A stretch of DNA of 63,099 bases, filler included, from Kipferlia bialata (taxonomy: Eukaryota), in assembly GCA_003568945.1 (NCBI GenBank). It is 4 parts of 4 records of this genome, joined end to end, with 100 filler letters (N's around TTAATTAATTAA, not from the genome) between each part and the next. Parts side by side here need not be neighbours in the genome. Positions count along the whole stretch, not along the records: positions 1 to 22,644 come from BDIP01000286.1; 3 more parts are not named here. One strand, written 5' to 3'. Position numbers and translations under genes: made by a program. Below, piece by piece: positions 1-63,099 of the stretch (positions are counted from its first letter, which is position 1; the number at the start of each line of letters is the position of its first letter). The notes below the pieces were generated by a model. It had not been told where the DNA came from, made no database searches, and worked only from the letters and a program-made list of their open reading frames with translations.

Positions 1-181
1 GAGTATGTATTCCTATATGCCACACTGGTGACCCGGAGGGTCACGCCGCACTAGTTGTGTAAACAAAGATTCTTCACATCCAAATATTCAACGGCATTCT
101 TCCAACCCGAGTATGTCATTTCTAGCATTGGTTACATCATACATATGTATAGGTATGCACATCATTCTTTCAACCCTCCAG

Positions 182-2406
182 GCGTTGTGATCAAGCTGTG
201 CTCTGTGGCCGATGTATACATCACTTATATACAACAATATATTGCATTAATATTTCTTTTGTAGACCCATATCATTCTGTCAACCCTAGGTGTAGTTATC
301 AAGCTGTGCTCTGTGGCCGATGTCTCAACAATATACCACCATCACTTCCTTATCTTTTAATAATGTGTGTATCTATCTATATCTAACTTCCAGGTGTAGT
401 TATCAAGCTGTGCTCTGTGGCCGATGGATGCACACCCCTGCACATCACAGCCGCAAAGGCCATCATGAACAGGTAACATATACCACAGTCATATACTTGT
501 CAGTATTCAAGTTCATAAGGAACTATTAGTTTCGCAACGCCCCTTATCCCCCCTCCGACTCACCCCCAGGGACCGTGACTCTAGATATGCCTTCAACCTG
601 GCCTTCTGGGACTACATTGGAAGGTATTGATTAGATGCTTGATAATATCCTACATATATTTCAAATCTATAAGCTATATGCATTCTGGGACTACATTGGA
701 AGGTGGGGTGGATACATGTTTCATGTATTGAAGACATTCGAAATTTTCCTGTATATACCCGCTGACCCCAGGATAGCCTCTGAGTCTGGCAGGAACATCA
801 GCAACACGCATACATACTATAAATACATGATATTATTAGTCATGATATACATGTTCTATTCTTTCTTACACTAGGATAGCCTCAGAGTCTGGCAGGAGCA
901 TCAGCAACACATATACATAAATACACATTAGAATACCATTATATTCAATCATGTACTATAGGATATCTGACTGTAGGATAGCCTCTGAGTCTGGCAGGAG
1001 CATTAGCAACACGGCCATCCTACTCGCACACCTGCTGGGACCAGGCAACAAGGGTATGTCATAGATAATACTTGGGGTGGTCCTTGGAGACCAATTTATA
1101 CTCTTCCCAATCGAGGTTTAGTCAATCTGTATATACCCAAGTATACGTCTGACACTCAGGCTCTGGTATCTCCTGGGGCGTTGTCAAGAAGGCACTGGGC
1201 CTCGGAGGGAAGGCACAGGTGAGGACAAGCGTAACATACCTTCCACACTCTATTCTCCGTCTTCCCCTCTCTATTCCTATCAGTAAATATTGTATGTACT
1301 GTCAGGTACTCACCCCAGGTCTGGTTTGACATTGTCCTCCTCACTCTGTTCACCGATATGTATATCTCTCTATGTATACATATTTATAGATTGATTGATA
1401 GATTTCTTCTACTCAACTAATTGATAGGTCTGGTTTGACATCGTCCTCCTGACCTTGTCCACCGATGTGACGTGCAATGGAGTAGATAGGGGTGCATGGG
1501 TGCAGCTCCTACAGCCCATCAAGGCGGTGGGGCACGAGCAGCTCATGAGGTATCACATGTAGTACAATTACATATATATGTATATATGTGTATACATATG
1601 AATATCAATATACTAAGAGGATACTATAGTGGTCTATCAAGGCGGTGGGGCACGAGCAGCTCATGAGGTATTGTATATATATATAACTAGTTGACCTCTA
1701 CAAATATTCACATATTCAACGAACACTATGGTCCGTGTTGCCTTGAAAACTCTGGCCCATATTCGTTAATAACCACACAAGTGTAACATATTTGGCATTC
1801 GTACAAATGCATGTGCACCCCCTCTGACCCCCAGAGAGTATGCCGAGATGACAGGCCATGGCAATGTGCCACTCGTCACAAGGTATGTATTGTAGTAGTC
1901 GATATCTATCTGAGTACCTGCACTATCTCTCTCCCTATATGCAAATTTGTATGAGCTCCTACAACAACATCATTTCTCATATGGTCTATATACACATCAT
2001 CTTATCCACTAGGATGGCCTCTGTGCTGCAGTCCCTGGTCAAGAGACTCAGGAGGAGGGACAGACAGGTGGGTACATGTATATTTGTACATATATACTAT
2101 ATGTGTATAATATATACTATGTATGTATGTATTGGTCGAGAGACTCAGGAGGAGGGACAGACAGGTATATATACATACATATATACTTGAGTTGTTTTCT
2201 AGGCCCTGCTCTGGCTTACCATAGCTGGCACTCTACGGATGCGTATGTATTACTATATATCTCCTATCCTTAACTAACCCCAGGCCCTGCTGTGTCTGAC
2301 CATAGCTCTCTCTCTCCCGTACTCTCTCTCTCTTTCTCTCTCTGTATAGCAGTGAAGTAATGTATCCTTACCCCAGGCCCTGCTGTGTCTCACTATTGCT
2401 GGCACT
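182..2406 (+). repeat. Intronic partial copies of adjacent exon ends (exon echoes) in the NOM1-like gene
   Basis: Exon-start copies at 182, 290, 772, 875, 1319, 2203, 2284 and 2377; exon-end copies at 680-702, 1636-1667 and 2133-2164. Confidence 0.95.
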
Positions 2407-2561
2407 CTACTTATATATATATACTATTGTATATCACCTCTCGTTCCTTACTCCAGGCCCTTCTCTGTCTCACTATTGCTGGCACCGACAGGGACAGAGC
2501 CATGGCCAGATTGACAGAGGTCAGGGAGGAGTGTCTAAGGCTAGGCAGGAAGGAGGAGTAG
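394..2561 (+). CDS. 3' part of an MA3-domain protein, most like NOM1/Sgd1 (nucleolar MIF4G/MA3 protein); 5' end lies outside the window
   Basis: Exons 394-472, 570-623, 977-1053, 1160-1218, 1428-1549, 1835-1882, 2013-2067, 2457-2561 splice in phase to VVIKLCSVADGCTPLHITAAKAIMNRDRDSRYAFNLAFWDYIGRIASESGRSISNTAILLAHLLGPGNKGSGISWGVV...ALLCLTIAGTDRDRAMARLTEVREECLRLGRKEE*. The F..(S/A).WD....SN...L.AHLL pattern and C-terminal position recall the NOM1 MA3 domain; CWC22 is the alternative. Confidence 0.6.
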
Positions 2562-3027
2562 AGAGACAGAGAGAGGGGAGAGGGTGAGACTCTGCTGGGA
2601 TGATGACTGGAGAGCTGGAGATTTCCAGGGTAGTATTCGATATGGGCCGTAATAGATCGTAGCCATGTTGGAATAGCGGGTGGAGACTTGTGGTAGTTGA
2701 TAGGGTTCCTCTAATATTCTCGATTGGGCATCAATATGATTCCGTCAGAGGGACGCATCCAATCTGATAACTCACTCTGGGAACAACGGTATATTACATA
2801 TTACTAAGACTCCTGGGAGTACATTGCCCATGACCACTTCCCAACACAAATTCAATAATATTGAATCAATATATTCTCAATGAGAATTTCTCATTCCAAT
2901 TTCATATTCCTTCTCAACACTCTCTCGTCAGAGGTGAGATAACACAGCAACGTACTCTCTGTAGTTGTTACTCACACACACTGTAAAGTCTGGCATCGTG
3001 ACCGATTCACACACTATATACACAAGT

Positions 3028-6017
3028 TCAGATGTCGACAGAGACCAAAGCGTTGTCCACTTGCCCCTCTAGTTCCCCTAGCCATCCCTCCAGTGTCTCC
3101 ACCACCTTGGTGATGTCTGCACCCACCCTCTGGGTCATGGGTTGGGTGATACGGACCTGGGAGTCAATAGTGCATAGTATATACACATGAGGATAATGAA
3201 TATATCTCTGGGTCACGGGCTGGGTATTCTGTACCCGGGGTCAATAGTGTATGGGATATATATATATACTACAATATATATACATATGCCCCCACCCTCT
3301 GGGTCATGGGCTGGGTGACACGGACCAAGAGGTCAGTGTTGTATATCACCTTGTTGGATATGTATACCATATAGGTGTGAGTATATGTATGTATAAATGG
3401 GTCATGGGCAGGGTGATACGGACCTGGGGGTAGGTATCGGAGATATACCTACAGACTGACAGGTGGTATGGTAGGTAGATGTATATACATAGGGAGATAC
3501 TAGTTATTGACTAAGAGATGTGCCCACCTGTCTCAGTAGGGGTAGAAGGTCAGTGTGGGAGGCAAGTGCCGGCACTCCTGCACCCTCAAAGCAGTATGCT
3601 AGACCCTCAATGTGCCACAGGGCGGAAGCGACATCAATGGGCACACTCATCATGTTTAGCATGTTGGGTGGTCCTCCTGGGTGTTAATAGTAACCACTGT
3701 ACATATATAGTATATATAGTATATACATATCTACTATTACCTATGGAATACTCAGTATACTGAATCATACCATACATTGGAAGGTATCATAATGGATATA
3801 TATCAATTAATTATTAATATGAATGGTATCCTATTAGGTAGTTGAGTTAAAGATTAGTAAACATATATCATCTCATATACTATATATCAGTTACATATAC
3901 ATATATACATATACCTGTCCCAGGCCGACCCTGTCTAAGAAGTGCATGTTGGCTGAAAGATACTTGATATATCATGTATAGGATGGATATATCATGTATA
4001 CGTATGGATATATATATATATATATATATACCTGGCTCAACCTGAGGCTCAGGCAGAGTGTCCAAGTGGTGCATGTTGGCGGAGATGTATAGGTAAATAT
4101 ACATATATATGTATAGTATAGATATATGTCAGTATAGTCTATACCTGTCCGTGGCTGACTGGCCCTGTCCAGGTGGTGCATTATGGCTGAGATATATGCA
4201 CTCAGTGCATCAAGGGAGGTATCAATGAGCAGGAGGGGGAAGACACTCCTGGAGGTGAGTGATACATATATATATATATATATATAATCATATGTACTTA
4301 GTATACGGGGAGAGGCATATGTAGAGGCATCAGTGAGCAGGAGACGGAAGACACTCCAAAAAGTATGAGAGTAGGTACTCAAAATTGTCAGAGATGTATG
4401 CTTTGGTGTGGGTAAAGTAGTGTTGTATATTCACTACATAGCAATGAGAGACGTTGGGTATATGTACCTACATGTGCCGCTTCAACCACTCCCACTTCTT
4501 CCATTTACCGTATATATATCGAATTGATATACAATATACTACTATACATACCTGTACCGCATCAGGTGGATCAGGGCCACGAAATTTTCTCTCGGGAAGT
4601 TGTTAGAGAGAAGACCTTGGTTGACCTTTGTCTGGTGTAACGAATATACGTATACGTATATAAGCATATATGTGGGGTGTGTATGATTCACTTTAGAACC
4701 CACCATAATGTCCTCTGTGACATCTGTCATCATCTGCATATTCATACATGTATACATACACTATATATTTCTTTGTATATGTTGTAGTTCTCACCATAAT
4801 GTCCTCTGTGACCTCGGTCATGACAGCCACCCTCTCTTGGTGGGAGAGAGAGAGAGGGGACTCACACACATGGGGGTCGAAGAGCCTAGGTCATTAGAGA
4901 GGTACATTATATGAGAGATATGTAACCAGAATTATCATACTATGTAATAGAGAGTAAGTAGTAACACATGTACTCACACACATGGGGGTCGAAGAGCCAG
5001 GTCATTAGTGGGGTATTGTACTAATACATATACTAATGGAGTCTGTATGTGGCGAGGAGGGGGGTGGGGTAATAGTATGAAACAGTATATGACGTGTGCT
5101 CTATGTATGTCGATAGGTATACATAATAGTGTATGACGTATGTCTACTCACCTGGTGCTAATCTCCATACTCTCACATGCAAGATGGGTGAAGAAGAGAA
5201 CCGAGTCAACCTCAGAACGGAGGTCGTTGCTATTACCACCAACAGCCTCAATTGTGCCAATACTCTGTGACATGTTCTCCAGGAGAGGCCTAACTGAGTG
5301 GTAGAAGCTATCGAATGAGCCCTCCATCATGGGACTGAAGACAGAGGAGACTTCACTGGGGTAAGATACAATGGTATATGCATATACATATATATCCTAT
5401 ATAGTGATAAGCACAATACATCACGGGGCTGAAGACGGAGGAGACATCGCTGGGGTGAGACTAAGTACACAGAGTGCAAAGAATAGTATAAATATATACC
5501 TTTACAATTCTCATATATTCCCCCTTTACAAGACACATACACACGTTGTAATTGAAGAAAGGATTGGGTTTGTACACCAGTATATACCTCGGCCACTGGC
5601 ACATACTCTCTATGAACCCAGCTGCAGCCAGTCTCTCTCTCTGAATCTGCTCCTGACCTCCATCAGATGCACTGTCCCAGTCTGGTATCAGTATCAGTAG
5701 TGCAATACACTATAATACTACCATGCTGATACTGATACTGATGCTAATACTGCTCCTGACATATATCAGTTACACTGTCCCAGTCTGGCATTAGCATGTA
5801 TAGCATGTGTATATATATGGAGGGAGTAATGGTGTTATATATCCTCAGCTTCACATAAAATCATCTCTATTAACATCTATGCACCTTGGATATATACATA
5901 GGAAGTAAATATGTATACATTAACATGTATGTAAATATGGGTATATATGTATGCCATACATTGTATGGTGTGTATACCTACACTCATCTTGGCCAGGATG
6001 GAGAGGAGCCACATGTG
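3028..6017 (-). CDS. Multi-exon protein of unknown function, probably alpha-helical; start not found
   Basis: In-phase GT-AG exons include 6017-5978 (HMWLLSILAKMSV), ~5682-5588 (DWDSASDGGQEQIQRERLAAAGFIESMCQWP), ~5355-5152, a short exon at ~4885, ~4732-4692, ~4631-4552, ~4247-4146, ~3675-3527 and 3156-3028 (VRITQPMTQRVGADITKVVETLEGWLGELEGQVDNALVSVDI*). No family recognised. Confidence 0.7.
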
Positions 6018-6080
6018 CTGGAGGGTTAGGAAGGGGGGGGGGGGGGGGGGGTTTTTTTAAAAAAATCAAAGGGGGGGGGG

Positions 6081-6116
<36 letters not shown>

Positions 6117-6161
6117 GGGGGATACTAATCTGTGCATATATAAAGATATGAGAGTCCCCAC

Positions 6162-7544
6162 CTGCTTCTGTGCCACTGGGGCCACTCCGTTCTTGGCAAT
6201 CTGGCCAATCATGAGCTCGTCCAGGATCCTGGGGGTGAGGCAACTGTATAGAGACCAGCACACTGTATTAAAATATCTCTGTACCTGTCGACCTCTGCCC
6301 CTGCGATCTCCTCCTCGTCCTCCACCCCCAGGGCATCGTCCATGGTCTCATTCACCATCTCCTGGGGGTGAGGGGGAGGATGAAACATATCACTAGAGGA
6401 TGCGGGGATAGCACATATATATCAGTAAAGAGAGTTGTGCTCAGTTTGTATTTTGATGATACATGAAAGGGAAGGCGATACAGTAGCAGAGACACCCACA
6501 CAATGCACGTACCTCCATGAGCCCTGCCTTTGCCATCTGCTTGGACATGTCTCTCATGGTGTCTCTGAGCTCTGGCACACTGACCAGCTGGTTCATGGCC
6601 TCCATGATAGGGACGGTGTTGGACATGACGCCAGACACCCTGGGGTTAAGGGGGGGAGAATGGAAGGGTAGGAAGGGTGGGTAGAATAGGAGACCTGAAT
6701 GGAGGGGGGTGGGGGGTACGATACAACAACACTATAAAGGCTAGACTATTCTGGAGGGAAATGTACCATAAACAATTAATAGGATGAAAATGGGTAATGA
6801 GAAGTGGAAATATGTATCATCCTAGTATGTAGCAATACGTGTAGGCATCGTATACGGTACAATGACAGCAACGCCGGGATGTAAGAGATACCACCAGCCC
6901 ACACAAAACAGTATACGGCAGTGTGGCATACGATAGAAAGAAGAGTACAATTACAGAGACATTATGACCTGACCCTACCAACATATGACATGAATAGAAA
7001 TGTCCACACTGTGAGAGCAGAGCAGATCAAATACATTCACATCTTACCAACTGACACTACAAGAACAACTAAACACAAATATGCTAGACACCAACACCCA
7101 GGGTGATGTGTATATATATAGACATCAAGCATACACGATAGAGGGTGGAGACTCCCCATACACATACACTACCCGTCCTATCCCACCTGATGACTGCCAT
7201 ATTGGCCTTGATTCCGTTCTGGGCACACTTCAGGTTTGCCTTGGCCTCAATCAGCCTCTCGCAGGTGTGTCTGGCCCTCACAATCTCCTTGGCAATTATC
7301 TTCATACACACTGGATCGTTGTACTTCACGTACATCTGCATCTCACGGGCAGCCTTGGTCTCCTCTCTCCGGATCTGGGACACCTGGGTGAGAAATAAGG
7401 ACCACAGGCCGCAATACAGACCGAAATAACGGTAATCAGTACCTGCCGGTCGATATACCGCATTTCGGAGTTCATGTCCTTCATAGCCTGCTCAGCTGCG
7501 GCAGCAGCCTGCTCTGGCGTAATCTGAGAGGATCCGGCTCCCAT
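6162..7544 (-). CDS. VPS24: ESCRT-III subunit Vps24/CHMP3 (Snf7 family); terminal exon not found
   Basis: Exons 7544-7443, 7383-7187, 6639-6513, 6361-6285, 6228-6162 give MGAGSSQ...IIAKEIVRAR...AKANL...MEAMNQLVSVPELRDTMRDMSKQMAKAGLMEEMVNETMDD...EVDRILDEL. This matches the CHMP3 signature (MQSLVKIPEIQATMRELSKEMMKAGIIEEM). Confidence 0.9.
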
Positions 7545-8088
7545 TCTTGCTGCTTAAACAGGACTCAGGGTTAGAAAGAGGTCCAGCCTTCGATTCCCAA
7601 CCTGACCAAAAGTATCAACCCTTGTCCCTCTGGATCGTGTAGGGCCTACACTGTAGGCATGCTGGTACACAGACACCCTATGGCAGTAGCAGAGGCCAAT
7701 ACCGTGTTTCTACAGAGTAATGCTTATGCGTCAACATCCCCAGACGGATGGATACCACTTAAATAAGAGACATAGCAATTATATCCGACAGATGGAGTGA
7801 TGGGTATACGGTCTATTCAACAACCGAAACACAACTGATGCCCAATGGCATCAATTCAGACAAAAGGCACACAAAACACTTCAATGAGACTCGGACAGCA
7901 CAGAAATCCAACCATATAGGGGTAAACATCGCACTGGGACAGCGCAAGGCAACACTCCCATGAGCCACCCCAATACTCCAAAGAGGAAGGGACGACACCC
8001 ATTGGAATGGGAGGGTGGGGGGGGGGGGGGGGGGGGGGTGGGGCCCCCCCCCCCCCCCCCCCCCCCCCCGCCTTCCCTTACCCTCCAG

Positions 8089-10790
8089 TCTTCCTGGGTC
8101 TCTGTGTGGACTGGGATGGTGTCCAGGGCTGTCTAGGCTCAGACTCCTACGTATGTGAGTTCAGTGTAGGTTGGCCAGGATGGGGGTGGCTCAGTGTGTG
8201 GATGGTACGTGGCGACAGTGAATTCCCTTCTTGCACTTTCACATTATTGTGTATATAGTCTATCTTCTTTCTCTCTCACACACCCCCCCCCACCCCAGTT
8301 CCCCACTGTGGCCTGTGTGGGATACCTCACCTACCTCACCCTGTCTCTGCTGGTGGCCAGGAGAGACGCAGCGCTCATACGGTGGGTTCTATATATATAC
8401 AATAGTATAGAGCTCTATTGCTCTCCTATCAAATCCCACCCCCTAACCCCAGCCCCTTCTTCACCAACGCCGGTCTCCTCTCCCATGACCTCCCCTCCAT
8501 GTCGTGGGGGGAGGTGGTCGACAGGATACTCGTGTACTTACCAGCGGTGGAAGGTAAATCATTATGGTAAATCATTATATATCCTTGTGCCGGACCTCAA
8601 ATATGGTACTCACCCTCCAGGCAGAGAACTGTCAGCTGCCGATGTACAGAAGAGACTCCTGAGATACGATGACTATCTCGTGGCAGGTAGGTGGCTGCAA
8701 CAGCACTTTACACTCTAGTTGCCAAATGGCCCATTGGATGTGCAGTGTACCCCCTATCCCTCAGGTGTCAAGGCCGGCCTGATAGGGGTGGATAAGATGT
8801 ACTTCCCTCGAGCACTGCTGTTTGCTGTACAGCGCATAGTCCTGTACCCGTGCTTTGTGATGAGTGAGGCAGATGAGAGTGGGGGGCAGCGCATAGAGCT
8901 GCACCCTTTGCTACAGAGCAACCCAGACGAGTTTGCCAAGGCACTCTGCAACCGGTGGGGGGTTGTAGGTCACACTGTTGTCGGTACATACTGCTTGTAT
9001 ACAGAGTATTGTCTAATCCCAGGGCCCGTAGCTATGGTATCTGGGCCTTGTGTCTCTCCCCCTTCCTGCTGTGCTACTCTCTAGTGGAGACAGTCTTCAG
9101 TCAGGCTTACGCCCTGTACACAAACACAGGTGGGTGGGAATATCCACATATATGTGTCACTATACACATGCACTCTATGCTTGTGGTCTGGACGTTTCTG
9201 TGATCATTAGTGTGAATGGCAACCTCTAAACCCCCAGAGCTTTTGAGCTCTGCTCAGTGGTCCAACTGTGCCCTGTATAGATTCAGAGCGGTAGGAGAGG
9301 ACAAGACGGCATTTGAGAGGAGGTGGGTTATTCTATGACTCCGGATCTTCTGTTGCTAAAGACTCTCTCCCCACCCAGGATCCGTGCGTCTTATGTGTTT
9401 GCCGAGGCATACATGCACCAGTTTAGATACCCCGTCAAGGAGGTGTGGGGATATATACAGATTCAGAGATGTATATCTCTTGAGTTCATACTATGTTTTC
9501 CCAGGGAAGGAGTAGGAACTCTTTGATATCCTACGGATACATTGACTACATTGACTAGCATACCCTGCCTTCCCCCCTTTTGCTGATTTTCGGTCTCCAA
9601 TACCCAGGCCCTGCTCCGTGCCATCTCCAAGCCCCTCTCCTTCCTGGCCCTGGCCTGTCTGCTGTTCCCCCTGTTCCTAGGACAGGGGGCAGGGGATAGA
9701 GTCATATTTTTCGGGTAGGGGGTGACACACACAATCCTAAGTACACCCTGTACTTGTAATCTCAGTAATCCATATACTCATGTATTCTCATAGTCTTGTG
9801 TCCTTTTCCCCTCTGATACCTAGCTTCTCGATGACATTCCTCCTGGGTCTAGCTGCTGCCTCCAGCCTAGCAGTCAGGGCCATGATCCCATCCACTGCCA
9901 AGAGGTGATATATACTTAGTTGCACTATAATAGTGTACCAACTTAGGTCTGACTCCCAGGTACGAGCCTGCCCGTGCCTATTCCAGACTGCAGAGGGTCC
10001 TCTTGTACACAGACGAGAAGTGGGCTGCAGCACCGGCCAGCAAGGAGACACGGCAGAGCATTGCAAAGCTGTATCAGGTACCAACTGGCATTGGGTAGAT
10101 ATTGTGTAGCGACCACCTTCTCTCACCACCAGCCTTGGTGGCGCAGGGCCCTTAAGGATATGGTGGCCATGTTCAAGGTAGGACAGTGGCTATTGGTGTA
10201 TCAGGGTAATTGTACAAGTCCTGTCAAGATCAATGTATTGTAATGGACTCCATATCTTATATGAGCCCTCATGTTCTTTGATACTGACACTGGTGTATGC
10301 AGGGTGGGATTGGTAGAATGCTGGTATTTATATCACTGACTGGAGTATTTTCCATTGTCCAGCCGTACCACACACTCCATATGCCCGTATTGACTGACCT
10401 TTTGTGTGGCTACGTCCAAAGTGTGACCCCAGGTCCCCATTCTGCTGCTGAGGGCAGACAACCCCGACTCCTGGCTAGTCAAGTACGTCAGATACATAGC
10501 CAGCAACACTGAGGTCGAGGGGAACGGCGCCACCCTGCGGTGTGAGGAGAGCATCAAGCCGGGGAAGGAGCAGACAGAGGTGGAGGGCGCTACAGAGTAT
10601 GCAGGTGAGGGATATGTGGTGATGTCTTTGTTAGGTGATGACCAAGGCATATAGCAATACTTGCCGTTGCACTCTCTGCTGATTGGGCACGATATTCTAT
10701 ATTCTCTTGCAGCTTACCCCAGGTCTTGACGCTGTAGACCAGGCAGTACTGACAGACAGTGAGGAGTGTGACCCAGCATACACCATATAG
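8089..10790 (+). CDS. ATG9: Autophagy protein ATG9 (lipid scramblase); N-terminal exons not identified
   Basis: Spliced motifs follow ATG9 order: FLGLCVDWD; LSAADVQKRLLRYDDYLVA (cf. LDIYHRILRFQNYMVA); IWALCLSPFLLCYSLVETVFS; SAQWSNCALYRFRAVGEDKTAFERRIRASYVFAEAYMHQF (cf. WSLYGRCYLRHFNELEHEL..RL..GY..ASKYM); AVRAMIP; VPILLL...TEVEGNG. Stop at 10788-10790. Confidence 0.85.
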
Positions 10791-12119
10791 ACAGTTGCCC
10801 ACACATAGGGTTCAACGCTATGTTCAATTTGGGGTTTACTTCTGGATAGATATATCTATCTGTTTAGTGACTATCTTGTGGGATGTACTATAATGTTTGT
10901 GTACTATACTATAGTACTTCGTGTATGCGTGTGCATTATGGTCTGTGTGCTGGGTCAAACCACTGTTCTCGGTAATCAGTTCCGGTCCACATAAGCGACC
11001 AAGTCTGGATTACACATTCGCTGTGGCATCCAGATAGAACTGAGAGTGTCAGAATTACACGTTATCCTTGCCGCATTGACGTCGTTTGAATAGTGGTCAG
11101 TATCGGTCCGATCTGTGGGTGAATGATCCCATAATTGGACCCATTACCATTAGATCTAGCACTTACCTCTCTGTTCCCAGCATTCATGATTCATTGCCTG
11201 CCGATGGGGTTTCTCTCTCTTCAAACTGCCATGCATTGAGATTGGTAGAGCTACAATAGTGATGAGAGTGTTTACCACGAATGACTCCAGAGCCATGAGT
11301 GGGACGTTCCCACTGGGAAATCACAGTGTGATTCACACAGTATTCTATCGAGTACTAGATAATGGGCTGTATACGGGAGCAACGCTCATCACCTCAAACC
11401 TTGAGGGTCAAGGCTTGGGTCAATGAGACTATTGAGAGTCTCAATTTGACACGGTCATAGGCGAAATACTCCTCCAAATTCTGTCCTCACAGACTGAGGT
11501 AAAATCGGTGAGTACAACAGTGACCACTGGTCACGTGCCACGTGACACGTGGTAACAACTGATGATGTATCCATGGCTACAGTCCAGTGGCTAGTAGTGT
11601 GACAAGCATATATGGCTGGTTCTACAGACCCACAACCAAGCAGATTCTCTACAATGGAAGTCAAGTAGTGGAGACTGAGCTTGGTCTTCCAGGTCTAGTG
11701 ATTCTATTTCTGATTGACAGCACTACTTTGGAATCCAAAGGTTGGATAATTGCAACATGCACAACCCAATTTGGGTTGTCCAATGGGCATTCAACCGCCA
11801 AGTTGCCGGCCCCAACTCACTATAATTGCAGCCTGCAGTCTACAGGTAGTGGGAGATATCATGAATGTGACTTCATAATAGACGCATAATACAATCGGAA
11901 CACCTCAGTCTCATATTGGTTTATAAAGGCTGGTGCGTAAGACCAGGGCAGATGATAACTAGAAGCAGTAAGATACAAAAGTAAGTATATGTAGTGGACA
12001 CAACAAACAAAAACTAGGGAAACACCAAACGAGGTGGTCAGAACAATGGGCACAAGGAGTGTGCCCTCAACAGAGAATACCAGGACCCTGGTGATTCTAC
12101 ACACAGGTGCAACCCATGT

Positions 12120-14077
12120 CTAGAGGAAGGACTTCAGCTTGAGGGATGCATTGGCAATACCCACCGCTATGAGGATGATACCCGTCACCCCTACGTGGAA
12201 CTCTGCCTTGGGGTCTGTGACTATTGATGCCTCATCAGAGACAGGGAGGGAGAGAGACACGGGATGGGGGGAGGGGTCGGTGGGGGTGGAGGGCCGGGAG
12301 TCGTCAGACCCAGTCTCCAGATGGACAGCCCTGGGGGTCAGGATGGGGGGTATATAGATCTGTGACCAATACTGAGGCTGTGCTATGTGTCTAGTCTCCC
12401 CACCTACTGATGAGGGATGATACGGCAGGGTCCTGGGGGTTGGGGTGCCAGGAGTCCTGGGTCTCCAGGGAGGCACCCAGAGACTGGATGGTCCCCTCCA
12501 CAACACCGGACTCTACAGCACGATCACCCTCTGGCTCCTTGTCTCCCTCTGAGGCATCGGGAGGGGTGTGGTGGCCAAGTGTCACTGTCTGGGCGCGGGA
12601 CCTACAGGCCTCCAGGACCTGCACAGTCTCCTCAGGTACATCCACTGGGGGGTGAGGACACGTCTGCAACAGCATCTGAACCTACATCACTATCAATAGA
12701 TGAGACTAGGGGGGAGAGGCATACCTCTACTCTTTGTGCTGTGCATTGTGGTGTTTGCCCTTGTTCTCCCCCCTGCCCCCTCTGTCGATGCAGGGTGGGA
12801 GTGGGCGGGGAGGGCGGCAGTCAGCCTGTCGTTGTAGGGGGCACGCTGGGAGAAGGACCCCCTAGACCAGGATGCCACAGAGCCTGGGGGGTGAGTACCA
12901 CATGGAATACTGTCATGCTTACAGTGTAGTACCCGTACCCATCCTAGGCCTAGCCACCAGTGATCCCATCCTTCCCCTGACAACGTCACTGAGGGAGGGC
13001 CTGGGGTGAGAGAGGGAAGGTGGTGACACAAGACTACACATTCATACACCCCCCCGCTCTGCCCACCCACCTCCTGCCCTCCCCTGCCTCTATGTCTGTG
13101 TCTGTGCCTCTGTCCCCTGTCACCACACCCACATCTGCCAGCATACCCACCACAGCCAATAGGGACGAGGTGCCAGTCCTGTCCCTGCCCTGCCACGTCT
13201 CCCCCTCACACCCAGACACACTGTCTCTCTGGTGCACACTGTACACGGAGTCACAGGGCAGGGTGCCATCACCCAGGACAGGGACGCCCCTCTTGCGTCT
13301 GGGTAGGTAGAAGGACATGTAGCCTGGCAGCAGGAAGTACACTGGGGTCAGGGGTGATGAAGGGTGATGCAGGGTGACACATCAGGGTGTATGCATATGA
13401 GTAGTATAGACCACCCACCCAATGTGCCACTGGTGGCTGAGAACATGGACAGGATGAAGGAGATGCTGGGCACAAAGCTACCGACCAGGACCACAGCTGC
13501 ATAGAGGATGACCTGCCACAGACACCGGAGGCGGAAGGAGAGCTCCCTGCCGTACATCTCCTGGACCCCGAGGACATTGACACTCATCAGGAGGGGGTAG
13601 GAACACACAAGCACAACAACCTGCATCATCTGGAGGGTCAGAGAGGGTGGAAGAGGAGGCTATATATTTGGTATGTCCCACACACACTCTCCCCACCTTG
13701 ACAACCGAGCACAGCACGTTGGATGCTGGGTAGTTGAGGAGGATGTTGTCGAGGGTGTCAGGCCCAAACTGCAGAGACCCTGACACGGACATGACAGTGT
13801 TGAGGCAGCACACGATGCCGAGTGAGACGTTGATGACCTGTCTGATCTGCCTGATCCTGGCTGTCTTGCTGCCCCCGAGGTTGTTGTACAGGATGACCAC
13901 AATGAACTCACCCCCAAAGGCACCAGACATGAGGGGGAAGGCATCGCCTGGGGGTGAGGGGGAGGGGGGGGGAGAGAGAGAGCACAAGGGGGTAGAGATA
14001 TACATGTACCCACCTAGAGCAGCAGACACCGACTCCTGGGGAGTCCAGAGGGGGGAGAGAGTGCCCTGAGACATGAG

Positions 14078-14125
<48 letters not shown>

Positions 14126-15326
14126 TGCAGACAGCGAGAGAGGTACCCACCTGCACCCCTCCCACTATGCATGAGCCGAGGACAAAGAGGACCGAGAACA
14201 TACAGGCCACGATGGCAAAGAGAGACACGATGGAGAGCCTGGGGTGAGGGGAGGATATACTGACATGTCTTCTACGACATATACCCCTACAAAGCAATAT
14301 ATATATACTTATCCATACATACCTGTCCATGGATGGCAGCATGGAGAGAGCCAGCATGGGGAAGGAACACAGGAACCTAGGGTGAGACAGGGGACGGGGA
14401 CATCCAACAGACACTGACACATGCCACTTATGCATGCCACTGTACCTGGCCAGGGTGTTGTTGAGGGACGGGATGATCTGGGACAGGTAGTCACCTGGGG
14501 ATGAGTGGATAGAAGGTAGGGAGGAGGAGGAGAACAAGAGTGCTGAGGCCTCACCGGATATCATGAAGTATGCCACGCAGAACCCAAAGTACAGGGAGAT
14601 GGACAGGACAGGCACGATGCTGCTGGTGCGGGTGCCAACCATCTGGCTGGGGGTCAGACAGTGTATATACAAGAATACATAATTGAGAGACACGGGGGAA
14701 GAGAGAGAGAGTGAGTGAGAGAAGGAGAAGAGAGAGGCAACAGCCGTACCCTACGAGGTCCTTGTAGCTCTTGGCATGGGTGATGTGGGTCAGCTGGGTC
14801 ACAATCCTAGGGTGGGGGAGGGGGAGAGAGAGAGGAGTCCATATCCTGTGCCTGTACCTGTTCGATGACCTGTGGACCAGGGCACAGAACACCATCATGA
14901 TGACACCCATGATGAGACCGGTCTGGGGTGGGCAGAGGGGGGGGGAGAAAGGGGGGAGAGGAAGAAGTGAGGGGGGGGGGGCAGAGAGAGAGAGAGAGAG
15001 AGAGACCTGTCACACTTCCTCTTATGAAATAGATACAACAAGAAATCGGTGTAGTGTATCGCCTATAGTCAACAATGCACGGACAATATATATATACAGG
15101 TGCCATCCCATACCTGTGCCACCCCCCAGCTGAGTGCGAGGATGCCTGCCCCGAGCATTGAGTTGGACAGGTTGAAGGAGGTCGAGGGCACAGTGCCACT
15201 GGGGGCAGGGGGGGTATCAAGGGCGGCATCGCTATCACATATATCCACAGGGATATCCGTATCTTGTTGGACAGCAGATGCAACATGCGCATCTCTCTCT
15301 CTCTCAGTCACTGCAGAGTCAGACAT
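12120..15326 (-). CDS. Amino-acid transporter, AAAP/SLC38 (Aa_trans) family
   Basis: TM1 motif TSFNLSNSMLGAGILALSWGVAQTGLIMG, plus KSYKDL, FGFCVAYFMISGDYL, DNILLNYP and SYPL. Eleven hydrophobic segments across about 15 exons; stop at 12120. Confidence 0.9.
14081..14119. repeat. (GA)n microsatellite (intronic); similar tracts at ~18184-18217, 22399-22439 and 44750-44850
   Basis: Direct reading. Confidence 0.95.
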
Positions 15327-15786
15327 CGATGGCTATATACCACCGATGGAGTATGGTGTATATGGGCTTGGGGCTGTCAACAGAAGAGATACACATCTCG
15401 GAAACACCACTGTCGGTCAAGTCGTCTCTCTGAGTCGTCTCTCTGAGCGTCAAAGTGATCGTCGGTGTCTGGAGGTCAACGTCTATTCTTAGCCATTCTT
15501 TCTAAGCTCCATGTCACTACAATGCCATGTTATTCAGTGCTGTGTGTAACCCAGGCTGTAAGTGGTGCGTGGTGTCTCTGCAAATGATTCAGGAACCCTT
15601 CAAAGGGAGAGAGCGAGTGGCCAGAAGTGAGTTGTTGATGAATATCTGATCGGAAAATCAGATTCAGTCAGACTGACTGAGTCACTCAGTCAGTGAGTGT
15701 TACCTCAGGTGACCACCATCTCCACGGTATCACTTGATATTTATGGTACTGTATTCATGTTAATCTCTCTCTCCCTCTCTCTCTTC

Positions 15787-18181
15787 TCAGTAGTCCTTTA
15801 ACGGAATTGTTGCTACTAGTGTGGTGGGTCCGTCGAAGAATGCCTTGGCCAGATCGTACTCAAAGAAGTCTCCCTGGGGGTGAGGGGAGGGGGGGGAGAG
15901 AGAGATAGAGAGAGAGAGATAGATAGTGAGAGAGAGAGAGATAGACATATAGATCATGTGAATTAGAATCAGCCACCCTACACTAGAATGCTACTAGGCC
16001 CTAGTACCCACCTGGATGCCGAAGAATGGTGCGTCGTCGTGTGTGAACTGGGACACAAAGGGTGCCACACCAAGAGCACTCAGCATCATCAGGAGCTGCT
16101 GGGACTGATAATCAGAGAGACAAGGAGGGGGATAGACACACACAGAAGGTCTCTAGAGGGTATGAATACTTATACATATATATATATGCCGACCTGGGGT
16201 GTGTCGAGGTGGAGGTCCCCGTACTCTGAGGATATGGCCCAGGCCGTGCTGTTGTAGGGAGAGGCATTCCAGGAGACAGTCGTCTCATTGCCCTGGGGGG
16301 TAAGAGAGAGAGAGAGAGATAGAGAATAATTAGACGTCAGGTAAGTTCTCGCACCCAGTTGAACTCGTTCTGCCACACGTCGGGTGTCATTGCCATGCCA
16401 TAGGACAGACCTATCTGGAAGGCATGCACATTGTCAGAGAGGGACCCGTAGTCCACTGACACGTCGACGGTGCCTGGGGGTGGGTGACTATAGATAGGAG
16501 ATATGTGTGCAGTATCTTCTAGACTACCTGTGATGTTCAAGTACCCAGCACTCGGCATGAATGTGAGGACGGGGTCAATGGTGGGGGTGAGGTGCAGAGC
16601 AAGGGCGCTGTCGGGGTACTGGGGTGAGGGGGGGGGACTTATGGGAGCTAGTGTCTATACAGATACCCACCGCGTCGTATAGGCCTGGACACACACTGGC
16701 CACAGCAGTGGTCATCAGGTAGGACTTGAACATCGGGTTGGTCACTGGAGGTAGGAGGGTAGGTATGGCAATGCCAACTATACTATCGATCTCATGTTAA
16801 TGTCATGTGTAAGTGACTCTTCTGGTCTATATGTGTTGTCTAAGCACCAACCCCCACCTGTGCTGTATGCAATGTCCCCACTCAGGATACCATTGTGGTT
16901 GGCGGCACTGGGGTGAGGGACACTGAGGGAGAACGGTGAGAGCAGTGGTAGTCCAGTCACAGAAGAGATGAATGCTCTACTTGGACATATGCATCCCACC
17001 TGAATATGGTGTTGAATGCGTTGTTGCTGAGTATCATCTGGAAGTCATCGTTGTTGACAATGTCTGGGAGGGGGGCAGGGTGGGTCCTGGGTGAGGGTAA
17101 GGACAGAGGAGGTACTATTGAGTGGACATTTTTAGGGCAGGACATGGTTTAGGGGGGAGGGGAGGAGATAAGGTTGGGACACCTCTCTGGCCAGTCCTCT
17201 CCCTCAGCCAGGGGGTATCCATAGGAGGTGTAGTACAGACCGATGTAGCCGTCAAGCACATGGAACCCAGGGTCAATGTACCTGGGGGGGGGTCAGAAGA
17301 ACACTAGAGATACTGTGACGGTGTTGACGATGAAAGCAATCTCGTATATTGTCACCGTACCTCTGGTCTAGGCCGACATCACCAGCCAGTACGTGATACC
17401 AGTCAGCTGGAATGAGTATATGTATGAGTGTCAGGGAGGTCCGAGTCTCTTAGAAAGTGATAGAGTAAGCGCCGTGCATACCCGTCATGCCCCCACTGTT
17501 GATGGCCTCTAGCAGTGCCTCAGCCAGCATGTCAGAGAGGGTGTCTGCAAAGAGGTCCTCCATGAGGGATATGAAGGTGTTGAGGACCAGGGAGTATAGG
17601 GCAGAGGCACCCCCGTCCAGGGCAATGGTGATCTTGCCAAAGTCTATGGAGTAGGACTCAAAGGCAAACACTAACTGGGGGTGGGCAGCGCGAGTGTGAA
17701 GAATAGGATAGTGGACATGAACACATCTACACAGTATCCCGTACGTTACCGCATGTCTGGTCCACCCTGGTCAGGGAGGATATGCTGGCGGTGAGGCCTG
17801 TAACGGTGGCAGTGCCAGTGCCTAGAGGGTGAGAGACAGGGGGTGCACACTCATACAGATCATAGATACACCATCACGCACCATGGTCTGATATGTATGG
17901 GAACCCTGTCTCCTGGTACCCCCAGTTGAAGGAGAGCTGGAGGTCGGAGTCACCGCTGAGGGGTGAGACTACGGGGGGGGGGATGGGGCAGAGAGAGTAT
18001 TCAAACGTGTTCATCGGGTATGTACGTTTATATACACATCCCACTTCCAACGTACAGGAAGATACCGATGGTGCCATCTGCCTCGTTGGTGGAGACTGAG
18101 AACTCGGATATGTCCATCTCACTCATCACCATGGAGGTGATCTCAAGGTCAACGGTGGTGACTGGGTGAGGGAAGGGGGGG

Positions 18182-18220
<39 letters not shown>

Positions 18221-18760
18221 TGGAACAGGAAGTACTGTAGTATCGTTTACTGGACACATGAATCCTACGATAGAGTACATAGTTAGTGGGCTAGCTGTAC
18301 GGGAAGGGAGTAGTGCCAGATACGGATGTGCATAACACAGAGGCTACACGCATTCATGTACATATGCCTCTACTCACTTAGGAGGTCCAGCTCTGTGTTG
18401 ATGTCGTCGAACTTCATGGCCTGGGGTGGGGCTAGGGTGTTGCATATACAGAAAGGACATCGCATTGAGAAGGAACACACTGATGATTGATATGTTTCCA
18501 CATATATACATATGCACCTGTATCTGGGACACCAGTACAGGGATGGAGCCCTGGGTCAGCTTGTTGAAGCCATCCAGGGAGAATGCCACAATCATGTTGA
18601 GCTGGGGGTGAGGGAGAGAGAGAAAGAGAGAGAGAAGGAGCAAGGATGCTTCACTCTGATAGACACACTGCCGTACATCGTCCATATGGGCTGGACCGGC
18701 ATCGGGGCAACTGCACACGGCTGCCCCTACCAGCAGCAACACCAGCAGTAGCACTCTCAT
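15787..18760 (-). CDS. BPI/LBP/CETP-family (TULIP) secreted lipid-binding protein, copy 1
   Basis: Signal peptide MRVLLLVLLLVGAAVCS. Family-like segments FSLDGFNKL, FNWGYQETGFPYISDHGTGTATVTG, IDFGKITIALDGGASALYSLVLNTF and FQMILSNNAFNT. Last exon GDFFEYDLAKAFFDGPTTLVATIPLKDY*. Confidence 0.8.
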
Positions 18761-19083
18761 TACACAGAAGAAGAGAGTGTCAGAGTGGCACTGATTCCCG
18801 TTGACTTCGAAATGTTTCCGGTTGATTGACGGTCAATCATTGACCTCTCTCAATCAAAACACAGGTCCCTCTTACAGACAGCCACACACAACACCCCTAG
18901 CCACACACCACATTCGGTCATTTACTCCTCCTTTCCGAGTCCCCTTGACCCTGATAGACACTCCCAGACACACAGCACAAACGAAACCAAATACAATTAT
19001 TAACGGGAGATTAGTGAACTACCAGACACATCACAGAGAGTGATGTCATACACTTCGGCATCAGATAGGGAATGTCCTATCCC

Positions 19084-22000
19084 TCATGCATCGAGCATCA
19101 TGAGAGCCAGGCCTATCCACTTGACCACACCGGCATTGCCTGGCCTGGGTGAGGGGGGATGGGAGGGGTGTGAGGGGAGTAGAGGTAGTATGAATAATGA
19201 GTATCAGCACCATATATGCCGCACCTCCTCTCCCTGGCACTCTTGAGCAGTGCCACCAGTGAGGGTGTCCTCAGCAGGCCCTGGATCTCTGGGTCGGTGG
19301 CCAGGGCAGCCACGGTCTTGGCAGCCAGGATGTCAATCTCCCCCCCCCTGTCCCCCCCCTGTGCCCTCAGCACTCTGTTGACAGCCCTGGTGACCCCTGC
19401 CTCGTAGCACACCTTGGCACCCCCAGCCCCACTGGCCAGGGCAGACAGACACCGCATGCACAGCAACACCACAGTCTGGTCGTTGCAGAAGGCACCGGTG
19501 AGAAGGAGGTCGGTCACGTACTTGGCGTGGGTCATCAGGGCGGGCCATGCCTTGGGATACATGCTGAGGCCGGCCAGGAGGGACACAGCCCACTGGACAA
19601 CAGCTGCATCCTCCTGAGGGTGAGGAGAGGGGGAGAGAGATGTCACAGTGTGTCTCTATTAGTACCTGGTAGAGCAGGGCCAGTCTGACGCACGTGTCCA
19701 CCATGTCTGTGGCCACTGGGATGATGGAGGACACACTGCACACCTGGGTCAGGCTGTAGCACACAGAGAGCACGCGCTGCACCTGAAGGGTCAGAGAGGG
19801 GGGGGATATGTGCTATGTATGATGAGTGTGTAGTCAGCAACAATAGTATGGCACCTGGTCTGCTGGTATGTGGTGTCCACTGGATGCCCCCTTCCTCGAT
19901 AGGGTCAGGATGGAGGTAAGGACACCGGCTGACACCAGGGAGGCTGCCATATCTGCGTCACTCACGAGGGCCTGGGTGAGAGAGGGGGGGGGGGAGGGAG
20001 AGAGAGAGAGAGAGACTATGTGCAAATATATTACCCCACCTGCAGCAGACTGAGCCACGATGTAACTGCCTCCTCTGACCCTGCCTCCACACCACTCCTG
20101 ACCAACAGACCCCACTCCTCCTGGGACAGGCCCTTACAGGACAGGGGCAGAGACCCCAGCACGAGGAAGAGGTTGGCCAGGACAGAGGGGGAGGGGCCGG
20201 TCTCCCCGTGCTTGGCAGGGGCTATCAGACTAAGCACAGTGGTGCCTAGACCCTCACAGGAGCCAGAGTCCGAGGGGCAGCTCTTGCTGATCTCACTCAC
20301 TGCCCTGAGAGCATCTATGATGGACACACCCACTGTGTCATGCTGGTCGACAACCAGGGCAGCACCCTCATAGAGGTCAGACACGTCCTGGGGGTGGGGG
20401 GAGGAGTAGGTGTGTTACAGGAATGCAACTATTATCTGCGTGTACGTGAGGTAAGAGTAGTAGGATTGATAGGAGACTACTGACGCCATATACAGATATA
20501 CACCACGCACCTGTGGCCTGAGTGCCTTTCTGTCCTTGGTGTCCCTGTTGACTAGTGCCCCACACAGCCCCATCAGCACCTTGGCGGCCAGGGCCTTGAC
20601 GTCACTGGACCTGTCCCTCAGGCCTCTCTTGAGTATCCGGGGCACCCCTTGTCTGGCCAGGGTGGCAGGCTTGGAGGCAGAAGTGACGTCCAGAATCTCC
20701 AGCACGGCTAGTGTGACGTGGGAGTCTGATGTGTCCCTTCTGTGCTCATCATAGAAGGCACAGGCCCTGGCAAGGGTGTTGACAGTGGCCAGCACCCTGC
20801 TCCTGACAGCCTTGTTGTCTGCCATGCCTCTGAGCACATATACACACGATGCAACCACTCTCACACTACCATTGGCAGAGGAGTGGTGGGCTAGGACGGT
20901 GCGGGATGTGGAGACAACCTCAGACAGGGAGACAGAGAGAGAGAAGGTGGGGTGGGGGATGAGCATCTCAAGCAGTCTCAGGGCCCTCTCGCATATGACT
21001 GCGTCTCTGGTGTGCCCACCCATCAGCTGCACGCATATACCCGCAGCCCCCTGGGTGATGATGGTACCCACTAGAGAGGGCCTCTCAGCCAGAATCCTGA
21101 GAAGGGCAAGGGAGAGAGGCACCACCCTGGACCCCCCTCCCTCTGCCCTCACTGCACAGTGCAACACTGCGGCAGACAGCATACCCCACTCTGGGGCCAT
21201 GCCTCTCTCCCTGTCAGGGGCCTGACCACCGACACTGCTCTTGGACAGAGAGTGGGACTGGGTCTGGGGAGGGGCCATGTGGGGGGCTAGGGTGGTGAGG
21301 AGCTCCAGCACGGCCTCCACTGTGACAGGGGGCAGGGCATTGGAGGAGAGCAGGGACAGACACACAGACAGGGTGCGTGATCCTAACACAGCCTTGGCTA
21401 GGTCGTCATGGTAGTCTGTGCACCTCTTGAGGAAGAGGAGGCCTGCGTCCACCCTAGAGTAGTCCCCCCTCACCCTCTTGCTCTCCCTCTCAATCACAGC
21501 CACCACAGCAGAGACGGTACCCTCCGAGGACGCCCCTTCCCTACATGCCTCTCTCTCTCCATACAGGATCACACTGGCCAGGTGCCGGTGGCCACAGAGG
21601 GTGGCGAGGAGGGGGAGGGAGGAGGGGAGACGCCTAGTGGCCAGGGCCAGTATGTCTGGGGTGCATGCCTCAGTAGAGTGGGCACACACACCGGATATGC
21701 ACTCGATGGCATACCTGGCGCTGTCTCTGTCCCTCTCCCTCTCTTTCGGGTGGTCATTCAGCCAGGCAGCAAGGGTGGTGTGCAGACCCTCAGCTGCCAG
21801 GGACAGACACACACTCGGGGAGGCACAGCACCGGTACAGCAGCTCCATATTGGCAGAGACTGTCTGGGGGGTAGAGGGAGGGGGGGTGAAGAGTGTAGTA
21901 GAGATTCGCATACCTTTGCGCTGCCTCTCTTGAGCAGGAGCACTGCCACAGACCCGGCCAGGCCTGCATCGGGTGAGGAAGACAGCACATCCCTAGAGGT

Positions 22001-22395
22001 AGGCAGACAGGACAGAATGGCTCGGAGGACAGCAAGGTCCTGGGGGTGAGGGGGTAATAGGGAGGAAACATAGCTATGAAAGCATAGAGACCCCACCTGC
22101 TTCTCTGTGCCTGTCCTGAGGGATGAAGTGCGGTATGCATGGGACACCAGAGATATGGTCTTGTGCCTCAGACACCGATCACGGAACCGCTATAGGTGAG
22201 AGGAGACTAGAGTCACAGGAGAGTACATGCACGATACACTACCAAAATGTGACTGCCGCACCTTGTCTGTGCACCCCTCCTCGATGAGTCTGAGGATGTG
22301 CAGCAATGCCTCCTTCTCCTGTGGGCCAGGCACCCTGGCACTGACCAGGACAGCAAGGGCATCAGAGACTAGGGGGACAACATACTCTGGGGGTT

Positions 22396-22441
<46 letters not shown>

Positions 22442-22581
22442 TGTGGGTGTGGGTGTGTACATGTGTCTGCCACTCACCACTGGGTAGGTCGTCCTGGGCT
22501 GCCATGAGAGAGAGGGGTGCAGCACATGCTGCTATGACCCGGGGGTCAGTCTTGCACTCCGTCCACAGCAGACACAGGGAC
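19084..22581 (-). CDS. Armadillo/HEAT-repeat protein; 5' end lost in gap
   Basis: A 498-aa ORF (20415-21911) plus flanking in-phase exons contain repeated helical units (IITQGAAGICVQLM, ARQGVPRIL, VSAGVLTSILTL, YEAGVTRAVNRVL). Last exon PGNAGVVKWIGLALMMLDA*. Confidence 0.75.
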
Positions 22582-22644
22582 CTGCAATCAGAGGGAGGGG
22601 GGGGGGGGGGGGAGAGATAAGAAGCAGTACACACCACTACCCCC

Positions 22645-22744
22645 NNNNNNNNNNNNNNNNNNNNNNNNNNNNNNNNNNNNNNNNNNNNTTAATTAATTAA
22701 NNNNNNNNNNNNNNNNNNNNNNNNNNNNNNNNNNNNNNNNNNNN
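22645..22744. other. Assembly gap (N run with TTAATTAATTAA linker at 22689-22700)
   Basis: 44 N + 12-nt six-frame-stop linker + 44 N. Confidence 0.98.
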
Positions 22745-22795
<51 letters not shown>

Positions 22796-22849
22796 GTTGC
22801 TTCAGTCATATTACTTTCTTGTTTACGTTAGGCTGTCTCTGACTGCTAG

Positions 22850-25800
22850 GCGATGCCGTACAAGACCCGTAGGGTGGTGCCTACGTCCGATAGGATATCC
22901 ATGGCCATCATCGGGCAGTCCAAGCCCAGGAGACCCCTGGCTGGGATACCTCCCCAGCCCACAGACGAGAGAGCCATCGAGAGAGAGAGACTAAGGGAGG
23001 TGCGGCACCGTGCGTACAATGCCTCCCATGCCCAGCAGCGGGACAGACTCACTCTGGTGCCCAGGGCCATGCCTCTGTCACGCACCCTGCCCATGCCGCC
23101 TAGAGAGCCAAGGAAGGGCACGGCCAGACCCAAGGCCTCTGCCAGGGGGAGGGATGGCTCCAGACTGTCCTCCTCTCTCTCCGGTAAGGCCCCCTCCGCT
23201 GCCTCTAGCCGCACTGCATCCAGACCTGCCTCTGGTGCATACTCATCCACTGGCAGGGGGACAGCCTCTAGGGGGGCAGTGTCTAGAGGGGTACGGCACG
23301 GGAGGAGGGGGGAGGAGGAGGAGTTTGACCTTCAGACCCTTCTGGACACAGACCCAGCCAGGGCCCTGCAACTGCACCTCAGCGGCATGACAAGGTAGGG
23401 ATGGAGATAGTAGGGATATAGATAAGCGTAGGGATGGGGTTAGGGGGATCCTGGGGGCTGATAACCGAGCAGGAGAGATTATACAGCACATTCTGATCGC
23501 CTTGCAGTATACTCTCACCCCCCTCTATTGATTAGTGTTGACTGTGCAGGCGTGTGCTGGAGTGTACGTCTGACATGGATGTAGGGAGGGGTGACGTGGT
23601 GTGTGGGCCCCTCTCTGCCAGACTGGCCTCCCCAGACCCTGACCCAGGCACCAGTGCACGTACTATGCCTGGTGATGCGGCTCTCCCCCTCAGGGCACCC
23701 AGGACCAGGTCCAGCCACATAGCCCATCTACCCCCTAGGGACAGGTCTGCCAGGAGTGCTGCAGTGCGTGCCCCCTCCCCCGCTGTGCCGGGTCTGGTAG
23801 GCACCCACATCTCCAGCCCTGCCTCTGCCGGTGGAGAGAGGGGTAGCAGGGACAGGACAGGCCACCTGTGGCACCTGCACCTGGGGAGACTGCATGCCGC
23901 CATGCTGCACTCCCAAGATATGGCACTGAGGCAGGACCCCTCCCCCTCCCTGGCCTCCTTTGACTGTGATGCTGGATATGTGGGGGACGCCCCCTTCTCG
24001 GCCTATGGCCCCATGGACACTGCCGACTCATGCCTCCCCGCCCTGCGGTTTGTGACAGAGAGGCTGGGGGACGTCCCCTCCCTCCCCCCCGACCTCTCTC
24101 TGCTGCTGGTGCTGGGTCTGTGTGGCCTGGCAGTGCAGGCTGGGGGCACTCTCAGGCAGTGCTCCCTGCTGCTGCTCTGCAGGGCTGTCTCTGCTAGGCC
24201 GTCTCTGCTGACACTGAAGGGGACTGGCCTGGCATTCAGGAGGGTGTATGTGGGGGCTGTCCTCCCCACCCTCCAGAGCACATCAAAGGGTCAGGCATCC
24301 ACCAGTAAGGGTAGCAGGGGAGGCCCCCTAGGCATCAGCGTGTCGATGGTGGAGGGGGGTGTGCCTGTGCCTGTGTCTGCCAGGGTGGACAGTGGCAGGG
24401 GGGAGGCAAGGGCCAAGGCAGGCACCCGCCCCCCCCTGACGCCCTCCCAACTGGTCAGGATGGAGGTGCTGGGGCTGGGATGTGCACTGGCAGGGGCAGG
24501 TCTAGTGCCCGTCTCTGCCCTGCCCCTGCCCCTTCCCCTCTCTCTCCCTCCCCCACCCCTGGCCCCCTGTCATGCCATACACATACCCCCAAACCACCAG
24601 GGCCTGGTCTCCTCTCTCTCCCTCTCCCTGGATGTGCCTAGAGAGGCATTGGTGGGTGTTAGTAGGAGGGTAATCCTCACCCTCAGCCTAGATGGACAGG
24701 GTACTAGACAGGCCGTCAAGGGTAGGCAGGTCAGGGTGATGGTGTTCAGAGGCGTGGCAGGGGCTGGGCAGACCCTGTCCCCCTCCCCCTCTGTGACTGA
24801 TAGTGATGATGGGATGAGGCTGTCCCTGGCAGAGCACAGTGACGGGGACACACCCTTAGACGTCGAGGCCTCTGATGACACCCTGGCTGACATGGCCCTG
24901 TCCCACCACCAGACAGGTGCTGCACCGGTAGTGTGGAGCCACCCTCACCCTGGGGTGGAGGTGTATGGGGTGGTGGATGTGCTGGAAGTGCCCATAGACC
25001 TCTACCCCACGCAGCGCAGGGTCAGCGTGATGGTGGTGGCTGCCTCAGCCCCCGATGCCCCTGGGTCCTCCCCCTCTGCCCCCCCTCTCTCCCTGGGTGT
25101 GTCCCTTAGGAAGTGGCAGGACACAGACAGACAGCCAGCACCCTCGATGACAGCGCCTCAGGTGGGGATACCTCTCTCGATGTCGATGAATCTCTCTCTA
25201 ACAATATCTCAACATGCCTCACCCCCCAGGCCGTGACTAGAGGTAGACAGCGTGTGAAGCAGCGCATCAAGCGGTGTGCCGTCAGTATCAACGACAGTCT
25301 CTTCAAGACACAGCCCGAGGAGGGGGGCAAGGGTGTGGTGTGGAGTGCGCCTAGGTGGAAGCCCCACTGCATCGCCCTGGCCAACCCGACCTCTGCCCAG
25401 TCGATCAGGGCCAGGCACAAGGACTCCATGGGCATGTATCAGCCAATGCCCGTGGGCCAGGCCATGTCTACCCCTGGGGGTATGGGTATGGGTGTGGGTG
25501 TGGGTATGGGTGGACACATGGGTGCTGGGCTGGGCACTCCCATACAACAGTCAGACAGCATACCAGGCACACAGTACCAGGGCGAGGCCTCTCTCCCTAT
25601 GGGGGATGGGGTGGGTGTCGTCTCTGCCCCTGCCACGAGACAGACAGGGAGGCAGGGGTCGAGACAGGGGTCGAGGGGGTCCAACCACAGGGGCCCACCC
25701 CCCACCCGCAGCTGTCTGGCCCCCCTGATAGACAGTGATGACGAGGCTGAGGCTGTCTCTGCGGCACAGAGGCTGGACCAGAGGGAGAGGAGTGTGCAGG

Positions 25801-26363
25801 AGGAGAGAGAGGCAGAGAGACAGCGGGAGAGAGAGAGAGAGGAGGAGGAGGAGGCCACGGCCCGCAGCGCCACTGCCTTCCTCACCCAGTCCAGACCCAC
25901 TAGTAAGGGCAAGGCTAAGGGGAAGGGAAGGGCCAGGAGCAGTCAGAGCAGAAGGCCCAAGAGAGGCAGTAGCGTGGGAAAGAGCAGGAGTGCCAAGGGG
26001 AGGAGCAGGCGGTCCCTCACATCGTCTGCCTCTGCCTCCAGGGCACAGTCCCCAGACACCCATACCCATACCCAGAGGGAGGGCGTCACCCTGCCCCCCT
26101 CGGCCTTTGGGGATGGGGACCCCTTCCCAGCCAACCCAGCCACACAGACACAGGCACCCCTTGCTACCAATGACGACGGGTGGGGCAGTGACTCAGAGCC
26201 AGACACCGACCTCATACCCCCCAATGCTAGGACCCTGGGTGACGTGGGCATGGCTCTGTTTGAGGCTGCCTGTGATGTCTCGTGTGAGGCCACCTCATCC
26301 AACTCAGTCGCGGCTAAGAGTGCAGCAGGGTTTGTCGGGGGGTTGTTCGACGACCTCTTCTAA
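22850..26363 (+). CDS. Large hypothetical protein (~1100 aa) with low-complexity termini; 5' end possibly in gap
   Basis: ORFs 22853-23398, 23554-25236 and 25113-26363 are joined by introns ~23395-23549 and 25162-25229 (GTGGGG...CTCACCCCCCAG). An acceptor CTGACTGCTAG precedes 22850. The protein ends GGLFDDLF*. Confidence 0.75.
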
Positions 26364-26970
26364 GTTGTATTATTATTATGGTTTGTGGTCTTTCGTATCA
26401 ATGTTCTAGTTATGTGTATATTATGTATAAATCTGGAGTTCTCTTCCAGTCACTGTGAAGAGTGTTCTGCAGCATATGATAAAACAATTAGGTTAAAGTT
26501 AGCCTCAAGCCAACTAGAGAGTGAGCAGCTGAGATTGGAATATGGAACCTGTGGCTCGAAGTTTGAGATGAGCAACAAACAATATACTGTAAAAAGGGTT
26601 TATTAGCGTGTCTAGCCTTGAGTATTGACCATCGGCTCTTCACTATCTGACTGGAGTGTAAGTGCGGTCCCGGGACTCAGGGCTGACGGTGCTGAACTTC
26701 AGCAGCTGAATATTCAGTTTTTGAAAGAAGGGTTAGAAGAGAGCCGGGTAAGCCGCATACTGACTCCCTTCGAGATTCAGGGCACTCATGGTTGTCATAT
26801 CCTTTCTTGGCGGCGCCCCTGGGTGGCATGGTATGTATACTGATACTATACTGGTTCTGACGTCGCTGTTGCCTCTAGTATTGCTTGGAGGGGCTCTTCT
26901 GTCCTCGTATACACTCGATACTGATACTGATACTGATACACTCTTTAAGCACTGCTTTGCTCTAATCACA

Positions 26971-27553
26971 GGGCTTTACCATCCTGTACCTCGTGTACAA
27001 GAAATGTGAACCGGGGGGATACAAGGTTGTGATAGGGGTGACAGACGGCAAGGAGACAGACGAGAATGAAGTACCTCTGTACTTCAAGAACAAGTATCAT
27101 GATCACACTGTGGTCCAGTTCCACTGCTGGAGGGATGGGTCCAAGCACCGTGTCCTCCCTGATGAGTACAGCCGGTACACTCCCAAGCAGTTGGAGGATG
27201 TGCTCAGATGCTGGATGGCTGATGTTCACGAGGTACTCGTCTCTTCATTCCTATCTCATCCATCACCTATCTCTGACCCCTAGCGGGATCCTCGGACCCG
27301 CTGTGTCACCAAGGAAGTCGAGAGGGGTCACCTTACCAAGGGCTGCAAGGATGGCTCCCACGAGACCATTATGGTAGTTACCACTCCCGATGGCCTCACC
27401 CCCCCAGAGAGGTACCCGTCTCTGGCACATATTCTGGACCATGCCGTCACCCAGTTGTCCACCACCCCTTCTGTGCCTGAAGGTGTCCGGTCGTTTAGTT
27501 TGAAAAGCTGTGACCATCGCCTCTTCATCTGTCACTATCTGCTCCGTGGGGCC
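26971..27553 (+). CDS. Hypothetical coding exons upstream of, and in frame with, the large membrane protein
   Basis: Exon 26971-27231 (GFTILYLVYKKCEPGGYKVVIG...WMADVHE) splices in phase to 27283 (RDPRTRCVTKEVERG...) using canonical acceptors CTAATCACAG and CTGACCCCTAG. Start is unclear. Confidence 0.5.
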
Positions 27554-30500
27554 ATGCTGGGCCGTATACGTATGCACGCGGTGTTGATCGTGTTGTGTTC
27601 TGTGATTTGTGTGTCTTTTGCGGTTGAGAACACGGACCCTGGGACTCTGGCGCAGACAGGCCTTCTCGAGCATAGACACACTCTGTCACCTGTGATCAAG
27701 GACAGTCCTGCCTCCACCTCCCCTGCTGACTTCACCCCCGTCTCTCTCCAACCTGCCACCGCTGAAGGTATTCCTATTCTATACATATGGCTACACTACC
27801 TGCCTCTATTTCTCTGACAAGTGTCATCCCACTCTGATTGTCAGGTGCTCAAGCAGGCTTCTCTGTCTCCAGTGATGGCAAGTGGTTGGCGGTGGGTGCC
27901 CCCTATGAGAGTGGAGACAATGGCCGGGTGTACATCTACGAGTGGACAGCCACCCCTACCGGTGAGGACTGGACACTCCACACCACCCTCAACCCCCCCG
28001 CATTCTCCCTCGACTACTACCCCCCTAAGTTTGGCACCTCAGTGGCCCTTGCCGGTACTCATCTGGCAGTCGGAATCCCAGACCTGCACTGTCAGAACCC
28101 GTCCTCGTACAGACACTATCACAGTGGGGGTGTGGTCACATACGAGCTGTCAGGAGACACCTGGGAGTACCTGACTCATATCTCTGGCCACCAGTGTGCC
28201 ACTGAGTACGCTGGGTCTAAGATGGTCATGCAGGGTGATGCACTACTGCACTCAGGGTGGGACCGCACCTGGGTGTCCTTCTACTCCGGCGGGACATGGG
28301 GGCCTGCCATCACCTTCTCAGAGGAGTGCACCAACTATCCAGACATCGACATGCAGGTGTCACTGTCCGTATCACTGTCAGTATCACTGTCATCATATGA
28401 TGCATATGTGTATATCATACCAGTTACTGACACATTAGGGCGACTGGGCAGTTATTGCGTGTGCATATGAAAAATGGGTAGCCATATACGACACGACCGA
28501 ACCAGAGTGGTCCTCTACCCCTTTCCAGGTACTATCCTTTTACCGCCTTTACACCTTTGGGTACTGGCATACATATGATAACTCCACTATATCACTACAC
28601 TGTGTCCAATGAGTCCAGGTTCTCTCCATGAATGCCTGGCCCTCCACATCTAGTTGGTGGGACCCTAACCAGGTGTCTGTAGCTGTGGATGGCACGGGAG
28701 ACACGCCTCGTCTCGTAGTCTCCCAGGGATATAAGCCCCCATACACAGCAGAAGTCTTCTCTCTCAAGATGACCGAGGACCCACCCCACTGGACCGTCGA
28801 CCAGGTGCTGGACACGGAGCAGATCGAGGACGCCGGGTTCAGAGGCGGCACCATGGTGCTCTGTACCGATGAGAGGGTGGGCATGTACACACTGTCTGAG
28901 CAGGAGACGTGGGAGCTGGGATACTCCTTCACGCCCCAGCTTAACAACGACATCGGCCAGGTATGAGTCGTGCTCACACACCACTCTATGATGCAACAAG
29001 TATCTGCAGTATTCAGTCCTTCTCTACTCCCCAGGTCCAGTGGAACGACGTTGGTCTGTTTGTTGGTGCCCCCCACCTCAACCTCGACTCCACCCCCAAC
29101 ACTGGAGGAGTCCAAGTGTTCTCTGCGGCCTCCATCTGCCTTGTGGAGACGGACGTAGATGCCAACACCAGCACTCTAAATGGTTTCTCTTCCAGTGTGT
29201 CTGTAGAGAGCGAAGTAAGTGAATATAGTACACACAATCCATTCAAGGCACTTCTTCCCACCTGCTTCTGTATTTCTTTGGACCTGTCTCCAGCTACTGT
29301 GTGCTCAATCTTTGCTCACCCCAGGTGTCTGTGTCCGTGACGCTTTGCACCTCAGCCGGCACCGCATACCCACTTGAGATGAGCGTGGTGGTTGTGTATG
29401 AGGCCTCACAGGCACAGTGCGAGTGGGGCAGCGGCAGCACATACTCATGCCCCATGTCCTTTACAGACACCGCCCGTGACTCATATGAGGTATCGAGTCC
29501 CCTTAAGCGTTTGAACCATACTAGTATGTCCTATTGTCCGGATTTCCTCTCACTTCAGGTCCTTGTGGGATGCCTCGGCTCCCCTCCTGTGTCATTCATG
29601 TCGGGCACTGTGGAAGTGGTGCCTGGTGCATTTGACCTTGCTGCAACCCAGGTGTGGCTAGTACTATGCATAAGTGCACCCAAAGACACATGGCATACTC
29701 AACACTGATGTCATTATGTCTAGTTGTCATTGATCACTGTCTCTGTTCACATTGGCTACTGACAACTCCAGACACACTATCTCACTGTCTTCACTGGTGC
29801 AGCTGAGACTGTTCCTCAGTCAGTGACTACAGACAATGATGTCACTGTGGTGCTTAAGGTGAGTCAGAATGTCTCGCAGAGCCTGTCTTCCATCCATATG
29901 TGAGTCCCCCATCTAGTCTCATATATAGTCTCATACAGGTCTTCGACCGCCTCGGCAACCGCATCCTCACTAGGCCTGACTCTCTCTACTTCTCTGCCAT
30001 TATCACCGGGCCAGTCACTCCTGCGGTCCCCCTTTGGTCAGGTATACCTATGTGAATTATTCCATAGCCAAATATATGTCACATAACATTTCGCACATCT
30101 CGTAAATTGCAGTCGTTGTTTCTTTTCACTGACCTGCAGGACCTGCAGCATGGTCTACAGACGAGGCAGCATATCTAATCGGACAAGGTGAGTACTGCTT
30201 TCTGTTTGTGTTTTAATGACAAGATCTTGGGAACATCTGCCTCGGCACGGAAGAACCGTACTATTGTAATGCTGTAGACTATAGCGTATATCATCTCCAC
30301 AACGCACTGATTCTCAGCCAGTGACAGTATCCGCCTTCTAGTCCCTGGTGTGCACAGTGTGGTGTTCAGAGACAGCACCGACCCGTCGTCCTCCGTTACT
30401 CTGAGTCTTGACGTGTCACATGGAGTGCCGTCCTTCATCACCTCCATGCTATCGCCTCTCTCTGCGCCTGCCGGGACTATTACCGGTGTGACAGTGGTGC

Positions 30501-33500
30501 CCTTTGACGCTGCGGGCAATGAGATCACCACAGATATAGTGGCCCAGGTGAGTCTAGACGCTCTTGATCCAGCAGCAGCAGAGGTGCCATACACAGACGG
30601 TGTCGGATTCCAGACCTCACTCTCCCTTCCCACGAAGGCGGGTCCCAACAGGGTGCTGGTATCGATCAGTGGGGACGGGGTAGACGGTAGTCCAATCTTG
30701 GACTTGGAGCTCTATGTTCTGGCAGGTCAGTTACTACTCTCTTCACGATTGCATGATCACAGATGCATCGATGCCCTGTCCTAACCCCAGACACACCGCA
30801 TGGCATTGACGTGGAAGGTGTCCTGGCTCTTAGTCACCAGGACGAGACTGCATCCCTGTATCTGTCCTTCACCCTAACCGACGCATATGACAACGACTTC
30901 TACACAGGGACCCCAACCTACCTGTATGTCACGGCAGAGGGCGAGGGGACCAAGACTCTGTGCACATACTCCGATGGCCTGTACCACGTGGCCAGGCCCC
31001 TGGGGGCAGTGGGTACCGGCACGCATGGCGTCACTGTGACATGGGGTGAGACAGGCAGCGTCAGTGACTCCGTCACGGTCGGTGCCATTCTGTCTGCAGA
31101 TGTCACCTCTGCGCGTGTCATCACCCCCAGACCCAGCGTCATGGAGCAGGTGAGTGCTGCTCCCAGTTCATTCCAATATGTATCTTGATAGTGCTATACA
31201 TGGTGCAGTGCCATACTCGCTACCCCACCATCCTCACCTTTAGGTCACTGTGTACGTGTCTCTCTTTGACGCCTCTGCAACCCTCTACCCCTCCCCGGTA
31301 GAGGTGGGTGTTGAGTGGGAGGGCCAGTACGCGGAGTGCGTCCACAGCATAGGGGACCATGCATACGTCTGCTCGATGGTGTTTGAGGAGGAGACTACCA
31401 CATCCTTCACGGTATGCCCTATTGACATAGCAATACAGGATGCTCCTCCATCTACTTCCATATTAACGACAGATAGCAGTATCTGAGCCCAGAGGGGAGA
31501 GATGCTATACCTTGTTGACCGAAAGTATCTCTCTCGCCAACGCCGGTTATGATGCCTCCCTGACCCGGGTGAGTCTTCGTGAAATCAGTATTGGTACCTC
31601 GTCGAATAGCACCCCCAAGCACTCCACGACTGTGTCTTACCTACAGCTTCACCATTCCAACAACCCCTTGACCACATCCCCTGCAACACCAACCGCGGGA
31701 TCACCATTCACAGTCATACTTCAGGTAAGTGAGACATAGAAGAATTGAACTCTTAGGCTTCATATTCCATCTGGGTTTTGGACATATTCTCATGTCTAGC
31801 TGTATGACGTGTATGGGAATGTCATTCTGGAGGAACCAGCGGGGACCTCGTTTACCGCGCGTATAGTGTCGAGGGAGTCCTCTGCTGATGTTGTGTTTGA
31901 GGGGCCCATGTCATGGTCCACACAGTACCAGGGGCACACAACAGGTGGGGTATTGTACTGTGTCCCCATCAACCCACCCCGTGCCACCCCCACCACCCCC
32001 TGACCCACCAGGATACATCACCATCAGTGACTTGACCCTGCTAGGGGACTCATTCGATGTCACGTTCCTGAGCACAGACGATACTCCCATCGAGACATCC
32101 CTGTTTGTAGTGCCTAGTGTGCCTGTTCTGTCCACCTCCTCCATATCCAGCCTCGATGGCGCCGTTGGTGACCATCTCACAGTCACTGCCGTACTGCGTG
32201 ACCAGTATGGGAACGAGGTGGCTGATGTATCGACGAGGATGGCCTTCGACAGTCCAGACCCTGCTGCGGTGGCAGTGACACACACAGCCGGTCTGGGTTA
32301 TAGACACTCTCTCACCTTGCCTACGGTGGCTGGAGATCACCATCTCTTCGTCACCCTCTCTGGCGGTAGTCTGGAGTCCCCTACCGACATAGTCTTCACC
32401 ACTCATGTCACGCCTGGTGTATCCTCAATGCTCAGCGTTGCCTCTGACTTCCTGGTACAGGGACAGGTCTCCACGGTCTCTTTCTCTGTCACAGATGCAC
32501 ATGGGAACCCAGACACCCAGGAGCACGAGATATGGTTCTATGTCGTTAGCGCTGGGTACGACTCAAGGACACAGTGCACTCGAACTGTGACTGCAGAGGG
32601 TGTGGTCTACAGTGCTGAGGTGGACATGGCAGACCATGGGGTGGGGGTGCATGATGTCAGGGCCGTTCTAAGTAGTGGCGTAACATGCGAGGGGGTGTTC
32701 ACCGTGACCCAGCTGCTCTCGGCCGAGAATAGTACTACTCCAACAGGGCTTAGTCTGGTGGCCGGAGAAACGGTAAGCTTTTCCCTTTCTGGTCACAAGG
32801 ACATATATCTCTCTTTGGGTCATTTCTTTTAACCGCAGACATCAGTGGAGGTGGTTGTCTCTGACACTTTGGGCCAAGCTTACACCTCCCCGGTGCGTGT
32901 CACCGTGACATGTGAGGGCACGCAGTCCTTGTGTGTCTACTTCAACGACCCCAGCGGGGAGGGTGTCTTCTACTCCTGCCCTCTGTCAGCGTCAGACACA
33001 GCCACAACAACGTACCAGGCATGACCATGCTCACTGTGTGGAGTCCACAGTATCATAGTCTGGACCTCTTGACGGTGTCTCTCACCCCAGGTGTTTGTGG
33101 CCCCTGCGACTGACTCAGCAGCGGGAACGCTACTCACCGCTGGTACGGTGGAGGTGTCTCCCGCTGTAGTGAGCGGGACGCAGACGCAGGTATTATAGAG
33201 GCGTAATCAAAGTCGATAGGTAACATTATTATTACCATTACCTAGTTTCCAACCTCAGGTCATGTATGACAGTACAATGAACTCCGTGGCCCTGACAGAG
33301 CCGTCAGAGCCAGTGGCGGAGCAAGGGTTTGCTGTGATACTAGAGGTGGGAACAAGGAACTGCTAAGTGTCAGAGCAGTGATACTACCCCTACTAACCAT
33401 TGTGTATGGTATATGGGTGGGCAAGGAACACAATAACTGGTTAAGTATTGCTTCTTACTGATATATCTTCTCACAAAAGGCCTTTGATGCCTTTGGCAAC

Positions 33501-34203
33501 CCTGTTTTGGAGGACCCTTCTCTTAGTGTCACAGCTAGAGTGAGTTCCCAGACAAGCACTGTCCCACTCTGGACAGGGGATGCCTCCTGGGATGCACAGA
33601 AGGCAGGGTTTGTCACAGGTAGGGGCAGCACACAACTGTAAACCGTACTGTTGTAGTAATTCCTGCAAGCGTATGCATCATTCACTCACCACAGCGTCTA
33701 CCGGCATTACTCTACAGGAATCGGGGACCTACTCGGTCACCTTCACCATTCTGGGTGGGCCCGATCAGGACGCATCTGCCTCTGATACCGTGAGTGTCTA
33801 TGTAATAGTGGCTGAGGCAGAAGAGGAAGTGGATCCTGAGCCAGAGCCTGAGCCGGTGCCGGTGCCCGAGGGACAGTCTTTCACCCCAATGGACATGGTG
33901 TTGATGGGTATGGTAGGGACTCTCCTCCTCAGCCTAGGTGTCACGTGTTGCTGCTGTTGGCGGGTACAGATGCGAACGCAGAAGGCTTTTGCCCGTCTGA
34001 CAAGCGCAAACCCTGGTAACAAGGTACATCAATCAAAAGTATAAACCTCTTTACGTTAAGTGACCCGCTAGGACACCACCGCTATTGATACTGTTGTGCC
34101 CCTTCCACAGGCTGTGGAGCAGCCGGGGGTCATGATGATAGGCCACATGGTCCAGTCCGGCCAAGAACAGCGAGGGGTTCTACCAGGGACAGTATACCCC
34201 TGA
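27554..34203 (+). CDS. Giant type-I membrane protein: signal peptide, FG-GAP beta-propeller, about 9-10 invasin/filamin-like Ig repeats, TM helix, short tail
   Basis: Signal MLGRIRMHAVLIVLCSVICVSFA. FG-GAP repeats AGFSVSSDGKWLAVGAPYE..GRVYIY, KFGTSVALAGTHLAVGIP and LFVGAP....GGVQVF. Repeated D.xGN motifs (FDRLGN, FDAAGN, TDAYDN, YDVYGN, RDQYGN, TDAHGN, FDAFGN). An (EP)n linker precedes TM MVLMGMVGTLLLSLGVTCCCCW; stop 34201-34203. Confidence 0.85.
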
Positions 34204-34365
34204 GCTCTGCTGTGTAAGAGAGAAAGAGTGTGTTTGTGTGTTATCTCTTGAGCCCAATAGAATATGAACAGAAAGATATAATATTGGGATTGTTTGATCA
34301 CCTATTCTAGCGATTATAGAATAATCATGATTTTACTATGATCATCATAGTTAGTACTCTGGTTA

Positions 34366-35505
34366 ATGCTTAGCCCAGAGGCAGAGGGGTTAGTCTCCGG
34401 CATCAACGGGGTCCGTCTCCTCCCCCTCCCCCAGGACACCCTCTCTCTCTCCCTGGAGCACCAGGCCAAGTACTTCCAGGTCGAGGAGTACAACGGGGAT
34501 GTGCGCAGTCTCTACAGACTTGCAGGTACTGTCATTGCCTGTGCTGATAGCATCCAGCTATCCCTGAGAGCGGTAGGGGATACAGTGGACATGGGTGTGT
34601 GTGAGGGTGTCCAGAGGGAGAGTCAGGCTCTGCTACAGACCCTGGCTAGACTAGCACCCCAGCAGAGAGAGGCACTGGAACTGGTCCGGGAGTACGAGGT
34701 AGGATAATATCTAGCTCTTTCTCTCTCTCTCTCTCTCTCTCTCCCTCTCCCGTCCTCTCTCTAGCACTGTATATATATGAACCTATATGCCTATTGTCCT
34801 AACCCTTAGGGGACCCCAACTGTCACCCCCTCTGACATTGAGTGCGCAGAGTATGATGTGTCTGTGGCAGAGGTGGCAGCTAGGAACCCAAGGTATACAT
34901 ATGTACATATACGTATATATATATATATGTGTGTGTGTATACATATACATACCGAGGAACATATGTATAACTGCGGTCACTGTGTATATATTGTGAATGA
35001 TGTATATGTATTGTGGGTAGAGTATGATGTACCTGATTGGGATACCCAAGGTGAGGGGACATATGGTATCTCTCTCTCAGTCATAATCTCAGATAATACT
35101 CTGTTCTCACCATTCTCTCCTCAATAACCCGCTATAGTGTTCATCTGATGCTTCGGATTGGTAGAGTATTTCCACACTCATCTGTGTGATACCTTTCCCA
35201 CCTATGGATGTGTACTATACCCATACGAACAACTGTATAATAAGATAGCTGCAGTCGCTCCCTTACCCGCCAGGCTTAGTGAGCAACAGAAGACACAGAG
35301 TGCCAGGCATGTCAGGGCACTCCAGAAGAAGGTGGTGTGCAGCCCCTTTAGTACAGTGTACATCTGTGTATTGGGCAGTATATGGAAACTGTACTGTCTA
35401 CTCCTACTAGACCCTCCACACCCTCTCCCTAACCATAGGTCAGTGACCTCAAGCGCTCCCAGGCCACTAGACAGAGACTTGCTGACAAGATGCGGCAGTT
35501 CCTAG
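34366..35505 (+). CDS. Hypothetical coiled-coil protein; 3' end uncertain (may extend to ~35790)
   Basis: Exon 34366-34698 (MLSPEAEGLVSG...LVREYE), then exons AVAPLPARLSEQQKTQSARHVRALQKK and VSDLKRSQATRQRLADKMRQFL with canonical splice sites. Confidence 0.55.
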
Positions 35506-36380
35506 GTGAGTGTGTTTGTGGGTCACACATGGTGTATATCATTATTTCCATCCCCGCAACCCAACCTTACCCTGTGGCATATTCCGTGTGTCTGTCTGCC
35601 ATACCCTCACCTATAGGATTTCTATTATCTTGACCATGTCCCACTAACACTCAGTCTTCCCCCCTGTGGCCTCTGCCCTGGGTGTATCCCCCACACCCCT
35701 AGAGGCAGAGGTAGTGGATGTCAACGGCACGGTGGGAATGATGGTCAAGAGAAGGGATATAGTAGTGCAGTCACAGTGCCCCCAATGACCTTGGGGAAAG
35801 ATATGAAAGAGTGTAGGTGGATGTATACATACATATACATAGAGTGATTGACACCGTGGACAATTGTTAGGGGGATGCCCCCAATGACCTTGGGGGTCAG
35901 TGGCTATAGTAGTGCATGTGGTCAATGGCACAGTGGGCATCATGTCATGATGGTCAAGGGAAGGGACGCACTGCAGTAGAGTGGGAATGACGTTCTTTAC
36001 ACCATGCAGGTCTTGTCTTCAGATGAGATACGGAGAGACAACGTGGCCGGCAAACGCATAACGAGAAATCTCTTTGTGACCCTCTTTCTTCACCGGAATA
36101 GATACACTCAATCGAAGGGAAGCACACTCTTGGTGGCAAGGGAACGTTCACACTGTAACAGTGCCACTCGATTACTGTCGATCAAGGAGTATATATGATA
36201 AGAATCAGAGTCTATGCTCAATCGTGTCTATTCCAGCATTGGTACTGTGAGGACCTCCCTTCCACATGGGAGTTCCATGTGGTTGCTGTCTGCAGCCAGT
36301 ATCTCCATGACGACACATTCCACCACACCCTATGCACCATACTATACACTGTACACTCCACACTCCCGCTGTGTCACCCC

Positions 36381-38353
36381 TCAGCATGGCACCGAGAGTG
36401 CCTCCCCAGGCTGGATGTCCCGCATGGCACGGAACGACTAGGGTGGGTGTGGTATCTGTGCTACACATGTATTATGAATCGATGCACTTGTGTATGTCAT
36501 TGCACGGAAGGACTAGGATTGGACAGAGATAGGCATGTGGGTTCAAAAGATAGCTCTAGTGGAGTAAAAACACCAAGGGTCCATTAGAATAGGCACAATA
36601 GGTAAGGTACTCAAATAGATCGATAGAGGGAAGCTGTGTATCTGACATCCACCCACCATCAGCCCAGTCTCTCCCTCCCAGTAGCAGTACAGAGTGGGGT
36701 CCTTCCTCACCCTTCTGCACAGGTGAGTCACAACAGGATATAATATAGTGACTAAGTATATAAACCAATCACAGTAATGATAATGGGACAACAGAAATGT
36801 ATCCATATTGCCTCGATATATGTTGTCTATTATCCAGACTGGGTCCTATTTCTGACTATCAGCCTGACTAATAGGTAGCATACACACACATACATATATA
36901 TAAATAGCTATATGTATGTCAACCACCTGAACCATGCTGCCATGAGACAGAAGCAGGACTCGTCGTCACAGGAGTAGGACTGGGGTTAGATAGTATGTAA
37001 CAGACAATGTAATACGCATTTGCATACACCATATGTATTATCAACGCCAGTAGACAGTATGATATGAACAGGAATATACTCATTAACATACACTATATAT
37101 TGTGTCAATGTCAGTAGTGGTTCTGGGGTCAAGGGAGATAGTGGCAACTGCAGTGGCAAAGCATAGCAGAATGAGCTAATGGTAGAAGGCTTCAATGTAG
37201 ATTACATGTAGTCCCCAATCCACATACAACATGAGTACATCTATACAAGAGTAGTAGAGAATATGCATAAACCAATGAATACACCGGAATACAATGTGCA
37301 CTGTATGCTCTCAGCCTCACACTCACGTCACGTGAGTTATACTGTTTGCCAACTCGTTGCCTACGCCTTGCACATTGGGTTTCTGAACTATAGTAAAACA
37401 TTATAGTAAATAGTTATAGTAAATATCCTCACATTTCTTCCCAGCATGTTGAGAATGCCCTTAACACTGGGCTCTTTCCCGTTATCCCTCTTGTAGATGT
37501 CCCACTCCTGCTTGCTGGGGTTAATAAGCCTAATAAAGGGGTAACGATTGAACCTAATGAGGGAAGAGGAATTCATTAGGGGTTATATCTGAATTATTAG
37601 GGGGGCATAATGGAGAACAGAGCTAGAGAGAGAGAGCAGGGAGGGGGGGAGAGACAAGGTGTGTTATTTTGTGTATACACCCACTGCTATGCCATTCCAC
37701 CCACCTGAGGCTGGATAGGTGGCCATATATACACACACACATATATATTCATACATAACCAACTATTATAATATATATGTACAAATATAATGTATCCTCT
37801 GTGACTCCCACCTGAGGCTGGACAGTAAGGGGTTTGGGGTGGGGGGGGGGGTAGGAGTCCTGTTTCACTGGAAAGAGTCCCTTGCTACATTATCCAACCC
37901 ACCTCAGCACAATGTTTCCCTTCTTGATGGCCTCCTGGTATTAGTATCAGTGTAAGTATTTGTATATATATATTCCATATTCTACATGGTACCTTGGCAT
38001 ACACCCCCCAGGCACTGTCAGTCTGATCAAGACGGACAGGCACTGGGTGAGATGGGCATAGAGTATATATATATATAATTAAGAAGGGAATCCTGTCGGT
38101 GCATACATGCACTCATATACCACTCATATATATATATATAAATATGACAAGGTGAGGGTGGGGACACACATGCTAAGGGACAGCTTGGCAGTTCAGAGAC
38201 ACAGTCTTACTGCACACACATATCAATGAGCACACCTGACAACACTATGGACCAGTTACCACCCACACACCCATGTTATCACATGACACCTGTACTGTCC
38301 TAACCTAGGTCTGTGGCTGTACCGACGGGTAGCCAGTGGGACGGGTATGCCAT
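36381..38353 (-). CDS. Small stand-alone SET-domain-fold protein (~130 aa) with a degenerate catalytic motif
   Basis: Exons 38353-38305, 38042-37993, 37934-37903, (optional 6-nt microexon), 37514-37433, 36979-36927, 36714-36657, 36437-36381 all splice in phase to MAYPSHWLPVGTATDLVPVRLDQTDSAWGVYAKEAIKKGNIVLS(LS)KQEWDIYKRDNGKEPSVKGILNMLGRNSYSCDDESCFCLMAAWFRRVRKDPTLYCYWEGETGLMSFRAMRDIQPGEALSVPC*. SET motifs WGVYAKEAIKKG and RAMRDIQPGEAL are present. Confidence 0.8.
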
Positions 38354-38854
38354 TGTACACAGTGCTGTGGAGAGTGTGAGACACGATTCACTCGAGTGAA
38401 CCCTTGGAGAGTTTTAAACGGTTCACTGCTAGACTGTTCATTGCTAGATCACTAGACCCTTTTCTCATCCCGTGGCTACTCTTGTCACAAGAGCTATTTT
38501 TACAGTTACAGCTCTTACACCATTTGCAGTCGAGAACTGAGGTAGATCTATCACAGTCTAGTCTTACAACACATCAGACTTGAATGATAGAGCCAATGTC
38601 ACACAATGATTTATATTCACACCACACTTGCACCCAACATGAGGGCACATACTCAACTGGTTAATTCTTGCTATTCTGACACACTATTCTGACACACACT
38701 GACTCTCCCTCTCCCTCTCTCTCAAAGAGACACACACACTCATTGAGTCTCTCTCTTACAGAGCTGACAGTGAATGTGAGTGTTTCGGTAACCTGAAACA
38801 TGACTTCTCTCTCCCTCTCTCTCCCTCTCTCTCTTCATGTCTCTCTCCCTCCAC

Positions 38855-41800
38855 CTATATAGTGAATGTGAAGTCCGTTGCTATCTGGAAGAGCCTGTCC
38901 CCGTATAGGAAGGAGGAGTTGACGAATTGGACACCGGGGACAAGGGGGAGGGGGATGCCGCCAATGACCTACTGATTAGTGTCAAAATATAGTAGGTCAT
39001 ACATGTAACAAGTGTTGTCAGGCTGGAGCCCAGAGGAAATAGGGGGACATATGTCTATACACCCATCTGTATATATACATGTATGTACATGCATTCCCAC
39101 CTCGAACAGGTCGTTCCAGAGAGGGATGATGACATACTCAAAGAGTACATCAATCACATCCCCTAGGCCTGACAGATCTATGCTGTCTGTGATGGTGTAG
39201 ACAGTGTCAAGGTCCATGTCCTAAAGTGGGTGGCATGTATATACTCAGTATACTATACTGACATATCAATATATGTATGGTGTATATACATTTACTATAT
39301 ATGTGTTCATGATGTAGACAGTGTCCAGGTCCATGTCCTGGGTATAAGTGGATACTTATATACAAATATGAATACTCTTTCACTGAATATTGTATACTGT
39401 ATCCTATATAGACTAGGCAAATAATTGTGTTGTGTTTTATATACTACAAATACTACATGTCAATGTGTAGACAGCATCCAGTTACATGTTCTTATGAGGA
39501 GTACTCGTGTTGCACACATTACACACTGTATACTCTATACTTGCATATCCATGATACAATATATATTGTGATATTCAATTGAATACACCAACCTCAAACT
39601 CAAACACGGCTGATATGAACACATCAGTGCTGTTTGACATCAGGAGGGGCTCCATAGAGAGCGCTGGGGTCAGATACATGGATACATATAGGTATATGTC
39701 AAGGGAGAGAAAGAGGTACAGGGTAGTGGCTGTTTGACATCAGGAGGGGCTCCATGGACAGGGCTGGGGTGAGGCATATATATGTGGATAGTACTATAGG
39801 GAGAGATAGAGATACTGCTTGAGGGCTCCATAGACAGGCCAAGAGAGAGTGATCTCCACAGAGTCAAGGATAGAGATATAGAGAGATACATAGAGAGAGA
39901 TACAAAGGGGGCATGTACCTTGGTGGAGATCGAAGATGGCAGAGTAGAAACATGGAGAGATATGTAGAGGAAGGGAATGTGGGATGTACATACCCAGGTG
40001 GAGGTCAAGGTCAAAAATGTCTGTCTGATACCTGGGGTGAGAGTGGTGTGTGTGTACTATTCTATTTCCGTCTGGCGAACAACGCGGCCCCATACCGCAT
40101 ATACATGGTATTATGGGAAACAGAGGAGTAATCCATGTACCAACTCTACAGAGTTTTATACCCATACCCGTCACATGCTATGGCTGATATGGTTGCATCT
40201 GCAGCGAGGTGCATTCCATCACTGTCGGAGAAGGACACAGTGGGGTACTCACTCGGCTCAAGCTGGGGTCATGTAACAACATGTATCATAACAAACATGC
40301 AACATGTATACACTCTATATCACTATACTATAGTCACTTGATGCTGATATCCGTACCTGCATGTAGAACTCCATGTCCTGGTCGGGGAAGATGTCCCTCA
40401 GGCCTGGCAGTAAGACGAATATACACATTGATGTATACCACGTGACAGTAAAAGACGAAGAGCTACATAATATAGCCTATAATACTATAGGGGCGTGCGT
40501 CCATACAACATGCATATATATGCCATGCAGCATACACTGTACCTGGCATGAACACAGCCAGTGACCGGATGGTCAGGGGCCACCACTTCTCCTGGGGGTG
40601 AGAGATACCGGAGTGAGAGAGTAGCAGTAGTTGATATATGGGTAGACAGGGTCAAATATACGACCTGGCGGCACTACTCCAGAAATAGAGTGTTTTATCA
40701 AAGACTAGCGCTATCTGATTACATATTTCGATTTAGTATGTTACCGACAGTATATATATACGGGTTACGTACGAAGTCTGCCTCGACATCTGCACTCTTG
40801 TGAATGCATACACATATGAGTACATAATATATACTATGTATACAAATGTATATACATTACACGTACGAAGTCTGCCCCGACGTCTGCGTTGGTGATGTTG
40901 AACCCAAGGACACCTGGGTATGAGGGAGAGTCAGAGTCAGAGTCAGCCAAGTGACATCAGGATACTTGTGCATATGAAAGAGAGGGAGAGATTGAGATAC
41001 AGAGAGACGTGCAAACTCTATTCCACCGAGAAATAGAGTGTCTCTCCTATGAAGAGGGGTATAGATACCCATCTACCTCTCTGCATGGAGATCATCCTAT
41101 ATATATATATATATGTATATATACTATATGTATACTACAATACACACTTGTACCTCTGTCTGTGGACAGTGCCAGTAGGGAGTTGGGCACATCCTCTGTG
41201 ATCACAAGCTGGGGGTTAGTAGGCAGTGCATTGGAAGCATAGAAGTATTTTGAGTATAGGTTCACCAGTCATAGGATAGGCCTGACGTAAAGAACTCACC
41301 TGAAATGATGTGACTTCCCCATCCGAAAGCGATACACATGCATATGTGTAGACAGCGAGTATGTATGTATATCACACCTGCAATGATGTGAAATCCCCGT
41401 CTGACAGTGTGTGTGGCACTATGGTCAGGGGATATACCCAGGAGGGATCGTCATACTGGCCGAACTGGCCCTGGGCATAGAGCGACAGGGAGTCTGGGGT
41501 GAGACAGAAGGAGAACATACAATCAGAAACACAATACATTGAACACATATGTATGAACACGTGTGTATTGTGGCCCTGGGCATAGTCTATGCTGCATAGA
41601 GCGACAGGGAGTCTGGGGTGGGAGAGGGGGGAAGAGAAATGAATAGAGTCCGGCGTGACCAGTAAGAGCTTTCTATCAATGACAGTACATATTGCAGTGT
41701 ATGTAACAGAATGCACCTGCTGTGACGACTGGGTCCCCTGTGAGGTAGAGGAAGATGTACTCCTCAGAGTCAATGGGGGCTACCTGGGGTAAGGGAGAAG

Positions 41801-44759
41801 GAGAGAGAGGGTCTAGGTACCTATTGTTCCCAGTGTGTAATAAGAGATACACATGTGTATATGCATACACTCCATAACCATTGTAGCCAGCGTGTCCTGG
41901 GATATATATACATTTATCTTCATAAGTCTCTTCAATATATATATATATATATGCCTACCCACCATGACCATTGTAGCCAGTGTGTCCTCTGATATGTCCA
42001 GAATGGCATCGGGGAGGGAGTCTTCGATGGAGTCCTGATGTCAGATATGTATGTATTCAATGGAATACAGAAATATATGGAATGAAATGCTGGGAGGAGA
42101 GGTATGGATGAAGAGTGTAGAGAGACAGAAAGAGAACTGTACATGATTCCATCGGGGAGGAAGCCCTCGATAGAGTAGCTATACGAGTAGTACACTCCTC
42201 GACAGAGTCGTTGATAGTCTACAGGCGCACAGATGTGAGTGTGTGTGTATATGTAGTATATGTAAGATATACATAATGTGTCTGCATCCCTACCTCGATT
42301 GAGTCCTTGATGGTACCCTCGCATGCATCTATCACTAGGTCATACAGCCAGCTGACAATGGAACCATGCATGTCGACGTCTGGGTGAGACGTGTACAGTA
42401 CAATAGATGAGATATATGTATTAGTACAATATGCTTCTATGGACCAACACATACCGACACCTGTGAGTGGGACGGAGAGAGCGGCGAATACTCTATATCA
42501 CGGTTAGTTATACAGAACACTTGCAAAACTTGTATAAGCAGAGTATGTAATATACAAGAGTATGTGTCAATGAATCAATACATGTCGACATCTGATGAAA
42601 GATTATGATACTAGCTCATACTAGCATTCGATGTGTAGATACTACACGGTGGCCCCACCTATGTTACCGACATCGGCATGAACATAGGGCACGTCCAGAT
42701 ACAGCTGGGGTGAGAGACAGTGAGTTCTCTACTATATAATATATACAATGCACTAGTATTACAAGAAAAACTGTATATATGTATATAAAACTGTATATAT
42801 GTATATAGATACACTCTAATACACCCACGCAAAGACACCTCTATATACAGCTGGGGTCATGTATACTTGGTGAGGGAGCTGTCTCGGCGTCTCCGAGTAG
42901 TATACACTGTATAGAGTGGAACCGCCAGTAGTGAGAAAGAACTCAGTCCGCTTACCTCACTCGAGTGGTCATGGAGACCAATCGTAACCATAGTGGTCAT
43001 TCATAGTTATGTATATATATGTGCATCTATACACATCGTACATGTTACTAGCTATACTATAAGAATGTATGGCTCTGTACCTCCCCCGAGTGATCATGGA
43101 GACCAATGGTGAGGCCGATTGCCACATCCTTGACCTTGAGGTCGGCGGATCTGACACGGTAAGGAGTTAACATATATGCTATGAAAAGCCCTATTTATAA
43201 TACATAATACTTATAATCCAATACATAAACATAATTATGCGGTCGTTGCTCAGTTATCCGTTAGTGGAATATATCCATTCAATGTATACCATAACGGTGA
43301 TTAGGCATGTACTTCATGTTCGACATATCGATACATATATACACACGGATTAATAGATATACAATGATGTATATCATGCGCATCTATACATATCATACCC
43401 GTGGTCTGACATGTACTTCATGCTCCATGCCCAGTCCATAGAGCCCTGGAAGGTGAGAGAGAGGGAGATAGGGTGAGGGATATATATATATATATATATA
43501 ATGTGAGAGAGGGATAGAGAGCGAGTCTGGCCCATAGAGCCCTGGTATGTGATATAGGGAGAGAAAGAGGGGGGGGGAGTTACAGAGGAAGTGATGACCA
43601 TACCTTCATTGTGAACCCTGAGATGTTGACACTGACACCTGGAATGTGAGAGGTGGATAGATCGAGAGGTCGATAGAGAGAGAGAGAGACAGAGAGGTGT
43701 TGACACTGACACCTGGAAGGTGAGATTAATTCACACAGGCAATGTGCATATATTCATGATATATACCATACGAAAACAGAAGTATGGATGATACTATATC
43801 ATACGCATATGTGCATATATATTGATACACGTACCCGTCTCACTGAACGATATTGCAAAGTGCCCCCAGTCTGTGACATTGATGTGGATGGAGGTGAGGT
43901 CAATGTCCACATGGCCTGGGGTCAGGGTGGGGTACACACACATATATTTATATATATAGATCAGTGTATGTGAATATATATATATATATATTTATATATA
44001 TATGTTAATATATGGTATGTGGATGGAGGTGAGGTAAATGTCCACGTGGCCTGTGTTAGCGTATACTAATACATGTCTCTACACTGATATATATTAACAT
44101 GTGAGAGAGAGAGGGGGGGGAGAAGGTGAGGTCAAGGTCCACATGGCATGGGGTCAGTGAACATGGATATATACATATCCATTCATGTATATACATATCT
44201 CAATACATTGGGGAGAGAAAGAAAGAGTAATGCAGAGGTCAATGTCCACATGGCATGGGGTCAGTGGAGAGTTTAGAGAGAGAATACATACAGTGGAGAG
44301 AGAGGGACATGTGGGAAAGAACGGGTGATAAACGGCCGGAGGAACATATGGAGAGAAGCAGACAGAGACGGGGGGAGAGAGAGAGAAGAAGGGAGGTAGA
44401 ACACGTGCATACTTGCCTTGGATGCAAGGTGGGGAACATAAGGAGGGATGCAGACAAAGAGAGACAGAATGAAGGAGAGCCTAAGGGTCCATGTCTATAC
44501 TGTCTAGGGTCCATGTATTGTGAAGTATCGTTACCTATGGGTGTGTCGACATGTGCCTCGTGGATGTCAGTGACAATACATTATATGTATGTATATATAT
44601 ATATATATACAATAATATATAGTCTCTCTACCTATGGGTGTGTCGACGTGTTTCTCGTGGATGTCAGGCACGGTGATGGAGGTGAAGGCCTTCTCAAGCC
44701 TAAGAAGATGAGTGAGAGATTAGAAGAGAGAGCAGAGAGACATAGAGAGAGAAATAGAG

Positions 44760-44795
<36 letters not shown>

Positions 44796-45205
44796 GTGAA
44801 GGCCTACTCAAACCTGAGGGTATAGAGAGAGAGAGAGAGAGAGAGATAGGGAGAGATTAAGAGACCGGAGTAAGAGAGAGTGAGAGAGAGTGAGAGAGAG
44901 TACTGACCCACATTGTCACTACTACCATCAGTATGGACGAAATTGAAATTGACACAAGTGTCACATTTCTCTTTTGATCCACACGCCATTGTATACAGAC
45001 ATAGAGTATTGGATCTTACATTATCTCAGAGAGAGAGAGAGAGAGAGAGAGAGACCACTCACACTGGGAGGAATGTGGCCTCGATATTCTCGATGGCTGC
45101 TATGTTGAGCGAGGTCAGGAAGCCACTGGGGGCCACGCTGCCCAGTGCGCCACACACATAGAGCAAGAGGGAAAGGACCAGGAGGGTGCATGCAGAGGAT
45201 GGCAT
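38855..45205 (-). CDS. BPI/LBP/CETP-family secreted protein, copy 2 (about 19-20 exons, echo-rich introns)
   Basis: Signal MPSSACTLLVLSLLLYVCGALG. Family-like segments ITVPDIHEKHVDTPIGHVDIDLTSIHI, GSMDWAWSMKYMSDHGSADLKV, DVDMHGSIVSWLYDLVID and QLVITEDVPNS. C-terminus IIPLWNDLFEVIGGIPLPLVPGVQFVNSSFLYGDRLFQIATDFTFTI* is typical of BPI/LBP. Confidence 0.88.
39310..44815 (-). repeat. Intronic exon echoes in BPI/LBP copy 2
   Basis: About 20 partial copies, e.g. at ~39310, 39463, 39729, 39818, 39916, 40765, 41298, 41593, 41868, 42142, 42953, 43290, 43525, 43693, 44019, 44125, 44235, 44533 and 44789. Confidence 0.92.
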
Positions 45206-45374
45206 GGCACTTGGTGAAGAGAAGAGGAATGCGGCATTGTTGTTATTGGCAATGTCACAAGGCTGAATGGTAGAAATGTTCACCTACACCCTTTTGTCAT
45301 TCTTTCGAGATCACTGAAAATCAGACCTCCGACTTGTTGTTTATCTAGTTTAGGGGCATTTAGCAGACCCTTTT

Positions 45375-45474
45375 NNNNNNNNNNNNNNNNNNNNNNNNNN
45401 NNNNNNNNNNNNNNNNNNTTAATTAATTAANNNNNNNNNNNNNNNNNNNNNNNNNNNNNNNNNNNNNNNNNNNN
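45375..45474. other. Assembly gap with TTAATTAATTAA linker
   Basis: N run with linker at 45419-45430. Confidence 0.98.
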
Positions 45475-47043
45475 ACAGGTGAGTCATGATATTCTTCTGG
45501 GACCCATGTTATTTCCCTAACCCCCCCCCCCCCCCCTCATTGTCCAGTCTAGCCTTGACCGCCTGACCGCTCTGAAGCACCTGAGAGAGGAGGCCAAGGT
45601 GGAGGAGACCCAGCTGCAGACCAAGGCGAGTGTTCGGAGAGGTTCATGAGGAGTAGTACCATCTTGAATGAATCACCCTACTTGTATATCCCTTTCTCAC
45701 CCTAGATTGTTGCTCTCACGGCCCGTATTGCCACTGTGGGTGAGCAGATCAGCAACACCACCCACTACATCTCGAGGTTGGAGAGAGACCTGGCCGCACT
45801 CGACGCCAAACAGGGTACGTGAGAGGACCATAGACAACCCCCCCCCCCCACTCTGTCGGTACATGTCAGTATCTGTATGTATTGTAACCATATAGCAGCC
45901 CCTGTCCTCACGCCAGAGTCTCTCTCCTCTCAGCTGTGTGCCGCAGTGTCCGGCATAGCCATTCTGAAGCAGAAGACGCAGGAGGAGACAGAGGCCGAGG
46001 AAAGGAGAGAGAGAGACAGGGCCAGGAAGAGGCAGGATGCTCAGATGGCCTATGACACTCTGAAGAAGGTGAGTAGGACTGGGATGCTGAGTGAAGGTAC
46101 CAGTGCTATATATGAATGTATTCACTGTCTCACCCTTCAGGAGACCAAGATAGCCGAGGAGGAGGGAGAGGCAGAGATTCTGCGACTGGAGAGAGAGACG
46201 CAGGCTGTGCTGGCGCAGCAGCAGAGAGAGGTGGGTGGTGTGTTGTTTAACCTCCTTCTACTAGTCCCTCTGTTCCAGTGAGTGTGGTTTTGTCTTCCCC
46301 GTGTCTCACCATGAGGTGGAGGCACTGACTCTCCAACTGCGCCAGGTGACCAACACCACTCTACGCCACAACCTGCAGGCTGAGGTGTGTCATTGTTGGG
46401 CTATACCTTACATATCCTGTCCCCATGCCCCAGCACCTGCTAACCCCAGGACCTGAGGAATGAACAGCAGAGGCTGGAGGCCAGGGACAACGCCAGGCAG
46501 GCCAGAGACAGCGTCACGGACTCAAACCAGAGACAGGTCGGGATGTCTTGCCATATATATTATAGATTATGTCTCTATGTTAAGCTCCATACCTCACGTG
46601 TGTCTCAGTGTGTCTAACGCCAGGCCCCGTCCTCTGCTTATGAGGGGACATTCACGTTTGGTACCCCAGGGCGAGACAGGGAACGGGAGAACCCCCCTCA
46701 CGTGTCGTCCCGGCGTGACTCTGTCATGTCTGGGTGGGGGAGTGACGCAGGGAGTGTATCCTTCACAGGCATCAATGAGCCAGACAGAGAGAGAGAGAGA
46801 GAGGTGACCTACACCTCCTATACCAGTCGAAACTCCACCCCAACCCACTCTCGGCACCACTCCCGCCACCACTCCACACACTCCCTGCCACACGTGTCGC
46901 CCCCCCACTCCATGTCTCTGTCCCCTTCACATACACACACAGGCCACCAGGTCCATGCCGCTAGGCAGGAGGGGAGGGAGGGCCAGTCCCGTGACAAGCC
47001 CAGGGACCTCCCCCTGCCCACTCTTTCCTTCACCGACAGCTGA
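45475..47043 (+). CDS. 3' part of a coiled-coil protein with a Ser/His-rich tail
   Basis: In-phase exons LDRLTALKHLREEAKVEETQLQTK / IVALTARIATVGEQ...LAALDAK / ...EERRERDRARKRQDAQMAYDTLKK / ETKIAEEEGEAEILRLERE...; stop at 47041-47043. Confidence 0.7.
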
Positions 47044-47313
47044 GACCGCTCGGGCTACAGTTCTATAAATGACCTTCTTCCATGTACACATCACTGAGAG
47101 GCACAGCTACATTGACCATAGAACGTCGATATATTTCAAATCTGTTACACAGTGGGGATAAAATAGAAATAGACAGTTGCGGTACAAACTGACTAATAAT
47201 AGTAGGAATGGTCCAGGATGGTAACATCTCATAATCCTGGAAACTCAGAAAATATGCATTGGGACTTGCAACATGTCTTATGACAAAGTAGCGGTATCAC
47301 ACTGACTCTGGGG

Positions 47314-50300
47314 CTACTTGGGCGGTAGTGCCGACACCACCACCCCAGAGGTGTTGCTGCTGAAGACATGCATGTTCAGAGGAGTCACGGCGGGACCCTC
47401 AGCGTCATCTGATTTGCGGGGGGGAACGTCAAAGAGAGATTGGTCTCTCGATACCTACAGGTGAGACAACTGACAGCTGAACACCAAGTAAACACTACTA
47501 TGCAGCTCCTAATGAGAGAGAAAGCGCATCTCCGCATCTGAGGCCACCCACCTGCTCCTCGTATACTGACTGCTTGGAGTCGGTCTCGAGGGGGCGGTAC
47601 ATACGCCTGAGGAGGCCATCAGCTACCCTAGCCAGCTCCTGCTGCAGCTGATCCTCCTGACGTCAGGAGAAGATGCGGCATGGCCCTGTGGTATAGACCT
47701 ACACATGCCGTACAGTGTGTGTGCCATACCTTAGACGAGTGGTGAACAGGGCATCCAAACTGTACCCCGGGCACAGCTGCCAGCACACGCTGGACTGTGG
47801 AGGACACGACAACCTGAGTGAGTGAGTATCAACCATACACTGCAAAGAGTGACACAGGAGTCCAACCCACCTCCCCCTTGGGGGCGATGCCCTCTAGGGA
47901 CCGGGCCACGGCGGGGCCCAATCCAAATACGTCGTAGGAGATCCGGGAGGTGGAGAGAATGGCTCCGAAGGCTGGGCCTACACCTATCCCAATCCTGACG
48001 GAGAGGTCATGCCCCATCTCTGATGAGATGCGTCTGGTGTCAGTGTCAGTGTCAGAATCGGTGTCAGTATCCACAGTGGCACGGGTAGCTACGATGGCAC
48101 AAGAGAACAGTGCAGCTCCCTCACCTGACCGCGTCCCTCATCTGCATGCCCAGTCTGACCATGTCAAGTGCGGCCTGGACAAGGTCGGACTCGTGCAGGG
48201 ACCTGGGGGTCAGTCCCAACAGTAACGATCCATACGTTACAGGAGCAGAACCCTTGTCCTTACCAATCATACACACTGTATATATAAAATGTGTGTGTGT
48301 ATGTGTGAAAGTGTACCTCAGAGCAGGGGCAGAGAAGGGTGTCATAGCCTCGTATGCGTCCCCCACGGTCTTGACCTGCCATGAGACACTACTACATACA
48401 CATCTTGTTGTGGGAGAGAGACTCTCACTAGGCCCATTACCTTTCTGGCCAGTGGGTACTGGAGGAGGGCGTCATCAAAGGCCTGGAAGAGACTGGCGTG
48501 AGGGTGAACACACAATGTGTAGGATGTGAGTACGAATATGGTTTTGAAGAGGGTAGATGGCCAGGCATGGTATATATACAAACGCATATGCTAGTATGTA
48601 AAGGAGTAAACAGAGAAAACCCGCACCCGGTAAGGGTCCCGACGAGGACATCGCTTGTCACTGTCTGGGAGAGGACTGTGAAGTTGACAATATCACAGAA
48701 CAGGCTGAGGTGAGAGAGGATCCTGAGAAGAGGGATGAGAGGACGAAGGTTCAGAACTCTAGCACTGTAACACTCACCACACGGCCAACGGGAAAGGGGT
48801 GATGACTGACGAGACATGGGACTCAATGTTATCAAGATCTGCGAGGAAGGCGTCCATGGCAGACTGGCCCGGCTCCGCCTCTGCCTCCGCCTCTCTCTCC
48901 CCCTGGGTACCCTCCAGGGAGCTGGGCCCGTGTCTGTTGAAGCCGAGCAGCGCATGGTCCAGGTTGGAGGTCGAGTCCATGCCTACCACCCTCAGCGCCA
49001 TGGAGGGGGAGGACACACCTGAGGCTGCATCCCCTCGCGACTCCCTGTCGCCCAGGTCCTCCCCAAGCAGAGGGTCACAACCCGGGAACCACGTCAGGAT
49101 CCAGTCCCGCAGCTTGGACCTCTGCACTCCCTGCAGTGAGAGGGTCATCTGTGGCTTGTACACTACACTGTGGCATGTGTCATGTATGTATCATGTATTG
49201 ACTATACATTCCAGTCAGATGGCCATACCTCCAGGTTTCTCTCCGATGGCTTGACCGGGGTGGGGGGTCGGGGCTGGCGCTGGGCATGGAGCGCATCTTC
49301 ATAGAGAGACACCACGAGGGGTAGGCACAGAGGGTCCTCGTCCTCACCCTGCACCGTAGCCCCGGCCCCCAGATCCGGCCTACCCACTGAGGGGACCAGG
49401 GACGACGGGCCTCTGCGGCTGGCTCTTGGGACACCCTCCACAGGCTGGCCCTTCAACGAGAGAGAGGTCGTCAGAGGGGAGAGGGGTGGGGTAGCACCCG
49501 ACAACGGAGCACGAGGGGGCAGAGGGGAAGAAGGGTTCAGAGTGGAGAGTGGGGAGAGGGGCGTGAGGGGGGACGAGGGCGTGTTGGACCCGGTCTTCCC
49601 CATCGACAGCCGTCTCAAGGCTCCCTGGGCGGATAGAGATGCATTTCTGGATGGGCGACGGGACCCACTCCCCCTGTCCTTGGCAATGGCGGGCCCAGCC
49701 CTGTCGTCTAGAATTACATCCAGGACCGAAAGTACCATGTCCCTCTTGGTAGATAGGGACCTGGGGTGGGGATGGGGGGGGGGGGGTGAATAGACAGCCA
49801 GAGATGAGACAGAAACAGATGCTACCCTCTGGATACCTGAAGAGATAGAGGAAGAAGGGATCTAGGGCCGAGGGGGAGATGACACGGGACAACGTCTTTC
49901 TAGCCTAATGGAGTGAGGGTATGGTGAGAGAAGAGATATGCAATTTGTCAAGAAACGCTTTGCCAGAGAATTGATATCCCGAGCGAGAGGTTAGACACAC
50001 ACTGGCTCAAGGACCACCCCTACTGCTACCAAGATACTGATACTGACACTCCTACCTGGTTCACATGCAGCAGAGACCTCAGCAGCACTGTATCGTGTCT
50101 ACTGTACATCATGGAGTGTTGCATGTACAGGCACAGAAGCATGAGCCCCAGACCCACACATGTACAGAGGACATGCATCCAGACAATGACAGTCTCCCTG
50201 TATGTGAGAGGGACAGAGGGGTGTGGTATAGATGAGTGTGCAGTGCACGAACCGGACAGATGCCTCACTGTGAATCCAGAGGAACACCCCAGTGACCACA

Positions 50301-53300
50301 GGCGGAATGGTGACGAGAGAAGCCACCTGGTAGGGTGAGACTAACGAAAGGAGGAGAAAGGCTATCCTTAAGGAGTGGTGGGTTGACTAACAAGAGGAGA
50401 TATTCAACAAAAACCCAGTGACTCTCCATACCTCATAGAATAGAATCCTACCCCTCAGGATCTGAGAAGGTGCAGCTAGCTTGTATGCGAATGCTCCGAA
50501 TGCAAAGAGAGCCATCAGGGGCAGGCTCGTGTACCACTCGATGTTTGTGTTTGCGTACCCCCCCGTGGCCTGTGCGTAGTTGGCTGTGACCACGGCACCT
50601 ATGGCCAGCTGGGAGGTGATGCCCAGGACAGGGGCCACGACAGACAGACCGGCCAGGCGGAGGTGCTTGAAATGGTACTCCTGAGGTGATATGCAGTGTA
50701 CGCTTGTCATTGGGGCAGAAGCAGAATGACAACGAACGACAATAGATGAATAGATTGATAATAATAATAATCGGTAGCCACTGTATGTATCCAAAGCGTG
50801 ACGTACCTGCCTCTCACCCCTATCCTCCCTCGCCCCCCTGTCGTGGTGCTTCACCCCGAGCTCGCCCCATAGGATAACGACCAACAACACGGCCATGATG
50901 GGGTAGTATCCAAACTGGCTGGAGGTTAGTAGTTGTGTCTACAAATGGAAGAGTGGTGTCATTCATTTAGATACACTATACATATAACGTGACACATGAA
51001 AGGACATAAACATAAAGAGAGTTCTCTATCAATAGTGATCACACATGAAATACCCATGGCCACACCTCATGATGCCGTGGAAGTAGTCCTCTGCGCCCTG
51101 GAAGAAGTCATACCCGTGCACCCCGTGGTAGCCGAGTCCAATGACAAGCACCATGGCGGCATAGCACACAACAGCACCAAGGGCACGCATACGGCTCTCG
51201 GGGACCTCGGTACCTGGAGGTCAGTGCATACACCCACTATTAACGTCAATAGCATGTCACGTATAGTGTGATGGGAGTGTGTGCGTCCATACCTGTGAGC
51301 GAGAGGCGAAGCCAGGTGGAGAGAAGAGCAGGCGAAGTGTCTCTGAGAAGGTTCGAGAAGAGCAACCGAATGAAGCCAATTGCAATGGCCACAATACGGA
51401 AGCCAGCAACCCTTCTCTGCTTAAAGGACTCCTGAGTATGAATATCACTGTGCAAAGGGCGAGACGGGGGAGGAGTGTCACTTACAGTATCATCAACACC
51501 AGCTCACACACCTTGAGCAGGGAGTACCGTCTGGACCCTGCCATGAAGTGGTTGGTCAGAACCTCGATGTCCTGAATGACGGGGGGGTCAGGCCTGAGGA
51601 TAAGAGGGGATAGGGGGGGGGGGATAGCCCCAGTACTCGTGTATACACACTGGTGTATATGTAGGTGATCAACCTCATGTGGTGGTGCCTCGGCCCCTTG
51701 GGCTCAGACACTACATCTACACGGCCCTTAACAGGTAGGGACTCCCCCGGGGCAGTCTGCCCTTCGCGGTCCGTCAACCGTGGTGTATCTCTGTCACTTG
51801 ACATAGACAGCCGCCGCCCCCTCCGTATGGGTATACGCGGTACGTTCCGTCCTGTGTCCTCGGACCCCCTACTCAGAGATGCCCGCCTCTCCCTCTCTCT
51901 CTCTCTGTCTCTCTCGTCCTCGTATATGGTGTCGTCGTCGGTGAGGCTGAGCACGGAGTCCTGGGACAGCTCGTGGTAGGCCAGGTCGGGGCTGGGTCTG
52001 GGGACTAGGGGGTGGACACCGAGGCGAACCCGCTCCCTGTCGGCAAGCTCAGTGGAAACGGCCCTGCTCCAAGCTCTACTGCCAGTGCTCTCGGACTCTC
52101 TCCGCCTGAAGAGAACACTGTGGTCATGAATGGTGTCCTGAGGGTCAGAATACAGGGGCAGACACATGGACTACATAACGACATCCACCACTAACGAGAG
52201 AGAGAGAGAGAGAGAGTACCTGGGTGCTGCTAGACATGGCACTGTCCGTGGGACCTGCGTAGTGGATGGACAGCCTAGAGAGCTGGGACGTCCTACTGTG
52301 ACTGTACCCGTTGCTGACGCTGCGGGACCACACGTCCTCGTCCTTATGGGGCACTAGACGCTCGGGGTGGCCGGCGTCGTGCTCGGTATCGGACACGCAC
52401 ATACGGTCATCGCCCTCTGTGTCCCTTCCTGTCCTGTGGGACTGGGTCCTCTTGCACCCCAGCTGCATCAGTTCACTCACAGACCCCGTAGAGGGGGAGA
52501 TACAGAACTCCTCAACGTCAGACTCACTGCCAGAGCGTCTCTCTCTCTCGAGTCCAACAAAGGGGCACAGGGGAGAGACAGCCGGTCCCAAACAGTCAGA
52601 CGAGGACGGAGAAGGGGTCTGAGAGGACCCACCAGAGAGATCACTGGTAGACGACCCCCGGAAGGTGTGGGTGCCGGATCCCATCACACAGAACTCTCCA
52701 GAGCCCGATGTCCCGAGGGTGGTTGAACTGCTCTTGGCGGCACTGGTGTCAAAGCTACATGTACGCTCGGCATGATGGGTGCCCTTGGGGGAGCCCGCCT
52801 GGGTGCTACACATACATGACTTGGCGTCATCCTCGGGTATAGGGGACGGCACGCCACCCCGATCCACGCCACGTCCCTTGGACCCTGTGAGACTCCTAGA
52901 CGCCAAAGCCTTGGCCGCTGGGTTAGTGACGATATAGTAAAGGGTAAAGGTAGAGAGACACAATGATGGTAGGGAATGAATAGAAATAGGGTACAACTTA
53001 TCACCTGCCAATACTGTAGCAGAGCTCTCAGCTTGTGCAGTCAACCTGGTATTAACATCAAGGGAATCAAGTCACACAGTACAGTGCCCCAGTGTCAGAA
53101 TGTCATGTACCCACCTGGCTCTGTTCCTCTCCGAGTCCGTATCCTCCTCATCCAGAATCTGGTCAAAGAGGTCCCCAAGGGATTTAGAGCCTGGGTATGA
53201 GAAGGGAATGGAAATGGAAACTGCCAATAGAGAGCATTACTACAAAGGTAGACAAATGCTGGATAACCATAAGGACTCGGGTCATACCGGTGGATGGGGC

Positions 53301-54570
53301 TATACTGGACAAGCAGGATTCCCTTTGAGGCCGATGGAAGAGCCCCATAGCCTGGGACATGTCACCCAGAGTGGCTGCGATGAGACAGAGGAATCAACAC
53401 ATAATATATATAATGTATAATAATGTAATGTATATAATATATATATAATATATAATTAATATATATATAATATACAATATATAATGGAGACACTGAGCAG
53501 GACATGGGGGTAGGGAGACAGAGAGACCGACAGACACAAGTCCACCCACTGAGACAGACGCAGAGAGAGTCCCGACCTGACGTGGAGGGCATCATGGACA
53601 CGGACATGAGGTGGCCTAGGTCGGCCTGGGTGGCAGACCGGTACCTCTGGGAGGGTTCAGCGCTGAAGAGGCAGGACATGATGTTACCATCTAGGATGGA
53701 CTGTGGTGGGTAATAGGAAGATGAGAAAGAGGGGATATGTAAATCACGACTTTAGTTATAAGCAGACACTGGTTGCAGACTGTATACTATACTCCCTACC
53801 TCGCTATCCGTGTCACTCACAACGACAGGGGCCAAATGGGAAGATGCTGGGTTGAGGGTTGAGGGGGACGGTAGAGAAAGAGAGAGACTGTGGGCCTAGA
53901 GCTATATATACCATACCTGGCATCGGAGGAACCCCCTTAGGGACACTACGACTACCAGTGACGGATATTGGAACCGCTGGATTGCTGTTACCCCTAGATG
54001 TCAGACTTACATGTATAAAATGAACACATGACAGTGATAATTCATGACTGAAACACAATAGAATGACTGAAACACAATAGAATGATATGATTAATAGGAA
54101 CCGGTCTCATAGCAACGTTAGTTGCAACCCTGTCCCGCACCTGTCTGACAGTGTTGAAGACACCGTCATGGCACTAAGGACACTTCTGGAGGTGGAGGGG
54201 GCCTTGGTACGACTGCCAGACCGGCTGGTGTGGCTGGTTCTGTCTCTGTACACATCCGACATGCCCTGGAGTGAGAATGGCAAGAGAGGGGTGAATAGGG
54301 ATATGAGAGTGTGTTGAGTGCGCACCTGTGCCACGGACAGCATCGATGACTGTGTCCGCCACGAGTCATTGTCGTTGCTGGTGCCACTGGGGTGAGACAT
54401 ATACCTGGGGGGGAAGAGTAGTATCACTGCATACTCCACTATATTCACGCACCTCAGGTTGAACTTGAATGCATCTGGCTGGGGGGCAGAGGGCAGAGAG
54501 TGGTCGGTGGTGACGCCAGGGGACAGGGTCGTGTCGACTTCCCTGATGAGAGAGGTCCCACTCAATATGG
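47314..54570 (-). CDS. Membrane class-III adenylate/guanylate cyclase-like protein (Ser-rich N-terminal region, multi-TM block, one catalytic domain); 5' end in gap
   Basis: Catalytic motifs LFCDIVNFTVLS, LFQAFD, KVKTVGDAYEA and VRIGIGVGPAFGAILSTSRISYDVFG. Hydrophobic exons at 50050-51480; stop at 47314. Confidence 0.88.
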
Positions 54571-54671
54571 TAGGTTGTCTGAGGTAAGTGTCAGATGTGA
54601 CATGCAGGAGTCAGATCAGAGGAAAGACGAGGGGAGGGGGGGGGGGGGGGAAAAAAAAAAAACCTGGGCAA

Positions 54672-54771
54672 NNNNNNNNNNNNNNNNNNNNNNNNNNNNN
54701 NNNNNNNNNNNNNNNTTAATTAATTAANNNNNNNNNNNNNNNNNNNNNNNNNNNNNNNNNNNNNNNNNNNN
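54672..54771. other. Assembly gap with TTAATTAATTAA linker
   Basis: N run with linker at 54716-54727. Confidence 0.98.
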
Positions 54772-54819
54772 TTTTATTTTTTTTCTTTTTTTCCCCCCCC
54801 CCCCCCCCCCCGACCCAAG

Positions 54820-57800
54820 GTGATGCGTCCCAAGGCCTTTACGGAGTCTGAGGCAGGGAGGGGGATCATCAAGAAGACTCAATCAGTGAGACAGGGAGAG
54901 GTATGGAGTTAGCAGTCCCTTTACCAGTGCCTGAAGTGCCAATGGTCCTAATAGTAGTATCACATGTATACACTTTCACCCCCAGCTCGCACCCGCCCTT
55001 CGGTTTGGCCACGAGTCCACCCTCAGGGCCATCAGACAGTCTCCCTGGGGGGTCATCAGAGCCCGTTTCGACGGAGACCACCTCCCAATCCCAGGTGGGC
55101 TGAGGTCCGGCAGGTCCTCTCTTCCTAGACTCCCTAGCCGACCAGTGAGTGTATCTCCAGAGAGAGTGGGTAGGGCGGTAGAGGGGGCTGGACAGGGCAG
55201 TCACCACAGCATCTCAGCTAGAGAGTCTCTCTCCGCCTCTCTGCCCCCCCTGCCTCTAGCCTACTCATCCACCACTGCCACCCTCGCCAGTGACAGCTCT
55301 CTCTCTGTGCTCCACCCCCTGGGTCGCTGGGCAGCAGACCCCGTGGCAGGGGTAGAGACGGAGCCCATCCCTCTGCTGTCTACCAGCCGCCCCCAGGACG
55401 TAGATCTTCGCAGGTACGTACTCATACGTATTTCTATTGTGGTTGTCTTGCCAATGATGTATATCTTGTGTAGTCTCTTCTCATATATGCGTCTCTGCTA
55501 CTACCAGGCATGGGAACTACTCCGCCCCTGCTGGGTCCCACCCCATGGACACCCCCTTCGACACATCAAGTGGTACTATACAGGACTCCAGCCTCACAGT
55601 GGACGACACCCACTACAAGATGGACATCTCAACCAGCTTCGGTACCACCATTGGGTCCACCATTGGATCCAGTCTATCTGCTATGGATGCTGCTGGGGTC
55701 GGGTCGAGCTCCCAGCTCCAGCTGGCCTCTGAGTACATGAGGTCTGTGTCGAGGAAGTCCCTGAGGCTAGGTGGGTCATACTCAGTTACTCATTTACAGT
55801 ATATGTATCTGTCATTGTGGATGAACTTCTTACTTTCGACCTGCGACTGTGTCTCACTGCAGACGCTAATCGTACTGTTAGTACTGTGCGTCGCACTTAT
55901 GCAGCGGGCCTCGCCCTCTCTGGTGTGCGTAGGGCGTACTCCTCCTCTGCCTCTCTTCTCTCTCCCTCAGTTGTGCCAAGGGACAGCGCTCCCTCCAGTC
56001 CCAGGAGGAGCAACCCTGTCTCACCCCGGAGGAGCAACCCCGTCTCCCCTAGGTCCTGGGCAGTATCGTCAGCCTTTGGTGAGAGTGCCTCCCCAGAGAG
56101 AGACCATGCCCCCCCTGCACCCTCAAAGTGTGTGTGTGAGGAGGACACGGGAGAGTCCCAGGACTCCATAGTGGCAGCAGTGGCGCAGTGGGAGGGTGGG
56201 GACAAGAAGGGCAGTGGGCTGTCCCCTCGTCTACCCACAGAGCCTGCTCAGCCTAACTCCGCTGGGGACACTCCCCCGGACTCGTCATTCGAGTCCCTAG
56301 GCACATCATTCGGCTCTCTGGTGCTCTCGGGTCCGACCTACACTGATCTCAATGACGTAGACTCTGAGACACCCTCCCAGCTGTCTGGTGTGTCCATGCT
56401 GTCTATGGTCCACTCCAAGCAGGACTCCGTGACCCCCTCCACCCCCCTCAGCAGCATGGAGGCCATGTCGTCATGTGTCACCCTGCCCATCACGTACCAG
56501 AGGGCAGAGGGGGCAGAGGGCATGTCCCTGCACAACATGTCGAGGCTGGCCATGGGAGGGGGCACGGGGGCTGGGGCCATCTACAGCGACGCCAGCGACA
56601 ACACTTATACCTCCAAGATCAGCGTCTCAGACTCGTCAATGACCAGGACCATAGACACAGTGTCCCACTCCATAGGGATGGGGTACCCGAGGACGTCCAG
56701 CACCCAGTCGCACACCACCACACACTCCGTCTCAGACAAGCATGAGTCGTCCGCGGTGGCAGACAGAGAGCGGGAGAGGCAGGTACTGGACGATCACGCG
56801 GACTGTCTCATCGATGAGGACTCTGATTCATCATCCTCACAAGCCGATGCCGCAGGGGACGCTGAGCCACCTACCTTCCCCTTACAGCAGCAGCCTGCGT
56901 CTGACATACCCCGTGGACTAGCACTGGAGACCATACAGGAGGTGACAGAGCCCCATGGGGGACCCCGTCGCATGTCACGTAGCACTGGGTACTTGGCATC
57001 ATTCACAACAACGTGTGGGACGGACTCTAGTGCCGTCAGCCGGGGCACCCCCGTATTCTCAAGGAGCGGGGGTCTCATACCCACCATGTCCTGCATGAGT
57101 GGGTCTGACGTCACAATGGGGTCGACCAACCCTACTAAGCATGTGAGGGAGGTACCGAGTCTGTCGAATCAGTCCTTCTCCATTCCTGGCCTAGAGTCCC
57201 GTTCCCACGTTTTACGTAGAGCCCGCGACCCCTCTGATACCCTACCTCTAGACTCGAGTGTACAGTCCTCAATGTCCCTGACACGCTTTGTAAGTGACTC
57301 CCTAAAGAGCGCCAGGGGACCTAGAAGCTCCTCTACCAGTACTGATCCTGCCCTACCCACCATCACAGAGAGAGACACTGATGGGTCCACTGCTGTTGAT
57401 GACAGCCCCAGGGGCCATAGGCATAGGAGTAGGTCGGATCAGTCTGAGTCTGGTCCTTCCACTACCACGGTGTGGCCCAGGCTGTACCCCAGGGAGACCC
57501 CTGCCGCTGTCACACCCCAGGTAGAGAGGGACAGGGACGGGTCATCTGATGGAGACGTCCTGGTAGATACAGGGCTAGACATAACCAGTGGCCTCTCTTC
57601 TGTGTCTGGGTCTCTGCCCCATGCCGCATCTGGCCTGGACGCAAGGCTCCTCGACGACCTGGAGGCACTGCACAGGCATGGTAGAGTGTATGTATTAGTT
57701 ATGATGTGTGATTTGTGGATGCAGGAGTAGATCCCTATATGATAGTCATTCTTACCTTCAGGTGTGTGCCTGTCGGGTCGGCCCTCTCTAATATGGCAGA

Positions 57801-60800
57801 CGTCTACTGTGCAGACATTCAGCCAGGCAGCAAGGTGGACACCACAGCCGGAGACTCTTCTCCTGAGAGCTCTAATAATCATGTGGCCTCTCGTTTCCGC
57901 TCTCTGCTGGAGCTTGTACAGTCCATGAGTCAGCTCTTCAAGGTCAGTGTGGTTCAATTCAGATATGACGACTTTAAAGTCAAACCATCCACGATATACC
58001 TCTCCTCTCACCACTAGATGTGCCTGTCTCCCACATACAAGAGTAACCTCTTCGTCACGCTTCACACCATATCGCAGCTGGAACGCTTCCACGTGGCCAC
58101 CATGGTGCTAGGACTCCTGGAGGTATGGACTTGGTGTTGAACAAGACTTTACAGTGATTCACTAATTACCTTTCCTAAGTATATAGTGTGTAATAGGGAC
58201 TTGACACTCACCACAGCTTGTAGCTGGCTACTTGTGGTGTCGACCGGTCAGGAGGACGATGCTTAGGTAGGTGATGTGCTCTACTCACTTGTGATCTCAG
58301 AGTGCAGTCAACCGCTGTATTGCGTCACTTCACTTCAGGTCCGTGTCTGAGGTTCCCACTGCTGTCTACAGACTGGGCAAGGTTGCATCTACGTATTTCC
58401 TCCCCGGGGTTCTGATAGTACGTCCCACTCGTATTCTTCTGTCATTAGATAGTCATCAATAGACCATCCTTCAACGCCTGACCCCAGGTTCGGTCTGTCT
58501 ATCATGTGGCCGCAGGGAGCATGTCAAGGCGCTTCTTATTCCGGCTCCTCAGGGATGTACTGCTGAGGCCCAGAGATGGCAAGCGTCGTGGAGGTCTCAG
58601 ACGCCGTGTAGATAGGGCGGTGTTTATGTTCAGACTCCACATTGCCGTGAAGACTCTGCTTCAGACCCTGGCCATATCAGGTGGGTGTGATTTGTTCCTA
58701 AGAATGGGGTACAACAATTCTTGACCCCATTATGTTAGTAGATTAGTGGTAATCTCTTCTTATCACAGGGATATTCATCTGTGTCTATTGTGCCCAGCAC
58801 ACCTTCCTGGACGGGTTAGAAGACTCAGGCGGAGACTTCCGGCGCCATGTACTTACATCATGGGTGAGATAGCCTTCTTTTGTCCTTCTGGTCTCACCTG
58901 TAACTAATCTCAGGGCTCCGTGCCCTTTATAGTTGTGGAGAGTGCCCTGACTCTCTTCACCCTTCCCTTCTATGCCGCAGTCCCTATCAACCTCCTGAGT
59001 ATCTTCCTGTGCGCCGTGGCGTCTGCCCAGGCCCTGACCATGTCGAGTGAGACATACATCCTCTATCTCTCTGTCTTGCTGGCAGTGTTACTCTGCATCC
59101 TACAGGCGGTCACCAAGGTGTGTTTATTGTGTGTCTTGTGTCTAATGAGTGTTCCAGTGGTGGAGAGGTTCTGCTCTACAATTGCATTGTTCTCCTCTGG
59201 TTTTCAATCTCTCCTTCTTATCATACTGTGAAGTATCGTCAACTCTAGGCTGTTACCCTTGTAGTCGGTACCAGACTAGTAGTGCAGTCCACTGCTGCCA
59301 AGGTCCTAGTATCCAGGGTCATGTCCGGCCAGTTCTTCAACAGGTACTGATATCCAGACATATATATATAATCATATGGTAGCAGTGCCATGTGGGTAGT
59401 GACTCTATTGTATTTACAGAATACCTAAGCGTCTATGCTCATTCCAGGATCCTTACCCCCTTCATGGCCCACACTGCCTCCTCCGGGGTCTCCTTTGGCT
59501 ACATGCGGCCAGGGGATGCAAGGGCCATGCTCAGGTATATGGGTGTGTGTGCTATGTGGGGTCTATGTTGGTATCTATAGGTACTCTGATGAATGTTTTG
59601 CTTCAGGTATCCTTTACGTTTACCCTCAGGGAGCTGAAGCAGCACCACCTGGTAGCAGGCATGGAGACGGGGTCTGTATTGCCAATGGTGTATGCGCAGG
59701 TAGGCATGGTGACTCATTAACTGCTGGAGATGCATTCACCGTCCATACCCATAGTCCCAATGCATACACTCACTGTTCAGATAGTACACATGGCTGGTGA
59801 GCCACTTGTGTCCCAGTCTAAGGGCTACACGATGGGTGTGACTGAGGTGGACGATGCCCCCACCCCATCCACTGGTGCTGATGTTTGTGAGTCTCTACCC
59901 GCTGTCCCTGAGGGTGCGGGAGAGGCCTCTGCATGTTCCTGTCCCCCTCGCTGCCTATGCAGGACCAACCCCAACACAGCTCGCTTTGTCAATGCCGTCT
60001 ACAACTCCCTCCACATCGGGGCACCTGTGTCTGTGCGGGCTGTGCCCATAGCACCCGTCAGGGTCAAGGAGGTATGGCGGCTATTGATAGTGTGTGTATG
60101 GTTACTGTCATAGGGACTGCTGGATGTGTCTCTGCTAGCATATATTGGTGCAGTCATATACTATACAGAAGGATTAGTATTTTCGACTTACGTCAGGCTG
60201 AGATATGCACTCTGTTCAACGAGTGGTACCCGGGCCTCTTCTCCCACTCGCCCAAGGGCACTGATGTAGACAAGGGCGCTGTGATTGCGACATCAGCAAA
60301 GGGAAGAGAGACCCCTTTAGGAGAAGTGAAGCATTGCTCACAGCGGGCCCAGAGGGAGAGCTACCCAGGTAAGTATGCTATGGAGTTAGTGGTTCAGGTT
60401 TTTTAGTGTTAGGGTAGTGTGCATGACTCATACCAGTATGTCCTGTTGGGGCTCTGAGGGATGGCCCCCCTCTGGTGAGAGAGAGGGAGATGCCAGAGGA
60501 GGATTCTTGTGGGGACGTGAATGCAAGCGTCAGCCCTGGTGCAGAGGGACTACCCCCTCTCCCCGCATCTGTCTGTCATCCCACTCCTACTCCTCTTCCT
60601 GAGGCCGGGCCTCTGGTGTCACAGGTATATAGGCATGATCATATGTATACACCTGACAGTGGCTGTACTCTTTCTAACCCCCAGGAGGAGTGGCGCATCA
60701 TGCAGGAGACAGAGACCCAGTTCTTCCCTCTGATGATTTATACGAAGCTCGACATCGTGGGATTCACACAGTGAGTAAATGTTCTCATTCTAGAATCTAT

Positions 60801-62103
60801 CAGCAACACTTTCTACCTGCCCTCTTCCCCCCTCACCGTAGGTACTGTTCCGAGCATGGGTCTGATGTTGTCCATCTACTTAGCATCCTGTTCACCTCCT
60901 TTGACAGGATTGTGGCCAGATACCAGACTGAGGGCGTCGCCAAGGTCAAGACAATAGGTGAGGGCTGGCTCTGACTACTCTGGCATCTCTCTCCACTGTA
61001 TACTTGCATGCTACTCTCCTGACACCCAGGTGATGCCTATGAGATTATGAGGCCCGTGACCCCAGAGGAGCTCTACTCTAGCAGTGTCGCAGACCTGCAG
61101 GCAGCGGTGGCCTCGTCAGTACAGGTGAGGGGTGCTGTTATAGGTGGATATTGGTATCCATTGCATAATATGAAAGGATTGGCAGTATTGGTATGTCTAG
61201 TCACTGTGATACTATGCAGCCTCCTCACCCCAGTGCTCCCATGAGTTAGTCGAGTGTGCCCTCGCCATATTCTCTTCCATGCAGGTGTCCCTACAAGTTA
61301 GATGCGGCACAGCAATCGGACCTGCATTTGGAGCCGTGATTGGAAGGTCAGGATTATGTTTCTCGTTGAACAATTGACAATCCCTGCATCTCTTCTCTCC
61401 CCTCACCCCTAGGCTCCGTGTCTCCTATGACATCTTCGGCCTGGCCCCTGCTAGGGCTAGGGTCATGGAGTCTCTGTCCCCAATAGGTACAGGGGGATTG
61501 TTATTCGGTCTCATGCGAAAGGATGATGGTTAGAGTTACTAGGAGGTCCTATCAACACAGCACTAGCCTCACTGACCCTCAGGATGTGTCACAGTGTGCA
61601 ACAACATATTCCAGTTGCTCAGGCTGCACAAGGTGTTCGTGTTCGGGGACTCACTCTCCAAGAACCTCTCTGGGGGTTCCTACGCTCAGGCATTCTTGGC
61701 CAAGACCCAGGAGGTATGTGTGTCAGTGTGAACAATCTCAACCACTAATAGTTGTCATTCTAAGCATTCCCCCTGACCCCAGTTACTGGACAGGGAGTAT
61801 GAGGCCGTGGCCCCCTATGCCCCTGCCCCCCCTTGCTCCTGGATGGGGGTGGACGCGTCAGTCAAGGGAGACCGCAGTGCCCCTGCGAGACTGCCGTCCC
61901 ACCTGTACGAGGCCATGTACCTGAAGGGAGAGGCCCACCACCTGGCCATAGTCACCAGACACGTCCCCATCCACCCCGTGTGTAGTGTGTCTGCTAGGGT
62001 GTCTGGGTCTGGGGGTAGGGCACCCCACACCCATGTCATGGAAGGGGGGAAGGAGGACGTGTCCCCAGAGGGCGTCATCCTGCTAGGCATAGCTGAGCAC
62101 TGA
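54820..62103 (+). CDS. Second membrane class-III nucleotide cyclase-like protein; 5' end in gap
   Basis: A 637-aa Ser/Thr-rich ORF (55817-57730) is followed by TM exons at 58000-59350 and catalytic motifs KLDIVGFTQ, LFTSFD, KVKTIGDAYEI and VRCGTAIGPAFGAVIGRLRVSYDIFG. Stop at 62101-62103. Confidence 0.88.
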
Positions 62104-62413
62104 CCGTAATGATAATACCATTGTTCCGTTGAGTTTCTTTTGTTTTCATACCAGTATTCGGATGGTGTTCCTTGTATAATAGATATCTAGCAAGTACAAT
62201 GTAGGTCGACCTTTTGAGGAACCCAGGGGACCACTTGTTGTACCGTGTTGTGTTAGTGGGTTGAGGCTATTTCTTGTGGCTTGGAGAAAGGGTTCAGCAA
62301 AACACATTAAGGAGCACCGGTGTCCACTCTCTACCAGACTACTTGTCCCCCATACCCCACTACACCCAGCTGTATATCTAGTCCTGAGTTCCTTGTGGCT
62401 CTAAGAGTGCAAT

Positions 62414-62909
62414 ATGTCGTTCTTCGGGCGTATCTTCCAGGATAAGGCGGAGCAGGTTCAGGTAAGGGTCGGTTTCGTTTGAGTTAGATTGGCTGTGGGC
62501 AGTTGGGGAGTGTTATTTCCACAACCAATATTGTTAAGTGTGCCCCTGAGGCTCTGTGGAAGCATTGGTGTACCATAATACCTTACGTTGGATCATGCAT
62601 ATCCCCCTAGTGTGTCTCACCCCAGAACAGCTGGTCCCTGACAGCCCAGGAGATCACAGACCTCTCTGAGACTGGAGTGTGTACGTGGGTGTATACATAT
62701 GTATCTAATATCTGGTAATGATACCCCCCCCACCCCCCCACACGCTCTCTCTCTCTCTTGTACATGTGTCACATATGATATATGTGTTATATACATATAT
62801 GTTTCCCTCACTGTCAGTCAATGCCAAGCAGCTGAAGCGTATCAGCAGGCGCTTTGCCAGGCTGTCTGACACAGAGGACCACCCTGTCACCTGGATGGAC
62901 TTTAAGAAG
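62414..62909 (+). CDS. 5' part of a calcineurin-B / CHP-like EF-hand protein (continues beyond the window)
   Basis: Three in-phase exons give MSFFGRIFQDKAEQVQNSWSLTAQEITDLSETGVFNAKQLKRISRRFARLSDTEDHPVTWMDFKK, resembling CHP1 (EELEEIKKETGFSHSQITRLYSRFTSLD...LSREDF). Confidence 0.7.
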
Positions 62910-63099
62910 GTACATGCTCAGTTCCATTGTCTCTTTCCCTCTGCCTGAGTGGGTCTCTTTGCATATATAAGAGTGGACTGCTTCTTGCCTTCCAATTACT
63001 TTCAGCTCACTCTGATTGCTATATCATTGGTATCTCATTCTCTCTCCCCCCCCCCCCCCCCCCCCCCCCCCCACCCCCCCTCCCCCCCCCCTCCACCCC

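Follow-up and report, generated by a model that had tools for sequence, protein, structure and literature searches.

The window analyzed here, a 63,099-nt stretch of the genome of Kipferlia bialata, a single-celled, free-living fornicate, comprises four separate contigs joined by N spacers (22645-22744, 45375-45474 and 54672-54771), across which adjacency is meaningless. It contains three genes, denoted A, B and C, in which introns carry partial copies of the ends of neighboring exons, hereafter echoes; all three gene models have an open frame with GT-AG introns. Two public sequencing runs of one sample, represented by contigs only, were compared with positions 1-3660, that is, with gene A and a small part of gene B: a DNA run (X1) and a putative RNA run (X2), which is taken as RNA because its GT..AG joints are absent from X1. 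The K. bialata genome paper inferred diploidy from k-mers, and the available sections of that paper do not mention such repeats (PMC5874029).

Gene A (KIPB_001894), of which the 3' part lies in the window, is encoded on the plus strand by exons at 394-472, 570-623, 977-1053, 1160-1218, 1428-1549, 1835-1882, 2013-2067 and 2457-2561, defined by spliced joints and the open frame. A 40-residue exon matches KIPB_001894 at 100%, and the frame is identical to the database protein P0001 from residue 15 on. P0001 seems to begin with a predicted exon at 113-152, and an X2 contig runs from exon 394 off the contig; the contig end has likely produced an artefactual start in the P0001 annotation. The gene A product is likely NOM1/SGD1-like. 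A single relative, in Dysnectes, has a weak MIF4G match under the cut-off, and two protein searches returned no close relatives. At the contig start, inside a gene A intron, positions 14-55 form the end of a high-copy repeat: X1 depth reaches 32995 in the first bin, and several variant contigs stop at 55. With its hairpin at 28-44 and a CTAG that precedes a T, this stretch looks like a Helitron 3' end; the window contains no second copy of the repeat.

The other two genes lie on the minus strand. Gene B (6017-3028) is a hand-built model of 8 exons with 10 echoes, in which the last intron alone (3527-3157) is backed by a spliced joint. A metagenome scan with a gene B exon found no relative, and a scan with the neighboring gene found two distant loci (48% and 36%), which were left out of the analysis. 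Gene C (45205-38855; KIPB_001904), a member of the LBP/BPI/CETP family with 20 exons and 19 echoes, is matched by KIPB_001904 in its first exon, is identical over the whole model to the database protein P0005, and has Pfam PF01273 and PF02886 matches above the cut-off. No Pfam match was obtained for gene A, for one gene B exon or for three short gene C exons.

Partial exon copies at splice boundaries

The original prediction described copies of exon starts, each preceded by AG, upstream in the introns of gene A, and copies of exon ends, each followed by GT, downstream. Every one of these copies was recovered with its dinucleotide in place. The eight acceptor echoes (plus strand) lie at 182-214 (three silent changes) and 290-322 (zero mismatches) for the exon at 394; at 772-808 and 875-910 for the exon at 977; at 1319-1360 for the exon at 1428 (four silent and two replacement changes); and, for the exon at 2457, at 2203-2231 (far), 2284-2307 (middle; all five changes silent, the copy continuing into a CT microsatellite) and 2377-2405 (near). 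The three donor echoes, also on the plus strand, are those of exons 570-623 (680-702), 1428-1549 (1636-1667, zero mismatches) and 2013-2067 (2133-2164). The spacing had been put at 80-120 nt, and the gene A units measure 79-118 nt. As had also been predicted, the pattern recurs in two other genes. Exon-versus-intron alignment places the gene B echoes at 5784-5750, 5449-5419, 4997-4972, 4730-4704, 4356-4324, 4090-4059, 3962-3929, 3423-3398, 3325-3287 and 3234-3206, and the 19 of gene C between 44813 and 39309, all on the minus strand.

Altogether, 40 echoes occur on 29 of the 67 exon boundaries of the three genes, nearly half of the edges, in families with a copy number of 1-3; these counts, like all echo counts given here, apply to this one window and not to the genome as a whole. 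Acceptor echoes (27, AG kept in 19) outnumber donor echoes (13, GT kept in 8). An echo comprises 16-42 nt of exon edge and, together with about 50-100 nt of intron, makes up one unit; unit lengths are 74-135 nt, and spacers 48-101 nt, in 37 of the 40 cases each.

Three further observations were made on gene C and its surroundings (minus strand). Two echoes of one exon, 44254 and 44147, have lost their acceptor through an identical change, AG to AT, which indicates that an already dead unit was itself repeated. At 35888-35850, 3 kb away, a 39-nt copy of the start of the last exon follows an acceptor-like site, and 99 nt beyond it comes another partial copy; this is the remnant of a related gene, with its own echo. 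Finally, four residues are repeated in frame across one intron, at the end of exon 8 (42305-42294) and the start of exon 9 (42034-42023), possibly a boundary duplication that was recruited into the coding sequence, the course envisaged when mirages are taken as a source of new introns.

The attachment of the copies to exon boundaries was assessed by aligning 36 exons to their adjacent introns, with 1157 non-adjacent exon/intron pairs from the window as the null. Adjacent introns yielded 43 matches scoring at least 22, a score reached by 31 of the 1157 non-adjacent pairs (maximum 31); of the 43, we kept 40; two weak unanchored matches were discarded, as was the match to the latter half of an interrupted echo. 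Thirty-five matches score at least 28, the 99.9th percentile of the null being 28.5. Of these, 24 lie upstream: 22 have their first position no more than 2 nt from the exon start, and none extends to the exon end. The other 11 lie downstream: 9 have their last position no more than 2 nt from the exon end, and none begins at the exon start. Anchoring at the expected end of the exon, to within 2 nt, thus holds for 31 of 35 (mean chance 0.058), far above chance, and the recurrent, boundary-anchored pattern that had been proposed holds within the window. An unbiased scan for local direct repeats found 44 pairs in the window, of which, read by eye, 40 belong to echo families, two to the remnant at 35.7-36.0 kb, and two are unanchored. 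In the nine other 5-kb bins, no echoes were found at 125 acceptor-like and 170 donor-like sites, as defined by motif. The echoes are confined to 1-5800 and 35500-45000, two AT-richer regions that both lie at contig ends.

The strict polarity stood up (0/24 and 0/11 matches at the opposite exon end) and lost its status as a sign of a special process: any duplication across one splice site would give it, others being purged, so we regard it as uninformative on mechanism. Echo length and exon length are not significantly correlated (rho 0.19, p=0.23), which fits a mechanistic cap and selection alike. Intron-only duplications occur in 4 of 33 introns, two of them in echo families and one a microsatellite; this, too, fits anchoring and fast decay alike.

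Echoes in genomic DNA and their absence from spliced transcripts

X1 contigs match positions 29-1665 with zero differences and break only at two exact repeats longer than the 31-mer. One unbranched unitig of 1151 nt (397-1547, no differences) crosses four echoes plus their exons at a depth of 420, against 412-438 for its neighbors, and an X2 contig (2039-2483) crosses four more. Tandem mis-assembly of alleles, an outcome that the original prediction had named as fatal to it, is accordingly barely credible: the comparison used short-read contigs and X1 may be the source of the assembled DNA, but a separate read assembly matches base for base at ordinary depth, the second run has contigs over further echoes, and collapsed alleles offer no path from mid-exon into the intron.

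All seven internal introns of gene A are seen as spliced joints in X2 (472>570, 623>977, 1053>1160, 1218>1428, 1549>1835, 1882>2013 and 2067>2457). These joints and the one in gene B, eight of eight, skip the echoes and take the site nearest the exon body, and neither a joint at an echo site nor echo letters were found in the X2 contigs, which drop rare forms. With a score matrix trained on the real sites of the three genes, 12 of 27 echo acceptors and 4 of 10 echo donors equal or outscore their real counterparts. This position-based choice suggests exon definition, in which the two splice sites flanking an exon are recognized as a pair. According to the portion of PMC2397502 available, most protists follow intron definition, and exon definition prevails in animals, with amphioxus an extreme case. 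The Kipferlia lineage has a reduced spliceosome, with 87 of 174 proteins (PMC6679479).

Unspliced X2 contigs cover the 3' half of gene A (1191-2736, with 1191-2483 within), and their depth climbs from 53 to 176 toward the convergent, deeper-covered gene B. This signal reflects either intron retention or antisense read-through; retention in X2 is also seen at the echo-free intron 1883-2012.

Intron flanks, codon changes and the origin of the units

That similarity stops at the splice site is largely correct, except that identity of 0.56 versus 0.36 persists at -10 to -6 before the site, with background level beyond. The mean score of 37 echo intron flanks is 5.0, compared with 2.0 for unrelated flanks and 32-59 for simulated one-step self-duplicates, and the five mismatch-free echoes have flank scores of -3 to 17; the near-site residual homology is small (mean z 0.62, p=3e-4). 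The claim that each copy has a different spacer needs a refinement as well: some same-family spacers prove faintly homologous (13 same-family versus 312 other pairs, p=0.024), aligning at about 60-65%. The faint flank trace implies that the flanks are either homologous but deeply diverged, or replaced. Because the first and second codon positions of echoes differ by 6.9%, the intron part of a unit that arose by a single copying step would be expected to retain ~87% identity, and plain one-step tandem duplication at equal mutation rates is therefore ruled out by the flank scores, in agreement with the original prediction on this point.

The intron tails and exon parts of the units appear to form mosaics, in a few cases. 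Echo 290 is identical to the exon, yet its tail scores 30 against the tail of echo 182 (99th percentile of the null, 25.5) and only 10 against that of the real exon, and echo 3234 has the most exon mismatches, yet the tail nearest to the real one; in all, 3 of 40 tail pairs exceed the 99th percentile of the null. Coupling between echo divergence and flank score is not significant (rho -0.24, p=0.15). Several multi-echo families share common junctions, as judged by eye (exon 394, exon 977 and two of the three copies at 2457). In composition, introns (37% GC, 17% dinucleotide repeats) differ from echoes (54% GC, 2%), and microsatellites extend from echo ends at 2308 and 44788. Spacers finish in good acceptor motifs; no donor-like motif was detected at acceptor-echo ends (p=0.93), nor an acceptor-like motif in the sequence before donor echoes (p=0.78). 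Lacking the partner splice motif, spacers are half-introns rather than complete introns.

The mismatches within echoes comprise 67 silent and 57 replacement changes (pN/pS 0.25). Counted once per family, third-position changes make up 60 of 111, above the neutral expectation (p=6e-6); against the ceiling reachable by self-duplication with a neutral echo, the same share gives p=0.054-0.19, so that the silent bias does not clearly appear to exceed that ceiling. Stops account for 3 of 52 replacement changes. Replacement changes were no more conservative than random ones (p=0.36-0.66). A paralogous source was rejected for the one partial paralog of gene C that was compared, KIPB_008090: none of 14 diagnostic codons in the echoes match it, and 11 match the host gene C.

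The interpretation that we favor, with chances that we consider evenly balanced, is that mirage-like units are built or refreshed by exon-anchored recombination between alleles with divergent introns. The partner copies, likely strongly diverged alleles unseen in the sampled strain, would have introns that are almost unalignable, so that recombination would find a grip on the exon-derived stretch only. An out-of-register or one-sided exchange within the exon would add a unit whose intron part comes from the diverged copy, displacing the earlier splice site, together with its exon edge, into the intron. Later misaligned exchange or conversion between exon and echo might add further copies of the unit with an identical junction and also overwrite the echo with coding sequence while the spacers go on diverging. 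Selection would retain only units that span a single splice site, thereby fixing polarity and size, and echoes would be tolerated through exon-definition pairing of sites, unusual in protists to judge from the available part of PMC2397502. The echoes themselves are likely by-products without function.

Allele exchange is favored by the contrast between mismatch-free echoes and their almost unrelated flanks, by the mosaic units and by the silent bias; in addition, the near-site flank homology fits homologous, diverged introns and not random ones, and the common junctions in multi-echo families fit repetition of units by misaligned exchange. As described in the accessible text of PMC4209137, crossovers concentrate in exons in the hypervariable Schizophyllum commune, and unequal crossing-over is proposed for amphioxus mirages in the available text of PMC3087553. 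Metamonads lack NHEJ and have lost Rad51A while keeping two Dmc1, according to the part of PMC8516963 at hand, and likely rely on homologous repair. Exchange between diverged haplotypes, one candidate of the original prediction, thus fits the best reading, but slippage-prone introns and the absent donor weigh against it: no second allele (at least 85%) was seen at gene A, where X1 depth stays at 420.5 throughout 489-1342 and no alternative letters occur. Nor did a donor emerge from the protein searches with gene A or from the paralog of gene C, the codon changes lie close to the self-duplication ceiling, and the mosaic pattern involves few units. A related account, which we advance only tentatively, is recurrent splice-site replacement, in which a diverged allele in certain chromosome regions would repeatedly donate an intron end plus exon edge, one-sidedly; the displaced site would be left behind, and the intron would become a stacked record of earlier alleles.

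That the echoes are instead ordinary mirages, produced when ~100 nt spanning a single splice site duplicate locally, seems less likely to us, though it is a serious rival. Slippage would then scramble the AT- and repeat-rich intron part much faster than the GC-rich echo, with or without occasional conversion by the exon on the same chromosome. Polarity and size then follow from geometry and selection alone, the codon pattern is attainable if the echo is neutral and the exon drifts silently, the repeat content of introns and the microsatellites at echo ends betray slippage, some spacers of the same family still align, and no donor allele is seen at gene A. Such decay, however, requires on average a ~3-fold substitution rate and many indels, and a far higher rate beside the five mismatch-free echoes; a uniform fast clock fails at echo 290, whose tail stayed like that of the older 182 while the newest tail is unrelated, and the intron parts of amphioxus mirages align well in the portion of PMC3087553 available (supplement 4). 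Intron ends might also be replaced by a half-intron from an unrelated gene, or by a mobile intron, whose insertion duplicates a long target at the exon edge. This would explain the spacer length, close to that of a typical intron, the good acceptor motifs in which spacers terminate and the flanks, most of which score like unrelated introns; it is improbable given that the spacers are not whole introns, form no family within the window and have flanks slightly likest their own site. A functional role, as alternative or mutually exclusive exon parts or as direct repeats that mediate DNA excision, programmed or frequent, and thereby convert an echo into coding sequence, is very improbable. The silent bias, the retained AG and GT dinucleotides and the unspliced X2 contigs over 1191-2483 might be read in its favor, but the X2 contigs lack echo-site joints and echo letters, the X1 contigs lack unit deletions, the partner splice site is missing, stops, lost AG/GT and random replacements are present, and the echo-free intron is retained as well.

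These structures matter in several respects. The combination of a fresh exon part with an unrelated intron part means that the rival mechanisms predict different outcomes genome-wide and in a second isolate, and echo-free genes adjoining echo genes serve as built-in controls. Echoes are also natural tests of splice-site competition, in which equal or stronger sites lose to the one nearest the exon. By swelling introns from under 100 to 200-700 nt, they can mislead gene prediction and short-read mapping. If splice-site replacement is true, it would explain the origin of mirages in very polymorphic genomes generally, imply past outcrossing or hybridization together with exon-definition splicing in a metamonad, and provide a route of intron growth in 100-nt steps.

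Amphioxus mirages and other comparable systems

In ciliate-type pointer excision, DNA molecules without one repeat plus spacer arise and the joined form is expressed. Pointer-like excision, another candidate of the original prediction, finds no support in the contigs, whose resolution does not extend to rare forms or to the two exact repeats of at least 31 nt: no X1 joint deletes a unit, and X2 contigs contain no echo letters. Mutually exclusive tandem exons, each with an acceptor and a donor and each expressed in mRNA, do not fit: echo copies lack one of the two splice sites and are absent from X2 joints. Introner elements are intron insertions with target duplications; insertion of this type finds no donor motif at spacer starts and no acceptor motif at donor-spacer ends. 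The Rogers model posits intron gain through tandem duplication (as cited in the available text of PMC3087553). Both resemble the echoes in that the duplication involves splice signals, but in Kipferlia introns lengthen and none is newly made, and the spacers form no whole-intron family within the window.

Schizophyllum commune resembles the mechanism proposed here in that recombination of diverged genomes is confined to conserved exonic stretches; unlike it, the crossovers are in register, no boundary duplications appear in the part of PMC4209137 available, and high diversity was measured in Schizophyllum only. The minisatellite in intron 7 of human F7, as described in the accessible part of PMC1557585, consists of repeats of an exon/donor boundary in which functional pseudo-donors are silent and the exon-adjoining site is used. 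It shares with the echoes boundary-spanning repeats and the success of the site nearest the exon, but involves one donor and 37-bp near-identical VNTR units, with no acceptor copies or diverged spacers reported in that part of the source.

The original prediction knew of no described system with this architecture, yet amphioxus mirages match it in kind. In the available portions of PMC3087553 and PMC3902484, mirages are tandem copies of 5' and 3' intron/exon boundaries in the genes for Adh3, the globins BflGb6 and BflGb9, troponin C and PGBD5; splicing is undisturbed, and their origin is stated as unclear in PMC3087553, a question for which Kipferlia offers dozens of separate cases. Our literature search, which left out most subscription papers, found no description of echoes in Kipferlia or any non-animal nuclear genome. 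Like echoes, mirages are boundary-spanning tandem copies at both 5' and 3' sites, many with AG or GT, that keep normal splicing. They differ in that the whole 150-160-nt unit of the BflGb6 mirage, intron included, is 81-100% identical, with an exon part of ~100 nt (PMC3087553, in the text available), whereas a Kipferlia echo has only 16-42 nt of exon, its intron part scores near background and the host is a metamonad. Amphioxus mirages are further marked by copy-number polymorphism between haplotypes and by somatic instability; the Kipferlia contigs represent one sample. Echoes thus share three mirage features, namely tandem copies of boundaries, both types of site and intact splicing, and lack the likeness of whole units; they work like mirages but are not typical members.

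What the first reader, a model, noticed from the sequence alone, without database searches (positions are those of the whole stretch)
1319..2490. Echo copies differ from the functional exon almost only at synonymous codon positions
Seen: the real exon at 2457 reads GCC CTT CTC TGT CTC ACT ATT GCT. Echoes read GCC CTG CTG TGT CTG ACC ATA GCT (2284), GCC CTG CTG TGT CTC ACT ATT GCT (2377) and GCC CTG CTC TGG CTT ACC ATA GCT (2203). Echo 1319 vs exon 1428 has 4 synonymous and 1 non-synonymous change; 182 vs 394 has 3 and 0. A hand tally over this gene gives about 24 synonymous vs 4 non-synonymous (copies not independent). A neutrally decaying duplicate should show more non-synonymous than synonymous differences. 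Inference: the echoes were captured from diverged functional alleles or paralogs (a fossil record of recombination, hybridisation or cryptic sex), or they are still translated.
Basis: partly seen in the sequence, partly recalled or inferred. Interest (0 to 1): 0.85.

Follow-up and report, generated by a model that had tools for sequence, protein, structure and literature searches.

The report
Introns stacked from other alleles' junctions
In clusters of genes of the free-living protist Kipferlia bialata, most introns carry dead ~30-base copies of the neighbouring exon ends that differ from the exon mainly at silent codon positions and have nearly unrelated intron flanks, likely pieces of other, diverged working copies of the gene pasted in by recombination, which would make these introns a fossil record of genetic exchange.

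Summary
Confirmed and extended. The window is Kipferlia bialata. In three modelled genes, 24 of 33 introns hold 15-42-nt copies of the adjacent exon end with its splice site (41 echoes, spaced ~100 nt); the other ~48 kb show none. In the stretch laid (1-3600), echoes lie in single DNA contigs at even depth and RNA-run contigs splice over them: not a mis-assembly, not translated. Observed 0.24 (95% 0.14-0.40): 0.09 in its gene, 0.31 (0.18-0.55) in the two others, no excess in one of them. A second test agrees: similarity stops at the splice site; only 3 of 39 intron flanks resemble the exon's own, where plain duplicates would give 65-100%. Best reading (0.55): junction pieces captured from diverged functional alleles by recombination, then decaying. 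No donor allele was found, so the source is inferred. The scan noted junction duplications in other genomes (urchin, annelid); those notes mention no synonymous bias.

The parts
394..2561 (+). Gene A, 3' part: exons 394-472, 570-623, 977-1053, 1160-1218, 1428-1549, 1835-1882, 2013-2067, 2457-2561. Same protein as KIPB_001894 apart from its first 13 residues; likely the C-terminal part of a MIF4G/MA3 (NOM1/Sgd1-like) protein, a name I infer
   Evidence: Open frame and GT-AG sites; 7 of 7 introns seen as joints in RNA-run contigs; Dysnectes homologue of 580 aa, 31% identity, weak MIF4G hit E 0.017
182..213 (+). Acceptor echo of exon 394 (CAG; 3 synonymous differences)
290..322 (+). Acceptor echo of exon 394 (TAG; 33 of 33 identical, yet intron flank unrelated)
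680..702 (+). Donor echo of exon ending 623; followed by a complete 69-nt GT..AG intron and echo 772
772..808 (+). Acceptor echo of exon 977 (1 S, 1 N)
875..910 (+). Acceptor echo of exon 977 (2 S)
1319..1357 (+). Acceptor echo of exon 1428 (4 S, 1 N)
1636..1667 (+). Donor echo of exon ending 1549 (identical core, intron flank unrelated beyond 4 nt)
2133..2164 (+). Donor echo of exon ending 2067 (1 N); followed by a complete 38-nt GT..AG intron and echo 2203
2203..2231 (+). Acceptor echo a of exon 2457 (4 S, 1 N)
2284..2307 (+). Acceptor echo b of exon 2457 (5 S)
2377..2405 (+). Acceptor echo c of exon 2457 (2 S)
3028..6017 (-). Gene B (8 exons modelled, function not found) with 10 echoes whose upper ends lie at 5784, 5448, 4997, 4732, 4356, 4090, 3962, 3423, 3325, 3225
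   Evidence: Open frame; echoes; last intron seen as an RNA-run joint
38855..45205 (-). Gene C, LBP/BPI/CETP-family protein KIPB_001904 (20 exons, 488 aa) with 20 echoes whose upper ends lie at 44813, 44574, 44254, 44147, 44050, 43712, 43323, 42987, 42591, 42218, 42176, 41907, 41848, 41612, 41331, 40793, 39837, 39763, 39489, 39337
   Evidence: My model equals the database protein; Pfam PF01273 and PF02886; echoes

Best explanation
Each echo is a dead, spliced-out copy of an exon end that likely came, with its own version of the intron, from a different working allele of the same gene, likely pasted in when a break was repaired from a diverged homologous chromosome. Shown: echoes abut the splice site, reach at most 42 nt into the exon without a gap whatever its length, carry their own branch-point/AG or GT, add about one intron length each, and are skipped in RNA-run contigs. 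Inferred: alleles had conserved exons but nearly unalignable introns (about 0.16 extra substitutions per fourfold site before capture). Inferred mechanism: a broken end pairs in one exon, copies the donor's intron and about 30 nt of the next exon, and is then end-joined to the rest of the resident intron instead of annealing to the exon; once one echo exists, out-of-register exchange between echo and exon of different haplotypes would add more. After capture the echo decays neutrally. Events that form a usable mini-exon would be purged.
For: d0/d4 = 0.24 (56/809 zerofold vs 49/195 fourfold differences; bootstrap over 29 exon ends 0.14-0.40). Duplication-and-decay simulations through the same detection rule gave means 0.52-0.60 and 0 of 600 runs at or below 0.24; a diverged-donor simulation gave d0 0.064, d4 0.26, ratio 0.25. 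Same-haplotype gene conversion gave 0.58-0.74, minimum 0.36 in 100 runs. Base-matched test: 49 fourfold differences against 26 expected. Intron flanks: 3 of 39 score above 95% of unrelated introns; ungapped identity 13-60 nt from the site is 0.22-0.39 against 0.27-0.33 background; simulated duplicates at d 0.12-0.28 are detected in 65-100%. Four fully identical echoes (290, 4997, 44254, 41612) and the identical-core echo 1636 also lack a significantly matching flank. Sibling spacers are weakly related (3 of 15 pairs above the 95th percentile, P 0.018), as expected of old versions of one intron. Four versions of exon 2457 show all four combinations at two silent sites. K. bialata has Spo11, Dmc1 and polymerase theta entries and no Ku70 entry (PMC8516963 supplement rows); fornicates lack Rad51A.
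Against: No donor was found: DNA contigs show no other letters on the laid stretch and the second sample matches the exons it covers; no paralog among proteins; no relative in metagenome contigs. The count-based test gives only P 0.02 overall and 0.08-0.14 for B+C once shared differences are collapsed. Changes private to one echo (19 S: 19 N) exceed one-sided decay but not the two-branch bound (P 0.37). Amino-acid differences are not conservative. XPF and Msh3, which normally trim such flaps, are present. The 42-nt cap and the regional clustering are not explained.
Confidence: 0.55

Rival explanations
1. Plain tandem duplications of about 100 nt across a splice junction on the same chromosome, followed by neutral decay. 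The live exon supplies synonymous changes, slippage in the TA/GA-rich introns erases the intron part quickly, and gene A is a selected extreme.
For: Even spacing, median 102 nt; differences shared by all echoes of an exon are 7 S: 1 N, i.e. changes in the exon; B+C counts of 54: 58 are near this null; gene B fits it; weak likeness of sibling spacers; amino-acid differences and stops look neutral.
Against: Predicts d0/d4 of 0.5 or more: 0 of 600 simulations reach 0.24, and gene A is 0.09. Predicts intron flanks about 86% identical (twice d0): 3 of 39 are detectable, none among the five echoes with identical cores. Introns would have to change many times faster than dead exon copies a few bases away.
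Confidence: 0.2
2. Same capture process, but the donors were paralogs or homeologs (segmental duplicates or an old hybrid genome) that have since been lost, so no exchange between cells in a living population is needed.
For: Gives the same d0/d4 and flank pattern; echoes are regional, in neighbouring genes at 1-5800 and about 36400-44900 only, as a duplicated segment would give.
Against: No paralog is left. Exon 2457 needs up to four distinct versions, which means several donors for a gene that looks single-copy.
Confidence: 0.13
3. Echoes are still used: as alternative exon ends that are translated, or as splicing decoys kept by selection.
For: 18 of 27 acceptor echoes keep CAG/TAG and 10 of 27 score at least as well as the real acceptor; unspliced contigs cover introns 4-7 of gene A in the RNA run.
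Against: All 8 GT-AG joints in RNA-run contigs use the real sites. 25 of 27 echo acceptors give a frameshift or stop and the other two lack AG. 3 stop codons against 2.1 expected, mean BLOSUM as random. The unspliced cover includes echo-free intron 6 (depth 66), while echo-rich intron 2 has depth 0-4. Contigs drop rare isoforms, so minor use is not excluded.
Confidence: 0.04
4. Assembly artefact: haplotypes or strains concatenated by the assembler.
For: Fragmented short-read assembly of this species (PMC5874029 passages); echo regions lie at scaffold ends.
Against: One 1151-nt DNA contig (397-1547, depth 420, no differences) spans echoes 680, 772, 875 and 1319 with their exons; neighbouring contigs have depth 412-438; a 445-nt contig of another run spans 2133-2405 and the start of exon 2457; no other letters are listed. 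These runs may be of the sample behind the window, so they test the assembly, not the strain.
Confidence: 0.03

Closest known systems
Minisatellites whose unit spans an exon-intron boundary, e.g. human F7 IVS7 37-bp VNTR (PMC1557585, abstract seen)
   Same: Copies of an exon end with its splice site lie in the intron, and the authentic site is used (first donor; here also the last acceptor).
   Different: F7 pseudo-sites are identical in sequence. Here the intron parts are nearly unrelated, exon parts differ mostly at silent sites, and 29 exon ends in three genes are affected.
Tandem genomic duplication / internal gene duplication as a source of intron sequence (PMC3443670 passages; Gao and Lynch 2009 recalled, not read)
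   Same: Duplicated exonic sequence ends up spliced out; the protein is unchanged; introns grow by about 92 nt per echo.
   Different: No new intron is made. A same-chromosome duplicate should keep its intron flank and show d0/d4 of 0.5 or more; neither holds.
Intron transfer between gene copies, and intron gain during break repair (PMC3443670 passages)
   Same: Intron sequence moves between homologous copies by recombination or repair.
   Different: Here the incoming intron is likely added to the resident one rather than replacing an empty site, and leaves an exon fragment of about 30 nt at the seam.
Tetrahymena 90-bp-exon LRR arrays grown by unequal crossing over (PMC6564038 passages)
   Same: Exon-plus-intron units in tandem, clustered in certain regions.
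   Different: Those are whole translated exons of repeat proteins; these are partial, untranslated copies in non-repetitive genes.

Membership tests
Junction-spanning minisatellite / plain tandem duplication | Unit contains an exon end and its splice site, in tandem orientation | tested here: met
   39 of 41 echoes are anchored at the exon end without gaps; the other two have an indel before the GT
Junction-spanning minisatellite / plain tandem duplication | Intron part of the unit is as alike as the neutral sites of the exon part | tested here: not met
   3 of 39 flanks detectable against 65-100% expected; sibling spacers only weakly alike
Junction-spanning minisatellite / plain tandem duplication | Copy-versus-exon d0/d4 of 0.5 or more | tested here: not met
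   0.24 (0.14-0.40) overall; inconclusive for B+C alone, 0.31 (0.18-0.55)
Junction-spanning minisatellite / plain tandem duplication | Authentic site is used, copies are silent | tested here: met
   8 of 8 GT-AG joints in RNA-run contigs; rare isoforms cannot be seen
Alternative or mutually exclusive duplicated exons | Copy is a whole exon with both splice sites, frame-compatible and found in transcripts | tested here: not met
   0 of 27 acceptor echoes end at a strong donor; 25 of 27 give a frameshift or stop; none in RNA joints
Introner or transposon insertion with target-site duplication | Inserted spacers form a repeat family | tested here: not met
   Non-sibling spacers score 0.02 per base on average in 427 pairs; tested within the window only
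Capture from a diverged allele or paralog (intron transfer, conversion with end-joining) | Signature of selection on both copies before capture | tested here: met
   d4 minus 2 x d0 = 0.16; similarity ends at the splice site; strong in A, moderate in C, absent in B
Capture from a diverged allele or paralog (intron transfer, conversion with end-joining) | A donor exists as a full exon with the echo's variants and intron | tested here: inconclusive
   None in 4 runs of at most 2 samples, nor in protein or metagenome searches; no other isolates were available
Capture from a diverged allele or paralog (intron transfer, conversion with end-joining) | Microhomology or templated filler at the distal seam | not testable with these tools
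   Needs the two parental sequences

The most novel reading that the evidence does not exclude
Kipferlia, a fornicate with Dmc1 but no Rad51A or Ku, recombines alleles so diverged that only their exons pair, and failed resolution stacks the alleles' introns one after another. A single genome's introns would then archive several extinct or unsampled haplotypes, giving direct evidence of outcrossing and a new route of intron growth.
Probability: 0.4. Interest if true: 0.82.

Novelty: new variant of a known kind. Interest (0 to 1): 0.64.

Why it matters
Whether free-living metamonads exchange genes is hard to test, since few isolates exist. If echoes are captured alleles, one genome yields allele divergence (about 0.16 per fourfold site), the number of donor haplotypes and a map of where exchange happened, from data already public. 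It would also show how a cell without classical end-joining or Rad51A repairs breaks from diverged templates, and explain part of this species' intron length. Even under the plain-duplication rival, introns that skip up to three strong acceptors spaced about 100 nt apart are a natural test of splice-site choice in a reduced spliceosome (87 of 174 proteins searched, PMC6679479 passages).

Tried and rejected
No whole genome is held, so the genome-wide test was not possible. No RNA holder is listed on record; the RNA status of runs X2-X4 is the tool's guess. Reads were laid only on 1-3600, so gene C and most of gene B have no read check; DNA pieces for 1666-3600 were not among those listed. Pfam found nothing for P0001 or three single exons; no solved-structure match for the Dysnectes homologue; the protein atlas gave no answer. 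Metagenome scan with P0001: 213 pattern matches, none confirmed. Rejected: cDNA origin (echoes carry branch point and AG, not the upstream exon); spacers as whole introns beginning at a donor (0 of 27 strong donors at the seam against 8% background); C-hypermutability or AT bias as cause (zerofold rates per base 4-9%; simulation 0.53); same-haplotype conversion. The base-stratified figure (127 expected, 56 seen) is not used, because conditioning on the exon base inflates it. Loss of AG in 8 of 27 echoes (P 0.02) is not relied on, as two cases are probably one event. One of 42 segments (41585, second half of a split echo, no differences) was dropped before all counts; 2 of 41 echoes without an ungapped anchor were left out of the flank test.

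Full report
Source and gene models. Exon 1428-1547 matches a Kipferlia bialata protein, KIPB_001894, at 100%, on a contig of 22,644 nt, which is the length of the window's first piece. The window joins four scaffolds with N-linkers; no whole genome is held. I modelled three genes by coordinates: A (+, 394-2561), B (-, 6017-3028) and C (-, 45205-38855). All are open with GT-AG introns. C equals database protein KIPB_001904, an LBP/BPI family member. A equals KIPB_001894 apart from its first 13 residues; its only homologue found is a 580-aa Dysnectes protein with a weak MIF4G hit, so I read it as a conserved NOM1/Sgd1-like gene (name from my own knowledge).

The observation. The quoted codons and counts are right. 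A scan blind to codon position (ungapped, +1/-1, score 12 or more) found 42 segments, 41 echoes after merging one split copy: 11 in A, 10 in B, 20 in C; 27 copy an exon start into the upstream intron and 14 copy an exon end into the downstream intron. They are 15-42 nt long, median 30, unrelated to exon length, spaced 57-212 nt, median 102. 24 of 33 complete introns have at least one, and each adds about 92 nt. Spacers (median 69 nt) are about the modal intron size elsewhere in the window (rough model-free estimate). In the 4 introns with both kinds, donor echoes lie 5' of acceptor echoes. A model-free scan gave 80 hits in 0-6 kb, 32 in 36-46 kb and none elsewhere.

Real DNA, spliced out. On 1-3600, one DNA contig of 1151 nt at depth 420 spans four echoes and their exons without a difference; neighbours have depth 412-438; a 445-nt contig of a second run spans echoes 2133-2405 and the start of exon 2457; no other letters are listed. 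So this is one haplotype, not a second allele at half depth. These runs may be of the sample behind the window. Contigs of the presumed RNA runs join exactly the 7 modelled introns of A and the last intron of B, none at an echo. Using an echo acceptor would give a frameshift or stop in 25 of 27 cases; the other two lack AG. Echo-versus-exon amino-acid differences (57, plus 3 stops, in 380 codons) are as random as neutral change (BLOSUM -0.47 against -0.52; 2.1 stops expected). The echoes are dead.

The right null. After a duplication the exon keeps gaining synonymous changes while the copy decays at all sites, so the expected ratio of zerofold to fourfold divergence is about 0.5, not 1. Gene A: 23 S: 8 N, or 15-17: 5-8 after collapsing shared differences; B+C: 54: 58. 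On counts, the excess over this null is P 0.02 overall and 0.08-0.14 for B+C (collapsed). On site classes: identity is 0.91, 0.94 and 0.80 at codon positions 1, 2 and 3; d0 0.073, d4 0.306, ratio 0.24 with a bootstrap over 29 exon ends of 0.14-0.40; A 0.09 (0.02-0.26); B+C 0.31 (0.18-0.55). Simulated duplication and decay gave 0.52-0.60 and never 0.24 in 600 runs, which treat echoes as independent; same-haplotype conversion gave 0.58-0.74 in 100 runs. A base-matched test gives 49 fourfold differences against 26 expected: A 17 against 3.7, C 25 against 15.7, B 7 against 6.2. The excess is firm in A, moderate in C and absent in B; A was chosen for it.

A second test. A tandem duplicate of 100 nt should carry the intron as well. 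Beyond 12 nt from the splice site, echo flanks are about as like the exon's own intron as unrelated introns are, and 3 of 39 pass the 95th percentile, whereas simulated copies at d 0.12-0.28 with indels pass in 65-100%. This holds in all three genes and for echoes with identical exon parts. Yet the flanks are proper splice signals: 18 of 27 end in CAG/TAG, 16 of 27 have a branch-like motif, 10 of 27 score at least as well as the real acceptor. Positions 7-12 are somewhat alike (0.47-0.49 against 0.29-0.32) and sibling spacers are weakly related. Likeness is confined to what protein selection conserves, as between diverged working copies of a gene.

Mechanism (inferred). A donor about 0.16 substitutions per fourfold site away, followed by decay of about 0.06, reproduces d0, d4 and their ratio (its parameters were chosen from the data, so this shows consistency only). 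Stretches 680-808 and 2133-2231 read as exon end, complete intron, next exon start: a whole foreign junction set inside the resident intron. I propose repair from a diverged homologue that pairs only in exons, copies the donor intron plus about 30 nt, and is end-joined to the resident intron; later out-of-register exchange between echo and exon would lengthen arrays and explain sibling echoes that end at nearly the same place (772/875, 2203/2377). Exon 2457 and its three echoes show all four combinations at two silent sites, which needs recombination or a repeated mutation. K. bialata has entries for Spo11, Dmc1, polymerase theta, XPF and Msh3 and none for Ku70 (PMC8516963 supplement rows); fornicates lack Rad51A (passages); Dmc1 stabilises mismatched joints in other species (PMC6719624 abstract; listing). 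This makes the route plausible and does not show it.

What is missing. No donor was found in four runs from at most two samples, in protein searches or in metagenome contigs. Alleles cannot be told from lost paralogs. Very fast slippage in these TA-rich introns could weaken the flank test, though not the ratio in A. The 42-nt cap and the clustering in two regions remain unexplained.

Literature. Nine searches listed no paper on such echoes in Kipferlia or on synonymous-biased exon-end copies in introns; I saw listings only for most hits, and the library lacks most subscription papers. The genome paper (PMC5874029, passages and the overview section) counts 124,912 introns and did not mention them in what I read; its supplements were not opened. 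The closest known things are junction-spanning minisatellites (F7 IVS7), tandem genomic duplication and intron transfer. Earlier notes of this scan report junction duplications in an urchin and an annelid gene (unchecked); they gave me the F7 lead.

Verdict. A real, regional, recurrent structure whose two signatures are hard to get from ordinary duplication. New variant of a known kind; interest 0.64; 0.82 if the allele-capture reading holds.

Noticed in passing
window 1-393: RNA-run contigs continue 5' of 391 with an exon that is not in the window, so the annotated first exon of KIPB_001894 is likely wrong and the gene is cut by the scaffold end; its Dysnectes homologue is 580 aa.
   Followed up: partly
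window 1-55: Piece of a high-copy repeat inside the first intron: several contigs overlap it and the summed depth is 33,537 in the first bin.
   Followed up: no
window 1191-2483: Unspliced contigs of the presumed RNA run cover introns 4-7 of gene A at depth 53-90 against 73-106 for spliced joints, while introns 1-3 are near 0. Could be intron retention or antisense read-through from convergent gene B (depth 1777); contigs give no strand.
   Followed up: partly
window 35780-37830: Further echo-like pairs in small genes beside gene C: 36446/36521 and 37718/37825 and, by eye, about 35783/35877. The echo region is thus about 10 kb and spans several genes.
   Followed up: no
window 6020-7545: Gene B's model runs up to a long G/C homopolymer tract next to a Snf7/ESCRT-III-like gene (name from my reading of the translation, not tested) that has no echoes; a scaffold misjoin here is possible.
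   Followed up: no
window 4060-4035 and about 39975-39950, minus strand: Two donor echoes differ from their exon ends by in-frame indels (+6 nt in gene B intron 6; -6 nt in gene C intron 17, below the scan threshold), read by eye; a third is out of frame (-4 nt).
   Followed up: no
genes A-C: Acceptors have a branch-like motif about 10 nt before the AG (consensus from 34 sites), close to the fused branch point and 3' site described for diplomonads (PMC6679479 passages).
   Followed up: partly
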